Shown here: positions 1-64,000 of the stretch, in pieces | Numbering within the stretch: position 1 is the first letter of the stretch | Layout of the letters: every line of letters starts with the position of its first letter | Source: Bacilli bacterium | GTDB lineage: Bacteria > Bacillota_I > Bacilli_A > RFN20 > CAG-826 | Length of the DNA: 64,000 nucleotides | Reading direction: 5' to 3' | Assembly: GCA_045113315.1 (NCBI GenBank) | Contig: JBGUIX010000006.1 | Location: forward strand, 168,756 to 232,755 | Notes under the pieces: generated by a model | Database searches by the model: none | What the model saw: only the letters and a program-made list of their open reading frames with translations | What the model was told of the DNA's origin: nothing | Program-made: the position numbers and the translations under genes

Positions 1-1
1 T

Positions 2-1615
2 AAGCATGAACTTGGTGAAGATGATGGCGGTGCGAATAGCCCAGACACCATTTTGGAAAAATTAGAAAATAATCCATATCCAGAAAACATCAAAGCCAAA
101 GTTAAATCCGAACTAAAGAAATTCGATATGATGCCTCAAGGTTCTTTAGAAGGAGCTTTAATTCAATCTTATTTAGATGTGGTGATGTCTATCCCTTGGT
201 GGCAAAAGACTGAGGATAACGATGATTTAACTAATGTCGAAAAGATATTAGATGAAGATCATTATGGATTAGAAAATCCAAAGAAAAGAATTATTGAATA
301 TTTAGCGGTTAAGAAATTAACTGGTAATTTAAAATCTCCGATTTTATGTTTCTATGGTCCTCCAGGAACTGGTAAAACATCATTAGGCAAAAGTATCGCG
401 AGAGCCTTAGGAAGAAAATTCTTCAAAGCCTCTTTAGGTGGTATTTCTGATGAAGCTGAAATCCGTGGTCATAGACGTACATATGTCGGTTCCTTACCTG
501 GAAGAATTATTCAAGGTATGAGAAAAGCCGGTGTTACTAACCCCGTCTTCCTTTTGGATGAAGTTGATAAATTAGCATCATCTTATAAAGGCGATCCAGC
601 GAGTGCCTTATTAGAAGTTCTCGATCCAGAACAAAATTATTCATTTAATGATAATTATGTGGAAGAACCATATGATTTAAGCGATGTCTTATTTATTTGT
701 ACAGCGAACTATTTAGAAAATATTCCTGGACCATTAAGAGATAGACTAGAATTAATTCAACTTTCTTCCTATACTGAACTTGAAAAAGTTCAAATCGCTA
801 AAGGACATCTCGTAAAAAAGCAGATGGAACTTAACGGTTTAGAAAAGAAACAAGCTAGTTTCACTGAAGGTGCGATTAAATTTATTATTCGTTCCTACAC
901 AAGAGAATCTGGTGTTCGTGACTTAGAAAGAAAGATTGCTTCTTGCTTAAGAAAAGTGGCGGTGGCGATTGTTAAAGACCCATCCATTAAAACGATCAAG
1001 ATTGATGAAGCTAAAGTTAGAGAATATTTAGGTGTCCCAATCTTTGAAGATAGTAAGAAAGAAGTGAAACCTCAAATTGGTGTTGTCACCGGTTTAGCTT
1101 ATACCGAATTCGGTGGTGATATCTTACCAATTGAAGTAAATTACTTCAAAGGTAAAGGTTCTTTAGTCTTAACTGGTCATTTAGGCGATGTCATGAAAGA
1201 AAGCTGTGCAATCGCTTTAGACTATGTGAAGAGTAACGCTGAAAAATTTAATATTGATCCCGCTATATTTGCGGATAATGATATCCACATTCACGTTCCA
1301 GAAGGAGCGGTTCCAAAAGATGGACCAAGCGCTGGTGTAGCTATTACAACTGCGATTGTTTCTTGTCTATCTAAAACGCCAGTTAATCCTGATGTGGCGA
1401 TGACAGGTGAAGTGACCTTAAGAGGTAATGCTTTACCAATCGGTGGATTAAGAGAAAAATCTTTAGCCGCTTTAAGAAGTGGTATTAAGACCATCATCGT
1501 TCCAAAGGACAATAAGAAGGATGTTGATGAACTTCCAAAGGAAGTTAAAGAGACATTAAAGATTGAATTTATGTCTAGCGCTGACGATGCGATAAAAATT
1601 GCTTTAGTAAAATAA
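2..1615 (+). CDS. lon: ATP-dependent Lon protease, 5'-truncated by the window edge (frame is open from nt 2)
   Basis: AAA+ Walker A GPPGTGKTS, Walker B FLLDEVDK, C-terminal S16 protease domain with DGPSAG and the catalytic Lys region. No stop in frame upstream of the TTG at 53. Confidence 0.85.
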   Translation, partial: KHELGEDDGGANSPDTILEKLENNPYPENIKAKVKSELKKFDMMPQGSLEGALIQSYLDVVMSIPWWQKTEDNDDLTNVEKILDEDHYGLENPKKRIIEYLAVKKLTGNLKSPILCFYGPPGTGKTSLGKSIARALGRKFFKASLGGISDEAEIRGHRRTYVGSLPGRIIQGMRKAGVTNPVFLLDEVDKLASSYKGDPASALLEVLDPEQNYSFNDNYVEEPYDLSDVLFICTANYLENIPGPLRDRLELIQLSSYTELEKVQIAKGHLVKKQMELNGLEKKQASFTEGAIKFIIRSYTRESGVRDLERKIASCLRKVAVAIVKDPSIKTIKIDEAKVREYLGVPIFEDSKKEVKPQIGVVTGLAYTEFGGDILPIEVNYFKGKGSLVLTGHLGDVMKESCAIALDYVKSNAEKFNIDPAIFADNDIHIHVPEGAVPKDGPSAGVAITTAIVSCLSKTPVNPDVAMTGEVTLRGNALPIGGLREKSLAALRSGIKTIIVPKDNKKDVDELPKEVKETLKIEFMSSADDAIKIALVK

Positions 1616-1619
1616 AATA

Positions 1620-2195
1620 ATGATTAATTTTAAAAATGTTTCATTTGTCAAATCGACTCCTTCGATTAAAGATAGACCAGGCGATCTCTCTTCGGAGATT
1701 TTAGTGGTCGGTAAATCTAATGTCGGAAAGTCATCTTTGATTAATACCTTATGTCAGAGAAAATCTTTAGCCTTTACTTCTAGTAAACCTGGTCACACTA
1801 GATTACTTAATTATTACAATATCGATAATAAGTTCTATCTAGTGGACGCTCCAGGATATGGATACGCTAAAGGGGGAGTGGATCTTGACCGTTTATTTGG
1901 GTCGATGATGGATGAATATTTTAACGATAATAAGTATTTAAAATTAGTCTTATTGCTTATCGATTCTAGAAGGGAATTCGGAGAGAATGATTTAGAAATA
2001 TTATCTTTTTTAAAAGATAATAAATATCCATTCTTTGTCGTTATCACCAAAACCGATAAGATTAACCAAAAAGGCAAATCTATATTAGAAAAAAGATTAA
2101 AAGCCTTAGGTTTAAAAGAAAACATTTATTACACATCTAGTCTAGAAACTAGAACCATTGAAAAATTAAAAGGTGGTATCGAATCATATATTTGA
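1620..2195 (+). CDS. engB: Ribosome-biogenesis GTPase EngB/YihA (YsxC)
   Basis: G1 motif GKSNVGKSSLIN, DAPGYG, TKTDK. Adjacent to lon, as lonA-ysxC in Bacillus. Confidence 0.85.
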   Translation: MINFKNVSFVKSTPSIKDRPGDLSSEILVVGKSNVGKSSLINTLCQRKSLAFTSSKPGHTRLLNYYNIDNKFYLVDAPGYGYAKGGVDLDRLFGSMMDEYFNDNKYLKLVLLLIDSRREFGENDLEILSFLKDNKYPFFVVITKTDKINQKGKSILEKRLKALGLKENIYYTSSLETRTIEKLKGGIESYI

Positions 2196-2222
2196 TGACA
2201 TTTAAATAATATTAGTTATAAT
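2195..2222 (+). promoter_or_regulatory. sigmaA-type promoter for the valS leader (-35 ATGACA, 16-nt spacer, -10 TATAAT)
   Basis: ATGACA at ~2195-2200 and TATAAT at ~2217-2222, overlapping the engB stop. Confidence 0.4.
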
Positions 2223-2228
2223 ATTTTT

Positions 2229-2424
2229 AGCCGTTGAGGAAGAGGAGTAATTATCTTTCTTAAAATAGAGAGTCGAGGATGGTGGAAGCTCGATATAAGG
2301 AAATAATGAAGGTCGCTTCGGAGGATAGTTGCCTAGCGAAAATAGGTTAATGAAGTGCGTTAGAAATAACGAATTAAGGTGGTACCGCGCTGATAGCGTC
2401 CTTAAAAATAGGGACGCTTTTATA
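2229..2424 (+). promoter_or_regulatory. T-box riboswitch leader of valS, with a terminator hairpin
   Basis: Canonical T-box sequence AATTAAGGTGGTACCGCG at 2372-2389. Intrinsic terminator AGCGTCC-N9-GGACGCTTTTAT at 2395-2424. Upstream stem-I-like hairpins carry a candidate GUC (Val) specifier in GAAGGUCGC. Confidence 0.75.
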
Positions 2425-2439
2425 TTAGGAGGAAATTAT

Positions 2440-5034
2440 ATGCTTGAAAAAAGATATGATCCGCACAAAGTTGAAGAAGGAAAATACGAGACTTGGAAGT
2501 CTAAAGGATATTTCACCGCTGGTGATAAATCTAAACAAGCTTTCTCGATGGTTATTCCTCCTCCAAATGTGACGGGTAAACTACATATTGGACATACTTG
2601 TCAAACCACAATCCAAGATATCGTAGCTAGATATAAAAAGATGCAAGGATATGACGTTTTGTGGCTCCCAGGTATGGATCACGCTGGTATTGCCACCCAA
2701 GCGAAAGTGATGGAGAAACTCCGTAACAACGGAGTGGATGTCACTAAAATCACTCGTGAAGAATTTCTAAAAGCGGCTTGGGGATGGAAAGATGAATACG
2801 CAAATAACATTCATTCTCAATGGGCCAAGATGGGTTTATCTTTAGATTACACTAGAGAGAGATTTACTCTTGATGATGGACTTAATTATGCCGTTAGAAC
2901 TGTCTTTGTATCTTTATACAATAAAGGATTAATCTATCAAGGTGAAAGAATCATCAACTGGGATCCAGTGCAGATGACCGCGTTAAGCAATATTGAAGTC
3001 ATCCACCAAAATGACCCCGGCCAAATGTTTTATTTTAAATACAATGTGGTGGGTGAAAAAGACTATTTAATCGTCGCCACAACTAGACCAGAAACCATGT
3101 TTGGTGATGTCTGTGTGGTTGTTAACCCCAAAGATAAAAGATATAAAAAATATGTTGGTAAGAAGGTTATAAATCCAGCCAATGGTGAACAAATTCCAGT
3201 TATCGCTGATGAATATGTTGATATCTCCTTTGGAACAGGGGCGATGAAATGTACACCTGCTCATGATCCTAATGACTTTATCATCGGTGAAAAATATCAT
3301 TTTGAAAAACCAATCATCTTTAATAAAGACGCAACGATGAATGATAAGTGCGGTAAATATCAGGGCATGGATCGTTTTGAATGCCGTAAGGTTTTAGTAG
3401 AAAACATTAAAAAAGATGGTAATTTCATCAAAATTGAAAATATCGTTCACCCAGTTGGCCATTCTGAAAGAAGCCATGCGGTTGTTGAACCGATGCTTTC
3501 TAAACAGTGGTTTGTGAAGATGAGACCTTTAGCCGATCAAGCTTTGGCTAATCAAAAAACTAGTGGCAAAGTTGACTTTGTTCCAAGAAGATTTGAAAAG
3601 ACTTTCATCCAATGGATGGAAAATGCGGAAGACTGGTGTATTTCTCGTCAGTTATGGTGGGGACACCGCATTCCTGCTTATTATAATAAGCACACTGGCG
3701 AAGTTGTCGTTAGCATGGATCCACCAAAAGATATGGAAAATTATGAGCAAGAGAGCGATGTTTTAGACACTTGGTTCTCTAGTGCTTTATGGCCATTCTC
3801 TACTTTAGGTTGGCCTAATAAGACTGAAGATTTTGAACGTTATTTCCCAACCGACACAATGGTTACTGCTTACGATATTATCTTCTTCTGGGTCTCTCGT
3901 ATGATTTTCCAATCCTTAGAAATGAATCACGTTAGACCGTTTAAAGAAGTGGTGATTCATGGTTTAGTAAGAGATGAACTCGGTCGTAAGATGTCTAAAT
4001 CATTAGGTAATGGTGTCGATCCAATCGAAGTTATCGATAAATATGGCGCGGACGCTTTAAGATATTTCTTAACCACAAATGCGGCGCCTGGACAAGATAT
4101 GCGTTATATCGAAGAGAAGGTCATTGCCTCTTCTAATTACCTCAATAAAATCTGGAATTCAGCGAGATATGTCCTTTCAGTTTTACCAGAGAAATTTGAA
4201 CCAAAAGAGGTTAATGTTAAAGAATTATCTCCTCTCGATCAATGGATTATTAATCGTTTAGAAAAGACTATTAAAGCTGTGACCTTAAATATGGAAAAAT
4301 ATGACTTTAACGCAGCGAGTAGTCACTTATATAACTTCGTTTATGATGATTTCTGCTCTGAGTATTTAGAGATGAGTAAAGTCTCTTTATCTTCCGATGA
4401 TGAAAAAGTGAAAAATGTTACTTATCAAACATTATTTAAATGTTTAAAAGATATTATCTTACTTATCTATCCATATACTCCATTTATTGGAGAAGAATTA
4501 TATTTGAATTTACCAGTTCATCTAGAATCTATCATGCTTGAATCTTATCCAAAATATGATGCTCATCTCGTACATTCAATAGTTGATAAACAAGTAGAAG
4601 TTTTATTCTCTATTATTAGAGATGTTCGTAATTATAAGATTGAAAACAAATTAGCGCCTAACGCTAGTTTAGATTTATCTCTTAACTTAAGAATTAAGAT
4701 GTTTGACGGTTATCAAATCTATCTAGAAAGATTTACCTTCTCCAAAGTCAAAGAAGTTGATGATTCGATCGTTAACATGCGTGGTGAACTGAAGATTTAT
4801 GATAACGCCGATTTATTAATCGTTAATGAAGCGGGTAAAGAAGATATCTTAAGAAGAATCGATAAAGAGATTAGCGAAGAAGAAAATGAGATTTTAAGAT
4901 GTCAAAAGATGCTTTCTAATCCAAACTTCATCGCTAAAGCTCCAAAAGAAAAAGTGAAACTTGAAGAAGAAAAACTTAAAACTCATCAAGAAAACTTAGC
5001 TATGCTAAAAGAGAAAAAAGAAAAACTTTCTTAA
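2440..5034 (+). CDS. valS: Valyl-tRNA synthetase
   Basis: Class I HIGH (PPPNVTGKLHIGH) and KMSKS (KMSKSLGN) motifs, C-terminal coiled coil. Start ATG at 2440 preceded by GGAGGA. Confidence 0.9.
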   Translation: MLEKRYDPHKVEEGKYETWKSKGYFTAGDKSKQAFSMVIPPPNVTGKLHIGHTCQTTIQDIVARYKKMQGYDVLWLPGMDHAGIATQAKVMEKLRNNGVDVTKITREEFLKAAWGWKDEYANNIHSQWAKMGLSLDYTRERFTLDDGLNYAVRTVFVSLYNKGLIYQGERIINWDPVQMTALSNIEVIHQNDPGQMFYFKYNVVGEKDYLIVATTRPETMFGDVCVVVNPKDKRYKKYVGKKVINPANGEQIPVIADEYVDISFGTGAMKCTPAHDPNDFIIGEKYHFEKPIIFNKDATMNDKCGKYQGMDRFECRKVLVENIKKDGNFIKIENIVHPVGHSERSHAVVEPMLSKQWFVKMRPLADQALANQKTSGKVDFVPRRFEKTFIQWMENAEDWCISRQLWWGHRIPAYYNKHTGEVVVSMDPPKDMENYEQESDVLDTWFSSALWPFSTLGWPNKTEDFERYFPTDTMVTAYDIIFFWVSRMIFQSLEMNHVRPFKEVVIHGLVRDELGRKMSKSLGNGVDPIEVIDKYGADALRYFLTTNAAPGQDMRYIEEKVIASSNYLNKIWNSARYVLSVLPEKFEPKEVNVKELSPLDQWIINRLEKTIKAVTLNMEKYDFNAASSHLYNFVYDDFCSEYLEMSKVSLSSDDEKVKNVTYQTLFKCLKDIILLIYPYTPFIGEELYLNLPVHLESIMLESYPKYDAHLVHSIVDKQVEVLFSIIRDVRNYKIENKLAPNASLDLSLNLRIKMFDGYQIYLERFTFSKVKEVDDSIVNMRGELKIYDNADLLIVNEAGKEDILRRIDKEISEEENEILRCQKMLSNPNFIAKAPKEKVKLEEEKLKTHQENLAMLKEKKEKLS

Positions 5035-5036
5035 TT

Positions 5037-5091
5037 ATTTTTGAACATTTTACCGATTAACCCCCCTATTTGTGATATAGGAGGGTTTTTT
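5037..5091 (+). promoter_or_regulatory. Conserved leader element, copy A (TTTTTGAACATTT...CCCCCCTATTTGTGATATAGGAGG-N7-ATG)
   Basis: Near-identical copies at 34820-34874 (+) and 59048-59103 (-), all at a fixed distance from an ATG. Contains the SD AGGAGG within a hairpin CCCCCCUAU/AUAGGAGGG followed by a U-run. Confidence 0.5.
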
Positions 5092-5277
5092 ATGAGAAAG
5101 ATCATTTTAACTAAAGAAGAATGTGATAACCAAAAGGTGGGAGAAGCGATTTCCCTAACAGCGGTGATGGCTATTGCGGCGATTGCCGTTATGGCGGTAG
5201 TTGTCTATCGTTTATTCATGTCTGGAAAAGGTGGTGCGACTATTCCAGGTGGATTTAAATTCTCATGGGCGGAATAA
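5092..5277 (+). CDS. Hypothetical 61-aa single-pass membrane peptide
   Basis: ATG 7 nt after AGGAGG. MRKIILTKEECDNQKVGEA, then a TM helix ISLTAVMAIAAIAVMAVVVY, then a Gly-rich tail. The TAA stop is 1 nt before the radC TTG start. Confidence 0.4.
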   Translation: MRKIILTKEECDNQKVGEAISLTAVMAIAAIAVMAVVVYRLFMSGKGGATIPGGFKFSWAE

Positions 5278-5278
5278 T

Positions 5279-5959
5279 TTGTCTAAGATTAATCACTTAC
5301 CGTTATTAGATAGACCTAGAGAGAAAGCTTTTCGTTATGGGATTGATAAATTATCAGACCACGAATTATTAGCCTTATTAATTGAAAGTGGGACGAAAGA
5401 AGAATCAGCGGTTGATATCGCTTATCGAATTATTAGTGCTTCTAACGGTTTAGTTTATCTATTTCAAAAGCCATTCTCTGATTTGACATACTTTAAGGGA
5501 GTGGGAAACGCTAAAGCTATTAAAATAGCCGCTTCTTTTGAAATTGCCAAAAGACTGATGATTGCTAGTGAAGAAAAGCCATATGTTTTAAAGGGAGAAG
5601 AAATCGCGGAGAAATATATCAAAATATTAAATGGATTAACTCAAGAAAGTATGTATCTAGTGATATTAGATAAAAAGAAGAAGATAATCCATGAAACTAA
5701 CATGTATCGCGGTAATGAAAGTAGTTTAAATACTTCCTATCGACAAATACTAAAAGAAGTCATCATCCATAACGGTTCTTATTTCTATATAGTTCATAAT
5801 CATCCAAGTGGAGATGCATTACCAAGCGAGGAAGATATCTTTTTTACGTCAGGAATTATTCATGAATCGAAGAAACTAAAACTAAAAATGCTCGATCATT
5901 TCATTATTGGAAAGGGTCAATACTACTCATTTCTACATTCGAAGATGGTCATAATATAA
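5279..5959 (+). CDS. radC: RadC-like JAB/MPN-domain protein (UPF0758)
   Basis: N-terminal (TTG)SKINHLPLLDRPREKAF matches the RadC consensus. HNHPSGDALPSEED is the JAMM motif. TTG start at 5279 preferred over the ATG at 5201, which overlaps the upstream peptide ORF. Confidence 0.75.
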   Translation: MSKINHLPLLDRPREKAFRYGIDKLSDHELLALLIESGTKEESAVDIAYRIISASNGLVYLFQKPFSDLTYFKGVGNAKAIKIAASFEIAKRLMIASEEKPYVLKGEEIAEKYIKILNGLTQESMYLVILDKKKKIIHETNMYRGNESSLNTSYRQILKEVIIHNGSYFYIVHNHPSGDALPSEEDIFFTSGIIHESKKLKLKMLDHFIIGKGQYYSFLHSKMVII

Positions 5960-6039
5960 AAGTTTAGATTATGGCTTAAAAAATATTTAAGAAAATTATT
6001 GAAGTTTATATATAACTTTTGTTATATTAATAACGTTGT

Positions 6040-6130
6040 CGCCTCACTAGCTACAACCGCATAGAGAAGGTTTGCAAAACCTATTAAGGTTACCTTAATA
6101 GCGAGTCCTTAGTGAATCTAAAATAAGGAG
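6040..6130 (+). promoter_or_regulatory. Structured 5' leader of rplU (candidate L21 autoregulatory leader)
   Basis: Several nested hairpins (GGTTTGCAAAACC; AAGGTTACCTTAA; TCACTAG..CTTAGTGA) just upstream of the rplU RBS AAGGAGG. Confidence 0.3.
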
Positions 6131-6137
6131 GGACATT

Positions 6138-6443
6138 ATGTACGCAATTATCGAAACAGGTGGTAAACAAGTCCGTGTCGAAGTCGGTAGCAAAATTTAC
6201 GTTGAGAAATTAGAAGCCGAAGTCGGAAGTGTTGTCACCATCGACAAAGTTCTCTTAGTCGGAGACAAAACTGTGAAAGTCGGTACTCCATATGTGGAAG
6301 GCGCCAAAGTCACAGCCAAAGTCGAAAAACAAGGAAAGAGCAGAAAAATCCGTGTTTTCAAGTATAAGAGCAAGAGCAATGAACACAAGACCATTGGTCA
6401 TCGTCAACCATATACTTGCTTAGTCGTTGAAAGCATCAAGTAA
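6138..6443 (+). CDS. rplU: 50S ribosomal protein L21
   Basis: [17 protein letters not shown]... is canonical L21. Confidence 0.9.
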
Positions 6444-6445
6444 TC

Positions 6446-6751
6446 ATGATTAAAGTTTTAATCAAACAAGAGGAGAAGAAATTAGTTTCCTTAAAAGTTA
6501 GTGGACATGCTAATAGTGCACCACATGGTGAAGATCTCGTCTGTGCAGCCGTCAGTGCTGTCCTAGTAGGAGGTCTTAATAATTTAGCAAATCCTAAAGA
6601 CTTCGATATTAAGATATCGGAAGGAAATACCTATGTAATCGTCAAAAATAAGATTTCTTCCCACGATGAAATTGTCTTAGAAACAATCATCACTAGTCTA
6701 AAGACTATTGAAGAGAGTTATGGCAAATTCATCCAAATCAAAAATATTTAG
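6446..6751 (+). CDS. prp: Ribosomal-processing cysteine protease Prp (YsxB)
   Basis: Lies between rplU and rpmA. Conserved [15 protein letters not shown] motif. Confidence 0.8.
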
Positions 6752-6766
6752 AAAGGGTGTCGTCGT

Positions 6767-7055
6767 TATGATGTTTAAATTAAATCTACAACTCTTCGCT
6801 TCTAAAAAAGGTGTTGGTTCAACTAAAAACGGTCGTGATTCCGCTGGTCGTCGTCTAGGAGCTAAAGTCGCTGATGGACAATATTGCCACTGCGGTTCCA
6901 TTATCTATCGTCAAAGAGGAACCAGAATTTATCCAGGGGAAAATACCAAAAGAGGCAAAGATGATACAATCTTCGCAACCGCTTCCGGTATTGTTCGTTA
7001 TGAACGCCTTGGCAAAGATCGCACTTGCGTGAGAGTTGTTGTCGCTAGCAAATAG
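6767..7055 (+). CDS. rpmA: 50S ribosomal protein L27 with an N-terminal propeptide
   Basis: [25 protein letters not shown] has the Prp cleavage site motif (F/ASKKG). Confidence 0.9.
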
Positions 7056-7073
7056 TGATAATAATTTGTAAAT

Positions 7074-7103
7074 AAGACCACTTATTTGTGGTCTTTTTAT
7101 TTT
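7074..7103 (+). terminator. Rho-independent terminator after rpmA
   Basis: AAGACCAC-TTATTT-GTGGTCTT followed by TTTTTATTTT. Confidence 0.75.
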
Positions 7104-7135
7104 GCTTTATATATAATATAACTAGGTACATATTC

Positions 7136-8095
7136 ATGAAAAAGATTTCATTAGTTATTCCAATGTATAACGAAGAGGAAATGGTTCCTTTGTTATTTTC
7201 TACTTTAAACGAAAAATTATTCGTTCCATTAAAAGATAGATATGCTTTTGAAGTGGTCGCTATTAATGATGGTTCCAAAGACAAAACTTTAGAATTATTA
7301 AAAATAGAACAGGAAAAATATCCTCAATTAGTGATTGTTAATCTATCTAGAAACTGGGGACAAGAACCGGCTGTTAGAGCGGGACTAGTGACCGCTAGTG
7401 GAGAGGCTGTTATTCCGATGGATGCTGATTTACAAGATCCACCAGAAATCATTCCGCAAATGTTAGAGATGTGGAATAACGGTTATGAAGTCGTGAATGC
7501 CATCCGTGTTTCAAGAAGTAAAGACACTTCATTTAAAAGAAATAGCGCTGGTATATTCTATAGATTCTTAGATAAGATTTCACCTAAGGTGAAAATACCA
7601 AATAACGTCAATAATTTCCGTTTATTAGATAGAAGAGTAGTTGATGAAGTGAATGCGATGAGTGAGACTAACCGCATTTTAAGAGTGGAGATTCCATTTG
7701 TTGGTTTTAAAACTGGAGCTGTCGAAATTGTTCGCGCTAAAAGAGCCAAAGGTGAAAGCCATTATCCACTTAAAGCTATGGTTTCTTTAGCGAAAAACTC
7801 CATGCTTTCAGTGAGTGTTAAACCTTTAGAATATCCCGTTTATATCGCGATCTTTTTAGCGAGTACTTATATGCTTTCTGCTATTGCAGAATTAGTGTTA
7901 TTTATTCTAAAACTTTGTAAAGTTATCGATATTTCTTCATTAGCCCTTTGGTCATGGTTAGTGATTAATGTCATATTATTTATCGCTACTATTATCGTTT
8001 CTATCCAAGCCCTTAATTCCTTATATCTTGGAAAAGCGGTGGAAGAAAGTGCAAAAAGACCAAGTGTTATCATTAAGGAAATTATTAGAAAATAA
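7136..8095 (+). CDS. Family-2 glycosyltransferase (polyprenyl-phosphate sugar transferase, GtrB/DPM1-like) with two C-terminal TM helices
   Basis: VIPMYNEE..INDGSKD..DADLQDP is a GT2 DxD-type fold, plus C-terminal hydrophobic helices. ATG at 7136; the GTG at 7088 lies inside the terminator. Confidence 0.75.
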   Translation: MKKISLVIPMYNEEEMVPLLFSTLNEKLFVPLKDRYAFEVVAINDGSKDKTLELLKIEQEKYPQLVIVNLSRNWGQEPAVRAGLVTASGEAVIPMDADLQDPPEIIPQMLEMWNNGYEVVNAIRVSRSKDTSFKRNSAGIFYRFLDKISPKVKIPNNVNNFRLLDRRVVDEVNAMSETNRILRVEIPFVGFKTGAVEIVRAKRAKGESHYPLKAMVSLAKNSMLSVSVKPLEYPVYIAIFLASTYMLSAIAELVLFILKLCKVIDISSLALWSWLVINVILFIATIIVSIQALNSLYLGKAVEESAKRPSVIIKEIIRK

Positions 8096-8097
8096 TT

Positions 8098-9375
8098 ATG
8101 TTTATAGATCGTGCTGTCATTGAGGTAAGAAGTGGAAAAGGTGGCGATGGCGCCATCGCTTTCTTGCGTGAAAAATTCGTGCCCAAAGGTGGCCCAGCTG
8201 GAGGTAACGGTGGTCGTGGTGCTTCTATCTATTTAAGAGCTAATAGCCACATCAATACCTTGTTTAATTTCCGTCATAGTAAAACCTTTATCGGCAAAGA
8301 CGGAGAAAAAGGTGGCATTAAAAACCAATTTGGTAAATATGCCGAAGATGTCATTATTGATGTCCCAGTTGGTACCGTCGTCTTCGAAGAAGAAGGTCAT
8401 AAATTTTTAGGTGATTTAAACGAAGATGGCAAGATCATTAAAGTTGCTAAAGGTGGAAGAGGTGGAAGAGGCAATTCGGCATTTAAAAGTTCCACTAATC
8501 GCGCCCCTAAGATTGCTGAAAATGGTGAACCAGGAGAAAGAAAAAGATTAATTCTAGAATTAAAATTATTAGCTGATGTCGGTTTAGTAGGTTTCCCAAG
8601 TGTTGGCAAATCAACTTTATTAAGTGTTGTTAGTTCTGCTAGACCAGAAATCGCTGATTATCCATTTACCACAATTGTTCCTAATTTAGGTGTTGTCTCT
8701 TTAAAGGATGGTCGTTCATTTGTGATGGCGGATCTTCCAGGTTTAATCGAAGGGGCCCATCTAGGTAAAGGATTAGGCTTACAATTCTTAAGACATATTG
8801 AAAGATGTCGTGTTATTATCCATGTCATCGATATGGGTAATTCAGGGAGAGATCCTATTAATGATTACAAAGTAATCAATGAAGAGCTTAAACAATATGG
8901 TTTTGGCTTAGAAAATAGACCTCGTATTCTTTTGGCCAGCAAGATGGATGAAGACGGGGCTAAACAAAGATTAGAAGAGTTTAAAAAAGAGATTAAAGAA
9001 GAAATTATTCCGATTTCCGCTTTATCAGAAGAAGGCATTGAACTAGCTTTATATAAATGTGCTGACTTATTAGAAAAAACACCTCTATTTCCTCTATACG
9101 ATGAAAGTAGTGATGAACTCGATAATAAAGTTTATGAACTAGAAGAAGAAACTAAGCCATTTGTGGTGGAAAAAATTAAAAGCCATGAATTTAGAATTAG
9201 TGGTGAACAAATTGTTAAATTTTATCGTATGACTAATATCTCCACCGATGAAGGCATGATGGTTTTAATGACTAGATTAAGAAAGCTTAGAGTGGATGAT
9301 GAACTCGAAAGATTAGGAGCTGAAGATGGTGATATCGTCTACTTAGACGATTTCTCATTTGAATATGTGAGTTAA
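8098..9375 (+). CDS. obg: GTPase Obg
   Basis: Gly-rich N-terminal domain, G motifs GFPSVGKST and DLPG, C-terminal OCT domain. Confidence 0.9.
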   Translation: MFIDRAVIEVRSGKGGDGAIAFLREKFVPKGGPAGGNGGRGASIYLRANSHINTLFNFRHSKTFIGKDGEKGGIKNQFGKYAEDVIIDVPVGTVVFEEEGHKFLGDLNEDGKIIKVAKGGRGGRGNSAFKSSTNRAPKIAENGEPGERKRLILELKLLADVGLVGFPSVGKSTLLSVVSSARPEIADYPFTTIVPNLGVVSLKDGRSFVMADLPGLIEGAHLGKGLGLQFLRHIERCRVIIHVIDMGNSGRDPINDYKVINEELKQYGFGLENRPRILLASKMDEDGAKQRLEEFKKEIKEEIIPISALSEEGIELALYKCADLLEKTPLFPLYDESSDELDNKVYELEEETKPFVVEKIKSHEFRISGEQIVKFYRMTNISTDEGMMVLMTRLRKLRVDDELERLGAEDGDIVYLDDFSFEYVS

Positions 9376-9376
9376 T

Positions 9377-10111
9377 ATGAAATTAGAACAATATTTAGAT
9401 GTCATCGTTTCATTTTTAAAAGACTATCTTAACGATAGCCATATGGATGGTTATGTCCTCGGTTTATCAGGTGGAGTTGATTCCTCTTTAGTGGCCGCTT
9501 TAAGTAAAAAAGCTGTCGGTAAAGATAGATTAACATGCATCATGATGCCAATCGATTCTCATCCCGATGATTTAAAAGACGCCAAAGAATTAGCGAAAGC
9601 TTTAGATTTAAATTATGTTATTTTAGATGCTAGTGAAGCCTTTCATAATATGAAAGACATGTTTATTAAAGCTGGTATTGAACTAGACAGTGCATCCTTA
9701 TCTAACTTAAAAGTGAGATTAAGAATGTCGATGCTTTATGCATATGGACAAAAACATCGTTATTTAGTTCTTGGCACTGATAATATGGATGAAAGATATA
9801 CTGGTTATTTCACTAAATATGGTGATGGAGCGGCTGATATCTTACCAATCGTCTACCTCACCAAAGGTGAAGTAGTGAAAGCGAGCAAATTACTAGGTGT
9901 ACCAACTCGTTTAGCAGAAAGAGTGCCTTCCGCGGGATTATTCGAAGGACAAACTGATGAAAAAGAGATGGGCGTTAAATATTCTGATTTAGATAATTTC
10001 CTATTAGGAAATAAAGTTGATCCAAAAGTGGAAGAAAGAATCTTACATCTTCATAAAATTAGTGAACATAAAAGAAATCCAATTCCCACCCCACCGGAGT
10101 TTAAAAGATGA
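9377..10111 (+). CDS. nadE: NH3-dependent NAD+ synthetase
   Basis: SGGVDSS PP-loop; length about 244 aa. Confidence 0.85.
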   Translation: MKLEQYLDVIVSFLKDYLNDSHMDGYVLGLSGGVDSSLVAALSKKAVGKDRLTCIMMPIDSHPDDLKDAKELAKALDLNYVILDASEAFHNMKDMFIKAGIELDSASLSNLKVRLRMSMLYAYGQKHRYLVLGTDNMDERYTGYFTKYGDGAADILPIVYLTKGEVVKASKLLGVPTRLAERVPSAGLFEGQTDEKEMGVKYSDLDNFLLGNKVDPKVEERILHLHKISEHKRNPIPTPPEFKR

Positions 10112-10203
10112 AAGGGAAAGGAGAAATAATCCTCTTAGCAGGACTTATCACTTCTCTATTTACTATCATCTTTATAATAATATTTATTATGGCGTTTAAA
10201 TAA
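10108..10203 (+). CDS. Possible 31-aa hydrophobic micro-protein (MKGKGEIILLAGLITSLFTIIFIIIFIMAFK)
   Basis: ATGA overlap with the nadE stop. Ends 12 nt before the ruvA ATG within TAAGGAGG. Could be a chance ORF in AT-rich DNA. Confidence 0.25.
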   Translation: MKGKGEIILLAGLITSLFTIIFIIIFIMAFK

Positions 10204-10215
10204 GGAGGAAAAAAT

Positions 10216-10770
10216 ATGATCTATTTTCTTAAAGGTAAAGTTACTTTAAAAGATAAAGATACATTAGTAATTGACGTCAGAGACGTCGGTTATCAAGTTT
10301 TAGTGTCTCATATCGATGACTATAACATCGGTGATGAAGTTTTAATTTATACCTATAATGTCGTTAGAGAAGATGAACAATATTTAGTGGGTTTCTCTTC
10401 TTTAGAAGAAAAATCAGTTTTTCTCTCTTTAATTAAAGTAAAAGGCTTAGGTCCAAAAAGTGCGATTGGAGCCTTATCTTCAACTTCTCCACAAGAAGTG
10501 ATTAATGCGATTGCAAGCAACAATGTTGCTTATTTAAAGAAATTACCAGGTATTGGGGCCAAAGCTGCCGCTCAAATTATCTTAGATTTGAAAGGTGAAT
10601 TAACCGGTGGCACTAAAGGCGATCCAACCGTTTATGATGAAGTTTACGAAGCTCTTAAAGGTTTAGGATTTAAAGGTGCGGCGATCGACCGTGTCTTAGC
10701 AACAATTAATGAACCTGGAGCGAGCAGCGAAGACATCTTACGTATCGCATTAAATAAATTAAGGAAATAA
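10216..10770 (+). CDS. ruvA: Holliday junction helicase subunit RuvA
   Basis: HhH motifs ([12 protein letters not shown]; [12 protein letters not shown]); ruvA-ruvB arrangement. Confidence 0.85.
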
Positions 10771-10772
10771 TT

Positions 10773-11777
10773 ATGTCTCGTTTATTAGATGCCCATGTTA
10801 ATAAAAATGATTTACAAGAAGAGATATCTTTAAGACCACAGAAATTAAAAGAATATGTCGGTCAAAAAGATTTAAAGAAAAATCTCGAAGTTTTTATCGG
10901 CGCCGCTTTACACCGTGATGAGCCTCTTGATCATATTCTTTTCTATGGTCCTCCAGGACTTGGCAAGACCACATTAGCTTATGTTATCGCTAATGAGATG
11001 GGGGCTAATATCCATGTCGCTAATGGACCAAGTATTGAAAAGATTGGTGATTTAGCCGCCATTCTTTCTGGTATTGAACCAGGTGATATTTTATTTATCG
11101 ATGAGATTCATCGTTTGCCAAGAATCGTGGAAGAATCCTTATATACCGCGATGGAAGATTTTAAATTTTCGATCGTCATAAATCGTGATGTAAATTCCAA
11201 AGCTTTGACGATGAATTTACCGCCTTTTACTCTTATTGGTGCCACCACCAGAGCTGGTGATTTATCCGCTCCACTTAGAGCAAGGTTCGGTATAACCGAA
11301 AAACTCAATTTTTACGATCTCGATGAGGTGGAACAAATCGTCACTAGAACCGCGAAGGTCTTCGGGGCTAAAATCGATAAAAAAGCGGCGGAAGAAATCG
11401 CAAAAAGAAGTCGTGGAACTCCCCGTATCGCTAACCGTTTATTTAAAAGAGTGAGAGACTTTGCTAACTTCAAAGGTAAGGATGATATCGATTTAGCGGA
11501 TGCTTTAGAAGCTCTTAATGCTTTAAAGGTTGATGACATCGGTTTAGATGATGTCGATATTAGATATTTAAAAACCTTAATTGAAAGATTTAATGGTGGA
11601 CCAGTTGGTCTAGATACGCTAGCTAATGCGATTGGTGAAGAGATTATGAATCTTGAAGACGTTTATGAACCATATCTCTTACAGATTGGATTTATCGATC
11701 GCACACCGCGTGGTAGAGTCGCTAACCCGAAAGCTTATAAACATTTAAAAATTACCCATCAAGAGGCTTTGTTTTAA
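10773..11777 (+). CDS. ruvB: Holliday junction helicase RuvB
   Basis: AAA+ [15 protein letters not shown], sensor regions. Confidence 0.9.
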
Positions 11778-11896
11778 AAAAGTCTCTTTTGTATATATGC
11801 GTGTGCGCATTTAATTATTGAAATACACTTACTTTTAGTATAATCTTATTTAGAACGCGCTTGCGTGATGTGTATTTTTTGTGAGGAGGAAGAGAC

Positions 11897-14584
11897 ATGA
11901 GAAGACTATGGTCCTATGTTATTCTAACTGGTGCTTCATTATTGTTAATGGGTGCATCATTTAACAACATTGTTAAACAAACAACTTCTAACATCGAATA
12001 TAGCGATGGAAAAGAAATGGTTTTCCGTATTTCTGATAAAGATAGCGGAGTGGATTTAGAAGAGAAAGACGCGGACGGTAATGTTCCAAGCGAACTTATC
12101 GCTAACAGCATGATTAAACGTCTTGATTCTTTATCTATTACTAATTACGAAGTATCCACTGAAAGTTATGACACAGTGAAAGTTACTTTAAAACAAGATA
12201 CCGATGAAAATTACGAAAATGTCAAAAAGCTCATGGCCTTCGATGGTTCTTTAGCTCTCTCCTCAAAATTAGATGATTTCCGTGTTAACAAAGATGAAAA
12301 TGAAAAATTCATTACTGGTAATGCCTTTTTAGAAACTAAAAATGATTATCCTTCTGTGAATATTCCTGTTGGCGATCACTTCAAAGAACTCTATGATATC
12401 GTCAAGAAATATAAGGAAGATAATAACACTGAAGCGGCAGAAAGTAGCACCAGTGGTGAAGGTGAAGATGCGCAAACTACTTACACCTATAATTTATATC
12501 TCTGGCATGACTATGAAGACGGTAACACCTTCTCTCAAACTCAATCCGGAAATGAAGATTATGATGAAAAAGTCGCGGAAAAGATCTTCATGAACTTCGA
12601 CATCGCTGAACTTGAAAAATTAGAAGAAGATGGTAAAGAAATTAATAATTTAACCGCCTTCGTCAATGTCCAAGACGCGAATAACAATCAAAAATATGAA
12701 GCTAGTGAAGTGAGAAAAGCTTTTGATACCGCCAGATTCTATGTTTCATTAATTAACTGTGGTTCATTAGATTATAAAGTCACATTCTTATACGAGAATA
12801 GTGTGAACGCTATTACTGAACAATTAGTGAGTACTGATGGTCATTTATTATGGACATCAACCTTAAGAGCGACTATCGTTTGCGTTATCATTTTATGTTT
12901 GTTATTAGCGGTCTTCTATCGTTTATCCACTTTAGCAACTGCGACATTAACATTAGGTAGTGTTTTTGCTGGTATCGGCTCTTTAATTTGGTTCACCGCC
13001 GAATTTAATGCGGCTGGCTTAATTGCTTTATGCGCTGTAGCAATTGTCTCTTTAGTGAGCAGTGTCATCTATTTAACAAAGTTAAAAGAAGAAGCTTATA
13101 GAGGTCGTAGCTTAAAGAAAGCGAACTCTGAAGCGAGCAAGAAATCATTACTTCCAATCGTTGATGTGAACGTCTTATTAATTATTGTTGGTATTTTCTG
13201 CTATGTCTTAGGTGGTTCATTAATGAGATCATTTGCGATTATCTCCGTTATCGGTGGTATCGCTTCCTTAGTTTTAAATACGATCGTTTTAAAATTACTC
13301 ATGTGGTTAGCGACTAACACCACAAAATTACAAGGTAAATACGAAGTATTCGGTATCGATAGTAAGAATGTTCCTAACTTATTAAAAGAAGAAAAACAAA
13401 CTTATTATGGTAATTATGCGAATAAAGATTTCACCAAGAAGAGAAAATTAGTGGGTATCTTTGCTTCTATCTTATTCGTAGCTGGTTTAACCGGCATGAT
13501 CGTCTTTGGAAGTCTAAATAAAGGCGTTGTTTATAATAATGGTGGTACTATCCAAAATAGCGAAATATTTGTTGAAACAAATAGTGAACACACTTTAATT
13601 ACTGAACAGGCCATTAGAGATATCTTAGCGAATACTTATACATATGAAAAAGATGAGAAGAAATCTACATCTTTAGAAAAACAAATTAGTGACATCCTTT
13701 ATAAGACAAGAGAAGATGTCGATGAAGATAAACAAACAGTTTATTATTCCTATTACGTTATTAAGCTCAATAGCAAGATTAACGATGATAAATATAATGC
13801 ATATTATATTACGCTCGATAGTGAAGGTAAGGAAACTTCCCGTACTTATTCTAGTAAAGAAGAAGGCGGTATCTCCGCTTTAATCAATTCCCAAGTCTTT
13901 GCGATTGATGAACAAGTTTCTACGAGCTTAAAAGCCGTGGATGTGAAGAGCGTTCAACAACCAGAATTCGCTCCTGTGATGTATGCTACTTTAGTCGGTA
14001 TTGCGGTAGCGAGTTTCTATCTCTTACTTAGATATAGATTATCTCGTGGTTTAGCAAGCTTTGTGGTCACATCTTTAGTGACAGGTATTGTCGCTGGATT
14101 CTTCGCTTATACCCGTTTAGCGGTCACAAACTATGCGGTTATTGTTATTCCAGTTGTCGCTTTATTCACATTAGTGACTACAGTTCTTTATTTGAATAAA
14201 GAAAGAGAAATGGTTTTAGAAGATAAGAACAAAGATAATTCCTTTGAAAATAGAGAAGCGATTATGATTAAATCTACTTCCCTAGCTTATTCTTCTGCCT
14301 TATTAGTTTCTATCTTAGCGATTTACATCGGCATCAACTTCTTCGGATTTGGTGCGGCGAATAACGCTTGGTTATTCTTAGTGTTAATCGTCGGCATCTT
14401 TGCTGCTTTATTCTTCGTCACTAACTTACTTGGACCAGTTGGACAATTCTTCTATAAATTATTCTCCAAGGTCAATATCGAAAAATTCACTAACAAGTTC
14501 AAAGGAAAGAAAAAGAAGAAAGTGGTTAATACTCCTCGTTCCGCTGAACCTGAAGAAAGAATCTTTATCGGTATTAACGATTAA
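11897..14584 (+). CDS. secDF: Protein-export membrane protein SecDF (fused)
   Basis: Two clusters of six TM helices separated by large extracytoplasmic domains. Position after ruvAB as in Bacillus. Confidence 0.75.
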   Translation: MRRLWSYVILTGASLLLMGASFNNIVKQTTSNIEYSDGKEMVFRISDKDSGVDLEEKDADGNVPSELIANSMIKRLDSLSITNYEVSTESYDTVKVTLKQDTDENYENVKKLMAFDGSLALSSKLDDFRVNKDENEKFITGNAFLETKNDYPSVNIPVGDHFKELYDIVKKYKEDNNTEAAESSTSGEGEDAQTTYTYNLYLWHDYEDGNTFSQTQSGNEDYDEKVAEKIFMNFDIAELEKLEEDGKEINNLTAFVNVQDANNNQKYEASEVRKAFDTARFYVSLINCGSLDYKVTFLYENSVNAITEQLVSTDGHLLWTSTLRATIVCVIILCLLLAVFYRLSTLATATLTLGSVFAGIGSLIWFTAEFNAAGLIALCAVAIVSLVSSVIYLTKLKEEAYRGRSLKKANSEASKKSLLPIVDVNVLLIIVGIFCYVLGGSLMRSFAIISVIGGIASLVLNTIVLKLLMWLATNTTKLQGKYEVFGIDSKNVPNLLKEEKQTYYGNYANKDFTKKRKLVGIFASILFVAGLTGMIVFGSLNKGVVYNNGGTIQNSEIFVETNSEHTLITEQAIRDILANTYTYEKDEKKSTSLEKQISDILYKTREDVDEDKQTVYYSYYVIKLNSKINDDKYNAYYITLDSEGKETSRTYSSKEEGGISALINSQVFAIDEQVSTSLKAVDVKSVQQPEFAPVMYATLVGIAVASFYLLLRYRLSRGLASFVVTSLVTGIVAGFFAYTRLAVTNYAVIVIPVVALFTLVTTVLYLNKEREMVLEDKNKDNSFENREAIMIKSTSLAYSSALLVSILAIYIGINFFGFGAANNAWLFLVLIVGIFAALFFVTNLLGPVGQFFYKLFSKVNIEKFTNKFKGKKKKKVVNTPRSAEPEERIFIGIND

Positions 14585-14590
14585 TGTAAT

Positions 14591-14616
14591 AGGCTACCTA
14601 ACGGTGGCCTTTTTTG
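14591..14616 (+). terminator. Rho-independent terminator after secDF
   Basis: AGGCTACC-TAAC-GGTGGCCT + TTTTTT, ending 5 nt before the recJ ATG. Confidence 0.6.
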
Positions 14617-14620
14617 GAAT

Positions 14621-16186
14621 ATGAAAGACACTTTATTTGCTCGTTTATTAAATTATTATCACATTAGTGAAAATGACTATTTAGAAAAAACTAGAGATGT
14701 CTCTATCTCTAATTTTGCGCTTGGCCATGAATTTAAAAGAATGGATGAAGCTGTGAATTTAGTAAAAGAAGCGATTAAGAATAAAGATAAAATCTTTATA
14801 TACGGTGATTATGATGCGGATGGCATTATGTCGACATCGATCATTACTAAAAGTTTATTAACATTAGGAGTTATTCCTTTATATTACATTCCTAACCGTT
14901 ATAACGATGGGTATGGCATTAACTTAGCTAAGTCAGAAGAAATCGTTAATAAGGGTGTGAAATTAGTTATTACTGTCGATAACGGGATATCAGCAAATGA
15001 GTCAATCGAATATTTAAAAGAACATGGTGTCAAAGTTTTAGTTCTTGATCATCATAGCGTTCCAGAAGTCGTTCCTAACGCTGATGTCATTATTCATCCT
15101 AGTTATAGTGAATTTGGAGAAGTAGCTACATCCGCGGGATTTGTTTCCTTTATGTTCTCCTACTCATTACTTGGAAGATTTGATAAATATTTAGCCACTT
15201 TAGCGTCGATATCACTTATTAGTGATATGATGCCTCTATTAGAATATAACCGTGACTTCTTAAGATTAATTTTTGCTAATTATAGAAATGGCGAATTTTA
15301 TAATATCGACTTTTTAAAAGAAGATATGAAATTTGATGAAGTGGCGATCGGGATGAAAATCGCTCCAAAGATCAACGCTTTAGGTCGTTTATTAGATGAT
15401 GAAACAATTAATTATGTCGTGAGATTTTTTGTCACTCAAGATCATGAAAAGATTGATAAGATTGGTAATTGGATTGTTAATATCAACGAAAAGAGAAAAC
15501 AAGCCAGTAAAGATAGTGATAACTTAGCAGTGGATATAAAAGAAGATGATCCCGCAATCTTAGTCGTCAAAGATATCAAAGAAGGATTGTTAGGGCTTAT
15601 CGCTAATAATTTATGTTCGACTTATCATAAACCTACAATCGTCTTTACCGAAGAAAGAGATGGTGAGTGTTTAAAAGGTAGCGCTAGAGCGCCTGAAGGC
15701 TTTAATGTAGTGGACGCTTTTAATTATTGTAGTGACCTCATGGTCACTTCTGGTGGACACGCTTTAGCGGGTGGATGTTCAATTAAAAAAGAAGACTATG
15801 AAAAATTTAAAAATAAATTCTATGAATTCGCTAAAAAGACTCCAATTGTTGTGGAAGAAAAAGAAGATATTCCACTTGGATTAACCGAAATTAATGAAGA
15901 AAATTATCAATTAATCAATTCATTTTCTCCTTTTGGAGAAAGTTGGAAAGCTCCTATCTTTAGACTAAAACATATTAAAACCGATTCTTTGATGTTTTCT
16001 AAAAGCGGGGAACATATCTTAACTTATGTTGGTTATGGCGTGAAGCTGACTGGCTTTAATATTAGTAAAGACTCTCTTAGTGATTATCAGTTTGTAGATC
16101 TTATCGGCACGATTAAAAAGAGTAGCTATCATGGACAAGAATCCATTGAATTTAATATCAAAAAAGCTGTCAGTGCGGATAAATAA
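14621..16186 (+). CDS. recJ: DHH-family single-stranded-DNA exonuclease RecJ (short form)
   Basis: DHH motifs IYGDYDADGIMS, TVDNG, LVLDHH; GGH (DHHA1) region. Confidence 0.75.
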   Translation: MKDTLFARLLNYYHISENDYLEKTRDVSISNFALGHEFKRMDEAVNLVKEAIKNKDKIFIYGDYDADGIMSTSIITKSLLTLGVIPLYYIPNRYNDGYGINLAKSEEIVNKGVKLVITVDNGISANESIEYLKEHGVKVLVLDHHSVPEVVPNADVIIHPSYSEFGEVATSAGFVSFMFSYSLLGRFDKYLATLASISLISDMMPLLEYNRDFLRLIFANYRNGEFYNIDFLKEDMKFDEVAIGMKIAPKINALGRLLDDETINYVVRFFVTQDHEKIDKIGNWIVNINEKRKQASKDSDNLAVDIKEDDPAILVVKDIKEGLLGLIANNLCSTYHKPTIVFTEERDGECLKGSARAPEGFNVVDAFNYCSDLMVTSGGHALAGGCSIKKEDYEKFKNKFYEFAKKTPIVVEEKEDIPLGLTEINEENYQLINSFSPFGESWKAPIFRLKHIKTDSLMFSKSGEHILTYVGYGVKLTGFNISKDSLSDYQFVDLIGTIKKSSYHGQESIEFNIKKAVSADK

Positions 16187-16291
16187 TTTATAACCTATAT
16201 TTTAAAAGATACCGTCTTATAAATATTAATGAACAATACGTTATATTTGTGAAGCGGTTTTTTTAATGCTAAACTTATTAAAGTTTAAGTT

Positions 16292-18097
16292 ATGTTATTC
16301 GGCAAATACATCAATAAATATTATCTAAAATATGCGATTTTCTTCATTATTGGTATCGCCGCTTTAATACTAGTGGATGTGGCTCAGATATTTGTCCCAC
16401 AGTATCTAGGAAAGATTGTTGATATCTTAAGTAATGTTAAAGAAGCACCTTTAAACGCTGATCAGCAAAATCAGATTTTATATATGATTATTGCGACCAT
16501 TGTTATCGCACTCATCATGATGCTTGGCCGATTCTTATGGAGAATCACGATTTTCCATGCTTCTTTTAAGATTGAAGCTAATTTAAGAAAAGAGATGTTT
16601 TTAAAAGCTGAAAGATTATCTCAACGTTATTATCACACTAATAGTGTGGGGACGGTGATGGCGTGGTTTACTAATGATATTGAAACCATTCAAGAATTCT
16701 TTGGATGGGGAACTATTATGCTTGTTGATGCTGGCTTTTTAGCCATCTTAGTGATTGTCGAAATGTTCATATTAGAACCGATTTTATCTTTAGTAGCTAT
16801 TATCCCTATTTTATTAATCGCTTTATGGGGCGCACTCGTCGAGAAATTTATGTCAAAACGTTGGGAATATCGTCAAACTTCCTTCGATAATTTGTATGAT
16901 TTCTGTCAAGAAACATTTACTGGTATCAGTGTGATTAAAGCCTTTGTTAAAGAAAATCAACAATTGAAAGCTTTCGCTAAACTTGCCAGAAGAGATAAAG
17001 ATGTGAATGTTGATTTTGCGCGTGTATCAGTTTTATTTGATTCTTTGATTAATGCGATTATCGCTATCATATTAGCGATCATAATGGGTGTTGGTGGATA
17101 TTTTGTTTATGCTTACGTTACTAATAATCCAGTTGTTTTATTTGAACATGAAGTGACATTAAAACCAGGACAACTGATCACTTATGCTGGCTATTTTGAT
17201 TTATTAATTTGGCCGATGATGGCGATGGGCCATATCATCGCGATGAGAAGTAGAGCGAAAACTTCTTTAAAACGTATCACTCGTTTTTTAGATGAAGAAG
17301 AAGAGATTAAAGACCTTGAAGGTAGTGAAGAATTAAAAGATGTAAAAGGGAAAATCACCTTTAATCATTTTTCTTTCACTTACCCAGGAAGTAATAATAA
17401 AACCATCGATGATATTTCTTTAGAAATAAAAGAAGGAGAAACTATCGGTATTGTGGGAAGAATTGGCTCTGGTAAAACTACTTTAGTCAATTCCTTATTA
17501 AGACTTTATAACTTAGAAGAAAATTCTTTATTAATCGATGACAAAGACATTATGAAATGTAGCATTTCTTCGATTAGAAAAGCGATCGCTTATGTTCCAC
17601 AGGATAATTTCTTATTCTCTGATACCATCGAAAACAATATTAGTTTTTCTAAAGAGAATTTAGATGTTGATTTAATCAAACAAGGAGCGATATTCTCCGA
17701 TATCGATAAAGATATCTCCGATTTCAAACAAGGCTATGAAACAGTCTCTGGAGAAAGAGGAGTGACTCTTTCCGGTGGTCAAAAACAAAGAATTTCTATC
17801 GCTAGAGCTTATGTTAAAAAAGCTCCGATTATGATTCTAGATGATTCCGTTAGCGCGGTAGATGTAAAAACTGAAGAGACAATTTTAAAAAATATTGCCG
17901 AACAAAGAAAAGGCAAGACTACTTTAGTAGTGGCTTCTCGTATTTCTACAGTCTCTCATCTTGATAAGATTGTGGTTTTAGATAACGGCAAATTAGAAGC
18001 GTTTGGTTCTCACCAAGAATTATTAAAGATTTCACCAACCTATAGCAGGATGGTTTATTTACAAAAATTAGAAGAAGAAGTGAAAGGAGGAAATTAA
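16292..18097 (+). CDS. ABC exporter subunit (TMD-NBD), degenerate catalytic base
   Basis: Six-TM N-terminal domain. Walker A GRIGSGKTT, signature LSGGQKQR, Walker B IMILDDS (Asp instead of the catalytic Glu). Confidence 0.85.
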   Translation: MLFGKYINKYYLKYAIFFIIGIAALILVDVAQIFVPQYLGKIVDILSNVKEAPLNADQQNQILYMIIATIVIALIMMLGRFLWRITIFHASFKIEANLRKEMFLKAERLSQRYYHTNSVGTVMAWFTNDIETIQEFFGWGTIMLVDAGFLAILVIVEMFILEPILSLVAIIPILLIALWGALVEKFMSKRWEYRQTSFDNLYDFCQETFTGISVIKAFVKENQQLKAFAKLARRDKDVNVDFARVSVLFDSLINAIIAIILAIIMGVGGYFVYAYVTNNPVVLFEHEVTLKPGQLITYAGYFDLLIWPMMAMGHIIAMRSRAKTSLKRITRFLDEEEEIKDLEGSEELKDVKGKITFNHFSFTYPGSNNKTIDDISLEIKEGETIGIVGRIGSGKTTLVNSLLRLYNLEENSLLIDDKDIMKCSISSIRKAIAYVPQDNFLFSDTIENNISFSKENLDVDLIKQGAIFSDIDKDISDFKQGYETVSGERGVTLSGGQKQRISIARAYVKKAPIMILDDSVSAVDVKTEETILKNIAEQRKGKTTLVVASRISTVSHLDKIVVLDNGKLEAFGSHQELLKISPTYSRMVYLQKLEEEVKGGN

Positions 18098-18099
18098 TC

Positions 18100-19863
18100 G
18101 TGGCCGAAGATTTTGATAAGCTCATTGGTGATAAAAAGATCCCACATAAAATTATGTGGAAAAGAATGTTTACCTATGTCAAACCAGAAATGGGCTGGCT
18201 CATTTTAGCGTCATTTTTAATCTTAGTTAACATCGCGATTGATGTTTCCTTACCTTTATTCCTCTCTAAATTAACCGACAACCTACAGTCCGTTAATATT
18301 TCTTTGAAAGTTATCTTGATGATCGCCATTGGCTATTGTCTATTAGGTGTTATCGGACAGGTCTTCGTCTATCTAGAATCGATGATTTTACAAAGAGCTG
18401 GTCAAAAGATTGTTTATAACTTAAGAATGGAAGTCTTTGAACATATTGAAAACATGTCACAAGATCAATTCAATCAGATGCCTGTTGGCTCACTAGTGAC
18501 TAGAGCGGTATCTTATACATCATCTTTATCGGAATTATTCACGACGATTTTAGTGAACCTTATCAAGAACATTTTGATGATTATCGGGACTTATGGAATT
18601 ATGTTCTTTATATCCTGGAAATTATCCTTGTCGATGCTACCTTTTGTCGCGATAGTAGCGGTTATTTCATTCTTCTTTAGAAGAATAATTCATAAAATAT
18701 TCACTGAAGAAAGAAAAAATATCTCCGATTTAAATACCTTCTTAAACGAGAATCTTTCCGGCATGAAAATCATTCAAATTTTCAATCAAGAAACTCGTAA
18801 GGCCAAAGAGTTTGATAAGAAGAATGAACAATTGAGAAAGACTCGTTATAAAGTTCTTGTGGCCTTTGGTATTTATCGTCCACTTATTTCATTTATTTAT
18901 TTTTTAGCGATTGCGGTGACATTTTCCTTTGCCTTTAAGAGCTTAGTCAGTGCGGGTGTTATCGTGGCTTTCTATGTCTATTTATCAAGATTCTTTAACC
19001 CGATTCAAAATATCGCTGATCAACTTAACGGAATTCAAAAAGCAGTGACTGCTTCAGAGAGATTATTTAACCTTTTAGATGTTCCTCCAAAAGTGCTAGA
19101 TAAAAAAGACGCTATCGAGATAAATGAGATTAAAGGCAAGATTGAATTTAAAGATGTTTGGTTCTCCTATAAACCTGATGAATGGATTTTAAAAGGTGTT
19201 TCTTTTACGATTGAACCCAAACAAACGTGTGCATTTGTAGGTGCGACAGGAGCAGGTAAAACAACCATTCTTTCTTTAATCGTACGAAATTATGAAATTC
19301 AAAAAGGTCAAATCTTAATCGATGGTGTGGATATTAGAAATATAAAGATAAAATCTTTAAGAAAAGCCATTGGTCAAATGTTACAAGATGTCTTCTTATT
19401 CTCTGGAACAATCAAAGATAACATCACCCTTCATGACGATTCTTATTCTCTGCAAGAAATTAGAGAAATTTGTGAATATGTAAACGCTGATAAATTTATC
19501 GATAAACTTGACAAGAAATATGATGATGTAGTCATTGAAAGAGGGGAGAACTTCTCACAAGGTCAAAGACAATTGTTGTCGTTTGCAAGAACTGTTTTAC
19601 ATAAACCGCAATTACTGATTTTAGATGAAGCTACTGCTAACATTGATACAGAAACAGAATCTTTGATTCAAGAATCGTTAGAAAAGATGAAAAATATTGG
19701 AACAATGCTTATTGTCGCTCATCGATTATCGACGATTCAAAAAGCTGATCAGATTATCGTCTTACAGCATGGAGAAGTAATAGAACGTGGTAATCATCAA
19801 CAGTTACTTAAGAATCACGGATATTATTACAAACTCTATAAACTTCAGTTTGAAGAAAGATAA
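18100..19863 (+). CDS. ABC exporter subunit (TMD-NBD), degenerate signature
   Basis: Walker A GATGAGKTT, Walker B LLILDEAT, non-canonical signature FSQGQRQ. Confidence 0.85.
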   Translation: MAEDFDKLIGDKKIPHKIMWKRMFTYVKPEMGWLILASFLILVNIAIDVSLPLFLSKLTDNLQSVNISLKVILMIAIGYCLLGVIGQVFVYLESMILQRAGQKIVYNLRMEVFEHIENMSQDQFNQMPVGSLVTRAVSYTSSLSELFTTILVNLIKNILMIIGTYGIMFFISWKLSLSMLPFVAIVAVISFFFRRIIHKIFTEERKNISDLNTFLNENLSGMKIIQIFNQETRKAKEFDKKNEQLRKTRYKVLVAFGIYRPLISFIYFLAIAVTFSFAFKSLVSAGVIVAFYVYLSRFFNPIQNIADQLNGIQKAVTASERLFNLLDVPPKVLDKKDAIEINEIKGKIEFKDVWFSYKPDEWILKGVSFTIEPKQTCAFVGATGAGKTTILSLIVRNYEIQKGQILIDGVDIRNIKIKSLRKAIGQMLQDVFLFSGTIKDNITLHDDSYSLQEIREICEYVNADKFIDKLDKKYDDVVIERGENFSQGQRQLLSFARTVLHKPQLLILDEATANIDTETESLIQESLEKMKNIGTMLIVAHRLSTIQKADQIIVLQHGEVIERGNHQQLLKNHGYYYKLYKLQFEER

Positions 19864-19885
19864 AGCCAAAATGGCTTTTTCTTTT
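19863..19885 (+). terminator. Rho-independent terminator after the ABC pair
   Basis: AGCCA-AAA-TGGCT + TTTTT. Confidence 0.6.
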
Positions 19886-19952
19886 GTATTTATCCCATAT
19901 TTACTCTTTATTTCTTTAAAAAATAAATAAAAGAAGATAAGATGTATATGAT

Positions 19953-22166
19953 ATGGAAAATAAGAAAGTATTAAAACCTAATGGTGGTTATCCACTTCAC
20001 ACATTCGAAGATATCGAAAATATTTACTCTACCTACATTACTTCTAAAGAAGATAAAGATAAGATTCGTGAAGCTTATGACTTTATTATTGAGAAGCATA
20101 AAGGTCAGTTAAGAAAGAGTGGAGAACCTTATTATCACCATCTCGTGGAAGTGGCTTATATTTTAGCGAAACTGACATGTGGTCCTAAAACAATTATTGC
20201 CGGCTTTTTACATGATGTCGTTGAAGATACTGATGTCACTGTTGAAGATATTAAAAAGAGATGGGGAGAAGAAGTTGCACGTATTGTCGACTCCTTAACC
20301 AAGATTCAAAGATTAAAATTATCAAAGATAAATAGTGAAGAATTTGAAGCTGAAGACCATCGTAAGATCTTCTTAGGCATGGCCAAAGATATCCGTGTTA
20401 TCTTAATCAAATTAGCGGATAGGCTTCATAACATGCGTACATTAGAGGCTTTATCTCCAGAAAGACAAATCGCCTTATCAGAAGAGACGATGGATGTCTT
20501 TGTTCCGATCGCTCATCGTTTAGGTTTAGATGTCATCAAATCGGAGATGGAAGATCTCTGTTTAAAATATTTGCAACCTCAAAGATATGAGGAAATTACT
20601 AAACTTCTTTCAAAGAAAGCTAAGACCATGGGTCGTTCATTAGAAATCTTAAAGAAGAAATTAGCAGATATTCTTTTCCAACACAATATTCCTTTTGATA
20701 TCTCCGCAAGAGTGAAATCAATCTATTCTATTTATAGAAAAATGTATATTAAAGGTCATCCATTTGATGAAATTTATGACATTTTAGCTTTAAGAATTAT
20801 TACGGATACAGAAATTCAATGTTATGAAATTCTTGGTTTAATCCATAAATCATATAAGCCAGTGCCTGGTCGTTTTAAAGATTATATTGCGATGCCTAAG
20901 GCCAATATGTATCAATCTTTACACACCACAGTTGTCGGTGGTGATGGCAACTTCTATGAAGTACAAATTAGAACTCAAGAGATGGATAAAGTAGCGGAAA
21001 CCGGCATTGCTGCTCACTGGGCATATAAAGAAGGTAACGGCTATAACTCACAGAAAGAACAACAGGAAATTGAAAATAAATTGCACTGGTTTAGAGACTT
21101 TGTCTCTATGTCTAATTCTGATAACCATGATACGGCGAAGGAATATATGGACAATTTAACCCATGATATTTTCGATGCGAATGTCTATGTCTTCACTCCG
21201 AAAGGTAAAGTTGTGGAACTTCCTTCAGGAAGCACCCCTGTTGATTTTGCTTATCATATCCATACGCGCATTGGCGATACCTGCTCTGGTGCGCTTGTGA
21301 ATGGTGTGATGGTCCCGCTTAATACTGTTTTAAAGACCGGTGACCTAGTGGAAATTAAAACTAATAAGAACCAAGAAGGACCAAGTGAAGGCTGGCTTGA
21401 CTTTGTTAAATCTAGCGCGGCTAAAACAGCGATTAGAAAATATGTCGCCAAAAAGAACGCAGAACTAATTAAGGAAGAAAAAATTTCCAAAGGAAAACAA
21501 TCTTGCGTGGATGCTTTCCATGATCGCGGAATCGAAGAAGAAGAGATGACTAGCATGCTCTCTGATCAAAAGCTTCTCGATAATTTCGGATTTGATAATT
21601 TGGAAGATCTTTATATTGGTGTCACAAATCGTAAACCAGTTCCATCCGCATTAATTGAATATTTACATATTAAACGTCCAGTTTCCGTTCCAACTGGAGG
21701 CAAGATTAAAACTAAATCTGGAGATAATTGTCCAGTTTACTGTCGTGGTGTTGGTAAGATTGCAATCGCCTTATCTAACTGCTGCACACCTATACCAGGA
21801 GATGATATTGTTGGATATGTTACCAAAGGTAAAGGTATCGCTGTTCACCGTAAAAACTGTCCAAATGTCGCTAATGAAAAAGAAAGACTGGTGGAAGTTT
21901 TATGGAGAGACGATATTGAGTTTGCCACTTATCCAGTCGATATCTTAATCGAAGCTAGCGATAGAAATAATTTAGTAGTGGATATCATGTCAGTGTTAAC
22001 TGGCGCTAAAGTTACCTTAAATAGTCTACATGCCAAACTAACGAATAACGGCATGGTGGATATTACTGCGACATTATTAGTGTCGGACGCTAAAAGACTA
22101 AATGATGTCTTCAATATTTTAAGATCGGTAACTGGTGTTTATACCATCAGTCGAATCATACATTAG
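19953..22166 (+). CDS. rel: Bifunctional (p)ppGpp synthetase/hydrolase Rel
   Basis: HD hydrolase motif (HHLVEV...HDVVEDT), synthetase domain, TGS and ACT-like C-terminal domains. Confidence 0.9.
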   Translation: MENKKVLKPNGGYPLHTFEDIENIYSTYITSKEDKDKIREAYDFIIEKHKGQLRKSGEPYYHHLVEVAYILAKLTCGPKTIIAGFLHDVVEDTDVTVEDIKKRWGEEVARIVDSLTKIQRLKLSKINSEEFEAEDHRKIFLGMAKDIRVILIKLADRLHNMRTLEALSPERQIALSEETMDVFVPIAHRLGLDVIKSEMEDLCLKYLQPQRYEEITKLLSKKAKTMGRSLEILKKKLADILFQHNIPFDISARVKSIYSIYRKMYIKGHPFDEIYDILALRIITDTEIQCYEILGLIHKSYKPVPGRFKDYIAMPKANMYQSLHTTVVGGDGNFYEVQIRTQEMDKVAETGIAAHWAYKEGNGYNSQKEQQEIENKLHWFRDFVSMSNSDNHDTAKEYMDNLTHDIFDANVYVFTPKGKVVELPSGSTPVDFAYHIHTRIGDTCSGALVNGVMVPLNTVLKTGDLVEIKTNKNQEGPSEGWLDFVKSSAAKTAIRKYVAKKNAELIKEEKISKGKQSCVDAFHDRGIEEEEMTSMLSDQKLLDNFGFDNLEDLYIGVTNRKPVPSALIEYLHIKRPVSVPTGGKIKTKSGDNCPVYCRGVGKIAIALSNCCTPIPGDDIVGYVTKGKGIAVHRKNCPNVANEKERLVEVLWRDDIEFATYPVDILIEASDRNNLVVDIMSVLTGAKVTLNSLHAKLTNNGMVDITATLLVSDAKRLNDVFNILRSVTGVYTISRIIH

Positions 22167-22179
22167 AAAGGGAAAAATT

Positions 22180-23544
22180 ATGAGTATTAACAACGTTAAA
22201 GGTACACATGATATTATCGGAAAGGAAGCAGAAAACTATGGCTATGTTGAAAACATCATGGCCCAGATTTCATCTTTCTTTGCTTTTCAACCAGTGAGAC
22301 CTCCAGTCCTCGAATATAGCGAATTATTTGTTAGAGGCGTGGGAGAATCTAGCGATGTCGTTAGAAAAGAGATGTATACATTTTTAGATAAAGGCGATAG
22401 AAGTTTAACACTTCGTCCTGAATTTACCGCCGGTATCATCCGTTTAATCGTCCAAAACAAATTAATTCCAGTGAATGAATTACCACTTAAGTTCTATTAT
22501 TGTGGTCCTGTCTTTCGTTATGAAAGACCACAATTAGGAAGATATCGTCAATTTAACCAATTCGGTGTCGAATCAGTGGGGCATAATTCTCCTTATGCTG
22601 ATGTGGAAGTTATTTCTTTAGCATATACAATTCTTCAATCCTTAGGATTAGAAAATGTAGTTATCAAGATTAACACCTTAGGTGATGAAGCTTCTCGTAA
22701 TGCTTATCGAGACGCTTTAAGAGCCTACTTTAAAGATAAAGTCGCTAATATGTGCGAAGACTGTAAACAAAGATATGAATTAAATCCATTAAGGATTTTA
22801 GATTGTAAAGTTCCTGAAGATCAAATGATTGTTAAAGGCGCTCCAAAGATGAGTCAATTTCTCTCTTTAGAGAGTCAGAAGAGATTTTTAAAAGTTCTCG
22901 ACGCTTTAAGAGAGATGAATATCCCTTATGAAGTTGATGATACTTTAGTAAGAGGCCTCGATTATTATTCAGAAACAGTATTTGAATTCCATTATACTTC
23001 CCAAAAAGGAAATAACTATGGGGCGGTTGGTGCTGGTGGACACTATGATAAATTAGTCCATGAAATCGGTGGCCCTGATGCTCCAGGCGTTGGATTCTCC
23101 TTTGGAGTAGAAAGAATTGTTAACGTTTTAGTAGATGATGGATTAATCGATAATAACCCTGGACAAAACTTAGATATCTACGTTATGCCTGTGGGCGAAG
23201 AAAGCCAAGCTAAAGCCATCAATATCGCTGATGATTTAAGATTATTAGGCTATAAAGTTGATATGTGCTTTGATAACGTTAAGCTCTCGAATATGTTTAA
23301 ACGCGCGGAAAAGAAAAACGCTAAACTAGCCGTCATCATCGGTGAAGAAGAAATTAAAAATGATACTTTGGTAGTCAAGAATATGGCCACTAAAGAACAA
23401 TTTGAAATAAATGTCGATGATATGGAAGAAAAAATCGACGCGATGTTTACTAAAAAACATCATTGCTGTCACGAAGAGAAAGAAAAACAGCAACGTGAGT
23501 GCTGTGAAGGCGATGAATGTGAATGTCAGAAAGAAGGCAAATAA
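22180..23544 (+). CDS. hisS: Histidyl-tRNA synthetase with a Cys/His-rich C-terminal tail
   Basis: Class II motifs (RPEFTAGI; FRYERPQ; GGGHYD). ATG 13 nt after the rel stop. Last about 30 aa: KKHHCCHEEKEKQQRECCEGDECECQKEGK. Confidence 0.9.
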   Translation: MSINNVKGTHDIIGKEAENYGYVENIMAQISSFFAFQPVRPPVLEYSELFVRGVGESSDVVRKEMYTFLDKGDRSLTLRPEFTAGIIRLIVQNKLIPVNELPLKFYYCGPVFRYERPQLGRYRQFNQFGVESVGHNSPYADVEVISLAYTILQSLGLENVVIKINTLGDEASRNAYRDALRAYFKDKVANMCEDCKQRYELNPLRILDCKVPEDQMIVKGAPKMSQFLSLESQKRFLKVLDALREMNIPYEVDDTLVRGLDYYSETVFEFHYTSQKGNNYGAVGAGGHYDKLVHEIGGPDAPGVGFSFGVERIVNVLVDDGLIDNNPGQNLDIYVMPVGEESQAKAINIADDLRLLGYKVDMCFDNVKLSNMFKRAEKKNAKLAVIIGEEEIKNDTLVVKNMATKEQFEINVDDMEEKIDAMFTKKHHCCHEEKEKQQRECCEGDECECQKEGK

Positions 23545-23545
23545 A

Positions 23546-25276
23546 ATGGAAAGAACTTGTCGTAATACGGAATTATCATTAAAAGATGTCGGTAGAAGAG
23601 TTACTCTTCTCGGCTGGGCCGCGAAAAGAAGAAACCTCGGTTCCATTTTATTCATCGATTTAAGAGATAGATCTGGAATCATTCAAATCATGGTGAAAGA
23701 CGCTGATAAAGCGCCTGATATTCGTAACGAATATGTTATCCAAGTGGAAGGGGTTGTTAGCAAAAGAGAAACTCCTAATCCAAAGATGAAAACCGGTGAG
23801 ATTGAAGTTATCGCTGATAAAATCACGGTAGTTAATACAGCGAAAACCACACCTTTAATCATCGCTGATGAAACTGATGCTTTAGAAGAGACTAGACTTA
23901 AATATCGTTATTTAGATTTGCGTCGTCCTTGTATGCAAAAATATTTCGATATTCGTGACCAAATTAAGATTACAACTCATGCTTATTTACATAAACTTCA
24001 ATTTATTGAAGTAGAAACACCAATGTTATGTGCTTCCTCTCCTGAAGGAGCGAAGGAATATTTAGTTCCTTCCCGTTTACATCATGGTAGTTTCTATGCT
24101 CTACCACAATCCCCACAAATGTTTAAACAACTTTTGATGGTAGCGGGTTTTGAAAGATATTATCAAATCGCGCGTTGCTTCCGTGACGAAGACTTACGTG
24201 CGGATAGACAACCTGACTTTACTCAGATTGATATTGAAACATCCTTCTTAGATCAAGAACAATTCTTAACGATGATGGAAGGACTCATTCATGAAATATT
24301 CATGAATACAATCGGTTATGACGTCAAATTACCACTTCGCCAAATGCCTTATAAGGAAGCGATGGAAAGATTTGGTAGTGATAAACCAGATACAAGATTT
24401 GGCATCGAACTTCATGACTTAAAAGAAGTTTTTAAAGAAACTTCATTTGAAGCTTATAAAACCGCGGAAGCGATTAAAGGTATTTGTGTTCCTAACGTCG
24501 CTAGTGAAACTAGCCGTAAAGTTATCGATAATTTAACTTTGGAAGCAAAGAAGTTCGGATTAGGCGGTTTGGCCGTCCTTAAAAAGGAGAACGGGGAATT
24601 TACTGGTAGCTTTGTAAAATTCCTTTCTGATAGCGAAAAAGAAGGATTAAACAAAGTTTTAGAAGTTAAAGACAACGACATTGTCATCATCTCCGCCGGT
24701 CCATATAACCGCGTCACGCCTTTACTAGGCGCTTTGCGTTTACAATACGGTAAGCAACTTGGTTTGATTAAACCAAATACATATGATTTGTTATGGGTAG
24801 TGGACTTCCCAATGTTTGAAAGAGATGTGGAAAGCGGTGCGATTGTCGCCACTCACCATCCATTTACCCGTCCAAAAGATAAAGATATTAAATATCTCGA
24901 TAGCGACCCCACTAAAGTCATTAGCTATGCTTATGACATCGTCATTAACGGTTATGAAGCTGGTGGTGGAACATTACGTATTTACGATCAAGATATTCAA
25001 AAGAAAATATTTAATATTTTAGGTTTAAGCGATGAAGAGGTAGAGAAGAAATTTGGTTACTTCGTGAACGCGCTTAAATATGGCACACCCCCACACGCTG
25101 GTATGGCCTTTGGCTTAGACCGTCTCGCCATGATTTTAGGTGGCACTGATAACATCCGTGATGTCATTGCCTTCCCGAAGAATTTAGCGGGTGTCGATCC
25201 AATGTCCAATGCACCGACTGAGGTGAGTGCTCAACAGCTTGAAGACTTAGGTATAGTCATCAAGGACAAAGAATAG
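23546..25276 (+). CDS. aspS: Aspartyl-tRNA synthetase
   Basis: OB-fold N-terminus, class II motifs (FRDEDLRADRQPDFTQID; GGGTLRI; GLDRL). ATG 1 nt after the hisS stop. Confidence 0.9.
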   Translation: MERTCRNTELSLKDVGRRVTLLGWAAKRRNLGSILFIDLRDRSGIIQIMVKDADKAPDIRNEYVIQVEGVVSKRETPNPKMKTGEIEVIADKITVVNTAKTTPLIIADETDALEETRLKYRYLDLRRPCMQKYFDIRDQIKITTHAYLHKLQFIEVETPMLCASSPEGAKEYLVPSRLHHGSFYALPQSPQMFKQLLMVAGFERYYQIARCFRDEDLRADRQPDFTQIDIETSFLDQEQFLTMMEGLIHEIFMNTIGYDVKLPLRQMPYKEAMERFGSDKPDTRFGIELHDLKEVFKETSFEAYKTAEAIKGICVPNVASETSRKVIDNLTLEAKKFGLGGLAVLKKENGEFTGSFVKFLSDSEKEGLNKVLEVKDNDIVIISAGPYNRVTPLLGALRLQYGKQLGLIKPNTYDLLWVVDFPMFERDVESGAIVATHHPFTRPKDKDIKYLDSDPTKVISYAYDIVINGYEAGGGTLRIYDQDIQKKIFNILGLSDEEVEKKFGYFVNALKYGTPPHAGMAFGLDRLAMILGGTDNIRDVIAFPKNLAGVDPMSNAPTEVSAQQLEDLGIVIKDKE

Positions 25277-25343
25277 TTTATAAACAAAGTTTATAATAAA
25301 AACTGATAAAATACTAAAAAACTACTAATTAAGGAGATTAGAA

Positions 25344-27320
25344 ATGAACAGAAAAATTGACCAATTATCAGTAGCCACCATTCGCTCATTATGCATTGAT
25401 GAGATTAACAAAGCTAATTCTGGACACCCAGGTATGGCTTTAGGTAGTGCCCCCATCCTTTATACTTTATGGACTAGACATTTAGTGGCGGATCCAAAAG
25501 ATCCTGAATGGTTTAATCGTGACCGTTTCGTTTTAAGTGCCGGTCATGCTTCAGCATTGCTTTATGCAATGTTACACCTTTCCGGATATGAATTAAGCCT
25601 TGATGACTTAAAATCTTTCCGCCAATTAGGCTCTTTAACACCAGGACATCCAGAATATCATTGGACAAAAGGCGTCGATGCCACAAGCGGTCCTTTAGGA
25701 CAAGGTATTGCCCAAGCTGTCGGTATGGCAATGGCGGAAGAAAGCGTGAGAGCTAACTATCCAGAAGGCGAAAAGATTATGAACCATTACACATACGCAT
25801 TATGCGGTGATGGTTGCTTACAAGAAGGTATCTCTCAAGAAGCGATCTCTCTTGCTGGTCATCAAAAATTAAATAGATTAATTTTATTCTATGATGCAAA
25901 CCAAGTTACACTTGATGGTGCTTTGGATCTATCATTCTCTGAACAAGTCAAAGCGAGATTCATCGCTAGTGAATGGAACGTTTTAGAAGTTAATGATGGT
26001 AATGATATTGAAGCGATCGATAAAGCCATTGTTGAAGCTAAAAAATCCAAAGATAAACCAACTATGATTCTTGTTCATACTGTCATTGGCTATGGTTCTT
26101 CTAAACAAGGAACGAGCAAAGTTCACGGTTCACCTTTAGGTGCAGAAGATGGTAAACATGCGAAAGTCGACGTTTACGGCTTTGATCACGAAGACTTCTA
26201 CATTCCAGAAGAAGTGAGAAAAGAATTTGCTAATACGTTTATTAAACGTGGTCAAAAAGCTCACGAAGAATATAACAAAGCCTTAGAAGCTTATAAGGCC
26301 AAACATAGCGTCGATTATCAAAGATTTGTTTCCTTAGTTAATTTAGATGTTGATAAATACATCCCAGAAGTGATGCCAACATTTGAAAAAGGTAGTTCTA
26401 CCTCCACACGTGTGGCTTCCGGTAAAGCATTAAATGCTTTCATGCTTAAATTACCAAACCTCTTCGGCGGATCCGCTGACGTGGCTGGTAGTGTTATGAC
26501 CAAACTTGATGGTGGTGTTAATTTTGAACCAGGTCATCGTGAAGGTCATAATGTGAACTGGGGTATTCGTGAATTTGCAATGGCCAGTGCTCAAAACGGT
26601 ATCTTACTCCATGGTGGATTAAGAACTTATGTCGGCTGCTTTGCAGTTTTCTCTGATTATATGAAACCTGCTATTCGTATGGCGGCCTTATCTCATTTAC
26701 CAGCTATCTATTTATTCTCCCATGACTCAATTGCTGTTGGCGAAGATGGTCCAACCCATCAACCAATCGAACAATTAGCTATGCTAAGAAGCATTCCAAA
26801 CACTCGTGTTATCCGTCCATGTGATGAACGCGAAACATATGCGGCGTGGGCTGAAGCACTTAGAAGCAAGAAAACCCCAACCGCTTTAATTCTCTCTCGT
26901 CAAAACTTACCTTTATTAGAAGGTAGTTCTGCCGAAGGACTAGCCAAAGGTGCTTACATCGTTTCTAAAGAAGAAAAGAAAGAGATGTTTGAAATTATCG
27001 CTACTGGTAGCGAAGTTAGTTTAGCAGTGGAAGCTCAAAAACTTCTAAAAGAACAAGGTGTTGATGTCCGTGTCATCTCCATGCCAAGCTGGGAACTATT
27101 TGAAGAACAAAGCGAAGAATATAAGAAGTCCGTGATGTCCTTACCAAGAGAGAAGAGAATTTCTGTTGAAATGCTTTCAACCTTTGGTTGGGATAGATAT
27201 GCCGCCCATCATATGGGTATGGATACCTTCGGCGCTAGTGCTCCAGCTAAAGACGTCATTAAGAAATTTGACTTTACCGCCAATAGATTAGCGGATTTAG
27301 TCTTAAAAATCGTTAAGTAA
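25344..27320 (+). CDS. tkt: Transketolase
   Basis: TPP-binding GHPG...GDGC.QEG motif; length 658 aa. Confidence 0.9.
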   Translation: MNRKIDQLSVATIRSLCIDEINKANSGHPGMALGSAPILYTLWTRHLVADPKDPEWFNRDRFVLSAGHASALLYAMLHLSGYELSLDDLKSFRQLGSLTPGHPEYHWTKGVDATSGPLGQGIAQAVGMAMAEESVRANYPEGEKIMNHYTYALCGDGCLQEGISQEAISLAGHQKLNRLILFYDANQVTLDGALDLSFSEQVKARFIASEWNVLEVNDGNDIEAIDKAIVEAKKSKDKPTMILVHTVIGYGSSKQGTSKVHGSPLGAEDGKHAKVDVYGFDHEDFYIPEEVRKEFANTFIKRGQKAHEEYNKALEAYKAKHSVDYQRFVSLVNLDVDKYIPEVMPTFEKGSSTSTRVASGKALNAFMLKLPNLFGGSADVAGSVMTKLDGGVNFEPGHREGHNVNWGIREFAMASAQNGILLHGGLRTYVGCFAVFSDYMKPAIRMAALSHLPAIYLFSHDSIAVGEDGPTHQPIEQLAMLRSIPNTRVIRPCDERETYAAWAEALRSKKTPTALILSRQNLPLLEGSSAEGLAKGAYIVSKEEKKEMFEIIATGSEVSLAVEAQKLLKEQGVDVRVISMPSWELFEEQSEEYKKSVMSLPREKRISVEMLSTFGWDRYAAHHMGMDTFGASAPAKDVIKKFDFTANRLADLVLKIVK

Positions 27321-27339
27321 CGATTAATAGAAAATTAGA

Positions 27340-27366
27340 AGCGGTGTGAAAACATCGCTTTTTTTC
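27340..27366 (+). terminator. Rho-independent terminator after tkt
   Basis: AGCGGTGT-GAAA-ACATCGCT + TTTTTTT. Confidence 0.6.
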
Positions 27367-27432
27367 ATTTTGAAAAACTCCTTTTGTTGCACCTTCTTTA
27401 TATTTCATATATAGTATTTGAGAGGCACTTTT

Positions 27433-27774
27433 ATGGCGGATTATGTTTATTTAGATAATTATCATAACAATGGGAAATTAGGTATTTCCTATCGTGTTTT
27501 TGATCAACTAGTGACTTCCTCATTACTTAAAGTAAAAGGAATTGCTAAATCTCAAAAACTACTTAAGAAGAATCAATTCTTCCGTTTAAATAGAGCGATC
27601 CAAACTCGTATTTATCGTGACATCGTTCATATTTTTATCTATGTTGATATCGCTAAAGGAAGCAATATTCAAAAAGTGGTGGGCGATATCCAAGGCGAAG
27701 TCTATAATTCTCTTTTATTAATCACCGAACAGGTTCCAGTAAACATCCAAGTAAAAGTGGAAACGATTATCTAA
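27433..27774 (+). CDS. Asp23/Gls24-family alkaline-shock protein (YqhY-like)
   Basis: MADYVYLDNYHNNGKLGISYRVFDQL... in the Asp23 family. Position upstream of nusB as yqhY in Bacillus. Confidence 0.7.
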   Translation: MADYVYLDNYHNNGKLGISYRVFDQLVTSSLLKVKGIAKSQKLLKKNQFFRLNRAIQTRIYRDIVHIFIYVDIAKGSNIQKVVGDIQGEVYNSLLLITEQVPVNIQVKVETII

Positions 27775-27775
27775 T

Positions 27776-28192
27776 ATGGAAATGTCTAGAAACCAGGAAA
27801 ACTTTATTATCCTAACAGTCGTCTATGACGAACTAAACGATTTTTCCTATGGAGATAAAAAAGATTTCCGTGACGCTAGAGATTTAATTAGTGAACTTTC
27901 TGAGTGCTCCTATGATGAAGTAAGTGATTATATCAAAGCTTCTGTGGCCTTGACTTTACAAAACTATGGAAAAATTAGAAGTGCTTTCTTACCCTTTTTA
28001 AGGGATTGGAAATGGGAAAGATTACCTTTATTAACACAAGCTATTCTATTGACTGCATATGCACATTTCTACTTTGTAGAAAAAGTTGATAAAAAGATCG
28101 TTATCAACACCGCGGTTGATTTCGCGAAGAAATATGTTGATGAAAAACAAGGAAAGTTTATCAACGCCATCCTTGATGGAGTCCTTAAATGA
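27776..28192 (+). CDS. nusB: Transcription antitermination factor NusB
   Basis: Length and all-helical NusB pattern. Order nusB-xseA-xseB-dxs. Confidence 0.8.
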   Translation: MEMSRNQENFIILTVVYDELNDFSYGDKKDFRDARDLISELSECSYDEVSDYIKASVALTLQNYGKIRSAFLPFLRDWKWERLPLLTQAILLTAYAHFYFVEKVDKKIVINTAVDFAKKYVDEKQGKFINAILDGVLK

Positions 28193-29328
28193 TTGGGGAA
28201 AGAAATATTTATTCTGTCAGCGATGTAAATCGCTACATAAAAGCAGTTCTCTCCCAAGATGAAAATTTGAAATTTATCTCTGTTAAAGGAGAGTTATCCA
28301 ACTTCAAAAGAGGGGCCAATGGTCACCTTTATTTTTCTTTAAAGGATAATGATTCAGTTATTAACTGTGCGATGTTTTCTACCTATGCAAATAAGATTAC
28401 TTTTGATCCGAAAGATGGAGACGAAATATTAGTGATGGCTAGTGTTGATGTCTATCCCGCCAGAGGCAGTTATCAATTAATTGTTTATGAACTTGAAAAT
28501 ATCGGCCAAGGAATGATGCTTGTTCAATTAGAGATGTTAAAAAAGCAGCTTCAAAAAGAGGGTCTGTTCGACATTTCTCGTAAAAGAGATATAAATATCT
28601 ATCCGAAAGCTATTGGTGTTATTACCGCGAAAAATGGCGCGGCTATTAGAGACATCGTCACTAATATCAAAAGAAGATATCCAATATGTGACATTTATGT
28701 CTTCCCTAGCCAAGTGCAAGGTGAAAGCGCTCCTAAAGAATTACTAAGAGCTTTTTATAAAAGCCAAGAATATGATTTGGACACTTTAATTATCGGTCGT
28801 GGCGGAGGCGCAAGTGAAGATTTAAGCGCGTTTAACGATGAAAAGCTAGTGAGAGCGATTGCTACAAGCAAAATGCCAGTTATTGCCGCTATAGGGCACG
28901 AAATTGATACCACATTAGTCGACTATGTTGCTGATAAGAGAGCATCCACACCCACAGGCGCAGCCGAGCTTGCCACTGTGGACATAAGAGAGATACAGCA
29001 GAAATTCCAATACGCTATTGAAGATATGAGAGATAGCATAAAAGAGATGCTAGAAGATTCTAAAGATGAATTATCTTCTTTAAAAGAAGAACTTAATGAA
29101 TCCATCAAAGAAAAATATGAAAATATGAAAGAGGAACTAAACGGTTATAAACAACGTTTAGAAATATTAAATCCCAAGAATGTCTTAAATCGTGGATATT
29201 CAATATCGATGAGAGAAGATGGAACGATTATTAAAAGTGTGAAAGATGTAAAAATAGGAGAAAGCATTGTTACATCTATCAGTGATGGTACTATTTATAG
29301 TAAAATAGAGGAAGCGAGGAAAAAATAA
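28189..29328 (+). CDS. xseA: Exodeoxyribonuclease VII large subunit
   Basis: N-terminal OB fold (NIYSVSDVNRYIK...GELSNFK) and the central XseA catalytic region. ATGA overlap with nusB. Confidence 0.85.
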   Translation: MIGERNIYSVSDVNRYIKAVLSQDENLKFISVKGELSNFKRGANGHLYFSLKDNDSVINCAMFSTYANKITFDPKDGDEILVMASVDVYPARGSYQLIVYELENIGQGMMLVQLEMLKKQLQKEGLFDISRKRDINIYPKAIGVITAKNGAAIRDIVTNIKRRYPICDIYVFPSQVQGESAPKELLRAFYKSQEYDLDTLIIGRGGGASEDLSAFNDEKLVRAIATSKMPVIAAIGHEIDTTLVDYVADKRASTPTGAAELATVDIREIQQKFQYAIEDMRDSIKEMLEDSKDELSSLKEELNESIKEKYENMKEELNGYKQRLEILNPKNVLNRGYSISMREDGTIIKSVKDVKIGESIVTSISDGTIYSKIEEARKK

Positions 29329-29528
29329 TGAGCGAGAAGAAAATTGATTTTGCAAAAGAGATGGAAAGATTAGAGAAGATTGTTCAAGACATTTCCTCTA
29401 AAGCATTACCTCTTGATGAAAGCCTAAAATTATATGAAGAAGGCACAAAGATTATTAAGAGCTTAGAGAAGAGCTTACAAGAAGCCCAAGAAAAAGTGGA
29501 AAAGATTATAAGTATCGAAGATAAATAA
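29328..29528 (+). CDS. xseB: Exodeoxyribonuclease VII small subunit
   Basis: 66-aa helical protein, TAATG overlap with xseA. Confidence 0.8.
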   Translation: MSEKKIDFAKEMERLEKIVQDISSKALPLDESLKLYEEGTKIIKSLEKSLQEAQEKVEKIISIEDK

Positions 29529-29567
29529 TTGAAAATAGTTATTTATTAGTACATTTTTAGTATAGAT

Positions 29568-31418
29568 ATGTCGAACAAAAAAGAATTAAAAAGAATAGAT
29601 TTAAAGACCATTAAGGACCCCGATTTCTTGAAAGAGTTATCTTATAAGGAACTTGATGTTTTAAGTGACGACATCAGAAAAGAGATTATTGATAAGGTCT
29701 CCAAAAATGGAGGACATTTAGCGGCCAACCTTGGCGTGGTCGAATCCACAATCGCCTTATGTCGTGTCTTCGATTTTAAAAAAGACAAATTAATATTTGA
29801 TGTCGGTCATCAATGCTATACATATAAGATTTTAACCGGTCGTTCTTTAGAACGTTTGAGAAAGAGTGATGGCGTTTCTGGCTTTCAAAAGATTAACGAA
29901 TCACCATATGATCATTTTGAATGTGGACATAGTTCAACCTCAATAAGCGCTGCTAAAGGTATGGCGGTAGCTAGAGATTTAAATCATGAAAACTACGATG
30001 TCATAGCTTATATCGGTGATGCTTCGATCGCTAATGGTTTAGCTTTTGAAGGTCTCAATAGCTTAGCGGATGGAAATAATAAAGTGATTATCGTTTTTAA
30101 CGATAACGATATGTCTATCACCAAACCAGTTGGTGGATTAGCCAAATCGTTTAGAAAGTTATCCAACTCAACTTTATATCGTAGAAGCAAGAACGCTTAT
30201 TCTAGATTTATGAAGAAAACAAAGTTTGGTCGCTGGGTTTTATCTTGGACTGGTTCTATTAAAAACTGGTTGAAGAGACATCTTATGTCTTTGAATATCT
30301 TCGATAATATGGGCTTAGCCTATATTGGACCGATTGATGGTCATGATATCAAATCATTAGAAAAAGCTTTGCTAAAAGCAAAAAAATACGAAAGGTCTTC
30401 AATTATCCATATAAAAACCATTAAAGGCAAAGGCTTTAAATACTCCGAAAATGATGATTCTGGCGTCTGGCACGGTGTTGGATCATTTGATAAGAATACC
30501 GGTAAGGTTAGTGAGGATCCAAGTCTTATTAGTTGGTCAGAAGTTTATGCAAAAAATGTCATTGAAGAGATGGGCTCACATAGTGAAGCGGTCTTGCTAG
30601 TGGCCGCGACAGGAGTAGGAAGCGCTTTACAAAACGCTTTTGAATTATACCCAAATCGCTGCTATGATGTCGGCATTGCCGAAGAACATGAAATGACTAT
30701 GTCAGGTGGCTTAGCCATAGCTGGAAAACACCCAATTATTTCGATTTATTCTACATTCTTACAAAGAGCGTTTGATGAACTTAGTCACGATATCGCCAGA
30801 ATGAATTTGACCGCGACCGTGCTCGTGGACCGCGCTGGTCTAGTGGGTGAAGATGGCAATACTCATCAAGGCATCTATGATGAATCGTTCTTAATGGCGA
30901 CACCAAATGTCTATGTCGCCATGGCTTCTAGACAATCAGAAGCACAAAGTCTATTAAACTTATCCCTTGAAAACAAAGGTGTTCTTGCGATTAGATTCCC
31001 TCGTTCTAAAGTTAAACCAAATAATGATAAAGAGAACCTTTCCTTTGGAAGTTGGAAGAAGGAACTCGATGGTCATAAGACGGCGATTGTTTCTGTTGGT
31101 CCAATTACTTTAGATCTCAAAGAGAAGTTAGTGGAATTAAATAAAAATGTCGCTTTATACAATGCGATATTCCAAAAGCCGATGGATGAAGAATTAATCA
31201 ATAATGAATTATTAAAATTTGATCGAATCATCATTTATGATGCTTACGCGATTGAAAATGGTTTTGCAAATACCTTAGCGGCTAAATTGATTAGCAAACA
31301 ATATAAGGGTGAAGTTATTATTAAAGCTATTCCTGATGTCTTCGTGGATACAGGTAGTATTAATGAACAACTTGACCGTTATGGATTAAGTGTTAGTCAA
31401 ATCACCGAATTATTATAA
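29568..31418 (+). CDS. dxs: 1-deoxy-D-xylulose-5-phosphate synthase
   Basis: GGHLAANLGVVE; TPP motif GDASIANG...NDN; transketolase-like C-terminal domain. Confidence 0.9.
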   Translation: MSNKKELKRIDLKTIKDPDFLKELSYKELDVLSDDIRKEIIDKVSKNGGHLAANLGVVESTIALCRVFDFKKDKLIFDVGHQCYTYKILTGRSLERLRKSDGVSGFQKINESPYDHFECGHSSTSISAAKGMAVARDLNHENYDVIAYIGDASIANGLAFEGLNSLADGNNKVIIVFNDNDMSITKPVGGLAKSFRKLSNSTLYRRSKNAYSRFMKKTKFGRWVLSWTGSIKNWLKRHLMSLNIFDNMGLAYIGPIDGHDIKSLEKALLKAKKYERSSIIHIKTIKGKGFKYSENDDSGVWHGVGSFDKNTGKVSEDPSLISWSEVYAKNVIEEMGSHSEAVLLVAATGVGSALQNAFELYPNRCYDVGIAEEHEMTMSGGLAIAGKHPIISIYSTFLQRAFDELSHDIARMNLTATVLVDRAGLVGEDGNTHQGIYDESFLMATPNVYVAMASRQSEAQSLLNLSLENKGVLAIRFPRSKVKPNNDKENLSFGSWKKELDGHKTAIVSVGPITLDLKEKLVELNKNVALYNAIFQKPMDEELINNELLKFDRIIIYDAYAIENGFANTLAAKLISKQYKGEVIIKAIPDVFVDTGSINEQLDRYGLSVSQITELL

Positions 31419-31459
31419 TTTGGTTAACATAATAAATTATTACATTATATAATAATGGT

Positions 31460-32647
31460 ATGGCAAAAGTTATCGTCCATATCGATTTAAACGCTTTCTT
31501 TGCAAGATGTGAAGAAATCCGCGATCCCTCTTTAGAAAATAAACCGGTGGCTATTGGCCATGATGGTCGAGGTGGGATCGTTTCTACTTGCTCTTATAAA
31601 GCGAGAGAGTATGGCGTCTCAAGTGCGATGCCGATGTTTAAGGCCAAAGAACTATGCCCTAACCTCATTATTAAACCAGTCGATTTTAGGTATTATGGGG
31701 CACTTTCTGATCAATTTAAGAATTTTATCCGTCGATACACAAAAAAGGTCGAAGAAGCCTCAATAGATGAGTGTTTTGCGGATTTTACTGATGTGGTAAG
31801 AGGTCAGAAAGACGTTATTGGCTTTTTTAAGAAACTTCAGAACGATTTATATAAAGAAACAAAACTTAAATGTTCTATCGGAGTGGCGACCACGAAGTTT
31901 TTAGCAAAGATGGGTAGTGATTATAAAAAGCCGATGGGATTAACGATTATTAGAAAAAAAGATATTCCTGATATTTTATATCCTTTAAAAATTGAATCGA
32001 TGTTTGGGATCGGCAAAAAAACTAGTCCTAAATTAAGAAAAATGGGTATCAACACCATAGGTGATCTAGCGAAAAGATGTGAAAAAGATGACCGCGAACT
32101 AATGGATGAGTTAGGTAAATATTATTACGTCATCAAAGATTGGGTGAGTGGCAAAGGGAGCGATGAAATCATCGTTGAGCCCGAAGATCCGAAATCAATT
32201 GGTAATTCTACGACACTGATGGAAGATACGATGAATCACGAATTGATCGCTTCCACTTTTAAGTGGTTATCTAAAGAAGTCTCTGAGAGAGCGATAAGAG
32301 AAAATAAACTCGGCTCTACGATTCAAATCGTGGTCAAGGAAAGCGATTTTAAAGTTCATAATAAATCGATAACCTTTGATAACCCCACAAATGATGCCGA
32401 TACAATTTTTAATATTGCGATGAATTTATATGATAAAAATTTCTCTAATATGATGATTAGATTAGTGGGTGTTACTTTACAAAACTTAATAAATACTAAA
32501 GATATCGCCATTCAAATGAGCTTATTCGATTATGAAAAGCACGAGGAACAAAGTTCCACAAAGCTATTAATAAATGAACTCAATAGGAAGATGAAAAAGA
32601 AGGTTTTAATTAGAGCTAGCGAGGTAGAAGATGATGGAAATAAGTGA
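31460..32647 (+). CDS. dinB: DNA polymerase IV (Y-family)
   Basis: IVHIDLNAFFA...SIDECFAD catalytic motifs. Confidence 0.85.
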   Translation: MAKVIVHIDLNAFFARCEEIRDPSLENKPVAIGHDGRGGIVSTCSYKAREYGVSSAMPMFKAKELCPNLIIKPVDFRYYGALSDQFKNFIRRYTKKVEEASIDECFADFTDVVRGQKDVIGFFKKLQNDLYKETKLKCSIGVATTKFLAKMGSDYKKPMGLTIIRKKDIPDILYPLKIESMFGIGKKTSPKLRKMGINTIGDLAKRCEKDDRELMDELGKYYYVIKDWVSGKGSDEIIVEPEDPKSIGNSTTLMEDTMNHELIASTFKWLSKEVSERAIRENKLGSTIQIVVKESDFKVHNKSITFDNPTNDADTIFNIAMNLYDKNFSNMMIRLVGVTLQNLINTKDIAIQMSLFDYEKHEEQSSTKLLINELNRKMKKKVLIRASEVEDDGNK

Positions 32648-33527
32648 CGCTGTAGAACTATTTCAACAATATCTTCTCGTAGAGAAAGGCTTGTCCAAAC
32701 AAACCGTTGATTCCTACACTAAAGATATAAAACTCTTTTTAGATATTTTTAATGGTGAAAGAAAAACCGTTGAAGATTTAAAAGGAGAAGATTTAGGGGA
32801 AATTGTTCGCTATGAACTAACGGTTCCAAAGCCACCTCATACAGTGACAACGGCGATTAGAAAATTATCGTCAGTGAAAAACTTTTTCCTCTTCTTAAAA
32901 AGAGAGGGATATTTTATAGGTGAAATACCGAATATAGAACCACCTAAAAAACCAGAATATCTTCCTAACTGCTTATCCGTGGAAGAAGTTGAAGAATTAT
33001 TGAACGCTCCTAATATTGAAAAACCTGACGGATTAAGAGATCGAGCTATGCTTGAAACTATGTATGCTTCTGGTTTACGTGTTAGTGAATTAGTTTCTTT
33101 AGAAAGAGCGAGAGTAAATCTTAATAAGGCCATCATTACTGTTTTTGGTAAAGGCAGCAAGGAAAGAAAGGTTCCTCTTGGAGATTTTGCGATAGAATAC
33201 ATCAAAAAATATATTGAAGAAGCGAGAAATAAAAACCAGGGTAAAGATTCTAAATATCTATTTTTAAATAGATATGGTAAACCGATATCTAGACAATATT
33301 TCTTTAAACAAGTGAAAAAATACGCTGCTCAAGCAGGGATTGAGGTTTCTATTTCCCCACATACATTACGGCACTGTTTTGCCACTCATCTTTTAGAAAA
33401 TGGCGCTCAGTTAAGAGCGGTTCAGGAAATGCTTGGCCATACAAATATAGCCACTACACAGATATATACGCACATATCGAGTAAGCGTATTTTGAGTGCA
33501 TATGATTTGTATATGAAGCGCAAATAA
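32631..33527 (+). CDS. xerD: Tyrosine recombinase XerD/XerC-like
   Basis: R..H..R..Y catalytic tetrad region (RHCFATHLL...LGHTNIATTQIYTHI). 17-nt overlap with dinB. Confidence 0.8.
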   Translation: MMEISDAVELFQQYLLVEKGLSKQTVDSYTKDIKLFLDIFNGERKTVEDLKGEDLGEIVRYELTVPKPPHTVTTAIRKLSSVKNFFLFLKREGYFIGEIPNIEPPKKPEYLPNCLSVEEVEELLNAPNIEKPDGLRDRAMLETMYASGLRVSELVSLERARVNLNKAIITVFGKGSKERKVPLGDFAIEYIKKYIEEARNKNQGKDSKYLFLNRYGKPISRQYFFKQVKKYAAQAGIEVSISPHTLRHCFATHLLENGAQLRAVQEMLGHTNIATTQIYTHISSKRILSAYDLYMKRK

Positions 33528-33559
33528 TGTAAAATAATGACGCTTGAAAGGAGACGTTT

Positions 33560-34780
33560 ATGTCCCATAAATATAAGAGAATTTTCGTAATCGTTGCCGA
33601 TTCTGCTGGTATCGGTGCGGAGCCGGATGCAGATCGCTTTTTTAATGCTGGTCATAACGATGTTGGTAGTAACACCTTTGTCCACATTTCCGAAAAGATG
33701 CCAAACGGCTTAAATATTCCAGTGATGAACTCCTGGGGTATCAATGATTTAGATAACAATATTAAAGGCACCTCAAAAGTATCTCACCCTAATGCTTATG
33801 TCGCTAGATGTAGAGAAAAGAGTAACGGTAAAGATACGATGACAGGCCACTGGGAAATGATGGGTGTATATACCACAAAGCCATTTCAAACCTTTACCGA
33901 TAATGGTTTCCCAAAAGAATTAATTGATGAATTAGAACAAAAAACTGGTCATAAAGTGATTGGTAATTATGCTTCTAGCGGAACTGAAATCTTAGTGAAA
34001 TTAGGTGAAGAACAAAAAAGAGACAATTCTTTGATTGTCTATACGTCCGCTGATAGTGTCTTACAAATCGCTGCTCACGAAGAAACAACGCCAGTTCCAG
34101 AATTATATCGTTGCTGTGAAATTGCTAGAGAAATCTGCATGAAACCAGAATGGATGGTGGGAAGAGTTATCGCTCGTCCGTTCGTTGGTGAAAACGCTAG
34201 TAACTTCAAACGTGTTACCGCACATAGACATGACTTAGCTTTAAAACCTCCAGTTGAAACTGTGATGAATATCATGCAAAAAGAAGGATACATGGTTGAC
34301 TGTGTTGGCAAAATCGGTGATATCTTCGATGGTTATGGTGTAGTTAAAACGCAAAAGACATCTTCTAACGAAGATGGTATGGATAAAACCATCGCTGAAG
34401 CAAGAGACTTCGATTTCGAAGGTATGTGCTTCGTTAATCTAGTGGAATTCGATAGTGAATATGGACATAGAAGAAATCCTGTTGGTTACGGTGAGTGTTT
34501 AGAAGCTTTCGATAAACGTTTAGCGGAATTAATGACTGTCTTAAAAGATGATGATTTAGTTATCGTGACCGCTGACCACGGAAACGATCCAACTTGGTAT
34601 GGAACGGATCATACAAGAGAAAAGGTTCCTCTTCTTATGTTTTCCAAATCAATTAAGAAAGGTCGTTATTTAGACGAAAGAGCCTCCTTCGGTGATATCG
34701 GTGCGACCATCTTAAGAAACTTCGGAATTAAGAAACCTGATTATTTATTAGGTGAACCAATCGAAGAATTGTTCGAATAA
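33560..34780 (+). CDS. deoB: Phosphopentomutase
   Basis: Alkaline-phosphatase-like metal-binding motifs (VIVADSAGIG; TADHGNDP). Confidence 0.9.
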   Translation: MSHKYKRIFVIVADSAGIGAEPDADRFFNAGHNDVGSNTFVHISEKMPNGLNIPVMNSWGINDLDNNIKGTSKVSHPNAYVARCREKSNGKDTMTGHWEMMGVYTTKPFQTFTDNGFPKELIDELEQKTGHKVIGNYASSGTEILVKLGEEQKRDNSLIVYTSADSVLQIAAHEETTPVPELYRCCEIAREICMKPEWMVGRVIARPFVGENASNFKRVTAHRHDLALKPPVETVMNIMQKEGYMVDCVGKIGDIFDGYGVVKTQKTSSNEDGMDKTIAEARDFDFEGMCFVNLVEFDSEYGHRRNPVGYGECLEAFDKRLAELMTVLKDDDLVIVTADHGNDPTWYGTDHTREKVPLLMFSKSIKKGRYLDERASFGDIGATILRNFGIKKPDYLLGEPIEELFE

Positions 34781-34800
34781 AATTATTTATATAATAAATA

Positions 34801-34824
34801 AAAGTTGCTTCGGCAACTTTTTTT
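34801..34824 (+). terminator. Rho-independent terminator after deoB
   Basis: AAAGTTGC-TTCG-GCAACTTT + TTTT, running directly into motif copy B. Confidence 0.75.
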
Positions 34825-34874
34825 GAACATTTCGGCTTTTTCACCCCCTATTTGTGATATAGGAGGACTTTTAA
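34820..34874 (+). promoter_or_regulatory. Conserved leader element, copy B
   Basis: TTTTTGAACATTTCGGCTTTTTCACCCCCTATTTGTGATATAGGAGGACTTTTAAATG. Confidence 0.5.
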
Positions 34875-35435
34875 ATGGAAAAGTTTAAAGCAGAAAGAAA
34901 CTATAGCTACGATTATGGCAGTAAAGTAGCAATAAAGCAGTCAGGAATGAGAGAACAATTAGACTGGATAAAAAGGCAATTAGAATACGTTTCTTTTTCA
35001 GAACAGTATTATCTAAGATACGATTTAAAGAAAGGTGAGATTTACGAATTTGATTGGGGGATTAATGTTAACGCTGAATTCTCGAATAGACATTATGGAG
35101 TCGTTTTAGTGGATTCGGATGTCTTTAATCCCTTAGTAACTGTCTGCCCTTTAAAGACGAATCATGGATCATGTAACAAGAAAAGTGATGTAGATCTAGG
35201 AAATGTTGAATGCTTACGAACAAATAAACATACAATAGCAGTCATCAATCAAATAAGAACGATAGACAAGTTAAGGCTATACATGAAACGGGCTATTGGT
35301 TTAGCAGATTCAAACCCAATTTTTGAGAAAACTGAAAGTGAAAAACGAACGATAAATAGGTTAGAAGATGATAAGCTAAATATGATCATTGATGCCTATA
35401 AAGACTACCTTTCTGGAAATTCCGAAAATGGATAA
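34875..35435 (+). CDS. MazF/PemK/EndoA-fold protein with about 50-aa N- and C-terminal extensions; no adjacent antitoxin
   Basis: Core KKGEIYEFDWGINVNAEFSNRHYGVVLVDSD...PLVTVCPLKT...TIAVINQIRTIDKLRL parallels B. subtilis EndoA ([27 protein letters not shown]...ILLEQIRTIDKQRL). Confidence 0.7.
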   Translation: MEKFKAERNYSYDYGSKVAIKQSGMREQLDWIKRQLEYVSFSEQYYLRYDLKKGEIYEFDWGINVNAEFSNRHYGVVLVDSDVFNPLVTVCPLKTNHGSCNKKSDVDLGNVECLRTNKHTIAVINQIRTIDKLRLYMKRAIGLADSNPIFEKTESEKRTINRLEDDKLNMIIDAYKDYLSGNSENG

Positions 35436-35656
35436 GAGCGATGCATTAGTAGCAAATTAGTAGTTATTTTGGTAAATAGCCTATAAAAATTTGTGTGGAA
35501 AAGTACCCAAATTCAATGTGGGAATTTTAAAAACCGCAAGATACAAAATATAGAAAAATACGATATTATCTAATAAAAATATAAATAAGTTAACATAATA
35601 GAAATTATGCGAAGTAGGTATTTTATAGCGTTTTTCCTCTATTATTGTGTGGATAA

Positions 35657-35680
35657 CAAAAAAAGCACCTTTCGATGCTA
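35657..35680 (-). terminator. Rho-independent terminator for the yqe operon (minus strand)
   Basis: A7-AGCACC-TTTC-GATGCT on the plus strand, which is hairpin + U7 on the minus strand, 23 nt after the nadD-yqeK stop. Confidence 0.5.
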
Positions 35681-35702
35681 TTTATGTGATTCTGCTATTT
35701 TA

Positions 35703-36785
35703 TTATAAATATTGTTTAAAGCATTTAGAGGTTAACTCATTTTCTATCGATTTATTATGATTTAATAGGAATTCTTTGTTAGCTTTTAAAACAATTTTGA
35801 ATCCTTCCTCGGCATTGTTTTTCATTGCGGTTATTAAATCTGATGAGTCGAATCCTCTTGTTGGCTCGATTTTATCTGCTGCATAAATAATCTTGCCCAT
35901 TAATATCATGTTTGAATTGCCTGTAGCGTGAAATTCAATAGCTTCAAGCATATCTTTATCATCAACTTCAAACATTTTATTGGCTAAATATGCTCCTGCA
36001 AATTGATGATATGCGAATTTTGGTAAATCCTTATATTCACTAAAATGTTCGCAAACGATTTTGTATTGTTCTTCTAAAGGTATGTCTTTACCTAAATCAT
36101 GTAACAATCCAGCAAAATAATATTTTAGTGGTTTATCTAAATTATTTGAAACGGCTATCTCGTATGCTAATTTTGCGACGCTTTTAACATGTGATAGTCT
36201 ATGAGGGGTCAATATTCTGTTTAGCTCCACCATACCTGAATACAAATTATTTTCTACTATGTAGAAAAGAACCTCATCGGGTAATTCTAGACTCTTTAAT
36301 TCTCTAATTTTTGTGGACGAAACATCATAGTCATCTCCTAAAATAGGCATCATTTGATATTTTTTGACGTTTTCGTCATTAATCTGATGTCCCGGTCTTT
36401 TATAGAAGATGATTTTTGCGAGTTTTGATAATTCTTCCGCTTCTTTCCATCTATGAAATTCGTTCACTTGATCCGCACCGATAAGGTAAAAGATGTTATC
36501 CTTTGGATATTTTTCCTTCATATAGCGGATTGTATCGATGGAATAATTGATTTCTTTACTACTATTAAGTTCATAATCATCAATATGAAAATGTTTATGA
36601 CCCTTAATAGCGAGTTCTAACATTTTGATTTTATCTTCTCTAGGAGCGGAAGAATCTTTCCATACGGAAATACGTGCCGGAAGGAAAAATACGTCTCCAT
36701 CGAGCGCTTTTGCGGCTTTTTCGGCCATGTTGATATGACCGTTATGGACCGGATCGAATGCTCCACCGAAAATAATTCTATTCAT
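35703..36785 (-). CDS. nadD: Fused nicotinate-nucleotide adenylyltransferase NadD + HD-domain YqeK
   Basis: N-terminal half GGAFDPVHNGH (nucleotidyltransferase HxGH). C-terminal half an HD domain (LSHVKSV...LLHDLGK). Single 360-aa ORF. Confidence 0.8.
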   Translation of the reverse strand: MNRIIFGGAFDPVHNGHINMAEKAAKALDGDVFFLPARISVWKDSSAPREDKIKMLELAIKGHKHFHIDDYELNSSKEINYSIDTIRYMKEKYPKDNIFYLIGADQVNEFHRWKEAEELSKLAKIIFYKRPGHQINDENVKKYQMMPILGDDYDVSSTKIRELKSLELPDEVLFYIVENNLYSGMVELNRILTPHRLSHVKSVAKLAYEIAVSNNLDKPLKYYFAGLLHDLGKDIPLEEQYKIVCEHFSEYKDLPKFAYHQFAGAYLANKMFEVDDKDMLEAIEFHATGNSNMILMGKIIYAADKIEPTRGFDSSDLITAMKNNAEEGFKIVLKANKEFLLNHNKSIENELTSKCFKQYL

Positions 36786-36787
36786 TT

Positions 36788-37081
36788 TTACTTTTTGAAA
36801 TTAAACTTGTGGTTGTCTTTGTTGAAACGATATAAAACAATTACCCTTCCCACTACTTGGATAATTTCTGCATTTAACTGGCTGGATAAATCTAAAGCTA
36901 GTTTCATCACTGGAACAGCAACTGATTTCATGACATCGATTTTAATCAGTTCACGAGCAGTTAAAGCTTTATCAAGCATCGCTAAAACAGTATCACTAAT
37001 CTCATTTTTACCGATTTGATACTTTGTATCAAGTGTAGAAGCAATGCTTTTTAATTGTCTTTTTTGATCTGAAGTTAGCAT
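36788..37081 (-). CDS. yhbY: YhbY/CRS1-family RNA-binding protein (YqeI)
   Basis: LTSDQKRQLKS...GKNEISD...IKIDVMKS pattern; operon position. Confidence 0.7.
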   Translation of the reverse strand: MLTSDQKRQLKSIASTLDTKYQIGKNEISDTVLAMLDKALTARELIKIDVMKSVAVPVMKLALDLSSQLNAEIIQVVGRVIVLYRFNKDNHKFNFKK

Positions 37082-37082
37082 A

Positions 37083-38225
37083 TTATCTTAATTTTCCTAA
37101 AGATTCTTTAATAGCTGCACCCTTTGGGAACATGACACGGATGACTTGTCCCTTAGCAACAAAGGAAATCCAGCCTAAACCCTCGATAGCGATATCGTGA
37201 ACTTGGCCGTCATTTTCCATGGTATATTCGAAGAAGTCATAATCACGGAATGAGGTAATTCTTTCACTAACAGGTCTTAAAGATCTCTTTCTATTATTTT
37301 CTTCAATGAAGTCATCCACTTTAGCGGAGGATAACTTTTTAATCTCTACGCCTTCTGCACAATATAATTTGATGGCGGTGGCTCTACCAGAATACATTTC
37401 AAAATATCCTAAGGAGCCTAAAGCAATAGCATCACCTTTGGTGATTGTGCGGTAATGTGTTTCAATCTTTCTTCTTGGAGTAATAAGTTTTTGTACTTCT
37501 TTCTCCACTTTACCCATGACTGATGTCGCAAGTGAGAATCCAGGTAATTCATAAATGAAGGATGAATTTGTTAATGGGATGCTCATGACTTTGACATTTG
37601 TGCCACGATAGTTCTCAGTTTTAATTTGCCATTTTGTTTTATTTATATAATGTTTTAAGAATTTGTTGATTAATGATGTTTTGCCGGAATTCAAAGAACC
37701 GATCATATAAATATCATGGGCTTTTCTTGCTGCATCATATTTCTTCATCAATTCTTTAACATCGACATCATCTTCATTTCCGAGAACAGTTATAGATTCT
37801 GGTTTAATACCACATTCAGTAAATCTTTCTCTTAAGAAACGTTCTAATGTTTCATCTTTGATTAAGTTAGAGAATAAATCTCTATGAGTGCCGATAACAC
37901 CAACTTGAAGTTTCTTAACTTTCTTCACAACATCAGGATTTAATGTTCCATTAAATGTGAATAAGTCGACAACCCAAATGATATAAGCGTCTGTTGCAAC
38001 CGCATCATCAAGAATCTTTGTGGTGGCTTTATCGATGTTTTGCTCCAAAGCGCCAGTGTTAATAACTTTCATGAAATCAAAGCATTTTTGACAATACAAA
38101 ACTTGTTGACCGTCATTATAGTTATCTAATAGGTCCTTTTGGATATAACCTTTTTCTTTTGGCTTTGAGCTTTGTAATACTGCTCCGCAGTTATAACAAC
38201 GCATCACTCTTCTAATCTTTCCCAT
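37083..38225 (-). CDS. yqeH: Ribosome-assembly GTPase YqeH
   Basis: N-terminal Zn ribbon CYNCG...CQKC, circularly permuted GTPase motifs (GSLNSGKTSLIN). Confidence 0.85.
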   Translation of the reverse strand: MGKIRRVMRCYNCGAVLQSSKPKEKGYIQKDLLDNYNDGQQVLYCQKCFDFMKVINTGALEQNIDKATTKILDDAVATDAYIIWVVDLFTFNGTLNPDVVKKVKKLQVGVIGTHRDLFSNLIKDETLERFLRERFTECGIKPESITVLGNEDDVDVKELMKKYDAARKAHDIYMIGSLNSGKTSLINKFLKHYINKTKWQIKTENYRGTNVKVMSIPLTNSSFIYELPGFSLATSVMGKVEKEVQKLITPRRKIETHYRTITKGDAIALGSLGYFEMYSGRATAIKLYCAEGVEIKKLSSAKVDDFIEENNRKRSLRPVSERITSFRDYDFFEYTMENDGQVHDIAIEGLGWISFVAKGQVIRVMFPKGAAIKESLGKLR

Positions 38226-38745
38226 AAATAATCCTCCAATCGATTAAGTTGCCTTTTTTCTTATGGTATTTTCTTATTGGCCTACCGAATAATCTATTGA
38301 TATGAGTAGTCCATTGATCTTCTTTGACAATCTTTTCTGTAAGAATAACTCTTATTCCCACTCTTTTTGCGGCAGCGACATCAGTCATCATTTGATCACC
38401 AACTAGCATTACTTCCTCATTTGGCCATCCTTTCTCTTTTAGAAATCTTCTAATTTTATAGCCAAATGGTTTTCTTGCGCTGTTGATATATTCAACACCT
38501 AAGTCGTTAGCATATGTACTCACGCGCTTACCGCGATTGTTAGAAACGATAATAGGAACTATGCCCGCTTTAATTACATTATTAACTAATTCTCTAGCTC
38601 TATCTGTTGGATGAAATAACTTATAACTATCTAATGTATTATCGAGATCCATAAGCAAATATTTCACATTTTGTTGTTTATAGAATCCGATATCTATTTC
38701 ATAGATAGATTTAGCGACTGCAAACGGAACGTATTTCCTCTTCAT
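38212..38745 (-). CDS. yqeG: HAD-family phosphatase YqeG
   Basis: LLMDLDNTL (DxD motif), GDQMMTD. First gene of the yqe operon. Confidence 0.8.
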   Translation of the reverse strand: MKRKYVPFAVAKSIYEIDIGFYKQQNVKYLLMDLDNTLDSYKLFHPTDRARELVNNVIKAGIVPIIVSNNRGKRVSTYANDLGVEYINSARKPFGYKIRRFLKEKGWPNEEVMLVGDQMMTDVAAAKRVGIRVILTEKIVKEDQWTTHINRLFGRPIRKYHKKKGNLIDWRIIYGKD

Positions 38746-38825
38746 AACTTTATAACTAAATTGTAAATGAAAAAGTCTTATAATAATAGACTTTATTATT
38801 TTCTATTTTAATATTTTGCGTAAAA

Positions 38826-38863
38826 AAACACCTGCTATTTACATAAACAACAGGTGATTTTTT
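38826..38863. terminator. Bidirectional terminator between parC and the yqe operon
   Basis: A7-CACCTG-N16-CAGGTG-T6. Confidence 0.45.
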
Positions 38864-38929
38864 GTTATTTTACAAAACTAATAATGTACTAATAAACTAC
38901 TAATAATATTTTTAACATACTATGTATGT

Positions 38930-41578
38930 TTATTCGTCATCATCAATATCGAAGATGGAAATTTGTTCGAAGGATTTTTCTTCTTTCTTTTCATCAGGTT
39001 TATTAGAAACATTTTCCTCTTCAATTTCTTCAATCAATGATTCGGAAGCTTCTTCAGAAGTAACTTCTTCCACTTTCTTTTCTTTTTCTATGATTGGTCT
39101 AGAAAGAGTGTTTTTATCGATTCTTTCAATCTTGCAATCTAAGATTGTATCAACAAAAGTTCTCGCTGGAATTTTCATATTTGTTTTGGCGTATTTAGCT
39201 TCTGTTGGTCTTAAATCGTCGATTTCGACAGTCTCTACACTATTATCACTTAAGGCAAGATTTAATTTAATTAAATCTAAGTCTTTAGAAATCTTCATTG
39301 CGCTCACAACTTTATGTGGATCGCCTTTAAACGATGGACAAATTTCACTAGTCTTTCCTAGGCGCTGTGTGCGCATAACCTTATTAAGATCAATAATTCT
39401 TTCGTGAGCCTTATCGGTAACTACCACGGCTTTGGCTTTTTCGCCCTCATCTAAGGCGATTAAAGCTACAGCTTGATTCTTTCCTAGTCCACTGACGGAT
39501 TTGACGCCTCCGGCCTTTGATCCGAGAATTGTTAATTCGTTTTCGTTAAATAAGGTACCTAACCCATTATTTGTTAAAACAAATAAATCACTATTTCCAG
39601 TTAAAATTTGAATTCCAACAACCTCATCCCCACTTAACAACTTCATACATTTTGCTGGGCGAGAACGTTTCATGGTTTCTAAAGAGGATAAAGACATACG
39701 TTTAATCTGTCCAAATTTAGATAAGAAAGCGAGATAAATATCGTTTCTAATCTGGTGAACAGCGATAGCTTTTACAATCTTTTCTCCGGCTGCAAAAGTG
39801 ATCAAAGTGTTAAGGTGAACACCTTCATCTTTATAACGGTTTTCAGTTAATTTATGAACTGGAATACAGACATAGTTACCTATATTTGTGAAACAAATAA
39901 GGTAATCGGTTGTTAAAGCGGTGCCTAAACCGACTAAGACATCACCACTCTTAAGGCCTGGTAAAGCATCTTCTCCTGAGCCTTTATAAGACTTGATGGA
40001 GCAGCGTTTTGCATAGCCGTCACGAGTGACAACAACCACTGTTTCTTCTTCAGCGATTAATTGACGTTTATCGATTGGTTTATCTTCTTCTTTTTCCACG
40101 ATTTGAGTACGTCTTTCGTCGCCATATTTTTCTGCGATTTGTTTTAAATCTTTGATTAAAACACGATTTAGTTTATTAGGATCGGAAAGGATACCTTCTA
40201 AAGTTTCAATATCTTTAATTAGTTGTTTTCTTTCCGCTTCTAAAATTTCCTCATCGGTATGGCTTAATTTATATAAAGGCATGGTTACGATAGCTTCTGC
40301 TTGTTCATTAGAAAAACCATAATGATTCATCAAGTTGACTTTACTATCTGCCTTGTCTTTACTTTTTCTAATAATTTCAACTACTTCGTTGATGTAAAGC
40401 GAAGCTTTAATTAAACCTTCAACAATATGTAATCTTCCAGAATACTTCTCTAAATCAAACTTGCTTTGTCTAGTGATGACATCCACTTGGTGTTCGATAT
40501 AAGCATCGATAAAATCTAATAAAGTTAAGGTTTTTGGTCGGCCATTAACAATTGCCACCATATTAGCGGAATATGATGTAACTAAGCTTGTTTTGCTCTT
40601 TAAATAGCGTAATAAAAGGTCAACTTTTGCATCTTTTTTACAATCAATTGCGATTCTAATGCCCTTATAATCACTTTCGTCTCTAACTTCCACTAGTCCA
40701 CTGACGGATTTAGAATGGATAATTTTGTCTATTTCATAGACAAGGTCTTTTTTGACCACTTTATAAGGTATTTCTGTGATGATAATTTGTTGATTATCTT
40801 TATTTTGAACAATTTCTGTCTTACTAGCGACTTCAATTTTTCCACGGCCTGTTAAATAAATATTTTTAATGCCTTCGGAACGATAAATAAGTCCACCACC
40901 TGGGAAATCTGGACCTTTGACATATTCCATTAAATCTTCTGAAGTTGCGGTTTTATGTCCAATACGATAAATAATTGCATCAATTACTTCTTTTAAGTTG
41001 TGTGGAGGAATTTCAGTTGCTAAAGCAACTGCAATACCTTCAGTACCATTACATAAAAGGTTTGGGAATCTGGATGGCAAAACAATTGGTTCGAGTTCTG
41101 TGTCATCAAAGTTTAACTGCATATCAACTGTTTTCTTTTCGATATCTCTCACTAGTTCGTTGCTGAGTTCAGATAATCTTGATTCTGTATAACGGTAAGC
41201 CGCTGGTTGGTCGCCATCGATACTACCATTGTTACCCTGAAAGTCGATCAATGGATATCTAACTTTCCAATCCTGGCTCATTCTGGCTAATGCTTCATAG
41301 ATAGAAGTATCACCATGTGGGTGGAAAGTACCCATAACCGCACCAACGGTATGAGCACATTTTTTAGTTGGTTTATTAAAAGTGTTACCACTTTTATACA
41401 TCGAGAAAATGATTCTTCTTTGGACCGGTTTTAAACCATCTCTAACATCTGGGATAGCACGGTCTTGAATAACATATTTAGCATAGGTAGCGTAACGGCT
41501 ACTCATGACATCTTCAAGGGGTTCATTGGAAATATTTTCCACAATAATATCAATGACTTCTTCTTTTTTCTTAGCCAT
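38930..41578 (-). CDS. parC: Topoisomerase IV subunit A (GyrA/ParC family) with an acidic C-terminal tail
   Basis: Active-site Tyr region (AHTVGAVMGTFHPHGD...YTE), C-terminal beta-pinwheel repeats, Glu/Asp-rich last about 50 aa. Paired with parE and adjacent plsY as in Bacillus. Confidence 0.8.
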   Translation of the reverse strand: MAKKKEEVIDIIVENISNEPLEDVMSSRYATYAKYVIQDRAIPDVRDGLKPVQRRIIFSMYKSGNTFNKPTKKCAHTVGAVMGTFHPHGDTSIYEALARMSQDWKVRYPLIDFQGNNGSIDGDQPAAYRYTESRLSELSNELVRDIEKKTVDMQLNFDDTELEPIVLPSRFPNLLCNGTEGIAVALATEIPPHNLKEVIDAIIYRIGHKTATSEDLMEYVKGPDFPGGGLIYRSEGIKNIYLTGRGKIEVASKTEIVQNKDNQQIIITEIPYKVVKKDLVYEIDKIIHSKSVSGLVEVRDESDYKGIRIAIDCKKDAKVDLLLRYLKSKTSLVTSYSANMVAIVNGRPKTLTLLDFIDAYIEHQVDVITRQSKFDLEKYSGRLHIVEGLIKASLYINEVVEIIRKSKDKADSKVNLMNHYGFSNEQAEAIVTMPLYKLSHTDEEILEAERKQLIKDIETLEGILSDPNKLNRVLIKDLKQIAEKYGDERRTQIVEKEEDKPIDKRQLIAEEETVVVVTRDGYAKRCSIKSYKGSGEDALPGLKSGDVLVGLGTALTTDYLICFTNIGNYVCIPVHKLTENRYKDEGVHLNTLITFAAGEKIVKAIAVHQIRNDIYLAFLSKFGQIKRMSLSSLETMKRSRPAKCMKLLSGDEVVGIQILTGNSDLFVLTNNGLGTLFNENELTILGSKAGGVKSVSGLGKNQAVALIALDEGEKAKAVVVTDKAHERIIDLNKVMRTQRLGKTSEICPSFKGDPHKVVSAMKISKDLDLIKLNLALSDNSVETVEIDDLRPTEAKYAKTNMKIPARTFVDTILDCKIERIDKNTLSRPIIEKEKKVEEVTSEEASESLIEEIEEENVSNKPDEKKEEKSFEQISIFDIDDDE

Positions 41579-41580
41579 AA

Positions 41581-43527
41581 TTATTTGACCTCCTTCATGA
41601 ATGTGTCAATTTCATTGAAATTGACGTTCTCCTCAACCCACTTCTTTCTAGAGGTTGTATCTTTACCCATAAGGGTCGAGACACGACTATCCGCAAGAAG
41701 AGGATCTTCGATATCAACACGGATTAATAAACGTGATCTTGGATCCATGGTTGTTTCCTTAAGTTGGATAGCATCCATTTCACCTAAGCCTTTATAACGA
41801 GAAACTTTATATCCCGATCCGATTATTTTTTTAGCTTTTTCTAGCCCTTCATCATCCCAAGCATATTCCTGTTTCATCTTGTGGTTTTCTTCTTTAAAGA
41901 CACGATATAAAGGAGGAACCGCTATATAGACATGTCCAGATGTGATTAAAGGACGCATATAATGATAGAAGAACGTTAGTAATAACGTTTGGATGTGAGC
42001 ACCATCGGTATCAGCATCGGTCATGATGATGATTTTTCCATAATGGATGTCTTCAATATCAAATGATTGACCAAAACCAGCACCAATTGTGTTGATTATG
42101 GTCGCAATTTCTTCATTTTTCAAAACAGCAGAAATAGCCATGCCATCTGTATTTAATGGTTTACCACGTAGTGGTAAGATTGCTTGGTGCAAACGATCTC
42201 TACCTTTCTTTGCACTGCCGCCAGCGGAATCACCTTCAACGATAAATAATTCATTTTTAGCGTAATCCTTACTCTGAGCAGGTGTTAATTTATCAGATAA
42301 AATGACTTCAGTTTTGGCTTTTTTAGCACTTCTAGCTTCATCTTTTGCCTTTCTAGCCGCTAATCTGGCAGCTTGGCTATCGAGACATTTTTTAATTAAG
42401 TTCACTGCCATATCTCTATTCTCTGTGAGATAATAAGTAAACTTATTATATATCATATTTTGCACAATGTAGGTTGCTTCTTGAGTACCCAATTTTCCTT
42501 TAGTTTGACCTTCAAATTCGAGTAATTTTTCAGGTATTTTTAAGGAGATAACTGCGGTGATACCTTCTCTGATATCGTTACCATCAAGCTTCTTACCGTG
42601 TAATAAATTGTAGTTTTCAGCAAAATCATTTACCGCTCTTGTGATACCGGTTTTAAAACCAACTTCGTGTGTTCCACCTTCTTTTGTCCTTACGTTATTG
42701 ACGTAGGAAAGGATGGTTTCGTTATAGTCTTCATAGCAGAATTGAAGAGCAATTTCGGTACTGATTCCAGTGTTTTCGTCGACGTCTGCAAAGTCGGCGA
42801 TTTCGGTCATTGGGGACTTACTAGCATTAATGCTAGCGACGTATTCCACAAGACCATTTTCATAATAGAATTCTTCATTGTCGCCGGTTCTTTCATCAAT
42901 TAAAACAAAGCGTACACCCTTCATCAAAAAGGCACTTTCTTTTAAGTGGCCAGCGATAATATCACGCTTAAATTCGACGGTCGAAAAGATGGTTGGATCA
43001 GGTTTGAATCTCACTAATGTACCATGCTTTTTGGTATTTCCGATCTTCTCGAGTTCGGTGACAATATGCCCACCATTTTCGAAGCGCATATGGTATATAG
43101 TACCGTCTTTAAAGACGGTAACATCTAAATAAACACTTAAAGCGTTGGTTACTGAAGCACCGACACCATGTAATCCAGCAGCGGATTTATAAACCGCACT
43201 ATTGAATTTACCACCAGCGTGTAATTCCGTAAAAACTAATTCTAAAGCAGGTCTTCCGGTTTCCTTGTTGATACCGCAAGGAATACCACGACCTTCATCT
43301 TGGACAGAACATGAACCATCTTTATGAATGGTAATTGTAATTTTTTCACCGAAACCAGACAAAGCTTCATCAACAGCGTTGTCAACGATCTCCCAAACTA
43401 AATGATGTAGACCAGTTCCGTTTGTTGAACCGATATACATTGCTGGTCTTTTTCTGACACCTTCAAGTCCTTGCAAAACATGGATGTCATCAGCAGTATA
43501 TGTGGTTTTAATATTATTACTTGCCAT
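41581..43527 (-). CDS. parE: Topoisomerase IV subunit B (GyrB/ParE family)
   Basis: GHKL ATPase motifs, TOPRIM (EGDSAGG; DADTDGAHI). ATG at 43527 with a GGAGAGAA RBS preferred over the 43563 start. Confidence 0.85.
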   Translation of the reverse strand: MASNNIKTTYTADDIHVLQGLEGVRKRPAMYIGSTNGTGLHHLVWEIVDNAVDEALSGFGEKITITIHKDGSCSVQDEGRGIPCGINKETGRPALELVFTELHAGGKFNSAVYKSAAGLHGVGASVTNALSVYLDVTVFKDGTIYHMRFENGGHIVTELEKIGNTKKHGTLVRFKPDPTIFSTVEFKRDIIAGHLKESAFLMKGVRFVLIDERTGDNEEFYYENGLVEYVASINASKSPMTEIADFADVDENTGISTEIALQFCYEDYNETILSYVNNVRTKEGGTHEVGFKTGITRAVNDFAENYNLLHGKKLDGNDIREGITAVISLKIPEKLLEFEGQTKGKLGTQEATYIVQNMIYNKFTYYLTENRDMAVNLIKKCLDSQAARLAARKAKDEARSAKKAKTEVILSDKLTPAQSKDYAKNELFIVEGDSAGGSAKKGRDRLHQAILPLRGKPLNTDGMAISAVLKNEEIATIINTIGAGFGQSFDIEDIHYGKIIIMTDADTDGAHIQTLLLTFFYHYMRPLITSGHVYIAVPPLYRVFKEENHKMKQEYAWDDEGLEKAKKIIGSGYKVSRYKGLGEMDAIQLKETTMDPRSRLLIRVDIEDPLLADSRVSTLMGKDTTSRKKWVEENVNFNEIDTFMKEVK

Positions 43528-43569
43528 ATATGTTCTCTCCAAATCGTTTTTAATTATAATCAAAAACTG

Positions 43570-43597
43570 TTGAAAATATAAAGATATTTAGTATAAT
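43570..43597 (+). promoter_or_regulatory. sigmaA promoter for plsY (-35 TTGAAA, 16-nt spacer, -10 TATAAT)
   Basis: TTGAAAATATAAAGATATTTAGTATAAT; RBS GGAGGTG follows. Confidence 0.45.
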
Positions 43598-43625
43598 GAC
43601 TACTAGCATTTTTTGGAGGTGTTTT

Positions 43626-44420
43626 ATGAATATATTATTAATTAATATATTGGTAGCGTTATTCACAATAATAATTGGTTACTTTTTTGGTTCAATTCCT
43701 ACAGCAGTGTGGGTTGGAAAAATCTTCTTCCATCAAGATCCAAGAAACTTAGGTTCCCATAATGCCGGTGGCACAAACGCTGGTCGTTTATGGGGGAAGA
43801 AAGTTGGTTTTTGTGTCATCTTACTCGACATGATCAAGACCATTGCCCCACTTTATATCTGCTGGGCAATCTATACTTTTGCCAAATTTGATTATGCTGG
43901 TATTACAGGTGCTGGTTTTACTTCTGGTTATCACCCATTAATTGCTGATGTTAAAACTTTCTATACATCCGCTAATGAATTATATGCAATTCAATGGCCG
44001 ATTTATTGGTTAGCGCCACTCGCAGTTATGATTGGCCATTGTTGGCCAATGTTCGCCAACTTCAAAGGTGGCAAGGCTGCAAGTAACTTCATGGGAATTA
44101 CCGTCATGAGTAGCTGGATGCTCGGTTTCTTACCTGGTTTCTTCTATCTCGGAGTTCTTAAATGGAAAAAATATGTGTCATTATCCGCGATTCTTCAAGG
44201 CATATTTGTGACAGTTATTACTTGGGTTTGGGCATTGCTTGTGATGTTTAAAGTTATACCAAATGATATCGCTTGGTTACCGATGTATGGACCATCATTA
44301 AATCCTAATTGGGTTTACGCTACAGTTGTTACTATCATGGCTATTGTTATGATTGCTAGACACCATGAAAATATCGCCAGATTACGTGCTGGAACCGAAA
44401 GAAAAATCAAATGGATGTAA
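43626..44420 (+). CDS. plsY: Glycerol-3-phosphate acyltransferase PlsY (with an insertion of about 35 aa)
   Basis: GSHNAGGTNAGR and GHCWPMFANFKGGKA motifs. ATG at 43626; the ATG at 43596 sits in the -10 box. Confidence 0.85.
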   Translation: MNILLINILVALFTIIIGYFFGSIPTAVWVGKIFFHQDPRNLGSHNAGGTNAGRLWGKKVGFCVILLDMIKTIAPLYICWAIYTFAKFDYAGITGAGFTSGYHPLIADVKTFYTSANELYAIQWPIYWLAPLAVMIGHCWPMFANFKGGKAASNFMGITVMSSWMLGFLPGFFYLGVLKWKKYVSLSAILQGIFVTVITWVWALLVMFKVIPNDIAWLPMYGPSLNPNWVYATVVTIMAIVMIARHHENIARLRAGTERKIKWM

Positions 44421-44451
44421 TAGTCCAAGATTAGTATTAAATTAGTAAAAT

Positions 44452-44478
44452 ACCTATACATATGTATAGGTTTTTTTA
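44452..44478 (+). terminator. Rho-independent terminator after plsY
   Basis: Perfect palindrome ACCTATACA-TA-TGTATAGGT + T7. Confidence 0.7.
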
Positions 44479-44709
44479 TTTTATTATAAATCAAACAACT
44501 GATATTTCATTGTAATTATAACTTAATTATTGGGGTGTCATCATGAAAAACTTTATAACTTATTTTAGATAACCTTCATTTGTATATGCTCTAATTACTT
44601 TTTTAGCCGATTTTATGCCTCATTTTGCTTTATATGATAAACCCCTTAAAGCAAAGAAAAAGACGCCTAAGCGTCCTTAAAAGAAAAGCACCATTTCTGG
44701 CGCTTAAAC

Positions 44710-44940
44710 TTATTGCTTGTTCATGTTCCTCATGATTTCGCGAATTTGTTTTTCGCTTGGTGTTCTACCCATTTGAGCGAACATTACACGAATCATCTTT
44801 TCGTTAACTGGAGGATTCTTTTGTAATTGTTTTTTGAAGAACCATCTGGCTCCAAAGAAACCGATTACTAATCCTGCGATTAATAAGCCGATTAAGGTAA
44901 AGACGAAACCGGCTGTATCCATTTCTATGAAAGCTAACAT
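44710..44940 (-). CDS. yneF: UPF0154/YneF-family small membrane protein
   Basis: N-terminal TM helix then KKQLQKNPP...NEKMIRVMFAQMGRTPSEKQI. Confidence 0.7.
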   Translation of the reverse strand: MLAFIEMDTAGFVFTLIGLLIAGLVIGFFGARWFFKKQLQKNPPVNEKMIRVMFAQMGRTPSEKQIREIMRNMNKQ

Positions 44941-44959
44941 ATCTTTGATCTCCTTTTAA

Positions 44960-45517
44960 TTAGGCTCTGCTGTCATATTCACCGTTATCGGTGCGGACAA
45001 GAACTGTTTCTCCTTCGGAGATGAATAAAGGAACACGGACTGTGATACCAGTTTCTAATTTAGCTTCTTTGGTTGCTTTGTTGACTGTGTCACCACGAAC
45101 CGCTGGTTCGCATTCCACGATCTTTAAAGCCACTTTAGCAGGTAAGTTAACGTCTAAGACTTCACCTTCATAGGAAGTGATTTCGACAACTTCATCGCCC
45201 TTTAAGAATTTGCTTTCCCATTCTAAACGGCTCTTTGCGATTTCGATTTGTTCGTAGGTTTCTTGATCCATGAACACTAAGAAATCACCAGAATCGTATA
45301 AATATTGCATAGCTTTCTTATCAAGACGGATGTTTTCAATGGCGTAGCCACTGTTACGAGATATTTCGGTAACACTACCTGTTCTCATGTTTTTCACTTT
45401 GACAGAAGCCACCATTTTTCTCATCGCGGTTTTATTTAATAAAATATCTAAAACTTTGTAGATGTTGCCTTCTTCAATAAAATAGTTTCCTGGTCTTAAT
45501 TCTGTAACATTAATCAT
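44960..45517 (-). CDS. efp: Elongation factor P
   Basis: 185 aa, three OB/KOW domains, MINVTELRPGN... Confidence 0.9.
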   Translation of the reverse strand: MINVTELRPGNYFIEEGNIYKVLDILLNKTAMRKMVASVKVKNMRTGSVTEISRNSGYAIENIRLDKKAMQYLYDSGDFLVFMDQETYEQIEIAKSRLEWESKFLKGDEVVEITSYEGEVLDVNLPAKVALKIVECEPAVRGDTVNKATKEAKLETGITVRVPLFISEGETVLVRTDNGEYDSRA

Positions 45518-45568
45518 GTTGTTTTGACCCCTTTCTTTTGAAATTTCATTTGATATTATATCAAAATA

Positions 45569-46204
45569 TTATTTTTTCACAAATCCATAATTTATACGTT
45601 CATGTTTTATGGTTGTGGTTTCGTTATGTCCTGGATAGACTATTGTCTCCTCTGGAAGAGATAAAATCTTATTCATAGAACTTTTAAATAAATCCGGATT
45701 AGATCCTGGAAAATCCATTCTTCCGTAGCTATCTTTGAATAAACTATCTCCAGAAATTAAAGCATTATTATCTTTTAGATAAAACACCACTGATCCTTCA
45801 GAGTGATATGGCGTGTGGATGACTTTGATATCACCATCTATGAGCTTTAATATTTCGCCATCTTTTAGCGGTTTAGTTTGGATGTTTAAAATTACATCTT
45901 TACGAGAGAATCTTTCTGAACCATTAAAATGTGGGTCGGTTAAATATTTTTTATCTTTTTCATTTATATAGACATCAACCGGGTATTCTTTAAGGATATT
46001 TTCAATACCTCTAATATGGTCAAAATGACCATGAGTTAATAAGATGGCTTTTAAATGTAATTCGTTTTCTTTAATAAAATCTACGATACCTGAATAATCT
46101 TTTCCGGGATCAATAACTACGCAGCTATCTTTATCATCCACTAAAAGATAGGTATTAGCGTATAACTCAAGATTGGAACAGTAAGTAAATGGGATAATTT
46201 TCAT
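45569..46204 (-). CDS. Metallo-beta-lactamase-fold hydrolase
   Basis: LLTHGHFDHIRG motif. Confidence 0.75.
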   Translation of the reverse strand: MKIIPFTYCSNLELYANTYLLVDDKDSCVVIDPGKDYSGIVDFIKENELHLKAILLTHGHFDHIRGIENILKEYPVDVYINEKDKKYLTDPHFNGSERFSRKDVILNIQTKPLKDGEILKLIDGDIKVIHTPYHSEGSVVFYLKDNNALISGDSLFKDSYGRMDFPGSNPDLFKSSMNKILSLPEETIVYPGHNETTTIKHERINYGFVKK

Positions 46205-46248
46205 ATTTCAAATAAGAAAAAAATAGGCACAGCCTATTATTTCTTCTT

Positions 46249-46404
46249 CTCACGATGAAGTGTCATCTTTTTACAACGTGGGCAGTATTTCTTTAATTCA
46301 AGACGCTCAGCGTGATGTTTTTTATTCTTCGATGTGAGATAGTTTTCTTCACCACATTCGGTGCATTTTAATGTTAATGAGATACGATCTTCTTTTTTCG
46401 CCAT
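46249..46404 (-). CDS. rpmG: 50S ribosomal protein L33 (Zn-ribbon type), C-terminus atypical
   Basis: [51 protein letters not shown]. Shifting by one base at the end would give the canonical ...MTLHREKKK. Confidence 0.65.
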
Positions 46405-46508
46405 AGACTACAATCTCCTTGATAGCGTTAATTATATTATCATTTCTATTTCATTATGAAAAGTATAATTTTTAAGTGTTTTTTATAGCCAAGTGGTATA
46501 ATGACGCC

Positions 46509-47561
46509 ATGAGAAATAGAAAAGACACAAAACAAGTCCATATCAAAGATATAAAACTCGGTGGACAAGATAAAGTTCTGATTCAATCGATGTGCAATAT
46601 TAAGACTGAAAACTACCCTGAAGTTATCAAACAGATTAATGAATGCGCCGCTCTTGGTGCTGACTTAATGCGTGTCTCTGTTATGGATGAAAAAGATGCT
46701 TTAGCGATTAAAGAAATTAAAAAAGGTATAAAAATACCTTTAGTTGCAGATATTCACTTTGACTATCGTTTAGCGTTACTCGCTATGGAAAACGGTGTTG
46801 ATAAAGTGAGAATCAATCCAGGCAATATTGGTTCTATTGAAAATGTCAAAAAAGTTGTTGATATGGCCAAAGAAAAACACATCCCAATTAGAATTGGGGT
46901 TAATTCTGGCTCTTTAGATAAAGAAATACATGACTACTCTACTGAGTATACCGCCTCTAAACTTGTTGAATCAGCTGCTAAGCACGTGAAGATATTAGAA
47001 GATTTAGGCTTTTATGACATCGTCATATCTTTAAAAGGTAGCGATGTTAGAGAAACCGTCGCCGCTTATCGTTTGGCAAGTGAAAAATTCCCTTATCCAT
47101 TGCACCTTGGTATTACTGAAGCGGGATTTAAAGAGATTTCCGTTATTAGATCAACAGCGGGTTTAGCCCCATTATTATTAGATGGTATCGGAGATACAAT
47201 CCGTATTTCTATCTCTGGAGATCCAAGGGATGAAGTCATTGCCGCGAAAAGACTTTTACACGACTGTGGACTTTATAAAAATTATCCAACCATCGTGGCT
47301 TGCCCAACTTGTGGAAGAACCCAAGTTGATGTTCAGGCTTTAGCGAGAAAAGTTATGGATTATTTAGAAACTATCAATAAACCAATCCATGTTGCGGTTA
47401 TGGGTTGTATAGTTAATGGCCCCGGAGAAGCTAAAAACGCTGACATCGGAATTGCCGGTGGAAACCATGAATATGTTATCTTTAAAAAAGATAAAGTCAT
47501 TAAAAAAGTCCCAGAAGCTATCGCCTTTGAGACCCTTAAAGAAGAAATTGATAAGTTCTAG
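46509..47561 (+). CDS. ispG: 4-hydroxy-3-methylbut-2-enyl diphosphate synthase
   Basis: MRNRKDTKQVHIKDIKLGG...QSMCN. C-terminal Cys triad CPTCGR...GCIVNGPGE. Confidence 0.85.
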   Translation: MRNRKDTKQVHIKDIKLGGQDKVLIQSMCNIKTENYPEVIKQINECAALGADLMRVSVMDEKDALAIKEIKKGIKIPLVADIHFDYRLALLAMENGVDKVRINPGNIGSIENVKKVVDMAKEKHIPIRIGVNSGSLDKEIHDYSTEYTASKLVESAAKHVKILEDLGFYDIVISLKGSDVRETVAAYRLASEKFPYPLHLGITEAGFKEISVIRSTAGLAPLLLDGIGDTIRISISGDPRDEVIAAKRLLHDCGLYKNYPTIVACPTCGRTQVDVQALARKVMDYLETINKPIHVAVMGCIVNGPGEAKNADIGIAGGNHEYVIFKKDKVIKKVPEAIAFETLKEEIDKF

Positions 47562-48448
47562 AAAAATTTCTCTCTCCAACCTTCGATATATTTACCACTC
47601 TTCAGCATTTCAATCTCTTGCTTATAGGGTGGTTTTTCATTGATATATGGAGTTTCTAATACCTTTGGTATTCCGTTTAATAATGGGTGATGAGCGTATT
47701 TATACATCGTTTCATATCCGATATAACCATAACCCATGTTTTCGTGTCTATCTTTATGCGCGCCACGAACATTCTTGCTGTCATTTAAGTGAACCACTAA
47801 TAAGCGATCCAAACCAATGACGCGGTCAAACTCTTTTAAGACACCATCAACGTCGTGGACATCATATCCAGCATCAGATATATGGCATGTATCTAAGCAG
47901 ACACCTAATCTATCTTTATATTTGCATTTATCAATAATCGTTTTGATCTGTTCAAAGGTAATGCCGATTTCTGTCCCTTTGCCCGCCATAGTTTCTAAAG
48001 CTATTTTTACATCACTATTATCTTTAGATAATACGATATCAAGACATTCCGCTAAATTATCAATAGCGACATCATAACCTTGTGAAACATGAGCGCCTGG
48101 ATGGAGAACTAAAATCTTACATCCGAATCCAGCGGTTCTTTCAAGTTCGCTACCAATGACCTTTATTGATAAATCAAATAAATCTTCACGACTTTTGTTG
48201 GCTCCATTAATTATGTAAGGTGCATGTACGATGATTTTAGATTCATCGATGCCGGCTTCTTTGATGAGCTTTCTGCCTTCCTGAATTTTTAATTCAGACA
48301 ATGGTTTACGGTACGTATTTTGTGGAGCGCCAGTATAAAACATAAAAACATTAGAACCATAACTTAACGCTTCCTTCACACTTCCTTCATAGAAATCTGG
48401 AGAATTCATTGAGACATGTGAGCCTAATAACAATTTATAATCATCCAT
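47558..48448 (-). CDS. nfo: Endonuclease IV
   Basis: TIM-barrel AP endonuclease motifs (HAPYIIN; LETMAGKG; HLNDSK). Confidence 0.85.
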   Translation of the reverse strand: MDDYKLLLGSHVSMNSPDFYEGSVKEALSYGSNVFMFYTGAPQNTYRKPLSELKIQEGRKLIKEAGIDESKIIVHAPYIINGANKSREDLFDLSIKVIGSELERTAGFGCKILVLHPGAHVSQGYDVAIDNLAECLDIVLSKDNSDVKIALETMAGKGTEIGITFEQIKTIIDKCKYKDRLGVCLDTCHISDAGYDVHDVDGVLKEFDRVIGLDRLLVVHLNDSKNVRGAHKDRHENMGYGYIGYETMYKYAHHPLLNGIPKVLETPYINEKPPYKQEIEMLKSGKYIEGWREKFF

Positions 48449-48501
48449 AAGGTTTATTCCTCTCGTGATATTAACTTATAGTTATGTTATCATAAATAAC
48501 G

Positions 48502-49347
48502 ATGAAAGTTGAAATCTTAAATCCTAAAGCTTACTGCGCTGGTGTATCTAACGCCATCTCTTTAGCCTTAAAAGTTAGAAAATATAACCCTAACAAAGAG
48601 GTCTATGTTTTAGGAATGCTTGTTCATAACAACTTTGTTGTTAAATCATTAGAAAAACAAGGTATTCAATCTGTTAATAAAATAGAAGATATTCCTGATG
48701 GGCAAATTGTTATTTTTTCAGCGCACGGGCACAAAAGAGAACTTGATGCCATCGCAAAAGAGAAAAACCTCACTATTTATGATTCAGTTTGTCCAAAAGT
48801 TTTGCATAACATTAAATTAATCGAAGAAAACCTAGAAAAAGGCCATCAAATTATCTATATTGGGCAAGCAGGTCATCCAGAGGCCGAAGCATGCTTATCG
48901 CTTTCAAAGAAAGTGATACTTTATGATAAAAATGTACTAAAAAACTACCAATTAATAAATGACGAATCACCTCTTGTGATCAACCAGACAACACTCAATA
49001 TTTTGGATATAAAAAAGGATCACGAAGACATTTTAAAGGTGTTTCCGAAAGCTAGAATTGCTGACGAGATTTGTGGCTCCACTAGATTAAGACAAAAAGC
49101 GATCACAGATTTATCTACTGATGTAGATTTAATCATTGTTGTGGGTGATCAAAAATCAAGCAACAGCAAACGTTTATTAGAAATCGCTAGGTCCACTCAT
49201 CCTCATGTTTCTTCCGTAATGATTTCTGATGCTAGCGAATTAGATGTTTCTTTATTGTTAAATAAAAACCACATCGTTATCTCCAGTGGCGCGTCCACTC
49301 CTAACGAGATTATTGATGAGGTTTATAATCGTATTATTAATTATTGA
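48502..49347 (+). CDS. ispH: 4-hydroxy-3-methylbut-2-enyl diphosphate reductase
   Basis: LytB-family conserved Cys (CAGV; CPKV) and SSNS motif. Confidence 0.85.
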   Translation: MKVEILNPKAYCAGVSNAISLALKVRKYNPNKEVYVLGMLVHNNFVVKSLEKQGIQSVNKIEDIPDGQIVIFSAHGHKRELDAIAKEKNLTIYDSVCPKVLHNIKLIEENLEKGHQIIYIGQAGHPEAEACLSLSKKVILYDKNVLKNYQLINDESPLVINQTTLNILDIKKDHEDILKVFPKARIADEICGSTRLRQKAITDLSTDVDLIIVVGDQKSSNSKRLLEIARSTHPHVSSVMISDASELDVSLLLNKNHIVISSGASTPNEIIDEVYNRIINY

Positions 49348-50114
49348 ATTACTTTTGGTAATTTTTCATGATCCACAGTCATAATTTCTAACGTTGGATC
49401 AAATGATAAGAGAATTTCCTTCATGGTCGGCATGAAGATTTTTTCTATTTCGTGAGGCATATCTAGATAATTAAATTTCGCATTTACTATGTCTCTACGC
49501 ACGTGATGAGGGGCATCACCTGAAATATAGATATCGCAACCTTCTTCTTTTGCTAGACGCCAACCACGAGAGCCTCCTCCACCGATAATACCGACTTTTT
49601 TAATCATTTTAGCGCCGCTATTAATCAAAAGAGCATAATCAACATTAAATACCGTTTTGGCAAATTTGGCGAATTCTTCGGCCTGTTTTGGAGATTTGAG
49701 TTCTCCGATTCTCATCATCATGTCTTTGACGGGTGTATATACATTCTTTAGCCCTAAGGCTTTAGTTAAAGCATCGTTCATGCCACCTTTACCGGTATCA
49801 AAGTTTGTGTGATAGCTATAAACAGGTATTCCTAATTTATCTACTCGTTCAACGAGTTCGCGTTTGCTCTCATCATATTTTAAGACCCTGGCTCTAGTTC
49901 CATAAATAAATGGATGATGGGTGATAATAACATCAGGTTTGAACTTTTCTACCATAGGTAGTGTTTCCCAGTCCATATCTAAAGATAAGAAAATCTTTTG
50001 GACTTTTCCTGGTTTTTTACCAGTCATTAAGCCGACGCGATCATGATTAAGCTTAGCGTATCTTTTTGGAAAGCTTTTCGCTAAATTTCTTAAAATTTCA
50101 TTCATCTCAATCAT
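49341..50114 (-). CDS. Nif3-family dinuclear metal-center protein (YqfO)
   Basis: HHPF and GDAPHH motifs; position next to trmK-sigA. Confidence 0.8.
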   Translation of the reverse strand: MIEMNEILRNLAKSFPKRYAKLNHDRVGLMTGKKPGKVQKIFLSLDMDWETLPMVEKFKPDVIITHHPFIYGTRARVLKYDESKRELVERVDKLGIPVYSYHTNFDTGKGGMNDALTKALGLKNVYTPVKDMMMRIGELKSPKQAEEFAKFAKTVFNVDYALLINSGAKMIKKVGIIGGGGSRGWRLAKEEGCDIYISGDAPHHVRRDIVNAKFNYLDMPHEIEKIFMPTMKEILLSFDPTLEIMTVDHEKLPKVIQ

Positions 50115-50773
50115 AAGATGGTTTCAATCCTTTTCTTTTCCGCATTTAGTTGTTCAACACGTGATTTAGGCAAATCTTTTTTGGCCAAGATATGGTCTAT
50201 TTCGACGATGCGGTTTTGATATTTTTCTTTAAAAGCCGTGCTTTTTTCTTGTCTTAAAATTGGGCCAAATTCCAAATCTTTATCGCCATAGAAAGCGATG
50301 TCAGCGCGAATAAATTTAATGATTTCATAGAAAACATCATCTTCTCTAACCATCTTTTCATCCGCGATTATGAAACCCATTTTTGATATTTCATCTCTCA
50401 CTTTTGGGATAGCGTTATGGGCATCCACGATTAAAGTTTGAATTTGTTTTAATTGTCTTGGACTATCTTTTAATATCTTAATGATATTATTTCCACCCAT
50501 TCCAGCGATAATCACTGTGTGGACTCCGCTTGGAAGGTCTTTTATACCATCGCTAAAAAGAGGGACAACATCATCTAATAAGTCTTTTTCTTTTAAAGCT
50601 TTTACTAAACGATTATATGGGCCTTTTTTGTTTTCGACAGCGTAACCATGTTCGATAATTCCACCTTCAAATAAGGCGATCATTAATTTACCATGATCCG
50701 CGCCGATATCAGCAGCGGTTCCTTTAGGAACCATCTTATAGATGGCTTTTAGTCTTTCGGAAAGATATTCCAT
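50111..50773 (-). CDS. trmK: tRNA (adenine22-N1)-methyltransferase
   Basis: SAM-binding DIGADHG; YqfN position downstream of sigA. Confidence 0.75.
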   Translation of the reverse strand: MEYLSERLKAIYKMVPKGTAADIGADHGKLMIALFEGGIIEHGYAVENKKGPYNRLVKALKEKDLLDDVVPLFSDGIKDLPSGVHTVIIAGMGGNNIIKILKDSPRQLKQIQTLIVDAHNAIPKVRDEISKMGFIIADEKMVREDDVFYEIIKFIRADIAFYGDKDLEFGPILRQEKSTAFKEKYQNRIVEIDHILAKKDLPKSRVEQLNAEKKRIETIL

Positions 50774-52041
50774 TATAGTTTTTCCTTATAATCTCCAAGT
50801 CTCTTACTACGGGTTGGATGTCTTAACTTTTTGATAGCTTTGGCTTCAATCTGTCTAATACGTTCACGAGTAACACCGAAAACTTTACCAACTTCCTCTA
50901 AGGTTTTTGGGCAGTGGTCATCTAAACCGTATCTAAGTCTAATGACTCTTTCTTCACGATCGTTTAAATCTTTAAGAATTGAATACAATTCTTCTTTTAA
51001 TAATTGTCTTGTGGTGTAATCCACTGGTGATTCGCTTTCTTTATCTTCGATAAAATCGCCGAGATGTGAATCATCTTCTTCACCGATTGGGGTTTCAAGA
51101 GAAACTGGTTCAAGAGCGATTCTTTTGATTTCACCCACTCTTTTTGGAGTTAATTCTCCACCCATCGCATCAGAGATTTCTTCATCTGTGGGTTGACGAC
51201 CTAATTCTTGAATCAGTTGTCTTTCCACTTTTGTCATCTTATTGATGGTTTCAACCATGTGAACTGGAATACGAATGGTTCTAGCTTGGTCTGCAATCGC
51301 TCTAGCGATAGCTTGTCTAATCCACCATGTCGCATAAGTTGAAAACTTATAACCTTTTGTGTAGTCGAATTTATCGACGGCTTTCATTAAGCCGAGGTTA
51401 CCTTCTTGGATTAAATCTAAGAATTGCATACCACGGCCGACATAATGCTTGGCCATGTTAACCACTAAACGTAAGTTACAGTTGATTAATCTTTGTTTAG
51501 CTTCTTGATCACCTTCAAGAATCTTTTTGGCTAAAATTGGCTCTTCCTCTGGCTTTAATAAATCGTATTTACCAATTTCTTTAAGATACATCTTCACGGA
51601 GTCGTTAACTCTGACTTCGCTACCTAATGTTAAATCGAGGTTATCGATATCGATATCTTCTGCTTCTTCATCCTCTCCGTCTTCTTCGAAGAAATCATCG
51701 TCATCATCTTCAGAGAAGTTCATCTTGGATTCATCGAACTCTTCTTCCTTTTCATCTTCTTCATCTTCTTCGTCTTCATTGACGACCTTAACGTTGTTAT
51801 CAGCAAAGAAAGCAATTAATTCGTCAATTGCGTTATCATCTAACTCGTAATTATTTAATGCATCATATATTTCACTCTGGGCGATAAAGCCGTCTTTTTT
51901 ACTCTTTTTTAAAAGAGTCTTCTCAATTTCCTCTAAAGTCTTGATATCCTCTGGGGGCAAATTACTTTTAGGGGCTTTTGCTTTTTTCTCTTTTGCGGCT
52001 TTTGGGGCTTCTTTTACTTCTTTCTTTCTAGCCATAATCAT
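50773..52041 (-). CDS. sigA: RNA polymerase sigma factor SigA (sigma70)
   Basis: Acidic region 1.1; regions 2.4 to 4.2 ([10 protein letters not shown]; [19 protein letters not shown]). Confidence 0.9.
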
Positions 52042-53846
52042 CTCTCCTTTTTCTTATCGTTCAGTTTTCTCATTTTTCTTCGATTGTATTCCGCCATAAT
52101 GCGGGCTTTTTCTAGTGGATCTTTACCAGCTATTGATTGTTGCAACATATCTTTTTCAAAGATCTTTTCTTTCTCTTCTTCTATAGAAGTTAAGAGATTA
52201 TCTAATAGTTCATCGGAACAATCTGCATTATGTGTATCTTCATATGAAAGCTCTGTTAATTCTTGAATCATCTCATCTTTGTTATCAAGTTCACTAATTT
52301 CTAATGAACTTATAAGGTCCACGATTTTGAAATTATCGTTAATTTTTGAATAATCGACGATGTAATTTGCGACTTGTCTATAGACTTCATCGTAGAATGA
52401 ACCAACTTTGTCTTCATAGAAAGCAACAGCTTTCGGTTCTTGTAACATCTGGAACAATAGTTCTCTTTCTGCAAGTTCAAGTCTTCTTAAAGCTTTTCTT
52501 TCAGGATGGAAACTAGCGATAACTTTACTTGGATTAGCGATATATTCTTCACTCTTTGCATTCTTTAATAGTTCTCGGATTGATTCGACTTCAAATCCTG
52601 TGACATTTGCTAATTTGCGAAGATAACTATCGAGTTCTAATCTGCTTTCAATATTTACTAAAATAGGAATAAAATTTTTCACTAAGGCTTTTCTTTGTTC
52701 CATTGTTTTTAATGGATTACTATTCTTATAGTAATTTAAAGCGAAATCTATTCTATTAATGAGGTTATTCACGTACACTCTTAAGGCTTCTGGTCCATCT
52801 TGATTTAATATCTCATCTGGATCTTTTGGACTATTTTGATTGTTAACGATGGAGACATTTAATCCTTCATCCGCTAAAAGTTTGCTAGCCTTAAGCATTG
52901 CTGTCTGTCCTGGTAAGTCACCATCTAGACAAAGTCTAATCTCAACATTTAAACTTCTTAACAAAGCAACGTGTTCTTTGGTTAATGCTGTACCCATTAG
53001 GGCTACTGCACTATCAATGCCGATTTTTGAAAGAGCAAAGACATCCATAAATCCTTCACATACATAAATGAATTCATCATGCTTCGCACTTTCTTTAGCA
53101 ATGTGGTAGTTATATAAGACGCTAGATTTATGGAAAACATATGTTTCAGGTGAATTTATATACTTTGCTTCATCTGTGTTTTTGATTCTTCTAGCGCTAT
53201 AGCCGATAACATTACCATAGGCATCACAAACTGGGAAGATAACTCTTCCTTGGTTTTTATCGGTGAATGAACCACTGATTAATGTGGCAACGCCGATTTC
53301 TTCCATGGTGTTGAATGAATGGCCTTTACTTTGTAAAAAGTTACATGTAGCCTTGCCATCTTTAAAAGCGTAGCCGAGTTTATATTTTCTTCTAATACCT
53401 TCATCTAAATGACGTTCATTGAAATAATCTAAGCCTTCTTTACCCTCTTCGGTATTTAAGGCGTATTGATAATATAGAGTCAGATCACTTAAGCATTTAA
53501 GCATAGCTTCTTTACGAGCATCAGCTGGAGCCTTTGGTTTAGCAATCTTTTCTAATCTTGGATCACTATATCCATTAATTTCTGCGACTTTTCTAAGAGC
53601 TTCCATATAGGAAATGTGTTCGAATCTTCTTACGAAGGTAATTGCAGAACCACTAACACCACAGCTCCAACAAGTAAAGACACCTTTAGTTGGAGACACG
53701 GATAAAGAAGGATTAGAGTCATCATGGAATGGGCATATCCCCCAATAATCTTTTCCCTTCTTTGTAAGTTTCATATAAGAAGAGATAGTTTTGACTAAAT
53801 CCGAGTTCTTAATTATATCATTTGTTAATTCAGTTAAGTCGCTCAT
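52038..53846 (-). CDS. dnaG: DNA primase
   Basis: CHC2 zinc finger [10 protein letters not shown]...CWSCG; TOPRIM (EGFMDV; DGDLPGQ). Confidence 0.9.
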
Positions 53847-53888
53847 ATAACAAAGTTATAAAATTACTAAAAAAATACTAATAAAATA

Positions 53889-55265
53889 CTAGAAGAATGT
53901 TTTGACTGATAAGTATTTAACAAGTTCATTAATTGGTAATCTAATCTGTTGCATAGTGTCTCTATCTCTGATGGTAACGGAGTTATCGTTAGGTGTATCA
54001 AAGTCCACTGTAATACAGAATGGAGTACCGATAGCGTCTTGACGACGGTATCTCTTACCGATACTACCGGTATCGTCGTAGACGACATTTAAATATTTGC
54101 AGAGAATGGTTTCAATTTCTTTCGCCTTCTCTTCTAATTTTTTACTTAAAGGTAAAATTGCGGCTTTATATGGAGCTAGAGCTGGGTTTAAATGCATGAC
54201 TATTCTAGTTTCGTCATCATTGCCCACTTTTTCTTCATCATAAGCATCGCATAAGACCATTAAAACCAAACGGTCTAAACCGACGGATGGTTCGATACAA
54301 TATGGAACATATTTCTCTTGTGTTTCAGGATCTAAATATTCTAAAGACTCACCACTATATTCCATATGACGTTTTAAATCGTAATCGGTACGATCGGCAA
54401 TACCCCAAACTTCGCCCCAACCGAATGGGAATAAATATTCGATGTCTGTTGTGGCTTTGGAATAGAAGGCAAGCTCCGCTGGTTCGTGATCACGATATCT
54501 TAAATTTTCTGGTTTAATGCCTAAAGAATCGACAAAGCTTAAGCAATGTTTCTTCCAATAATCAAACCATTCTAAGTCTTCACCTGGTTTGCAGAAGAAT
54601 TCTAATTCCATTTGGTCAAATTCTCTGGTTCTAAAAGTCATTTGCCCTGGAGTAATTTCATTTCTAAAAGCACGACCAACATTACAAATACCTAAAGGTA
54701 ATTTCTTTCTGGTGGTACGAACAACGTTTTTGAAGTTAACGAACATACCTTGTGCAGTTTCAGGTCTTAAATAAACCGCTGATTTGCTATCTTCGGTAAC
54801 ACCGATATGAGTTTTAAACATCATATTGAATTGACGAATATCAGTGAAGTTTTCGCTGCCGCAGTGTGGACATTTGACATGGTTTTGATGGATAAAATCC
54901 ATCATTTGATCATTTGTCATACCATTTACATCTGCTTCTGGGAACTGTTCTTCAATTAATTGGTCCGCTCTAAATCTTTGTTTACATTTTTTGCAGTCAA
55001 TTAATGGATCGTTAAACGTTTTGACATGTCCAGTAGCTTCCCAAACGCGTGGGTTCATTAAAATAGCAGCGTCGATACCGACGTTCATTGGACATTCTTG
55101 GACGAACTTCTTCCACCACATTTTGCGGATGTTCATCTTAATTTCACTACCTAATGGTCCATAGTCCCAAGTATTGGATAAACCACCGTAGATTTCACTA
55201 CCCTGATAATAATAGCCTGAGACCACAAAGTGGTTACAAACCTTATCAAATTCAAATTTTGCCAT
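53889..55265 (-). CDS. glyS: Glycyl-tRNA synthetase (single-chain class II)
   Basis: Class II motifs (FRNEITPG; GLDRL); 458 aa. Confidence 0.9.
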
Positions 55266-55354
55266 AATATAATCTCCTAAAAAGACACGCTAAAAAGAAT
55301 ATAGTTTAATTATACCCTTGTCAACACACTATGAGTGTATTTTTTCTAATTTTA

Positions 55355-56062
55355 TTATTTAATAAGTGTAAAAGATTTTAGTCTCACACCAAACGAATCT
55401 ATTATAAATTCACAGAATTTATTAAGAACCACTAAAGCGTCTTCCTTTTCATAAGGAAAATCGACGTTTTCTGGATCATTAGTGTTAAACGCAGCTCTTA
55501 ACAAAAGCATTTGATTTTTATTTAAGTCTCTTTCCATATCTTCCTTAAAACAATTACCACATACGAATCCACCTTCATTAAATGAGAAGGTGACAATGTG
55601 TTCTTTCTTTCCGCAAAAAACACAGTGATTGACATCAAATTCATATCCACTAGTCTTTAATACTTTCGCGGTATAAGCTAGGATAACGAATAAGCCTTTT
55701 TCATCCTTTTTAAGTCCGTTTAAACTTTTGGATAAAAAGTCATACATTTCTGTTTTTTCATCTTCTTGTAAAAGAGCTTTGGTAATCTCGGCGATATACA
55801 TCAAACCACTTAAGTAACTTAAGTTACTATTCGATTTTAAAGGTGTATCAAGGATAGAAGCGGTTTTTAAAACCGGATATTTCTGCTTTCCTTCGCTTAA
55901 TTCAATGTCGGCTTTCACCATAATGTTATTAATCGCCGCGTTTTTATTTTTTGGATCGAAAATGCCTTTTGCTAGAAAAGTAATTAATCCATCTTTTGAA
56001 AGGGATTCAACGATCCCATCTTTTTCTTTATAAGGGGTAATTGATAAAACAATTATTTCCAT
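55355..56062 (-). CDS. recO: DNA repair protein RecO
   Basis: N-terminal OB fold, C-terminal Zn motif CVFCG...CGNC. Confidence 0.8.
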   Translation of the reverse strand: MEIIVLSITPYKEKDGIVESLSKDGLITFLAKGIFDPKNKNAAINNIMVKADIELSEGKQKYPVLKTASILDTPLKSNSNLSYLSGLMYIAEITKALLQEDEKTEMYDFLSKSLNGLKKDEKGLFVILAYTAKVLKTSGYEFDVNHCVFCGKKEHIVTFSFNEGGFVCGNCFKEDMERDLNKNQMLLLRAAFNTNDPENVDFPYEKEDALVVLNKFCEFIIDSFGVRLKSFTLIK

Positions 56063-56064
56063 CT

Positions 56065-56952
56065 TTAATTTTTCTTATATTTATATCCGTAATTTTCTAA
56101 AGATTTGTCATCATCTCTCCAACCCGGTTGAACTTTGACAAATAATTCTAAAAAGACATGTTTATGCAATAAAATCTCGATATCTTTTCTTGCTCTAGAA
56201 CCAATTTCTTTGATTCTTTGCCCATTTTTACCGATAACGATTCCTTTTTGACCTTCTTTGTCAACGATGATAGAAGCTTTAATATGCATTGGGTTAGATT
56301 CATAATCGATATCGTCCATATATATCGCGGTGGCATGAGGAACTTCATCTCTTAAATTTCTAAGAACTTTTTCTCTAATAATTTCCTTGATTTGGAAAAC
56401 GATGTCTTTATCGGTTATTTCTTCTGTTGAATAATAAGCCGGTCCTTCAGGAAGAAATTCAATGATCTTTTTTAAAAGTTCATCGATATTAAATCTTTCC
56501 TTAGCGACTGTATCAATCATAAAAGCTTGAGGACATCTCTCTTCGTAAATCTTTTTAAGATTTATAACTTTATCAAGTCTCGCTTCATCAATCTTATTAA
56601 AGACGATGATTAATGGGTAGTTTTTGATATCTAGATGTTCTAAAAGATATTCATCCCCTGGCCCAAACGATAAAGAAGCATCCACTACTAAAACATTCAC
56701 ATCCACATCGTGAGCGGCGCTATAGGCCATATTATTCATCTCAACACCGAGTTTTTCTTTCGGTTTATGAATACCAGGAGTATCAGTAAAAACAATCTGT
56801 ACTCCATCGGCGTTATAAATACCCTTAATTGAGTTACGAGTGGTTTGTGCCTTGTCAGTAACGATACTAACTTTATGATTTAAAATGCCGTTCAACAAAG
56901 TTGATTTTCCGACATTTGGTCTTCCTAAAATCGAGACAAATCCAGATTTCAT
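56065..56952 (-). CDS. era: GTPase Era
   Basis: GRPNVGKST, DTPG, NKID, C-terminal KH domain. Confidence 0.9.
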   Translation of the reverse strand: MKSGFVSILGRPNVGKSTLLNGILNHKVSIVTDKAQTTRNSIKGIYNADGVQIVFTDTPGIHKPKEKLGVEMNNMAYSAAHDVDVNVLVVDASLSFGPGDEYLLEHLDIKNYPLIIVFNKIDEARLDKVINLKKIYEERCPQAFMIDTVAKERFNIDELLKKIIEFLPEGPAYYSTEEITDKDIVFQIKEIIREKVLRNLRDEVPHATAIYMDDIDYESNPMHIKASIIVDKEGQKGIVIGKNGQRIKEIGSRARKDIEILLHKHVFLELFVKVQPGWRDDDKSLENYGYKYKKN

Positions 56953-57353
56953 TATTTCAAATCCTCAGGAGAGAAAGCGAATGGTAATAACTCAACAGCG
57001 TTAGTTTCTTTGACATCACCTTTGACATTGCTCATATAAATTGGAGCATCACTTGGGAAAAGTTCGCTGATGACTTGACGGCAAGCTCCACAAGGAGAAC
57101 ATGGTTCATCAGTTGCAGCGCATAGCGCTAATGCGACTAAATCTTCTTTCTTATAACCATTTAAATAAGCATTATATAAAGCATTTCTTTCAGCGCACAT
57201 ACATAATGGGTAGGAAGAATTTTCGATGTTTGCCCCTAAAAACACTTCTCCATCCTTGGTAAGTACAGCTGCACCGACCGCGAAATGGGAATAAGGTGAA
57301 TAGGATAAGGCTCTAGCGCCTTTGGCTTTTAAAATTAATTCTTCTTTGTTCAT
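56952..57353 (-). CDS. cdd: Cytidine deaminase
   Basis: CAERNA...PCGACRQ zinc-binding motifs. ATG at 57353 (MNKEEL) preferred. Confidence 0.85.
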   Translation of the reverse strand: MNKEELILKAKGARALSYSPYSHFAVGAAVLTKDGEVFLGANIENSSYPLCMCAERNALYNAYLNGYKKEDLVALALCAATDEPCSPCGACRQVISELFPSDAPIYMSNVKGDVKETNAVELLPFAFSPEDLK

Positions 57354-57354
57354 G

Positions 57355-57810
57355 TTATTTCTCCTTTGGAGGCAATATTTCATCCTGCAATTTAAACATC
57401 ACTTCTTCATCTTTTTTGGTCATATGATCATAACCGAGAAGATGTAATAAACCATGGACGAATAAGAAAGATAATTCTCTTCTTAATGGATGACCGTATT
57501 CCTTTGCCTGTTCTTTGGCTTTATCAATTGAGATATAAATATCTCCTAAAGAAACCGGACCTTTTTTGCTAAGAATTAGGTTTCTATCATCTTCTCCATC
57601 TAAAAAGGCGAAAGAAATGACATCCGTGGGTCGATCAACTTTTCGATATTCACGGTTTAGTTTATGAATAAATTCATTATCTACAAAAGTGACACTTAAA
57701 ATTGGGTCACATTTGAGTTTGAGGTGTTTGAAGGTTCTTTCAAGTAAGGAAAGATAGATATCTTCATATTCCTCATATCCGGGAATTTGGCTAATGAAAT
57801 CGAGTTCCAT
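57355..57810 (-). CDS. ybeY: rRNA maturation endoribonuclease YbeY
   Basis: HGLLHLLGYDH metal-binding motif. Confidence 0.85.
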   Translation of the reverse strand: MELDFISQIPGYEEYEDIYLSLLERTFKHLKLKCDPILSVTFVDNEFIHKLNREYRKVDRPTDVISFAFLDGEDDRNLILSKKGPVSLGDIYISIDKAKEQAKEYGHPLRRELSFLFVHGLLHLLGYDHMTKKDEEVMFKLQDEILPPKEK

Positions 57811-57844
57811 GGGGAATTATCATAGCACACCCGCACGTTTTTAT

Positions 57845-59047
57845 CTATTCATTTTCTTTTTGGCGTCTCATCCTATTACCGAGTTTGACTTTAACTTTGT
57901 TAAATTCATCGATGTCTTCGTTCATGTTCACAATCGCATCCATCGCTTTATATAAACTTAACGAAATACAGGAATAAAAAATGACATAAGGTGTTGATGA
58001 AATACCACATAAATGCATCGTTAGTAAGGCGGTCGCAATAATTAAACCAGCATAGATATAAGCGCTCGCTAAATTCATATAGCTATAATCGTAAGCTAAT
58101 TTGTGTAAATTATGTGCCTCTTCTTTAAAAGAAGATACGTCGCTAACACTATCTAAAGAATTCTCTTTGGCTTCAATTTGTGTTTTCTTGTTCTTTAAGA
58201 ATGGATTAACGACGAATAAATCGAATAGAACCAAAACTAACGGAACAACCACTAGCAAAGCATTTCTTCGATCATTTAATAATATTAAGACCACTAAACT
58301 AATCGAAGTTAAAATCAATAAGACATAATGAAGTGGGCTAGATAATGATAATTTCTTAAATTGTTCAAACCTAAATAGATAATCTTTTAAATGATCATTA
58401 GGCACCAATTCTTCTTTGAAGAAATAATCATCTAGTTTCTTCATCATGTTATAGCTTATCGCCCTTAAGAGTAATTCGAACAAAATCGCCCCTGCTAAGA
58501 ATATGAAAGGAACATAAATCGGTGTGCCGTCTTTCACAAAATAAACCGCTAGTAAAACTAAGCCCACTATTAAGGCTTCCATAAACCCTAATAGGATGCG
58601 ACTGGTTAAAGATAATGGATTAAAACTTTGATATGGACATTTCCTCTCATTATAATCATCGATCATTAGTCCAGTTCCATCCCATATAGAAATAAATTTC
58701 TTTAACGGCATGGATGTCTTTCCTTTACTAGGATCGAGGTAAAAGACGCGATTAAACTTCACTCCTGTCACTAGAACTGCGTGTTTAGCGTCATTTTCAA
58801 GGCTTAAGGAAAGAATTAATGGAAAGGATGTTTCTTTACCTAACTCATCTTTTTCCTCCACTTTAAAGCCTTTTAAACTGAGCCCATATTCATAAGCGAT
58901 TTCTGTTAAGTCGGTAAATGAATATAGACCATGATTTTCGTCCTGCGGTATGAACAAGTAATTCTTATCCTTGTTTAGATTAGCGAGTATCATCTTTAAA
59001 CAAGCAAATCCGCAGTCATCTTTTTGAATCTGTGGGATATAAAACAT
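57845..59047 (-). CDS. Orphan peptidase-C39-domain protein fused to a 5-6-helix membrane domain; no ABC ATPase
   Basis: N-terminal QKDDCGFACLKM (C39 Cys), AKHAVLVTG (His), YLDPSKG (Asp), then hydrophobic helices. No Walker or signature motifs. ATG at 59047 sits 7 nt after AGGAGG of motif copy C; the ORF-track start at 59197 reads through the motif and the dnaJ terminator. Confidence 0.7.
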   Translation of the reverse strand: MFYIPQIQKDDCGFACLKMILANLNKDKNYLFIPQDENHGLYSFTDLTEIAYEYGLSLKGFKVEEKDELGKETSFPLILSLSLENDAKHAVLVTGVKFNRVFYLDPSKGKTSMPLKKFISIWDGTGLMIDDYNERKCPYQSFNPLSLTSRILLGFMEALIVGLVLLAVYFVKDGTPIYVPFIFLAGAILFELLLRAISYNMMKKLDDYFFKEELVPNDHLKDYLFRFEQFKKLSLSSPLHYVLLILTSISLVVLILLNDRRNALLVVVPLVLVLFDLFVVNPFLKNKKTQIEAKENSLDSVSDVSSFKEEAHNLHKLAYDYSYMNLASAYIYAGLIIATALLTMHLCGISSTPYVIFYSCISLSLYKAMDAIVNMNEDIDEFNKVKVKLGNRMRRQKENE

Positions 59048-59103
59048 AAAATCTCCTCCTATATCACAAATAGGTAGGGGAAAAGCCAAAATGTTCAAAA
59101 AAA
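59048..59103 (-). promoter_or_regulatory. Conserved leader element, copy C (minus strand)
   Basis: Reverse complement reads TTTTTGAACATTTTGGCTTTTCCCCTACCTATTTGTGATATAGGAGGAGATTTTATG. Confidence 0.5.
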
Positions 59104-59119
59104 TTTTTGCAAAAAGAAA

Positions 59120-59137
59120 GAGACTCATAGGAGTCTC
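59120..59137 (-). terminator. Terminator hairpin at the dnaJ stop (bidirectional)
   Basis: GAGACTC-ATAG-GAGTCTC flanked by A5 and T6; overlaps the dnaJ stop codon. Confidence 0.7.
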
Positions 59138-60269
59138 ATTTTTTAAACATCTTTTTAAACTTGGAGAACAAGCCTTCATCTTTTCCGCGTGTATCACGGA
59201 GTTTTTCTAATAGCTCTTTCTGTCCTTTGCTTAAGGAAGTTGGCACTTTGATGTTGAGTTTAATATATTGATCGCCAGGTTTTCCAGTTCTTAAATCCTT
59301 AACGCCACAGCCCTTCATTCTTAAGATTTGTCCAGGCTGGCTTCCAGAAGGAATGGTTAAGGTCATATCTCCATAGACAGTCGGAACATCAACTTTAGTT
59401 CCTAAACAAGCATCGACAAAGTCGAGTGGGATTTCTAAAGAAATATCATTACCGTCTCTTAAGAAATAATCATGTGGTTTGACTAAGATTTCAAAATATA
59501 AGTCACCGTTTGGTCCACCATTAATACCTCTTTCCCCGTTACCACGAGAAACGATTTGTTGCCCATGGTTTATACCAGCCGGGATATGAACTTTGATGTT
59601 CTTTTTCTTATGGATATATCCTTTGCCTGCGCAATCAGGACATTTATTTTTAATCGTTTTTCCTTTGCCACCACAGGATGGACATATTTCTTGGCTGGCA
59701 ATTGAGCCAAAAAGACTTTGTCTTTTTACACTTACATAGCCCTTACCACCACACTGGCTACAGGTCGAGATATCGCTCGCGGATTTTGCGCCGCTACCAT
59801 GGCAAGTAGGACATAATTCATCCACTTCAATTGGGACTTCAATATCTTTACCATTAATCGCATCCATAAAGTCGATACGGATACGTTTGATTTCATCGTT
59901 ACCACGACGTGGTTGATTAGGATTAGCTCTAGCCTGACCTCTTCCACCGGTGAAGAAAGAATTGATAATATCGCCTAAATCGCCAAAGCCACCGAAACCA
60001 CTGAAGCCACCTTGGAAGGGGTTAGCACCAGGATTTCCGCCAGCTTGTTCGAAGGCTGCGTGACCAAATTGGTCATAAGCACTTCTTTTTTGATCATCAT
60101 AAAGAATATCGTATGCTTCTTGGATCTCTTTGAACTTGGCTTCATCGCCCGTTTCTTTATTATCTGGGTGATATTTTTTGGCTAATTTACGATAAGCGCT
60201 TTTGATCTCATCTTTACTGGCACTTTTATTAACACCAAGTATCTCATAGTAATCTCTTTTTTCTGCCAT
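59136..60269 (-). CDS. dnaJ: Chaperone DnaJ
   Basis: J domain (YYEILGV...HPD), Gly/Phe region, four CxxCxGxG zinc motifs. ATG at 60269 with a GAAAGGAG RBS. Confidence 0.9.
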   Translation of the reverse strand: MAEKRDYYEILGVNKSASKDEIKSAYRKLAKKYHPDNKETGDEAKFKEIQEAYDILYDDQKRSAYDQFGHAAFEQAGGNPGANPFQGGFSGFGGFGDLGDIINSFFTGGRGQARANPNQPRRGNDEIKRIRIDFMDAINGKDIEVPIEVDELCPTCHGSGAKSASDISTCSQCGGKGYVSVKRQSLFGSIASQEICPSCGGKGKTIKNKCPDCAGKGYIHKKKNIKVHIPAGINHGQQIVSRGNGERGINGGPNGDLYFEILVKPHDYFLRDGNDISLEIPLDFVDACLGTKVDVPTVYGDMTLTIPSGSQPGQILRMKGCGVKDLRTGKPGDQYIKLNIKVPTSLSKGQKELLEKLRDTRGKDEGLFSKFKKMFKK

Positions 60270-60298
60270 ATAATATTCTCCTTTCTTTAACTTTAGAA

Positions 60299-60314
60299 AG
60301 GGCCCGGAGGCCCT
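60299..60314 (-). other. GC-rich hairpin in the dnaK-dnaJ spacer (attenuator/processing-site candidate)
   Basis: AGGGCC-CGGA-GGCCCT, unusually GC-rich for this genome, with only a weak U tract. Confidence 0.35.
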
Positions 60315-60340
60315 ATCCATTTAGATAATTATTTTAATAA

Positions 60341-62170
60341 TTAGGCTTTATTGCCTTCATCCTTTTTGGTGTAATCAGCATCCACTACATCATCAGGGTT
60401 ACTACCTGCCGGTTGTTCGCTATTAGCTTGACCTTGAGCAGCTTGAGCTTGTTGCATATAAGCCGCCGCTTGTTCGAGTTCACCGATACGTTTCTTAAGT
60501 GTTTCCATATCGTTATTATCTAAAGCAGTCTTTAACTCATCTCTTAATTTTTGAGTTTGTTCTTTTTGGTTTTGATCCATAGAATCGCCTTTTTCTCTCA
60601 TAGCAGCATCGATATCATTAATTAATGATTCAGCTTTATTCTTGAGTTCGATTTCTTCTTTTCTCTTGTTGTCAGCTTCCGCGTTTTCTTCCGCTTCTCT
60701 GACCATTCTATCGATATCTTCTTTACTTAAACCATTAGAACCAGAGATGGTAATGTTTTGTTCTTTTTGAGTATCTAAGTCTTTCGCACTGACTTTAACG
60801 ATACCGTTAACGTCGATGGAGAAGGTAACTTCAATTCTTGGTTCACCTCTTCTAGCTGGTTTAATTCCGGTTAATTGGAAGTGACCTAATAATTTGTTAT
60901 CGTGAGCCATCGGACGTTCACCTTGATAAACCATAATGTCAACTGCAGGTTGATTATCTGCCGCTGTGGAGAAGATTTGACTCTTTGTGGTTGGAATTGT
61001 GGTATTCCTTGGAATTAATGGAGTCATCACTTCACCTAAGGTTTCAATACCTAAGGTTAATGGAGTAACGTCTAATAAGACGACATCTTTGACATCACCA
61101 GAGACGACACCACCTTGATAAGCCGCACCGATGGAGACAGCTTCATCAGGGTTAACGGATAAGTTTGGTGTTTTACCAGTCATGTTCTTCACTAATTCTT
61201 GAACGGCTGGCATACGGATAGAACCACCGATTAATAAGACTTGGTTTAAGTCATTAGCGGACATATGAGCGTCAGCTAAAGCACGTCTTACTGGTTCTTC
61301 GCATCTCTTCAAGAGATGTCTTGTTAAATCTTGGAATTTAGCTCTCGTTAATGTGGTCTCAAAGTTGACTGGGCCCGCACTGGTCATAGAGATAAATGGT
61401 AAGGAGATAACAGTTTCTGTTAAAGCGGATAATTCAATCTTCGCTTTTTCAGCGGCTTCTCTAATTCTTTGTAAGGAAGCTTTGTCGGTAATATCGACAT
61501 TTGTTTCAATCTTGATTTGAGCTTTGATCCAATCAGCGACGACTTGATCCCAGTCATCACCACCGAGTTTATTATCACCAGCGGTTGAGATAACTTCGAA
61601 TGTACCATCACCGATATCTAAGATTGAGACATCGAATGTACCACCACCTAAGTCAAAGACTAAGATTTTTTCACTCTTATCGGTTTCTAAGCCATAAGCT
61701 AAGGCCGCGGCGGTTGGTTCATTAATAATTCTCACGACTTCTAAGCCAGCGATTTGGCCAGCATCTTTAGTCGCTTGTCTTTGTGCGTCATTGAAGTAAG
61801 CAGGAACAGTAATAACGGCCTTTTCAATTTTATGACCGATATTCTTTTCCGCATATTTCTTCATATACGCTAAGATTTTCGCGGAGATTTCTTGTGGGGT
61901 GAAGTCTTTATTAACACAGTTAATGTGGACTTTTTCCGCTGTACCCATCTTTCTTTTAATAGAACTCACAGTGTCTGGATTCATAACCGCTTGTCTTTTG
62001 GCGGCGTTACCAACGATTTCTTCACCACTTGCTTTAAAAGCAACGACTGATGGAGTGGTTGGTGTTCCTTCTGGGTTAGGAATGACTTTCACTGTGCCAT
62101 CTGCTTGTAAATAACTCACAACGGAGTTTGTTGTACCTAAATCGATACCTAAGATAATTTCTTTTGCCAT
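60341..62170 (-). CDS. dnaK: Chaperone DnaK (Hsp70)
   Basis: [16 protein letters not shown], and more: canonical Hsp70. Confidence 0.95.
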
Positions 62171-62187
62171 AATTCATATCCTCCTAT

Positions 62188-62766
62188 TTATGCATCAATT
62201 TTTGTTTCTTTTTCTTCTTTATGTTTGATACTCACCACGACGCTTGCGGGTCTGATGAGACGATCATGGAGCTTGTAGCCTTTGAATTGAACTTCTAAGA
62301 CTCGATTTTCTTCTCCTTCATCTTCTCTAGTTTCCACCGCATTCATCGTTTCGGGTGAGAACTTATCACCAATGTTTGGTGTGATTTCCTTAACTCCTTC
62401 GTTTTCTAACGCGGAAACCATATTTTTATAAATATATTGGAAACCGATTAGATAATTTTTTAAGTTAGGATCACTTGGTTCGTTTTTGAGTACGGCGTAG
62501 AAGCTATCGAGAACTGGTAATAATTCATCGATAAATCCTTCCGCACGATATTTAATCGCTTGCATATGATCTTTTTCTAATTGGGAACGAAGGTTTTTTG
62601 TATCGGCATAAGCGCGATAGAATTCGTTTTTCCAATGTTCCATATCAGCGATCGCTTTATCTCTTTCTTCTTCCACTTTGTGGAGTTTCTTTTGGAAAGA
62701 CTTTTTGGGATTTTCTTTTTCCGTTAATTCTTCTTCTAATTTTTCTTCATTAGGCGTCACTTCCAT
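62188..62766 (-). CDS. grpE: Nucleotide exchange factor GrpE
   Basis: Coiled-coil N-terminus and GrpE C-terminal beta domain; operon position. Confidence 0.9.
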   Translation of the reverse strand: MEVTPNEEKLEEELTEKENPKKSFQKKLHKVEEERDKAIADMEHWKNEFYRAYADTKNLRSQLEKDHMQAIKYRAEGFIDELLPVLDSFYAVLKNEPSDPNLKNYLIGFQYIYKNMVSALENEGVKEITPNIGDKFSPETMNAVETREDEGEENRVLEVQFKGYKLHDRLIRPASVVVSIKHKEEKETKIDA

Positions 62767-63772
62767 TACCTCCTTTATTTAAATCATCGAAATATTTATT
62801 TAATTCTTCGGTTAAGTATTCTAGAGCGGATAAGACTTTGTCATAATCCATTCTGGTTGGTCCAAGAAGAGTAATTGTACTTTCTTCACCATCACCGATT
62901 TTAAACTTTGTGGTGATCATGGAGACATCAGGATTGGTTTCACCGATGTTCACACTGACTTTGTCCTCATCTTCGCTTGGAAGATTTTTGAAGACTGATT
63001 TGTTATTTAATAATTTGAATACTTCTTTTAATTTTTCAGTATCGTTTTTAAATTCTGGTTGATTGAATAACTCCTCTCTTCCATATAAGCTTAAGCGGTC
63101 ACCCGCGAATCTTAAGAATGTTTCAAGCAAAGCTTGGTAAACGATATCATGGGAGACAACATAGTCATTTAAGATTGGCTTCAAGGCTTGCATCTTCTCC
63201 ACTAGTTCACTGACAGGGGTACCGGTTAATCTTTCATTTAAGATCTTCACACATTGCACGACTTCTTCACTTTTAATCGTGTTAGGAATAATGAATGTTT
63301 TGTTTTCGACATAACCTTTATCGGTCACGAATACGGCGGTTAAGGTATTTTCACCAATTTGAATCACTTGCACATTCGCTAATTTTTCTTCGTTTTCATT
63401 TCTACCTGTAACGACGGAAACTAAGTTCGTCATATGGGATAAGATTTCGCAACTCTCCTTAATGACTTCTTCGATCGATTGCATCTTTTGTTCGAGAACA
63501 ACCTGTAAGGAATGTTTAAGTTCTTCATCGATGGTCTTATCACGTAGGTATTCGCAATAATATTTATATCCTTTTGTCGAAGGAACACGCCCGGAAGAGG
63601 AATGCGTCTTTTCGATATAACCCATCTTCTCTAAAGCGAACATCTCATTTCTAATTGTGGCGGAAGAATAAGGTAATTTATATTCATCGATCAAGGTATG
63701 ACTACCAACGGGTTGAGCGTTCTTGATGAAGTAATCGACGATGTACTTAAGTATCGTATCGCTTCTTGTCAT
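62750..63772 (-). CDS. hrcA: Heat-inducible transcription repressor HrcA
   Basis: N-terminal wHTH (SATIRNEMFALEKMGYIEKTHSSSGRVPS); hrcA-grpE-dnaK-dnaJ order. Confidence 0.9.
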   Translation of the reverse strand: MTRSDTILKYIVDYFIKNAQPVGSHTLIDEYKLPYSSATIRNEMFALEKMGYIEKTHSSSGRVPSTKGYKYYCEYLRDKTIDEELKHSLQVVLEQKMQSIEEVIKESCEILSHMTNLVSVVTGRNENEEKLANVQVIQIGENTLTAVFVTDKGYVENKTFIIPNTIKSEEVVQCVKILNERLTGTPVSELVEKMQALKPILNDYVVSHDIVYQALLETFLRFAGDRLSLYGREELFNQPEFKNDTEKLKEVFKLLNNKSVFKNLPSEDEDKVSVNIGETNPDVSMITTKFKIGDGEESTITLLGPTRMDYDKVLSALEYLTEELNKYFDDLNKGGNGSDA

Positions 63773-63787
63773 AATTCTTCCTCCTAT

Positions 63788-63814
63788 TTGGCACTCCTAT
63801 CTTTCAAGTGCTAA
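63788..63814. promoter_or_regulatory. CIRCE operator (TTGGCACTC-N9-AAGTGCTAA)
   Basis: Matches TTAGCACTC-N9-GAGTGCTAA with one mismatch per arm. Lies between the predicted -10 and the hrcA RBS. Confidence 0.8.
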
Positions 63815-63818
63815 TTTT

Positions 63819-63846
63819 ATTTTAGCGATTTTGTTAGCACTGTCAA
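63819..63846 (-). promoter_or_regulatory. sigmaA promoter of the hrcA operon (-35 TTGACA, 16 nt, -10 TAAAAT), overlapped by a second degenerate CIRCE
   Basis: Minus-strand read TTGACAGTGCTAACAAAATCGCTAAAAT. Imperfect inverted repeat TTAGCACTG-N9-AACTGCTAA at 63834-63860 overlaps the -35. Confidence 0.5.
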
Positions 63847-63862
63847 CAATTAACTGCTAAAA

Positions 63863-63886
63863 AAGTGCATTTTTGATGATGCACCT
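63863..63886 (-). terminator. Terminator of the upstream minus-strand gene
   Basis: GTGCAT-N8-ATGCAC with T6 on the minus strand. Confidence 0.5.
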
Positions 63887-63918
63887 TTGGTGAAATATAA
63901 GATTTGTTTAAGAAATAA

Positions 63919-64000
63919 TTAGTCGATAAGGTCCATAATGAGGCTATCAAGGATCATCATACCTTCAAATGTTGGGTATAATTTATCGCCGTCTAAAACC
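63919..64000 (-). CDS. 3' end of an unidentified minus-strand CDS (continues beyond the window)
   Basis: Open frame ...VLDGDKLYPTFEGMMILDSLIMDLID* ending at a TAA (complement of 63919-63921). Confidence 0.4.
   Translation of the reverse strand, partial: VLDGDKLYPTFEGMMILDSLIMDLID

What the first reader, a model, noticed from the sequence alone, without database searches (positions are those of the whole stretch)
5037..5094. Thrice-repeated conserved leader of about 55 nt marks a small uncharacterised regulon
Three copies align almost base-for-base at a fixed distance from a start codon:
- A (5037-5094, +): TTTTTGAACATTTTACCGATTAACCCCCCTATTTGTGATATAGGAGGGTTTTTTATG.
- B (34820-34877, +): TTTTTGAACATTTCGGCTTTTTCACCCCCTATTTGTGATATAGGAGGACTTTTAAATG.
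- C (59103-59045, -): TTTTTGAACATTTTGGCTTTTCCCCTACCTATTTGTGATATAGGAGGAGATTTTATG.

Invariant blocks are TTTTTGAACATTT and CCCC(C)TA..TTTGTGATATAGGAGG. TTGAAC to TATTTG is exactly 20 nt in all three.

I found no further copy in the window; the only other 10-mer hit, at about 16751, is inside an ABC coding sequence with no downstream block. Copies B and C start inside the U-tract of strong intrinsic terminators, so the element must carry its own promoter. The TTGAAC-to-GATATA spacing of 27 nt does not fit a simple sigmaA -35/-10 pair. TGTGATATAGG could be an extended -10, which would make the mRNAs nearly leaderless.

The downstream half folds as CCCC(C)UAU / AUAGGAGG(G) with loop UUGUGA, burying the SD and followed by U4-6. 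That is reminiscent of an RNA thermometer or attenuator. The three genes served are non-housekeeping inserts: a TM peptide plus radC, a MazF-fold protein, and a C39-membrane protein. The association of radC with a C39 peptidase loosely recalls streptococcal competence regulons; that link is speculative.
Basis: seen in the sequence. Interest (0 to 1): 0.85.

Follow-up and report, generated by a model that had tools for sequence, protein, structure and literature searches.

The report
Repeated leader hairpin hiding ribosome site
A 57-base cassette, most likely a weak promoter followed by a short RNA hairpin that hides the ribosome-binding site, is copied almost letter for letter in front of at least eight unlinked genes of an uncultured rumen bacterium (small toxins, a MazF-like toxin, a peptide-cleaving membrane protease and a peptide-radC operon); it looks like a shared off-switch for a small set of potentially harmful genes.

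Summary
Three copies sit at the stated places with invariant blocks and spacing (0 expected by chance).

The species-representative MAG (Bacilli bacterium RGIG2675) holds eight copies. The five extra ones head type-I-toxin-like units that encode 21-23-aa hydrophobic peptides.

The three window genes are not inserts. They are syntenic core genes in related MAGs. Their leaders there differ in sequence but keep the same build: an A/T-rich promoter-like box, about 12 nt, a C/U-rich anti-SD, a loop, UAGGAGG, then 6-8 nt to AUG.
- SD pairing is predicted in 15 of 16 leaders.
- The outer stem pairs covary.
- A covariance model finds no other copy in 289 kb.

Best reading: an autonomous promoter-plus-leader cassette whose 5'-UTR hairpin occludes the SD, marking a small regulon and kept alike within a genome by concerted evolution.
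- It does not behave as a thermometer: no predicted melting from 25 to 50 C.
- It matches no Rfam family, cin-box, sigma-20 promoter or LexA site.
- The TSS and the regulator are unresolved.
- In a related lineage the cassette precedes dprA, so a competence-like regulon stays possible but unproven.

Verdict: new variant of a known kind, moderate interest.

The parts
5038..5050 (+). Copy A, block 1: TTTTTGAACATTT, the putative promoter element.
   Evidence: Exact match. It starts 3 nt after the valS stop codon (5032-5034). No terminator lies between valS and the cassette.
5059..5087 (+). Copy A hairpin. 5' arm AACCCCCCUAU 5059-5069, loop UUGUGAU 5070-5076, 3' arm AUAGGAGGGUU 5077-5087. The SD GGAGG is at 5080-5084.
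   Evidence: MFE -12.1 kcal/mol, z -2.8. Opening the SD costs 12.5 kcal/mol against 5.7 in shuffles.
5092..5277 (+). 61-aa single-TM peptide gene served by copy A.
   Evidence: ORF. Conserved upstream of radC in L032 and L034. The family has 54 representatives with an invariant C-terminal PGG.
5279..5959 (+). radC. Its TTG start lies 1 nt after the peptide stop, so it is probably translationally coupled.
   Evidence: Pfam RadC 2e-28 and UPF0758_N 7.8e-23. NCBIfam RadC equivalog.
34800..34821 (.). Intrinsic terminator hairpin of the upstream phosphopentomutase gene. Its T-run runs into block 1 of copy B.
   Evidence: 9-bp stem with a UUCG-type loop.
34820..34832 (+). Copy B, block 1.
34844..34866 (+). 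Copy B hairpin: CCCCCUAU / loop UUGUGAU / AUAGGAGG. The SD is at 34862-34866.
   Evidence: P(SD paired) is 0.79.
34875..35435 (+). 186-aa PemK/MazF-fold protein with no adjacent antitoxin gene.
   Evidence: Pfam PemK_toxin 1.7e-07. Syntenic orthologs at 54-70% identity.
59120..59137 (.). Terminator hairpin downstream of dnaJ and upstream of copy C.
59089..59101 (-). Copy C, block 1.
59053..59080 (-). Copy C hairpin: CCCCUACCUAU / UUGUGAU / AUAGGAGGAG. The SD is at 59059-59055.
   Evidence: P(SD paired) is 0.93.
57845..59047 (-). 400-aa membrane protein with an N-terminal C39 (double-glycine) peptidase domain and no ABC ATPase.
   Evidence: Pfam Peptidase_C39 7.5e-19. Q6, C12, H89 and D105 are invariant in 18 homologues. 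Syntenic between dnaJ and ybeY in relatives.

Best explanation
The element is a self-contained expression cassette.

Block 1 (T-run plus TTGAACATTT) is the core of a weak, non-consensus promoter. Transcription most likely starts in the roughly 12-nt variable spacer. The short 5' UTR then folds into a stem-loop in which a C-rich anti-SD (CCCCCUAU) pairs with AUAGGAGG and occludes the ribosome-binding site 7-8 nt before the AUG. The downstream gene is therefore transcribed little and translated poorly unless something opens the stem.

The same cassette heads three conserved chromosomal genes or operons: the TM peptide plus radC, a solitary MazF-fold protein, and a C39 peptidase membrane protein. 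It also heads five type-I-toxin-like mRNAs. There its GGAGG is not used for initiation and the hairpin sits at the 5' end of the transcript. Together these form a small regulon of products that are risky to make.

The near-identity of copies within one genome, set against divergence between genomes, is best explained by concerted evolution: gene conversion or copying among homologous leaders.

Shown: the repeat, its copy number, its specificity, conservation of the anti-SD/SD architecture across genomes, and the gene content.

Inferred: the TSS position, translational repression, co-regulation, and the conversion mechanism.
For: Repeat and copy number:
- 3 exact copies in the window against 0 expected.
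- 7 exact 18-mers in MAG RGIG2675 plus one copy with a variant loop.

Toxin units:
- They encode 21-23-aa hydrophobic/charged peptides, each with its own SD.
- A 15-bp 5'/3' long-range helix is predicted, and the toxin SD pairs with an internal anti-SD.

Orthologous leaders of the MazF-like, C39 and peptide-radC genes in other MAGs:
- The sequences differ but the architecture is kept: CUUCCUA/UAGGAGG, ACCUCC/GGGAGGU, and ACCUCUUUC/GAAGGAGGU with extended stems.

SD occlusion and covariation:
- P(SD paired upstream) is at least 0.79 in 15 of 16 leaders, and 10 of 16 beat composition-preserving shuffles at <=0.05. The median for 30 other window genes is 0.28.
- In the alignment of 15 leaders, 78.5% of cells are paired against 71.8% in shuffles (0/500). 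The covariation score is 0.211 against 0.117 (0/500). The slid controls reach at most 60.7%. The two outer pairs take UA/AU/GU/CG.

Specificity:
- A regex and a covariance model over 289 kb of the window and related loci recover only these leaders and the toxin copies.

Promoter position:
- B, C and the toxin copies abut upstream terminator-like hairpins, so the promoter must lie inside the cassette.
- TTGAAC/TTGAGA starts 18 nt upstream of the helix base. L028 and L029 have TATAAT there and L027 has CATAAT, at 16-18 nt.
- In the L027/L031 genome the shared block begins just after that box.

Concerted evolution:
- Within-genome leader identity is 75-84% in 3 of 5 genomes. Orthologous leaders between genomes are 51-75% identical.
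Against: - No transcript data exist, so the TSS is inferred.
- TTGAxx-N17/18-CCCTAT spacing is constant across lineages with unrelated spacers. That looks like -35/-10 geometry and would put the TSS in the loop.
- Block 1 is a poor sigma-A -10, and the consensus scan finds no sense-strand promoter.
- Hairpin z-scores are modest for B and C (-0.3 and -1.6).
- The core pairs never vary, so covariation rests on two outer pairs and on related sequences.
- One lineage (L033, L049) shares a leader without a C-rich anti-SD.
- In the toxin mRNAs GGAGG has an alternative downstream partner, UAUCUUCC.
- Six lineages keep a central C.A mismatch where U would pair.
Confidence: 0.55

Rival explanations
1. 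The cassette is a pure DNA-level promoter of an alternative sigma factor or an activator-dependent promoter. TTGAAC is the -35 and CCCTAT(TT) the -10. The TSS lies in the 'loop', so the mRNA starts just before GGAGG and no hairpin forms. The arm complementarity is then incidental.
For: - TTGA(A/G)(C/A)-N17-CCCTAT holds in all 8 copies. It also holds in L036, L038 and L046, with N18 in L034/L035, although the spacers are unrelated.
- CCCCCTATTT is the best-conserved piece across lineages.
- The toxin units carry a downstream partner for GGAGG, which would give a neat 5'-terminal hairpin if the C-run were not transcribed.
- The target genes, radC and dprA, are classic members of alternative-sigma competence regulons (PMC6560143, PMC5069739).
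Against: - CCCTAT lacks the A-11 and T-7 that sigma-70-type -10 elements use.
- Relatives replace the C-run by CUUCC or CCUCC, exactly preserving pairing with GGAGG, and they extend the stem beyond the SD (L029, L030, L032).
- The outer pairs covary.
- Relatives have TATAAT where this model puts the -35.
Confidence: 0.2
2. The inverted repeat CCCCCTAT-N7-ATAGGAGGG is a DNA operator for a dimeric repressor, CIRCE/HrcA-like in logic. It lies between promoter and start codon and defines the regulon at the transcriptional level.
For: - A near-perfect 9-bp inverted repeat at a fixed place in 8 units.
- Identity includes the loop, which a plain anti-SD stem does not need.
- A shared leader persists in a lineage without the C-rich arm (L033/L049).
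Against: - The 3' arm is always the SD and the 5' arm always its complement, in every lineage, while arm sequence and loop length (4-10 nt) drift. That pattern is typical of RNA pairing, not of a protein site.
- No regulator gene was found next to any copy.
Confidence: 0.1
3. The hairpin plus U-tract is a transcription terminator or attenuator. It ends read-through from the upstream gene or from its own promoter unless an antiterminator acts.
For: - In A the stem is followed by U6, and valS has no other terminator.
- The A-locus orthologues L032 and L034 also have a stem followed by a U-rich tail.
Against: - The terminator scan does not call it.
- B, C and the toxin copies lack a U-run directly after the stem.
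- L031 and L035 have A-runs there.
- B and C already have strong terminators upstream.
Confidence: 0.07
4. An RNA thermometer.
For: A short SD-occluding hairpin with one internal mismatch.
Against: - Predicted SD pairing is flat from 25 to 50 C: 0.80, 0.80 and 0.92.
- The stem has 4-6 G-C pairs, unlike fourU or ROSE (my own knowledge).
- The organism comes from a thermally constant rumen.
- There is no Rfam match.
Confidence: 0.03
5. A mobile or selfish repeat (MITE- or REP-like) that happens to land upstream of genes.
For: Multi-copy and near-identical. The toxin units are clearly duplicated, with three on one 5.8-kb contig.
Against: - Distance to the start codons is fixed.
- The orthologous genes in other genomes have homologous leaders at the same place.
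- There are no terminal repeats or target duplications.
- There are no hits in viral contigs, phage records or plasmid records.
Confidence: 0.03

Closest known systems
SD-sequestering 5'-UTR hairpins of type I toxin mRNAs (aapA1/IsoA1 of H. pylori, hok/Sok, bsrG/SR4)
   Same: A CU-rich anti-SD upstream of the SD in a local hairpin keeps a toxic product untranslated. The five toxin units also show a 5'/3' long-distance helix and a conserved -10-like box for a 3'-overlapping antisense RNA (PMC5416894, PMC6733600, PMC3834814).
   Different: - The same cassette also serves three conserved protein-coding genes that are not type I toxins.
- In the toxin units the cassette's GGAGG is about 90 nt upstream of the real SD.
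- No Rfam or Pfam family matches.
Regulon promoters of minor sigma factors that control recombination or competence: streptococcal ComX cin-box (TACGAATA) and Mycoplasma genitalium sigma-20 (TTGTCA-N18/19-ATTWAT)
   Same: A two-block motif before a handful of unlinked genes that include DNA-processing genes: radC here, dprA in a relative, and recA/ruvAB in M. genitalium. The C39 domain's best NCBIfam match is a Mycoplasma peptidase-ABC family (PMC4446450).
   Different: - No cin-box in the cassette, and TACGAATA is not enriched.
- ATTTAT/ATTTGT lies 21-22 nt from TTGAxx, not 18-19.
- No sigma gene is identified.
- The TSS these models imply would remove the SD.
CIRCE/HrcA-type inverted repeats
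   Same: A near-identical 9-bp inverted repeat between promoter and start codon in several operons of one genome, also present in the mRNA. This comparison rests on my own knowledge.
   Different: The arms here are the SD and its complement. They change between species, and no cognate repressor is known.
STAB-SD 5' mRNA stabilisers (B. thuringiensis cryIIIA)
   Same: In the five toxin units a perfect GGAGG sits near the 5' end with no start codon after it. This comparison rests on my own knowledge.
   Different: Here that GGAGG is predicted to be base-paired, and in three other copies it is a true SD.
RNA thermometers (fourU, ROSE)
   Same: A short hairpin occluding the SD.
   Different: G-C-rich stem, no predicted melting, no family match.

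Membership tests
Any Rfam family | Match to a covariance model at the gathering score | tested here: not met
   The window at gathering threshold gives only the T-box and L21 leader. E-value scans of copy A and of a toxin unit give only sub-threshold noise; the best is 24.9 bits against a gathering score of 60.
RNA thermometer | SD pairing that melts in the physiological range | tested here: not met
   Predicted P(SD paired) is constant from 25 to 50 C in A, B and C. This is an in silico test only.
SD-sequestering translational leader (generic kind) | An upstream complement pairs with the SD in the transcript, is conserved in homologues, and is specific to these genes | tested here: met
   Whether the 5' arm is transcribed could not be tested.
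SD-sequestering translational leader (generic kind) | Disrupting the stem raises translation | not testable with these tools
   Needs reporter or toeprint assays.
Canonical sigma-A promoter | TTGACA-16..18-TATAAT, at least 9 of 12 | tested here: not met
   No sense-strand site in any of the three copies. Housekeeping promoters in the window are canonical.
ComX/SigX cin-box promoter | TACGAATA at -10 | tested here: not met
   Absent from all copies. The window has 3 hits against 3.18 expected, none near the cassette.
Mycoplasma sigma-20 promoter | TTGTCA-N18/19-ATTWAT with the TSS just downstream | tested here: not met
   The ATTTGT/ATTTAT box lies 21-22 nt from TTGAxx. Consensus from PMC4446450.
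LexA (Cheo box) regulon | GAAC-N4-GTTC palindrome | tested here: not met
   Block 1 has only one half-site. The window has 1 hit against 0.72 expected, and it is elsewhere.
Intrinsic terminator / attenuator | G+C-rich stem directly followed by a U-run | tested here: inconclusive
   Not called by the scan. Copy A has U6 after an imperfect stem; B, C and the toxin copies do not.
Type I toxin-antitoxin (the five extra units) | Small hydrophobic toxin ORF with its own SD, in a structured mRNA | tested here: met
   21-23-aa peptides, with synonymous changes between copies. Predicted folds of -71 to -74 kcal/mol with a 15-bp 5'/3' helix and a sequestered SD.
Type I toxin-antitoxin (the five extra units) | Antisense RNA antitoxin | tested here: inconclusive
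   A -10-like box (TATAAT, TAAAAT, CATATT or TATTAT) lies 4-7 nt from GTAACAATAG on the opposite strand in all five units. There is no transcript evidence.
Mobile element (MITE/REP) | Variable insertion sites, terminal repeats | tested here: not met
   Orthologous positions in other genomes carry homologous leaders. No phage, plasmid or viral hits.

The most novel reading that the evidence does not exclude
The cassette marks a lineage-specific, peptide-signal-driven regulon of a competence-like or stress type in uncultured rumen and gut Bacilli.
- An unknown sequence-specific factor, either a minor sigma or activator on the DNA or an RNA or protein that opens the hairpin, would switch on several things together. 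These are DNA-processing genes (radC; dprA in a relative), growth-arresting toxins (a solitary MazF-fold protein and a family of type I toxins), a defence-candidate gene (RhuM/PDC-S05 in a relative) and a signalling pair.
- The signalling pair would be the C39 double-glycine peptidase membrane protein and the TM peptide. The peptide's invariant C-terminal PGG, followed by a short aromatic tail, could be the protease's substrate.
- On this reading the within-genome identity of the leader reflects co-evolution with that factor rather than mere gene conversion.
Probability: 0.2. Interest if true: 0.8.

Novelty: new variant of a known kind. Interest (0 to 1): 0.5.

Why it matters
If the reading holds, an uncultured, Mollicutes-like branch of Bacilli keeps a handful of dangerous or conditional genes under one copy-pasted promoter-plus-leader module. 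Those genes are membrane toxins, an antitoxin-less MazF-fold protein, a double-glycine peptidase, and radC or dprA.

That gives three things:
- a ready handle (motif plus covariance model) to enumerate the regulon in MAGs that cannot be cultured;
- a previously unmatched family of type-I-toxin-like loci in this clade;
- a clean natural case of concerted evolution of short regulatory leaders across unlinked genes.

It also makes the question 'do these gut Bacilli have a competence-like programme?' testable with metatranscriptomes. If the cassette is only a weak promoter plus a translational brake, it is an ordinary mechanism in an unusual multi-copy form.

Tried and rejected
- One search used a wrong gap length and gave a false zero. 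One search corrected it.
- Rfam at gathering and E-value thresholds found nothing for the cassette or the toxin units.
- Pfam found nothing for the toxin peptides.
- PADLOC found nothing for the four window proteins.
- Thermometer idea rejected: no predicted melting.
- LexA idea rejected: block 1 contains GAACAT, but there is no palindrome and no box upstream of dinB.
- cin-box rejected.
- Sigma-20-type promoter rejected: the spacing is wrong.
- Extended -10 reading TGTGATATAGG rejected. TATAG-like loops are a by-product of the CCUAU/AUAGG stem, and a TSS after them would delete the SD.
- Antisense promoter inside the cassette: only a 9/12 match in copy A. It is weaker in the other copies and is not pursued.
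- Trans-acting RNA complementary to the 5' arm: no partial match elsewhere in the window.
- Mobile, phage or plasmid origin: no hits ([one chance hit, L048], 85, 86, 99, 100).
- Hope that a short contig, L049, was a transcript that would give a TSS: it is a metagenome scaffold.
- Regulator genes next to copies: none in the window or the toxin loci.
- The 12 other genome hits to the 18-mer lack block 1. They are at about the chance expectation for an 18-mer.

Full report
OBSERVATION.
- The two-block pattern TTTGAACATTT-N15-CTATTTGTGATATAGGAGG matches three times with no mismatch, against 0.00 expected. One search returned zero only because I mistyped the gap.
- The 18-mer TATTTGTGATATAGGAGG matches three times against 0.07 expected, even with three mismatches allowed.
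- TTGAAC to TATTTG is 20 nt in each copy. GGAGG lies 7-8 nt before the ATG at 5092, 34875 and 59047 (minus strand).
- B and C follow the terminator hairpins of the upstream genes. A starts 3 nt after the valS stop, with no terminator between.
- The genes served are a 61-aa single-TM peptide followed by radC, a 186-aa PemK/MazF-fold protein, and a 400-aa membrane protein with an N-terminal C39 peptidase domain. Its catalytic Q, C, H and D are invariant in 18 homologues.

MORE COPIES, AND WHAT THEY HEAD. An exact scan of one genome per species found the 18-mer seven times in one MAG, 'Bacilli bacterium RGIG2675' from goat omasum.
- The other 12 hits lack block 1. They are about what chance gives for an 18-mer.
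- Three of the seven are the window's loci. The window is a close strain: copy A's spacer differs by one base.
- Four more, plus an eighth copy with a changed loop (CCCCCTATTTGTATAGTAGGAGG), are not followed by a start codon. They are followed by a conserved unit of about 200 nt.
- That unit has a structured 5' UTR, its own SD, and a 21-23-aa ORF: MEMLIIFITLLLLLVLAIKENR, MRLVIVFMVLLLLLIMTLKKDR, MEIIIVFMTLLLLMLIEVKKDRK, MEIIIVFMTLLLLMLVEVKKNRN or MNLVILFMTLLLLMLIEVKKR.
- A 3' segment, CCTATACGTAACTAT, is complementary to GTAGTTACGTATAGG in the 5' UTR.
- Folding gives -71 to -74 kcal/mol, with that 15-bp long-range helix closing the molecule and the toxin SD paired to an internal anti-SD.
- All five units have a -10-like box on the opposite strand a few bases from GTAACAATAG.
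- This is the anatomy of a type I toxin-antitoxin locus (compare PMC5416894, PMC6733600, PMC3834814). No Rfam or Pfam family matches.
- The units sit between ordinary chromosomal genes.

THE THREE WINDOW GENES ARE CONSERVED, AND SO IS THE ARCHITECTURE OF THEIR LEADERS. Homologues of the MazF-like, C39 and RadC proteins at 45-70% identity occur in many uncultured 'Bacilli' MAGs, at the same syntenic positions.
- The small peptide is kept upstream of radC.
- The upstream regions differ in sequence. Nearly all keep the same order: an A/T-rich box, about 12 nt, a C/U-rich complement of the SD, a loop of 4-10 nt, UAGGAGG, then 6-8 nt and ATG.
- The complement changes in ways that keep pairing. Examples are CUUCCUA (G.U), ACCUCC/GGGAGGU, GCUUCCUA/UAGGAGGC, and a 9+5-bp stem in L032.
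- The SD is predicted to be paired with upstream bases with probability at least 0.79 in 15 of 16 leaders. Ten of 16 beat composition-preserving shuffles at <=0.05. The median for 30 other genes of the window is 0.28.
- An alignment of 15 leaders gives a 9-pair helix. It has 78.5% paired cells against 71.8% in shuffles (0/500), a covariation score of 0.211 against 0.117 (0/500), and lower values for all slid registers. The two outer pairs, which lie outside the SD core, take UA/AU/GU/CG.
- The core pairs never vary and the sequences are related, so I rate this as moderate support, not proof.
- The feature is specific. A regex for anti-SD hairpins, and a covariance model built from the alignment, recover only these leaders and the toxin copies in 289 kb of the window and related loci. 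The only extras are the sequestor of an FMN riboswitch and one palindrome.

WHERE IS THE PROMOTER? This step is inferred.
- B, C and the toxin copies leave no room upstream of block 1, so the promoter is inside the cassette.
- If the stem forms in RNA, the start must lie upstream of the C-run, that is, in the variable spacer.
- Block 1 starts 18 nt before the base of the helix. L028 and L029 have a perfect TATAAT there and L027 has CATAAT, at 16-18 nt. L026 has TGcTACATT, one base longer than the window's TGAACATT.
- In the L027/L031 genome the block shared by two leaders begins just after that box.
- Housekeeping promoters in the window are canonical, and block 1 is a poor -10. No sense-strand sigma-A site is called.
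- I therefore read it as a weak or factor-dependent promoter.

The main counter-observation is the constant spacing TTGA(A/G)(C/A)-N17-CCCTAT.
- It holds in all eight copies and in homologous cassettes from other metagenomes (N18 in L034/L035), despite unrelated spacers.
- That is -35/-10 geometry. It would start transcription in the loop.
- I keep that as the first rival. It would leave the arm covariation, and the CUUCC/CCUCC replacements, unexplained.

IDENTITY WITHIN GENOMES, DIVERGENCE BETWEEN THEM.
- Leaders of different genes in one genome are 75-84% identical over 57 nt in three of five genomes: the window, L027/L031 and L034/L035. Orthologous leaders in different genomes are 51-75% identical.
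- A fourth lineage shares GACTAACGAAGTnTAGTAGGAGG between a C39 gene and a MazF-like gene.
- In the window species the spacers of B, C and the toxin copies are also alike. The copies are therefore related by descent, not by convergence on two boxes.
- I infer concerted evolution. A co-evolving, sequence-specific partner is the alternative and cannot be excluded.

WHAT THE REGULON MAY BE FOR. A degenerate scan of JGI metagenomes recovered homologous cassettes of the form TTTTGAGAAAAAnAT...CCCCCCTATTTAT...TAGGAGG. They precede:
- dprA, lying between rnhB and topA;
- a RhuM-family gene that matches the PADLOC candidate defence system PDC-S05 (2.4e-80);
- a 130-aa protein with no family match.

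radC and dprA are standard members of streptococcal competence regulons (PMC6560143, PMC5069739).

The TM peptide belongs to a family of 54 representatives with an invariant C-terminal P-G-G followed by a short aromatic tail. The same leader serves a catalytically complete double-glycine peptidase.

These are leads, not tests. The cassette has no cin-box, no LexA box, and not the spacing of the M. genitalium sigma-20 promoter. No regulator was found near any copy.

MECHANISM I COMMIT TO: a weak internal promoter plus a 5'-UTR stem that hides the SD. This makes a default-off cassette for products that are risky to make. What opens the stem is unknown.
- It is not temperature in silico: pairing is flat from 25 to 50 C.
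- The conserved C.A mismatch in the middle of the stem is unexplained.
- In the toxin units the cassette supplies the promoter and a 5' stem-loop. Its GGAGG can alternatively pair with a downstream UAUCUUCC.

VERDICT.
- Right: a regulon marker, its own promoter, an SD-burying hairpin.
- Wrong: thermometer, inserts, near-leaderless mRNAs.
- Still speculative: the competence link.

This is a new variant of known kinds (SD-sequestering leader, regulon promoter), found together with an unmatched type-I-toxin-like family. Interest is moderate.

Noticed in passing
L010 3907-3650(-), 1906-1660(-), 615-370(-); L021 2410-2160(-); L023 1394-1650(+): Five paralogous type-I-toxin-like units in the species MAG. 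Each has a 21-23-aa hydrophobic peptide with a charged tail, a 15-bp 5'/3' long-range helix, an internal anti-SD, and a -10-like box for an antisense RNA at the 3' end. L010 also holds a decayed tandem second unit. No Rfam or Pfam match.
   Followed up: partly
window 25312-25329, 29545-29562, 35445-35462, 38887-38904, 44430-44447, 53865-53882 and others; also L026-L031: A separate repeated intergenic motif, ATTAGTAG-N4-TTAGTA (direct repeat about one helical turn apart). It gives 10 matches against 1.05 expected in the window. It sits right after stop codons or just before start sites, in both orientations, and is conserved in relatives. Function unknown.
   Followed up: partly
window 5092-5277: The 61-aa TM peptide upstream of radC belongs to a family of 54 representatives with an invariant C-terminal P-G-G followed by a 4-8-aa aromatic tail (F/W-x-F-x-W). 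It is co-regulated with a C39 double-glycine peptidase, so the two may be a substrate/protease pair.
   Followed up: partly
window 34875-35702: The MazF-fold gene has no adjacent antitoxin gene. It is followed by a 267-nt non-coding stretch before the convergent nadD-like gene. That stretch contains the ATTAGTAG repeat and a TAAGTTAACATAAT box.
   Followed up: no
window 31420-31433; L026 6534 and 10700; L029 4838 and 12124: TTGGTTAACATAAT recurs upstream of the dinB-like (IMS) gene and, in relatives, also downstream of the MazF-like gene. It could be a promoter or an operator.
   Followed up: no
L046 6086-6913; L047 96-1013; L036 10261-9815(-): In JAEEG* metagenome contigs, homologous cassettes precede dprA (between rnhB and topA), a RhuM-family/PADLOC PDC-S05 gene and a 130-aa protein with no family match. 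In L046 the TGA of block 1 is the rnhB stop codon.
   Followed up: partly
window 2225-2406 and 6045-6119: A T-box leader before valS and an L21 leader before rplU, both behind canonical sigma-A promoters.
   Followed up: no
L010 695-857 and 2027-2317; L035 8009-8546: An FMN riboswitch with an SD sequestor before a membrane transporter, a solitary HigA-like HTH ORF between toxin units, and an IS605 OrfB/TnpB fragment near the MazF-like locus of GCA_045114745.1.
   Followed up: no

Follow-up and report, generated by a model that had tools for sequence, protein, structure and literature searches.

A 61-codon reading frame directly upstream of radC in the 64,000-nucleotide stretch of DNA analysed here (the window) is a real gene, and comparative data indicate that together with radC it is a conserved, lineage-specific two-gene cassette, for which coupled expression is strongly supported. 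RadC is among the most widely conserved bacterial proteins that lack an established activity, partner or substrate, and it is competence-induced in several model species. The peptide, whose sequence is better conserved than that of RadC, is the first conserved candidate partner for RadC and offers a testable lead in more than 100 species of uncultured gut and rumen Bacilli.

The peptide gene and its junction with radC

The initial annotation had described a 61-aa reading frame starting 7 nt past an AGGAGG, with its TAA stop at 5275–5277 and a TTG at 5279 as the start of radC, and these positions agree with the sequence. By direct reading, the AGGAGG Shine-Dalgarno (SD) sequence occupies 5079–5084 on the forward strand, and a G followed by six Ts (5085–5091) fills the 7 nt between it and the ATG at 5092. 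The 61 codons encode MRKIILTKEECDNQKVGEAISLTAVMAIAAIAVMAVVVYRLFMSGKGGATIPGGFKFSWAE, and a single T at 5278 separates the stop codon from the TTG at 5279–5281, which opens the RadC frame, (M)SKINHLPLLDRPREKAF... The features of this region are as follows.

2225–2406 (+): T-box leader of valS, where the upstream transcription unit begins (Rfam RF00230, score 100.6 bits, gathering score 93)
2440–5034 (+): valS, 864 aa from ATG 2440 (ORF list; tRNA-synt_1 and Val_tRNA-synt_C in the same species)
5092–5277 (+): peptide gene, 61 aa, including the TAA stop (homologues, 80 of 80 loci intact, pN below pS)
5275–5281 (+): junction TAA-T-TTG, putative translational coupling point (sequence; junction statistics from 80 loci)
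5279–5959 (+): radC, 226 aa, with a UPF0758_N helix-hairpin-helix domain and a JAB domain (Pfam 2e-28 and 7.8e-23; NCBIfam NF000642)
6045–6119 (+): L21 leader, marking the start of the next operon, rplU (Rfam RF00559, 43.4 bits)

With the family defined by NF000642/TIGR00608 and by Pfam PF04002 plus PF20582, the window gene is a standard RadC, comparable to RadC/YicR (UPF0758), the JAB-domain member of the streptococcal competence regulon. Read from TTG 5279, the protein matches Pfam UPF0758_N from residue 4, which corresponds to profile position 1, as well as the RadC JAB domain; it passes the cut-offs of NF000642 (183 bits against 180) and TIGR00608 (165.4 against 133.85), and its JAMM metal motif HxH-x7-S-xx-D, read in the translation as HNHPSGDALPSEED, is intact. 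An NCBI record of the same species (L002) likewise calls a RadC of 226 aa. An ATG at 5201 had been named as a competing start, and in the ORF list the in-frame upstream start at that place is instead a TTG. It is worth noting that radC start calls are inconsistent in these genomes, ranging from 226 to 242 aa within the same species.

Upstream, the assignment of valS is matched by 864-aa gene calls in the same species that carry tRNA-synt_1 and Val_tRNA-synt_C domains, and valS is the upstream neighbour of the peptide gene in most of the 80 loci that we compared. In Bacillus, radC is part of a maf-radC-mreBCD operon. The window radC likewise sits between valS and rplU, but mreBCD is missing here and the coupled peptide gene stands 5′ of radC.

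Homologues of the peptide numbered 190 at E ≤ 10, with E ≤ 6.4e-18 for all among the matches listed (120); these approximately 190 clusters span 56–63 aa, and a profile search of 1.84 billion representatives returned only 69 clusters at 50% identity. Pfam and NCBIfam hold no named family for the peptide; one family member is labelled "bacteriocin-like protein" by JGI. The hosts of the 80 loci are related uncultured gut and rumen Bacilli, and in all 80 the frame that had been annotated from one sequence is intact, without frame disruption and directly 5′ of radC, its length being 56–63 aa (one copy is called longer from an upstream ATG). Family members of 79–184 aa were considered as natural fusions; they appear to be gene-call or frameshift artefacts, and none is fused to RadC.

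The substitution pattern likewise bears out the annotated frame. The peptide core shows a pN of 0.217 against a pS of 0.595, and its dN/dS of about 0.3 is an upper bound only because dS is close to saturation; on these figures the core is under strong purifying selection. Across the 80 loci, median identity to the window was 65% for the peptide core, 67% for ValS, 73% for L21 and 38% for RadC, and the peptide was better conserved than RadC in every one. Residues G17, P52, G53, G54, K56, F57 and W59 are invariant or near-invariant in the family, although conservation of the tail looks higher than it truly is in the 80 loci because these were chosen with the pattern PGG[FW]KF[ESD]W; the profile search nevertheless recovers the tail in the majority of distant members.

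The proposal of coupled expression with radC gained strength from the same comparison. Indeed, radC lies directly 3′ of the peptide gene in 80 of 80 loci, including those of the most divergent members, and in 79 of them scripted measurement places its start between −14 and +9 nt relative to the peptide stop; the junction of the outlier (L060) reads TAATG by eye. The commonest junction is a TAATG overlap (33 of 80), an ATGA overlap occurs at 6, and the radC start codon is ATG in 58 loci, TTG in 15 and GTG in 6, so that TTG or GTG accounts for 21 of the 80 scripted starts.

Membrane helix, tail and candidate leader

The peptide can be divided into three parts.

5092–5142 (+): degenerate double-glycine-type leader, residues 1–17, with L6 at −12, T7 at −11, E10 at −8, C11 at −7, V16 at −2 and G17 at −1 (predicted from a profile of 252 sequences and from members with Gly-Gly)
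5143–5220 (+): single transmembrane helix, residues 18–43 (hydropathy 2.71 over residues 20–38; AF2)
5227–5271 (+): β-hairpin tail, residues 46–60, predicted to be cytoplasmic, with the turn P52-G53-G54 and a second strand of the form F/W-K-F-x-W (AF2, conservation, flank charges)

The transmembrane helix that had been noticed by eye was recovered by calculation, the best 19-residue hydropathy window being residues 20–38 with a mean Kyte-Doolittle value of 2.71. In the AF2 model a helix extends over residues 18–43 with pLDDT 93–94 in its central residues 21–40, the core is a fully hydrophobic helix of 24–26 residues with positive charges on its C side, and strands at 46–51 and 55–60 flank the near-invariant P52-G53-G54 turn. 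The flanks of the helix carry net charges of +2.7 on the C side and −0.9 on the N side, and in 94% of members the C flank exceeds the N flank in positive charge; the predicted topology is N-out and C-in, which would place the tail in the cytoplasm.

Whether the first 17 residues resemble a double-glycine leader was answered differently for the window copy and for the family. The initial annotation had seen no clean double-glycine leader, which holds for the window peptide, where the two last leader residues are V-G, and fails at the level of the family, where, in a profile built on 252 sequences, 94% of members have L/M at −12, 76% have S/T at −11, 86% have E at −8, 76% have a hydrophobic residue at −7 and all (100%) have G at −1. 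At position −2, V accounts for 51%, G for 22%, T for 7% and P for 6%, and at position −4 H and I account for 37% and 25%. The window peptide itself carries the leader-helix signature of a hydrophobic −12 (L6), an acidic −8 (E10) and a hydrophobic −7 (C11), and a short helix is modelled by AF2 at residues 8–13; it lacks Gly-Gly (or Gly-Ala/Ser) at −2/−1 together with a hydrophobic −4, having V16-G17 and Q14 at these places. Gly-Gly combined with a hydrophobic −4 was found only in a minority of orthologues, for example L014, L024, L030 and L056, and members with textbook double-glycine leaders do exist, such as MRELTVDESKKILGG. In C39 enzymes, positions −2 and −4 weigh most in the recognition of PCAT leaders. 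Since the window's clade has Val at −2 and Gln or His at −4, leader cleavage may have been lost there or its specificity altered.

None of the curated models PF10439, PF04369, TIGR01847 and TIGR03949 was passed, and the window peptide matched none of them at all; sub-threshold matches appeared in a few members (Bacteriocin_IIc 0.0011, TIGR01847 0.011), and a regular-expression search of the window for other small ORFs with a canonical GG leader returned none. The peptide therefore shares with double-glycine leader peptides (ComC and the pediocin-like and lactococcin-like peptides; PF10439, TIGR01847) a leader of 15–18 residues with L/M at −12, S/T at −11, E at −8, a hydrophobic −7 and Gly at −1, a true Gly-Gly in about a fifth of its family, and a PCAT-type C39 peptidase encoded in the same genomes. 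It differs from them in that its clade has lost Gly at −2 and the hydrophobic −4, in that its mature part is a conserved membrane helix plus β-hairpin rather than a variable cationic peptide, and in that it has neither an immunity gene nor an ABC ATPase and appears always to be tied to radC in expression.

The shared 5′ module and the C39 protein

The peptide gene, a C39 gene and a third gene carry the same 5′ module, and copies of its motif occur three times in the window, at 5061 (+), 34843 (+) and 59054 (−), where shuffled sequences lead one to expect none.

5038–5050 (+): upstream box TTTTTGAACATTT, the first block of the module (three exact copies, at a fixed 18-nt distance to the second block)
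5059–5087 (+): RNA hairpin AACCC.CCUAU-UUGUGAU-AUAGG.GGGUU, whose 3′ arm contains the SD (RNAfold, covariation)
5086–5091 (+): U6 tract directly 3′ of the stem, a candidate terminator tail and the spacer between SD and AUG (sequence)
34820–34874 (+): third carrier of the module
34875–35435 (+): PemK/MazF-like ORF of 186 aa, the third gene under the module (Pfam PemK_toxin 1.7e-07)
57845–59047 (−): C39 peptidase fused to an ABC-exporter-type membrane domain, 400 aa, no ATPase domain; candidate leader peptidase (Pfam Peptidase_C39 7.5e-19)
59048–59101 (−): second carrier of the module (box, hairpin and SD), downstream of the dnaJ terminator

RNAfold assigned −15.2 kcal/mol to positions 5030–5110 (z = −2.2). 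Among 36 aligned homologous regions, 79% of cells were paired in the hairpin register as compared to 49–58% when the register was slid, and the covariation score of 0.329 exceeded that of shuffles (0.233, with 0 of 500 reaching 0.329), many of the changes being U-G wobbles. At least 80% of the SD was paired as the 3′ arm in 61 of 73 peptide 5′ regions as compared to 39 of 117 control genes, an anti-SD pentamer was present in 31 of 75 peptide 5′ regions and in none of the 117 controls, and 30 of 75 unique homologous regions had a run of four or more Ts within the last 12 nt. The hairpin is absent or weak in approximately 15% of loci, mainly those without an upstream valS.

The stem comprises 10 pairs and one C/A mismatch and is followed by U6; because of that mismatch a consensus terminator scan raised no flag. 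As far as its sequence can tell, the hairpin with U6 is terminator-like, and the earlier view that no terminator lies between the valS stop and the motif gave way accordingly, the motif itself being this stem-loop at 5059–5087 plus U6. Read-through from valS, which had been suggested to feed the unit, could still reach it, but the message would be poorly translatable since its SD is buried in the terminator-like hairpin.

The upstream box is possibly a −35-like promoter element, and related boxes (TTAGACA, TGAGACRG, TTGGACA) occupy the same place in relatives. A sigma-A promoter (TTGAAC ... TATTTG) was tried and set aside, its spacing in the window being 20 nt and its −10 candidates lacking the final T, and the shared module does not match a canonical sigma-A promoter. 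The idea that the palindrome is a DNA operator is likewise disfavoured, as loop length varies and U-G wobbles are many. Like the SD-sequestering 5′ hairpins of type I toxin mRNAs and RNA thermometers, the element pairs GGAGG with an anti-SD arm a few nucleotides before the AUG and keeps this pairing by compensatory and wobble changes, and like terminator/RBS overlaps its stem and U6 have, in the window, the form of an intrinsic terminator. Its loop and stem are stronger than those of fourU or ROSE thermometers, neither an antisense RNA nor an alternative structure was noted for it, and unlike other SD-sequestering hairpins it is common to at least two unrelated genes, those of the peptide and the C39 protein, across species.

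Among all SD-preceded starts in the window, only the peptide and C39 copies showed a strong SD-burying hairpin; the PemK-like copy folds too weakly for the SD-burying filter, and beside the PemK/MazF-like ORF there is no adjoining ORF of at least 40 aa (≥40), only short unannotated ORFs of 33–46 aa. A metagenome scan with the motif block CTATTTGTGATATAGGAGG gave two chance matches only, both within unrelated coding sequence, and so added no gene to the regulon of this species. C39 genes of other species also carry an SD-burying 5′ hairpin, which is similar in sequence to the peptide 5′ region of that same species. The hairpin, which could double as a terminator of the upstream gene, may gate a small regulon.

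The C39 gene lies approximately 54 kb from the peptide gene on the same contig, in three species, and outside the peptide operon, in a conserved dnaJ-C39-ybeY order. Across 33 homologues the catalytic residues Q6, C12, H89 and D105 of the C39 protein do not vary. The top Foldseek matches of the AF2 model (pLDDT 87.5) are to PCAT1 (E 4e-15, TMq 0.51–0.62, approximately 460 alignment columns), covering peptidase and membrane domain, and the model also aligns to the membrane domains of MsbA and CydDC. Pfam detected neither ABC_membrane nor the nucleotide-binding domain ABC_tran in the protein, which ends at residue 400, and nearly all of its 98 full-length homologue clusters measure 390–444 aa, most of them 395–405. 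There is a conserved PCAT lineage without an ATPase domain. The window protein has the same catalytic Gln, Cys, His and Asp as PCAT1, ComA and LahT, and its predicted fold superposes on the peptidase and six-helix exporter membrane domain of PCAT1; unlike these proteins it stops after the membrane domain, with a length of about 395–405 aa that is kept in its family, and its gene stands in a housekeeping neighbourhood (dnaJ, ybeY) rather than in a bacteriocin cluster.

A functional link between the peptide and this protein, initially called conceivable, is better supported than had been assumed, given the PCAT1-like fold, the occurrence in the same genomes, the same kind of 5′ hairpin and the double-glycine-type leader at the family level. 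From these sequence features we think that the peptide is probably processed by the ATPase-less PCAT.

Proposed mechanism and rival explanations

On balance we lean slightly towards an explanation in which the peptide and radC form a gated cassette that combines reinitiation, a hairpin gate, a C39-cleaved leader and a tail that works with RadC. Ribosomes ending on the peptide ORF would restart and thereby be the main source of radC translation, so that RadC output would follow translation of the peptide. The hairpin would stop most valS transcripts and keep read-through messages untranslatable, so that expression of the cassette and the C39 gene would require bypass or opening of the hairpin, for which a start site within it, a trans-acting factor or temperature could be responsible. 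The N-terminal 17 residues would act as a degenerate double-glycine leader, cut after G17 by the ATPase-less PCAT, and the mature 44-residue peptide would stay in the membrane in its N-out/C-in orientation. Its aromatic β-hairpin tail, with the P-G-G turn, would then work with RadC in the cytoplasm, its simplest role being that of a membrane tether or regulator. The more specific proposal, that RadC has a dedicated physical partner in the peptide, from which the ATPase-less PCAT removes the leader as combined peptidase and insertase, and whose cytoplasmic β-hairpin anchors or regulates RadC, we regard as doubtful at present. If true, it would provide the first defined interaction partner of RadC, and hence the first experimental handle on the RadC family, as well as the first role for a PCAT without ATPase.

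Could the peptide instead be an ordinary secreted class II bacteriocin or pheromone, cleaved and exported by the C39 protein and placed near radC by a shared competence-type regulon, as with ComC, CibAB and radC in streptococci? The GG-type leader in the family, the weak matches to bacteriocin leader models with the JGI label on one member, and the 5′ module common to the peptide and C39 genes, which suggests a regulon, all point this way, and in streptococci radC belongs to the core SigX competence genes (PMC5069739). We nonetheless consider this reading unlikely, as the helix and its C-side charges are what one expects of an integral membrane peptide, the C39 protein lacks an ATPase domain that would power export, no immunity-like or ABC gene adjoins the peptide in the loci examined, and a strict stop/start overlap with radC in approximately 80 species exceeds what co-regulation calls for. 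Moreover, across an order-level lineage the conservation of the mature part equals that of ValS, which is unusual for bacteriocins and pheromones. The small size, single hydrophobic helix and sequestered SD of the peptide would also suit a type-I-toxin-like membrane toxin whose translation is blocked by the SD-burying hairpin, RadC being merely co-transcribed, as would the enrichment of the strong 5′ hairpin over other genes and the presence of a PemK/MazF-like ORF under the same module. A toxin of this kind is, however, quite improbable for a gene that is neither patchy nor stand-alone, occurring at a fixed chromosomal site in 80 of 80 species loci, that is very highly conserved including its structured C-terminal hairpin and that appears to be translationally coupled to a downstream radC; an unsystematic look noticed no conserved antisense promoter or RNA.

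Two further readings connect the reading frame more directly to RadC. The RadC JAB metalloprotease might cut the peptide, as its substrate, after P-G-G in the way that JAMM enzymes trim ubiquitin-like tails after Gly-Gly; the near-invariant P52-G53-G54 with its short conserved tail, the retained HxH-x7-S-xx-D motif, the predicted cytoplasmic location that the tail would share with RadC and the strict linkage of the two genes would all fit. Yet the AF2 model puts P-G-G at a tight β-hairpin turn, which explains its invariance without cleavage, the F/W-K-F-x-W segment after GG is as conserved as the residues before it, which is unexpected for a discarded tail, no E1-like or other conjugation genes lie near the loci examined and, to our knowledge, RadC has not been reported to act as a protease, all of which makes this reading very improbable. 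That the frame serves as a regulatory upstream ORF for radC, where the act of translation matters and the amino acids do not, would account for the tight stop/start coupling and for the many radC starts that are not ATG and lack an obvious SD of their own, but it is hardly credible for a product whose amino acids are strongly conserved, with a core pN well below pS, seven invariant or near-invariant positions from G17 to W59, and higher conservation than RadC in 80 of 80 loci.

The favoured gated-cassette explanation suggests that a housekeeping membrane component can draw on double-glycine leaders and PCAT-type machinery. The papers that we found describe no small membrane partner of RadC; searches on RadC partners, on RadC with double-glycine peptides and on PCATs without ATPase together gave nothing relevant beyond the place of radC in competence regulons and a single precedent, the MAM protein. 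MAM of Faecalibacterium duncaniae is an envelope protein with a proposed PCAT-recognised leader and offers a precedent in which leader/PCAT-type cargo is neither weapon nor signal but a conserved structural part of the envelope (PMC12184118). Unlike the window peptide, MAM is a larger, abundant surface protein with no link to RadC, and its export is proposed to proceed through a complete PCAT (PMC12184118).

The peptide gene and its junction with radC

In the window, an AGGAGG (5079-5084) is followed by a G, six T and an ATG at 5092, which opens a 61-codon ORF (MRKIILTKEECDNQKVGEAISLTAVMAIAAIAVMAVVVYRLFMSGKGGATIPGGFKFSWAE) between valS and radC; its TAA stop (5275-5277) is separated by a single T from the TTG at 5279 that opens (M)SKINHLPLLDRPREKAF. 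The initial annotation had placed the ORF, Shine-Dalgarno (SD) and stop/start at exactly these positions. The window lineage consists of uncultured "Bacilli bacterium" MAGs from ruminant gut samples. A word-indexed search returned 190 peptide homologues at E <= 10, nearly all of 56-61 aa, with 65-87% identity among the 120 matches listed. Only 69 clusters came out of a profile search against 1.84 billion representatives, and the family is therefore small and lineage-restricted. Neither Pfam nor NCBIfam has a model covering the peptide, which belongs to no curated family and is annotated only as "hypothetical" or "bacteriocin-like".

Scanning a single genome for each species confirmed 118 peptide loci, and the 80 fetched derive from uncultured Bacilli, "Erysipelotrichaceae" and "Tenericutes" MAGs, along with Clostridium sp. 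CAG:288, Ca. Fiminaster and Ca. Alectryobacillus (Bacilli incertae sedis). The initial annotation had proposed checking relatives for frame-disrupting indels and estimating dN/dS. The ORF is intact in 80/80 loci at 56-63 aa (one is called longer from an upstream ATG), and in the core pN is well under pS (0.217 vs 0.595), with weaker constraint over the first 17 residues (0.424 vs 0.529); dS is close to saturation, which makes the median dN/dS, 0.31, an upper limit. Median identity to the window is 65% for peptide residues 18-61, 67% for ValS, 73% for L21 and 38% for RadC, and the peptide is better conserved than RadC in every one of the 80 loci. Conservation of eight residues is inflated by the retrieval pattern, PGG[FW]KF[ESD]W; a pattern-free profile search finds the same tail in most of the distant family members. 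These results mark the peptide ORF as a genuine and conserved gene. Six loci with Bacilli-type cassettes (L014, L015, L018, L053, L060 and L070) bear the names Azospirillum sp. CAG:239, Acutalibacteraceae, Lachnospiraceae, Gemmiger formicilis, Phocaeicola dorei and Prevotella sp., and are probably mis-binned or mislabelled MAGs. Two database proteins, P0145 (144 aa) and P0148 (184 aa), carry the helix and tail C-terminal to longer, unrelated N-terminal regions, one resembling a phage tail-fibre protein; both look like gene-call or assembly artefacts.

The product from TTG 5279 is a standard RadC: it aligns with Pfam UPF0758_N from its residue 4, at position 1 of the profile, matches the RadC JAB domain and scores above both NCBIfam RadC cut-offs. 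In the same species it is 226 aa in the NCBI record and 236, 241 or 242 aa according to other gene callers, a disagreement seen across window 5201-5281 and in the fetched loci L001-L004; the in-frame upstream codon at 5201, earlier taken for an ATG, is a TTG. By tblastn, RadC lies directly 3' of the peptide in 80/80 loci and valS lies 5' in most, not all; the radC overlap extends to the most divergent members, inspected one by one. The nearest radC start falls -14 to +9 nt from the peptide stop in 79/80 loci, the remaining one being a TAATG by eye. TAATG overlaps account for 33 junctions and ATGA overlaps for 6, the start codons are ATG (58), TTG (15) and GTG (6), and a longer RadC is ruled out in many of the loci by an in-frame stop a short way 5'. 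This pattern is a comparative signature of putative termination-reinitiation coupling, and across the 80 species it supports TTG 5279, and thus 226 aa, as the start of radC in the window. Comparison speaks strongly for the coupled expression suggested initially, and from the tight junctions we infer that RadC translation depends on translation of the peptide.

As first described, neither mreBCD nor minCD is present 3' of radC in the window; the L21 leader and rplU-prp-rpmA come immediately after radC (5960-8095), with a family-2 glycosyltransferase (7088-8095) between rpmA and obg. One divergent locus, L094, retains the order radC-minCD-M23-M50-rplU (5959-8738). Since minC-minD-M23-M50 is kept in this more distant locus, the loss was stepwise within the lineage.

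A shared 5' module with an SD-masking hairpin

Two blocks at fixed spacing, TTTTTGAACATTT - 18 nt - CTATTTGTGATATAGGAGG, occur three times in the window, preceding the peptide, a PemK/MazF-like ORF (34875) and the C39 protein (59047, minus strand). Shuffles give 0 expected copies of the second block.

Features of the module and the C39 gene
5038-5050, 34820-34832 and 59089-59101: box TTTTTGAACATTT, exact repeats, 18 nt from the hairpin block
5059-5087: hairpin AACCC.CCUAU / AUAGG.GGGUU, the second block plus flank, folded, with the SD in its 3' arm and then U6
57845-59047, minus strand: 400-aa protein like a peptidase-containing ABC transporter (PCAT), carrying an active-site C39 peptidase plus a six-helix membrane domain of ABC-exporter type

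Relatives have hairpins of the form CCUCC...loop...GGAGG in the same place, with energies of -10 to -20 kcal/mol. In 61/73 peptide 5' regions, 80% or more of the SD pairs as a 3' arm, as compared to 39/117 controls, which were strong-SD genes from these loci; 31/75 peptide 5' regions contain a strict anti-SD pentamer, against 0/117 controls and 4.4% of random windows. In an alignment of 36 sequences, 79% of cells are paired versus 49-58% in slid registers, and the covariation score of 0.329 (0.233 in shuffles) was reached by 0/500 shuffles. Pairing and covariation together show a transcribed hairpin that masks the ribosome-binding site. Both members of the outer pairs vary and U-G wobbles occur often, which points to sense-RNA pairing rather than a DNA operator. 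The initial annotation saw no terminator after valS; the module's own hairpin with U6 is terminator-like, and in the window it appears also to take the form of an intrinsic terminator. A U tract is found in only 30/75 peptide 5' regions.

No canonical sigma-A promoter fits the module in the window, where the box is spaced 20 nt from TATTTG. Relatives have different boxes at the equivalent position (TTAGACA, TGAGACRG, TTGGACA), and in many a -35-like box (nnGACA) lies ~18 nt ahead of the TAT in the 5' arm; if used, it could possibly give a transcript without the anti-SD arm. The PemK/MazF-like ORF (34820-35435, plus strand, including the module) encodes 186 aa with a 50-residue N-terminal extension, and shares its ~50-nt module with the peptide and C39 genes. 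It is flanked by a phosphopentomutase-like gene and nadD, and no ORF of at least 40 aa adjoins it, hence no obvious antitoxin gene.

Peptide topology, leader and candidate peptidase

The single transmembrane helix described earlier is borne out by a hydropathy maximum at residues 20-38 (mean 2.71) and by an AF2 model from 43 sequences (pLDDT 82), which has a short leader helix (8-13), a break at Q-K-V-G, a helix at 18-43 and a β-hairpin with strands 46-51 and 55-60. Given its turn at P52-G53-G54, the invariant P-G-G is best explained as a tight turn in this model. Net charge across the family is -0.9 in the N flank and +2.7 in the C flank; 94% of members have their more positive flank on the C side, and an N-out, C-in topology is predicted from this. 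Such a topology would put the aromatic second strand (F/W-K-F-x-W) on the cytoplasmic side, where RadC resides.

Leader profile of 252 unique sequences anchored on the Gly before the helix, with window residues
-12: hydrophobic 94%; L6
-11: T/S 76%; T7
-8: E 86%; E10
-7: hydrophobic 76%; C11
-4: H 37%, I 25%; Q14
-2: V 51%, G 22%, T 7%, P 6%; V16
-1: G 100%, partly by construction; G17

Distant members have textbook double-glycine leaders (for example, MRELTVDESKKILGG/EAITISLV and MLRKLSEEEMEEIRGG/EYIS). Taken with the window residues, the family profile argues that the window peptide carries a degenerate double-glycine leader. The earlier statement that it has no clean one thus holds for the window copy, with its V16-G17, but not for the family, whose profile is of double-glycine type. 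The loss of Gly -2 and hydrophobic -4 in the window's clade counts against efficient classical cleavage.

The C39 protein is a candidate leader peptidase. Its C39 domain matches at 7.5e-19, residues Q6, C12, H89 and D105 do not vary across 33 homologues, and its family comprises 98 clusters of about 395-405 aa, the gene always lying between dnaJ and ybeY. Its AF2 model (pLDDT 87.5) matches both the peptidase and membrane domains of PCAT1 (E 4e-15, TMq about 0.6), resembles other exporter membrane domains as well, and on structure comparison has no nucleotide-binding domain. The C39 gene and the peptide lie ~54 kb apart on one contig in the window and two other species, and contigs of matching length point to further such pairs. 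In the other species, too, a hairpin that buries the SD precedes the C39 gene, 3' of the dnaJ terminator. Comparison of C39 and same-species peptide 5' regions gave strong likeness for the locus pair L008/L096, likeness in the hairpin for L005/L097 and a shared TGAGACRG box for L099/L098. Of the functional link conceived initially, the shared module and these similar 5' regions speak for it, and the lost leader residues against it; co-regulation and an enzyme-substrate relation are plausible but unproven. Two full-length ABC exporter half-transporters (601 and 587 aa; ABC_membrane + ABC_tran) lie at 16292-19863 (plus strand), beside recJ and relA.

Proposed mechanism and alternatives

We lean slightly towards a reading in which the SD-masking hairpin would gate the peptide-radC cassette, reinitiation would yield RadC, the ATPase-less PCAT would cut off the peptide leader, and the mature peptide would remain in the membrane and act together with RadC. 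The analysis itself establishes the gene, its linkage to radC, the hairpin and the PCAT-like fold; translational coupling, leader processing, membrane topology and the interaction with RadC are inferences from it. A secreted bacteriocin or pheromone is disfavoured by the peptide's conservation and hydrophobicity, by the lack of immunity or ATPase genes and by the strict overlap with radC. Similarly, the operon structure and the presence of the gene in every locus examined weigh against a type-I-toxin-like role, and amino-acid conservation refutes a sequence-independent upstream ORF. Cleavage by the RadC JAB domain after P-G-G is likewise disfavoured, given the β-turn model and the conserved tail. 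By analogy with streptococci, where radC is a core SigX competence gene (PMC5069739), a competence-like regulon for the cassette is conceivable; the window's gene content, housekeeping only, counts against it.

A literature search found neither a RadC-coupled peptide nor a PCAT without an ATPase. The peptide is of real interest as a testable partner for RadC. The known kinds behind the cassette are double-glycine peptides and PCATs. Among earlier examples of a housekeeping cargo that bears a PCAT-type leader, MAM of Faecalibacterium (PMC12184118) comes closest.

Follow-up and report, generated by a model that had tools for sequence, protein, structure and literature searches.

A C39 peptidase joined to an ABC-exporter-type membrane domain and devoid of an ATPase, encoded beside ybeY in uncultured gut and rumen Bacilli

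The gene and its neighbourhood

Analysis of the window (the whole 64-kb stretch of DNA under study) revealed a minus-strand gene that encodes a C39 cysteine peptidase domain followed by a transmembrane domain (TMD), hereafter the C39-TMD gene (Table 1). It lies directly after the dnaJ terminator, as an earlier reading of the sequence alone had proposed. The open reading frame was listed as 57845-59197; the supported coding sequence is shorter, and we take the ATG at 59047 as the biologically supported start because GGAGG is found 8 nt upstream of it and all homologues open with M[FY][YF][IV]PQ. The sequence-only reading had placed the gene at 57845-59103, which captures a real frame but includes, at its 59103 end, a noncoding upstream element of ~48 nt. 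Calls of 444-450 aa in public catalogues are likewise over-extended and cross the dnaJ terminator. The only source name found for relatives of the protein was 'hypothetical protein [Bacilli bacterium]'. TGA is read as a stop codon in this DNA, in agreement with PMC7301438, and the GC content of the gene is not atypical. The gene is probably co-transcribed with ybeY.

Table 1. Positions of the features discussed in the text (coordinates of the window)
Feature	Position	Strand	Details
CDS, C39-peptidase/ABC-type-TMD protein	57845..59047	minus	400 aa; stop TAG 57845-57847
Cytoplasmic C39 double-glycine cysteine peptidase domain	58652..59047	minus	aa 1-132; PF03412, PDB sequence matches
Catalytic codons	Gln6 59030-59032, Cys12 59012-59014, His89 58781-58783, Asp105 58733-58735	minus	
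Six-helix TMD, type-IV ABC-exporter fold	57872..58609	minus	aa 147-392; AlphaFold2, Foldseek, hhalign, profile vs PDB, conservation, dN/dS
Upstream element	59048..59102	minus	TTGAAC box, C-rich tract, TAT, loop, ATA, SD; three near-identical copies in the window
dnaJ intrinsic terminator	59120..59137	minus	7-bp stem then T-run; separates dnaJ from the C39-TMD transcription unit
ybeY	57355..57810	minus	34 nt past the C39-TMD stop, no terminator between
61-aa single-TM peptide gene	5092..5277	plus	same upstream element at 5037-5091; candidate partner or substrate, link inferred

A genome scan for the C39-TMD gene yielded 54 loci. The protein of the window is ~97% identical to its counterpart in a MAG from goat omasum (Bacilli bacterium RGIG2675, contig JAFRPF010000016.1). 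Directly after the gene come ybeY-cdd-era-recO-glyS in over 30 species-level MAGs, which bear the labels Bacilli, Erysipelotrichaceae or Bacillota, and the ybeY adjacency holds even in lineages whose Era is only ~50% identical. MAG names such as CAG:449 suggest that the clade may lie near RFN20/Erysipelotrichales within Bacilli. On the other side, dnaK-dnaJ lie directly upstream in the closer lineages; in deeper lineages ~4 kb intervenes, with rsmE-like, mtaB-like, L32 and deoC genes (assigned by N-terminal similarity, only deoC being Pfam-checked), while in six deeper loci yqfC-yqfD homologues are the direct upstream neighbours. The order in B. subtilis is dnaK-dnaJ-...-yqfC-yqfD-phoH-pgpH-ybeY-...-cdd-era-recO, so that the C39-TMD gene takes the phoH/pgpH position.

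Given the conserved ybeY adjacency and the parallel to the B. subtilis order, the gene is ancestral to this clade of uncultured gut and rumen Bacilli and has been inherited vertically beside ybeY; hence it is no insertion, and the tight dnaJ junction of the window is derived, the product of compaction. The sequence-only reading had seen an isolated orphan inserted at a dnaJ-ybeY junction conserved in Firmicutes. Neither part survives: the gene adjoins ybeY also where dnaJ is 4 kb away behind rsmE, mtaB and deoC, it belongs to a family of 357 clusters (see below), and in B. subtilis about a dozen genes separate dnaJ from ybeY.

The peptidase and the transmembrane domain

Pfam analysis bore out the proposed N-terminal C39 domain, with PF03412 (Peptidase_C39) covering aa 3-131 at an E-value of 7.5e-19 and a score of 68 bits, which clears the cutoff of 22. 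In a phmmer search of PDB sequences, the matches were the peptidase domains of PCAT1, LahT and ComA; of the NCBIfam models, only the N-terminal parts of PCAT models were matched, with scores far under their cutoffs. The stand-alone soluble or periplasmic C39 peptidases FapD and FilB resemble the C39-TMD protein in that their C39 domain comes without an ABC ATPase, but they possess no six-helix ABC-type TMD, and their models (NF058616 and NF050078, with cutoffs of 330 and 475) gave scores of 16.2 and 20.6 bits, respectively.

Four residues, Gln6, Cys12 (in QKDDCGF), His89 (in AKHAV) and Asp105 (in YLDPSKG), are invariant in 65 homologues whose identity to the query extends down to 27%. They form the layout Q-x5-C ... 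H-x15-D, as in PCATs; in LahT the oxyanion Gln and the catalytic Cys are Gln21 and Cys27, with the same Q-x5-C spacing (PMC6363468). The catalytic signature read earlier from the letters was thus correct for Cys12, His89 and Asp105 but not for the glutamine, which is Gln6 rather than Gln8 of 'QKDDC'. Because the catalytic residues are invariant, a catalytically dead decoy, a possibility that the same reading had raised against itself, is ruled out.

The invariance also weighs on the idea that the domain is not a protease but serves in substrate binding, as a chaperone-like module, as a receptor in the fashion of the C39-like domain (CLD) of HlyB, or as a sensor. CLDs with non-catalytic roles do occur in T1SS ABC transporters (PMC6363468), and no substrate has been found here; CLDs, however, lack the catalytic Cys, whereas Gln, Cys, His and Asp are all invariant in the 65 sequences, which makes a non-proteolytic domain very improbable. 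The CLD of HlyB resembles the C39 domain in fold and likewise stands N-terminal to a type-IV exporter TMD (7sgr_A), but it is non-cleaving and HlyB possesses a nucleotide-binding domain (NBD), while the protein described here retains Cys12 in every member aligned and has no NBD.

An AlphaFold2 run on the 65-sequence alignment produced a model with a pLDDT of 88.6 and a pTM of 0.79, in which the C39 alpha/beta domain (1-132) is followed by a linker and six long helices (147-169, 178-209, 238-258, 260-298, 304-347 and 352-392), with a short extra helix at 220-234. Where 'five or six' hydrophobic helices had been counted earlier, there are six. In a Foldseek comparison of this model with the PDB, full-length chains of PCAT1 rank first (8vp5_B, E 1.4e-14; 6v9z_A with a TM-score of 0.60; ~460 aligned columns), followed by HlyB (7sgr_A). 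Matches confined to the TMD comprise the PCAT1 core, MsbA, CydDC and BmrA at E ~1e-4.

Profile comparisons point the same way. When the family was compared by hhalign with eight genuine Bacteroidota PCATs drawn from the same scan, query residues 4-288 were aligned to PCAT residues 13-337 with 99% probability, a span that includes TM1-TM4 and the ICL1 motif, where DYLFRFEQFKK pairs with GDLxQRxxDHKRIE. In an hmmsearch with the family profile, residues 16-349 of PCAT1 were aligned in one stretch. In this alignment, family residues ~222-293 map to residues 269-342 of PCAT1, within the 268-342 segment bounded by two residues of the lateral opening (PMC6959990); the invariant K231 falls inside the mapped region and the invariant E295 just beyond its end. 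Pfam returned no ABC_membrane or AgrB match for the protein, and no SbmA_BacA match at E<=1. The six-helix type-IV exporter TMD is therefore present by fold and profile homology, even though the ABC_membrane HMM is silent.

The TMD is ~65 residues shorter than those of PCATs, mainly in TM2-ICL1-TM3, and ICL1 is truncated. The TM4-TM5 hairpin, with helices of ~40 residues, has kept its long cytoplasmic extension. Conservation is lowest at the tip of ICL2 (column identity 0.43), where ABC exporters have coupling helix 2 and where the family is prone to indels.

With Foldseek, hhalign and the profile alignment to PCAT1 in agreement, the protein is clearly derived from PCATs, minus their defining NBD, and the earlier view of it as the front two-thirds of a PCAT/ComA-type exporter stands. 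It shares with the PCAT/AMS transporters (PCAT1 of C. thermocellum, ComA, LahT, LagD) the N-terminal C39 domain with its catalytic layout and the succession of peptidase and six-helix type-IV TMD, as seen in a whole-chain structural match and in profile homology through TM4. It differs from them in the missing NBD and in the shortened TMD with its truncated ICL1. Furthermore, its gene has no GG-leader peptide gene or accessory gene beside it, and it is inherited vertically in a housekeeping operon, while those of PCATs are found in a bacteriocin or pheromone island.

Absence of the ATPase and constraint on the family

The protein ends about 8 residues past TM6 and has no ABC_tran match in Pfam. 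A tblastn search with a PCAT NBD as query, covering the window and 46 family loci with 6 kb on each side, found no NBD in the gene, in the DNA that follows it or in the flanks of any of the 46 loci, in keeping with the absence of an ABC ATPase noted from the sequence alone. The only NBD matches in the window belong to two unrelated ABC half-transporters at about 16.3-19.9 kb (PF00664 + PF00005).

It could be argued that a separate gene elsewhere supplies the ATPase, and two observations would be compatible with such a split PCAT: the ICL1 motif (KLDxxFF ... Y..R.E.YK) can still be aligned to that of PCATs, and the search covered a fraction of each genome. Against it stand the rarity of split type-IV exporters, a truncated ICL1, an indel-prone ICL2 tip where coupling helix 2 would be expected, and a protein end right past TM6. 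Because no NBD gene is linked to any of the 46 loci and the ICL2 tip is degenerate, an NBD acting in trans is unlikely.

The family is large and uniform in length. A word-indexed search returned 98 clusters at 90% identity, all carrying PF03412 only and, apart from a 242-aa fragment and a handful of over-extended calls, 390-445 aa in length. An exhaustive profile search covering 1.84 billion representatives returned 357 clusters (50% identity) with E<1e-30; among the best 150 of these, nearly all are 380-415 aa long and match end to end, with ~12 shorter and apparently partial. No description of an NBD-less PCAT-type protein was found in the searchable literature, so that, while PCATs themselves are already known, an ATPase-less family of this descent is apparently undescribed.

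In the 65 aligned members Q6, C12, G13, H89, D105, P106, F170, D206, K231 and E295 are invariant. Mean column identity is higher in the peptidase (0.63) than in the TMD (0.51), although the TMD contains its own strongly conserved positions (P180, E191, N258, Y319, F357, Y358, K386 and N391, each >90%). Of these, the near-invariant Glu191 lies in TM2, at position 14 of a predicted 32-residue helix. The three extracellular turns, YFxKDxTPIYxP, LLNDxxN and SSxPYIIFY, are among the best-kept parts of the TMD (up to 0.60). In a comparison of the window with locus L001, dN/dS was 0.076 for the C39-TMD gene (0.10 for the peptidase, 0.062 for the TMD), against 0.075 for ybeY and 0.061 for recO. Purifying selection acts on both domains, with no less constraint on the membrane domain than on the peptidase. 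The conservation of polar residues and outer turns suggests that the TMD has a role beyond that of a scaffold for the peptidase.

These data also dispose of the notion that the gene was inserted recently or is what remains of a decaying transporter. Its lack of an NBD and its position right after a terminator might have hinted at either, yet length is uniform over 357 clusters, dN/dS is 0.076, no NBD remnant is present, synteny is kept over deep divergence and the GC content is ordinary; such an origin is refuted. Likewise, the blank tblastn search, the uniform length and the low dN/dS rule out a pseudogene with a frameshifted NBD, for which the downstream DNA had been singled out in the sequence-only reading.

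Possible activity, the upstream element and a candidate partner

The strict coupling of proteolysis to ATP-driven export has its textbook example in PCATs, and the C39-TMD family has kept the peptidase and the TMD while dropping the motor. We favour the reading, which we hold to be rather probable, of an inner-membrane protein of PCAT descent in which the ATPase was lost and has been kept lost, and which acts as an ATP-independent, membrane-docked endopeptidase of the Gly-Gly type. In PCAT1, substrate binding and cleavage take place in the ATP-free, inward-facing state; cleavage is ATP-independent and needs the transporter core, and when ATP binds, the peptidase disengages and the pathway opens to the outside (PMC6959990). 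Because PCAT1 cleaves when ATP-free, an NBD-less homodimer would be fixed permanently in the cleavage-competent, peptidase-docked state. Cleavage would take place at a Gly-Gly-type site on the cytoplasmic side, and the end of the cargo would be offered to the TM cavity, the TMD being kept because it would activate and position the peptidase and form the cargo site. Since the protein is conserved and under selection without a motor, it would be expected to work without ATP. Both the homodimer and the endopeptidase activity are predicted here by analogy with PCATs, while the lack of a signal peptide and the PCAT precedent lead us to expect an N-in topology.

The constraint on the TMD also brings in the possibility of a complete ATP-independent exporter, in which the TMD dimer would free the cleaved peptide outward by proton-motive-force coupling or facilitated diffusion. 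A precedent is offered by SbmA/BacA (SLiPT family), which is a proton-driven secondary transporter of peptides with an ABC-TMD-related structure and no NBD (PMC8442886, PMC13316013). A TMD as strongly constrained as the peptidase, with conserved outer turns (all three) and the near-invariant Glu191 in TM2, therefore makes outward release a serious rival, and the TM4-TM5 hairpin retains its long cytoplasmic extension. The likeness to SbmA is, however, one of architecture alone: the sequence families do not match in Pfam, no SbmA structure is found in the top 50 Foldseek matches, and SbmA is a proteobacterial importer without a peptidase domain, so that the direction of transport would be opposite. 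Furthermore, ICL1 has been shortened, and conservation is at its lowest in the ICL2 tip. On balance we consider export possible but doubtful.

As a large, length-uniform and selected family without a motor, these proteins constitute a natural experiment on the share of the transporter core in cleavage, and on whether peptides can be moved or passed on by an ABC-type TMD in the absence of ATP, as happens in import by SbmA. A housekeeping-operon gene found throughout a lineage of abundant uncultured rumen and gut Bacilli also points to a conserved processing event in their cell biology.

The favoured reading, that of a docked endopeptidase, calls for a substrate. A regex scan for open reading frames with canonical double-glycine leaders gave only spurious matches, and neither the window nor the 6-kb surroundings of 61 family loci contained a credible candidate; the earlier statement that no cognate double-glycine peptide gene is adjacent is thereby confirmed. 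A different lead comes from the DNA upstream of the gene. The 20-mer leader CCTATTTGTGATATAGGAGG (59055-59074) occurs in three exact copies in the window, against none expected, as the sequence-only reading had noticed in speaking of a shared leader. The full ~48 nt upstream of the C39-TMD gene, TTTTTTGAACATTTTGGCTTTTCCCCTACCTATTTGTGATATAGGAGG, recur in near-identical form at two other places, ahead of the 61-aa peptide gene (Table 1) and ahead of a PemK/MazF-like gene at 34875-35435 (PF02452). When 667 kb of DNA (window and loci) were scanned with the strict motif CC[CT][CT]TA-N4-11-TAGG[AG]GG-N-start, the sites found belonged to C39-TMD genes, 61-aa peptide genes and the PemK-like gene, apart from one spurious 11-codon open reading frame. 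A looser or analogous element (CC[CT][CT]TA-N-TAGG[AG]GG) precedes the C39-TMD gene in ~30 species and the 61-aa peptide gene in three further species. The exact 20-mer gave no matches in the metagenome scan, and Rfam holds no family for the element.

The C-tract of the element and the SD are complementary and enclose a loop of variable length (3 to 14 nt); this combination favours an RNA hairpin over an operator of fixed spacing. The TTGAAC box lacks an acceptable -10 hexamer at 17±1 nt, as a sigma-70 promoter would require. The mean MFE per locus is -9.3 kcal/mol; neighbouring genes have values of -1.8 to -5.4, with the exception of dnaJ (-10.7), which we attribute to a putative hairpin in the dnaK-dnaJ intergenic region upstream of it. 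In 76% of loci, at least 75% of the SD is paired. An SD-sequestering hairpin nevertheless remains unproven, because covariation on a MAFFT alignment was not significant (129/500 shuffles), RNAalifold gave no consensus structure and the fold z-scores are modest (-0.8 to -2).

The 61-aa peptide had been judged a poor candidate substrate in the sequence-only reading. As a GG-leader substrate it is indeed non-canonical: its tail lacks the -7/-12 hydrophobic helix that canonical leaders carry (PMC6363468, PMC6959990). It is nonetheless a real and very conserved gene. Its family members are 65-87% identical and always encoded between valS and radC, and their tail, YRLFxSxKG[GS]xx[IV]PGG[WF]KF[ST]W, hardly varies, its PGG, K, F and W positions not at all; matches in Pfam and NCBIfam are weak and TM-driven. 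The gene bears the element in five species, in two of which the C39-TMD gene was examined alongside and shares it. The distribution of charges suggests that the peptide is N-out/C-in, with the GG tail at the cytoplasmic face.

The C39-TMD protein and this conserved membrane peptide form a concrete candidate pairing, although that the peptide is its substrate or partner is a lead only, and rather unlikely. An equally speculative extension is a two-gene module for ATP-independent maturation and release, in which the docked peptidase would cut ...KG[GS]xx[IV]PGG|[WF]KF[ST]W[AE] and the TMD would free a Trp-rich signal of 6-7 residues through the proton gradient or by passive diffusion. Both genes carry an upstream element that is otherwise unique, and at least five contigs appear, from their matching lengths, to carry the two together; against this stand the lack of the leader helix and a topology deduced from charge distribution only.

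AgrB, a polytopic membrane cysteine peptidase without an ATPase, matures the AgrD autoinducing peptide and helps to release it. Its likeness to the C39-TMD protein would be one of function only, as an ATPase-less membrane cysteine peptidase with a small membrane-associated propeptide; the two are not homologous, Pfam AgrB is not matched, and fold and catalytic arrangement differ. Should the two-gene module exist, PCATs would have given rise to a housekeeping-encoded counterpart of AgrB/AgrD.

Start site and neighbourhood of the C39-TMD gene

In public gene catalogues, the product of the C39-TMD gene (a Peptidase_C39 domain followed by an ABC-exporter-type membrane domain) is listed at 427-450 aa, with a start placed within the 3' end of dnaJ, across the dnaJ terminator. 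These calls are over-extended (window 59048-59197, minus strand), and the true product is 400 aa. In deeper-branching relatives, homologues of the sporulation genes yqfC and yqfD (PF06898) lie directly upstream, and in L031 and L036, two of these relatives' loci, the gene is still joined to yqfCD although ybeY is absent downstream. The YqfD homologues of these relatives are short, at ~300-310 aa, and cover profile positions 1-251 of 379. The sole NBDs of the window are those of two adjacent half-transporters, which probably form a heterodimer and are unlinked to the C39-TMD gene.

Features of the window (strand + or -) and of relatives' loci (L numbers, locus positions)
Feature	Position	Strand	Remarks
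T-box leader	2225-2406	+	upstream of valS; Rfam, above gathering threshold
Upstream element, copy 1	5037-5091	+	precedes 61-aa peptide gene
61-aa single-TM protein gene	5092-5277	+	conserved family
L21 leader	6045-6119	+	upstream of rplU-prp-rpmA operon; Rfam, above gathering threshold
ABC exporter half-transporter	16292-18097	+	canonical (PF00664 + PF00005)
ABC exporter half-transporter	18154-19863	+	canonical (PF00664 + PF00005)
Upstream element, copy 2	34819-34874	+	precedes PemK-like gene
PemK/MazF-like protein gene	34875-35435	+	186 aa; PF02452, E 1.7e-7
Upstream element, copy 3	59048-59102	-	precedes C39-TMD gene
yqfC/yqfD-like homologues	L031 4752-5934; L035 5035-5958; L036; L037; L039; L044 2326-3445		directly upstream of C39-TMD gene

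A shared upstream element and its genes

The upstream element (~48 nt) occurs in three near-identical copies, in which a TTGAAC box is followed by a C-tract and then by CCTATTTGTGATATAGGAGG; the 20-mer is exact in all three, versus 0 expected by chance. Orthologues in many species carry analogous anti-SD/SD elements upstream. Statistical confirmation of an RNA-hairpin reading was not obtained.

The 61-aa protein, annotated at source as 'hypothetical protein', has no family in Pfam or NCBIfam; its relatives are 65-87% identical, are flanked by valS and radC in every case, and share the near-invariant tail ...YRLFxSxKG[GS]xx[IV]PGG[WF]KF[ST]W. The PemK/MazF-like gene, whose leader element is the same as that of the C39-TMD and 61-aa peptide genes, encodes an N-terminal extension of ~50 aa and is apparently monocistronic, with no antitoxin ORF upstream.

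A terminus-like switch

At window ~35500-36000, the genes turn convergently from the plus to the minus strand, and GC skew changes sign at the maximum of cumulative skew. This looks like a replication-terminus-type switch; despite that appearance, gyrB and gyrA lie just past it, at 38.9-43.5 kb.
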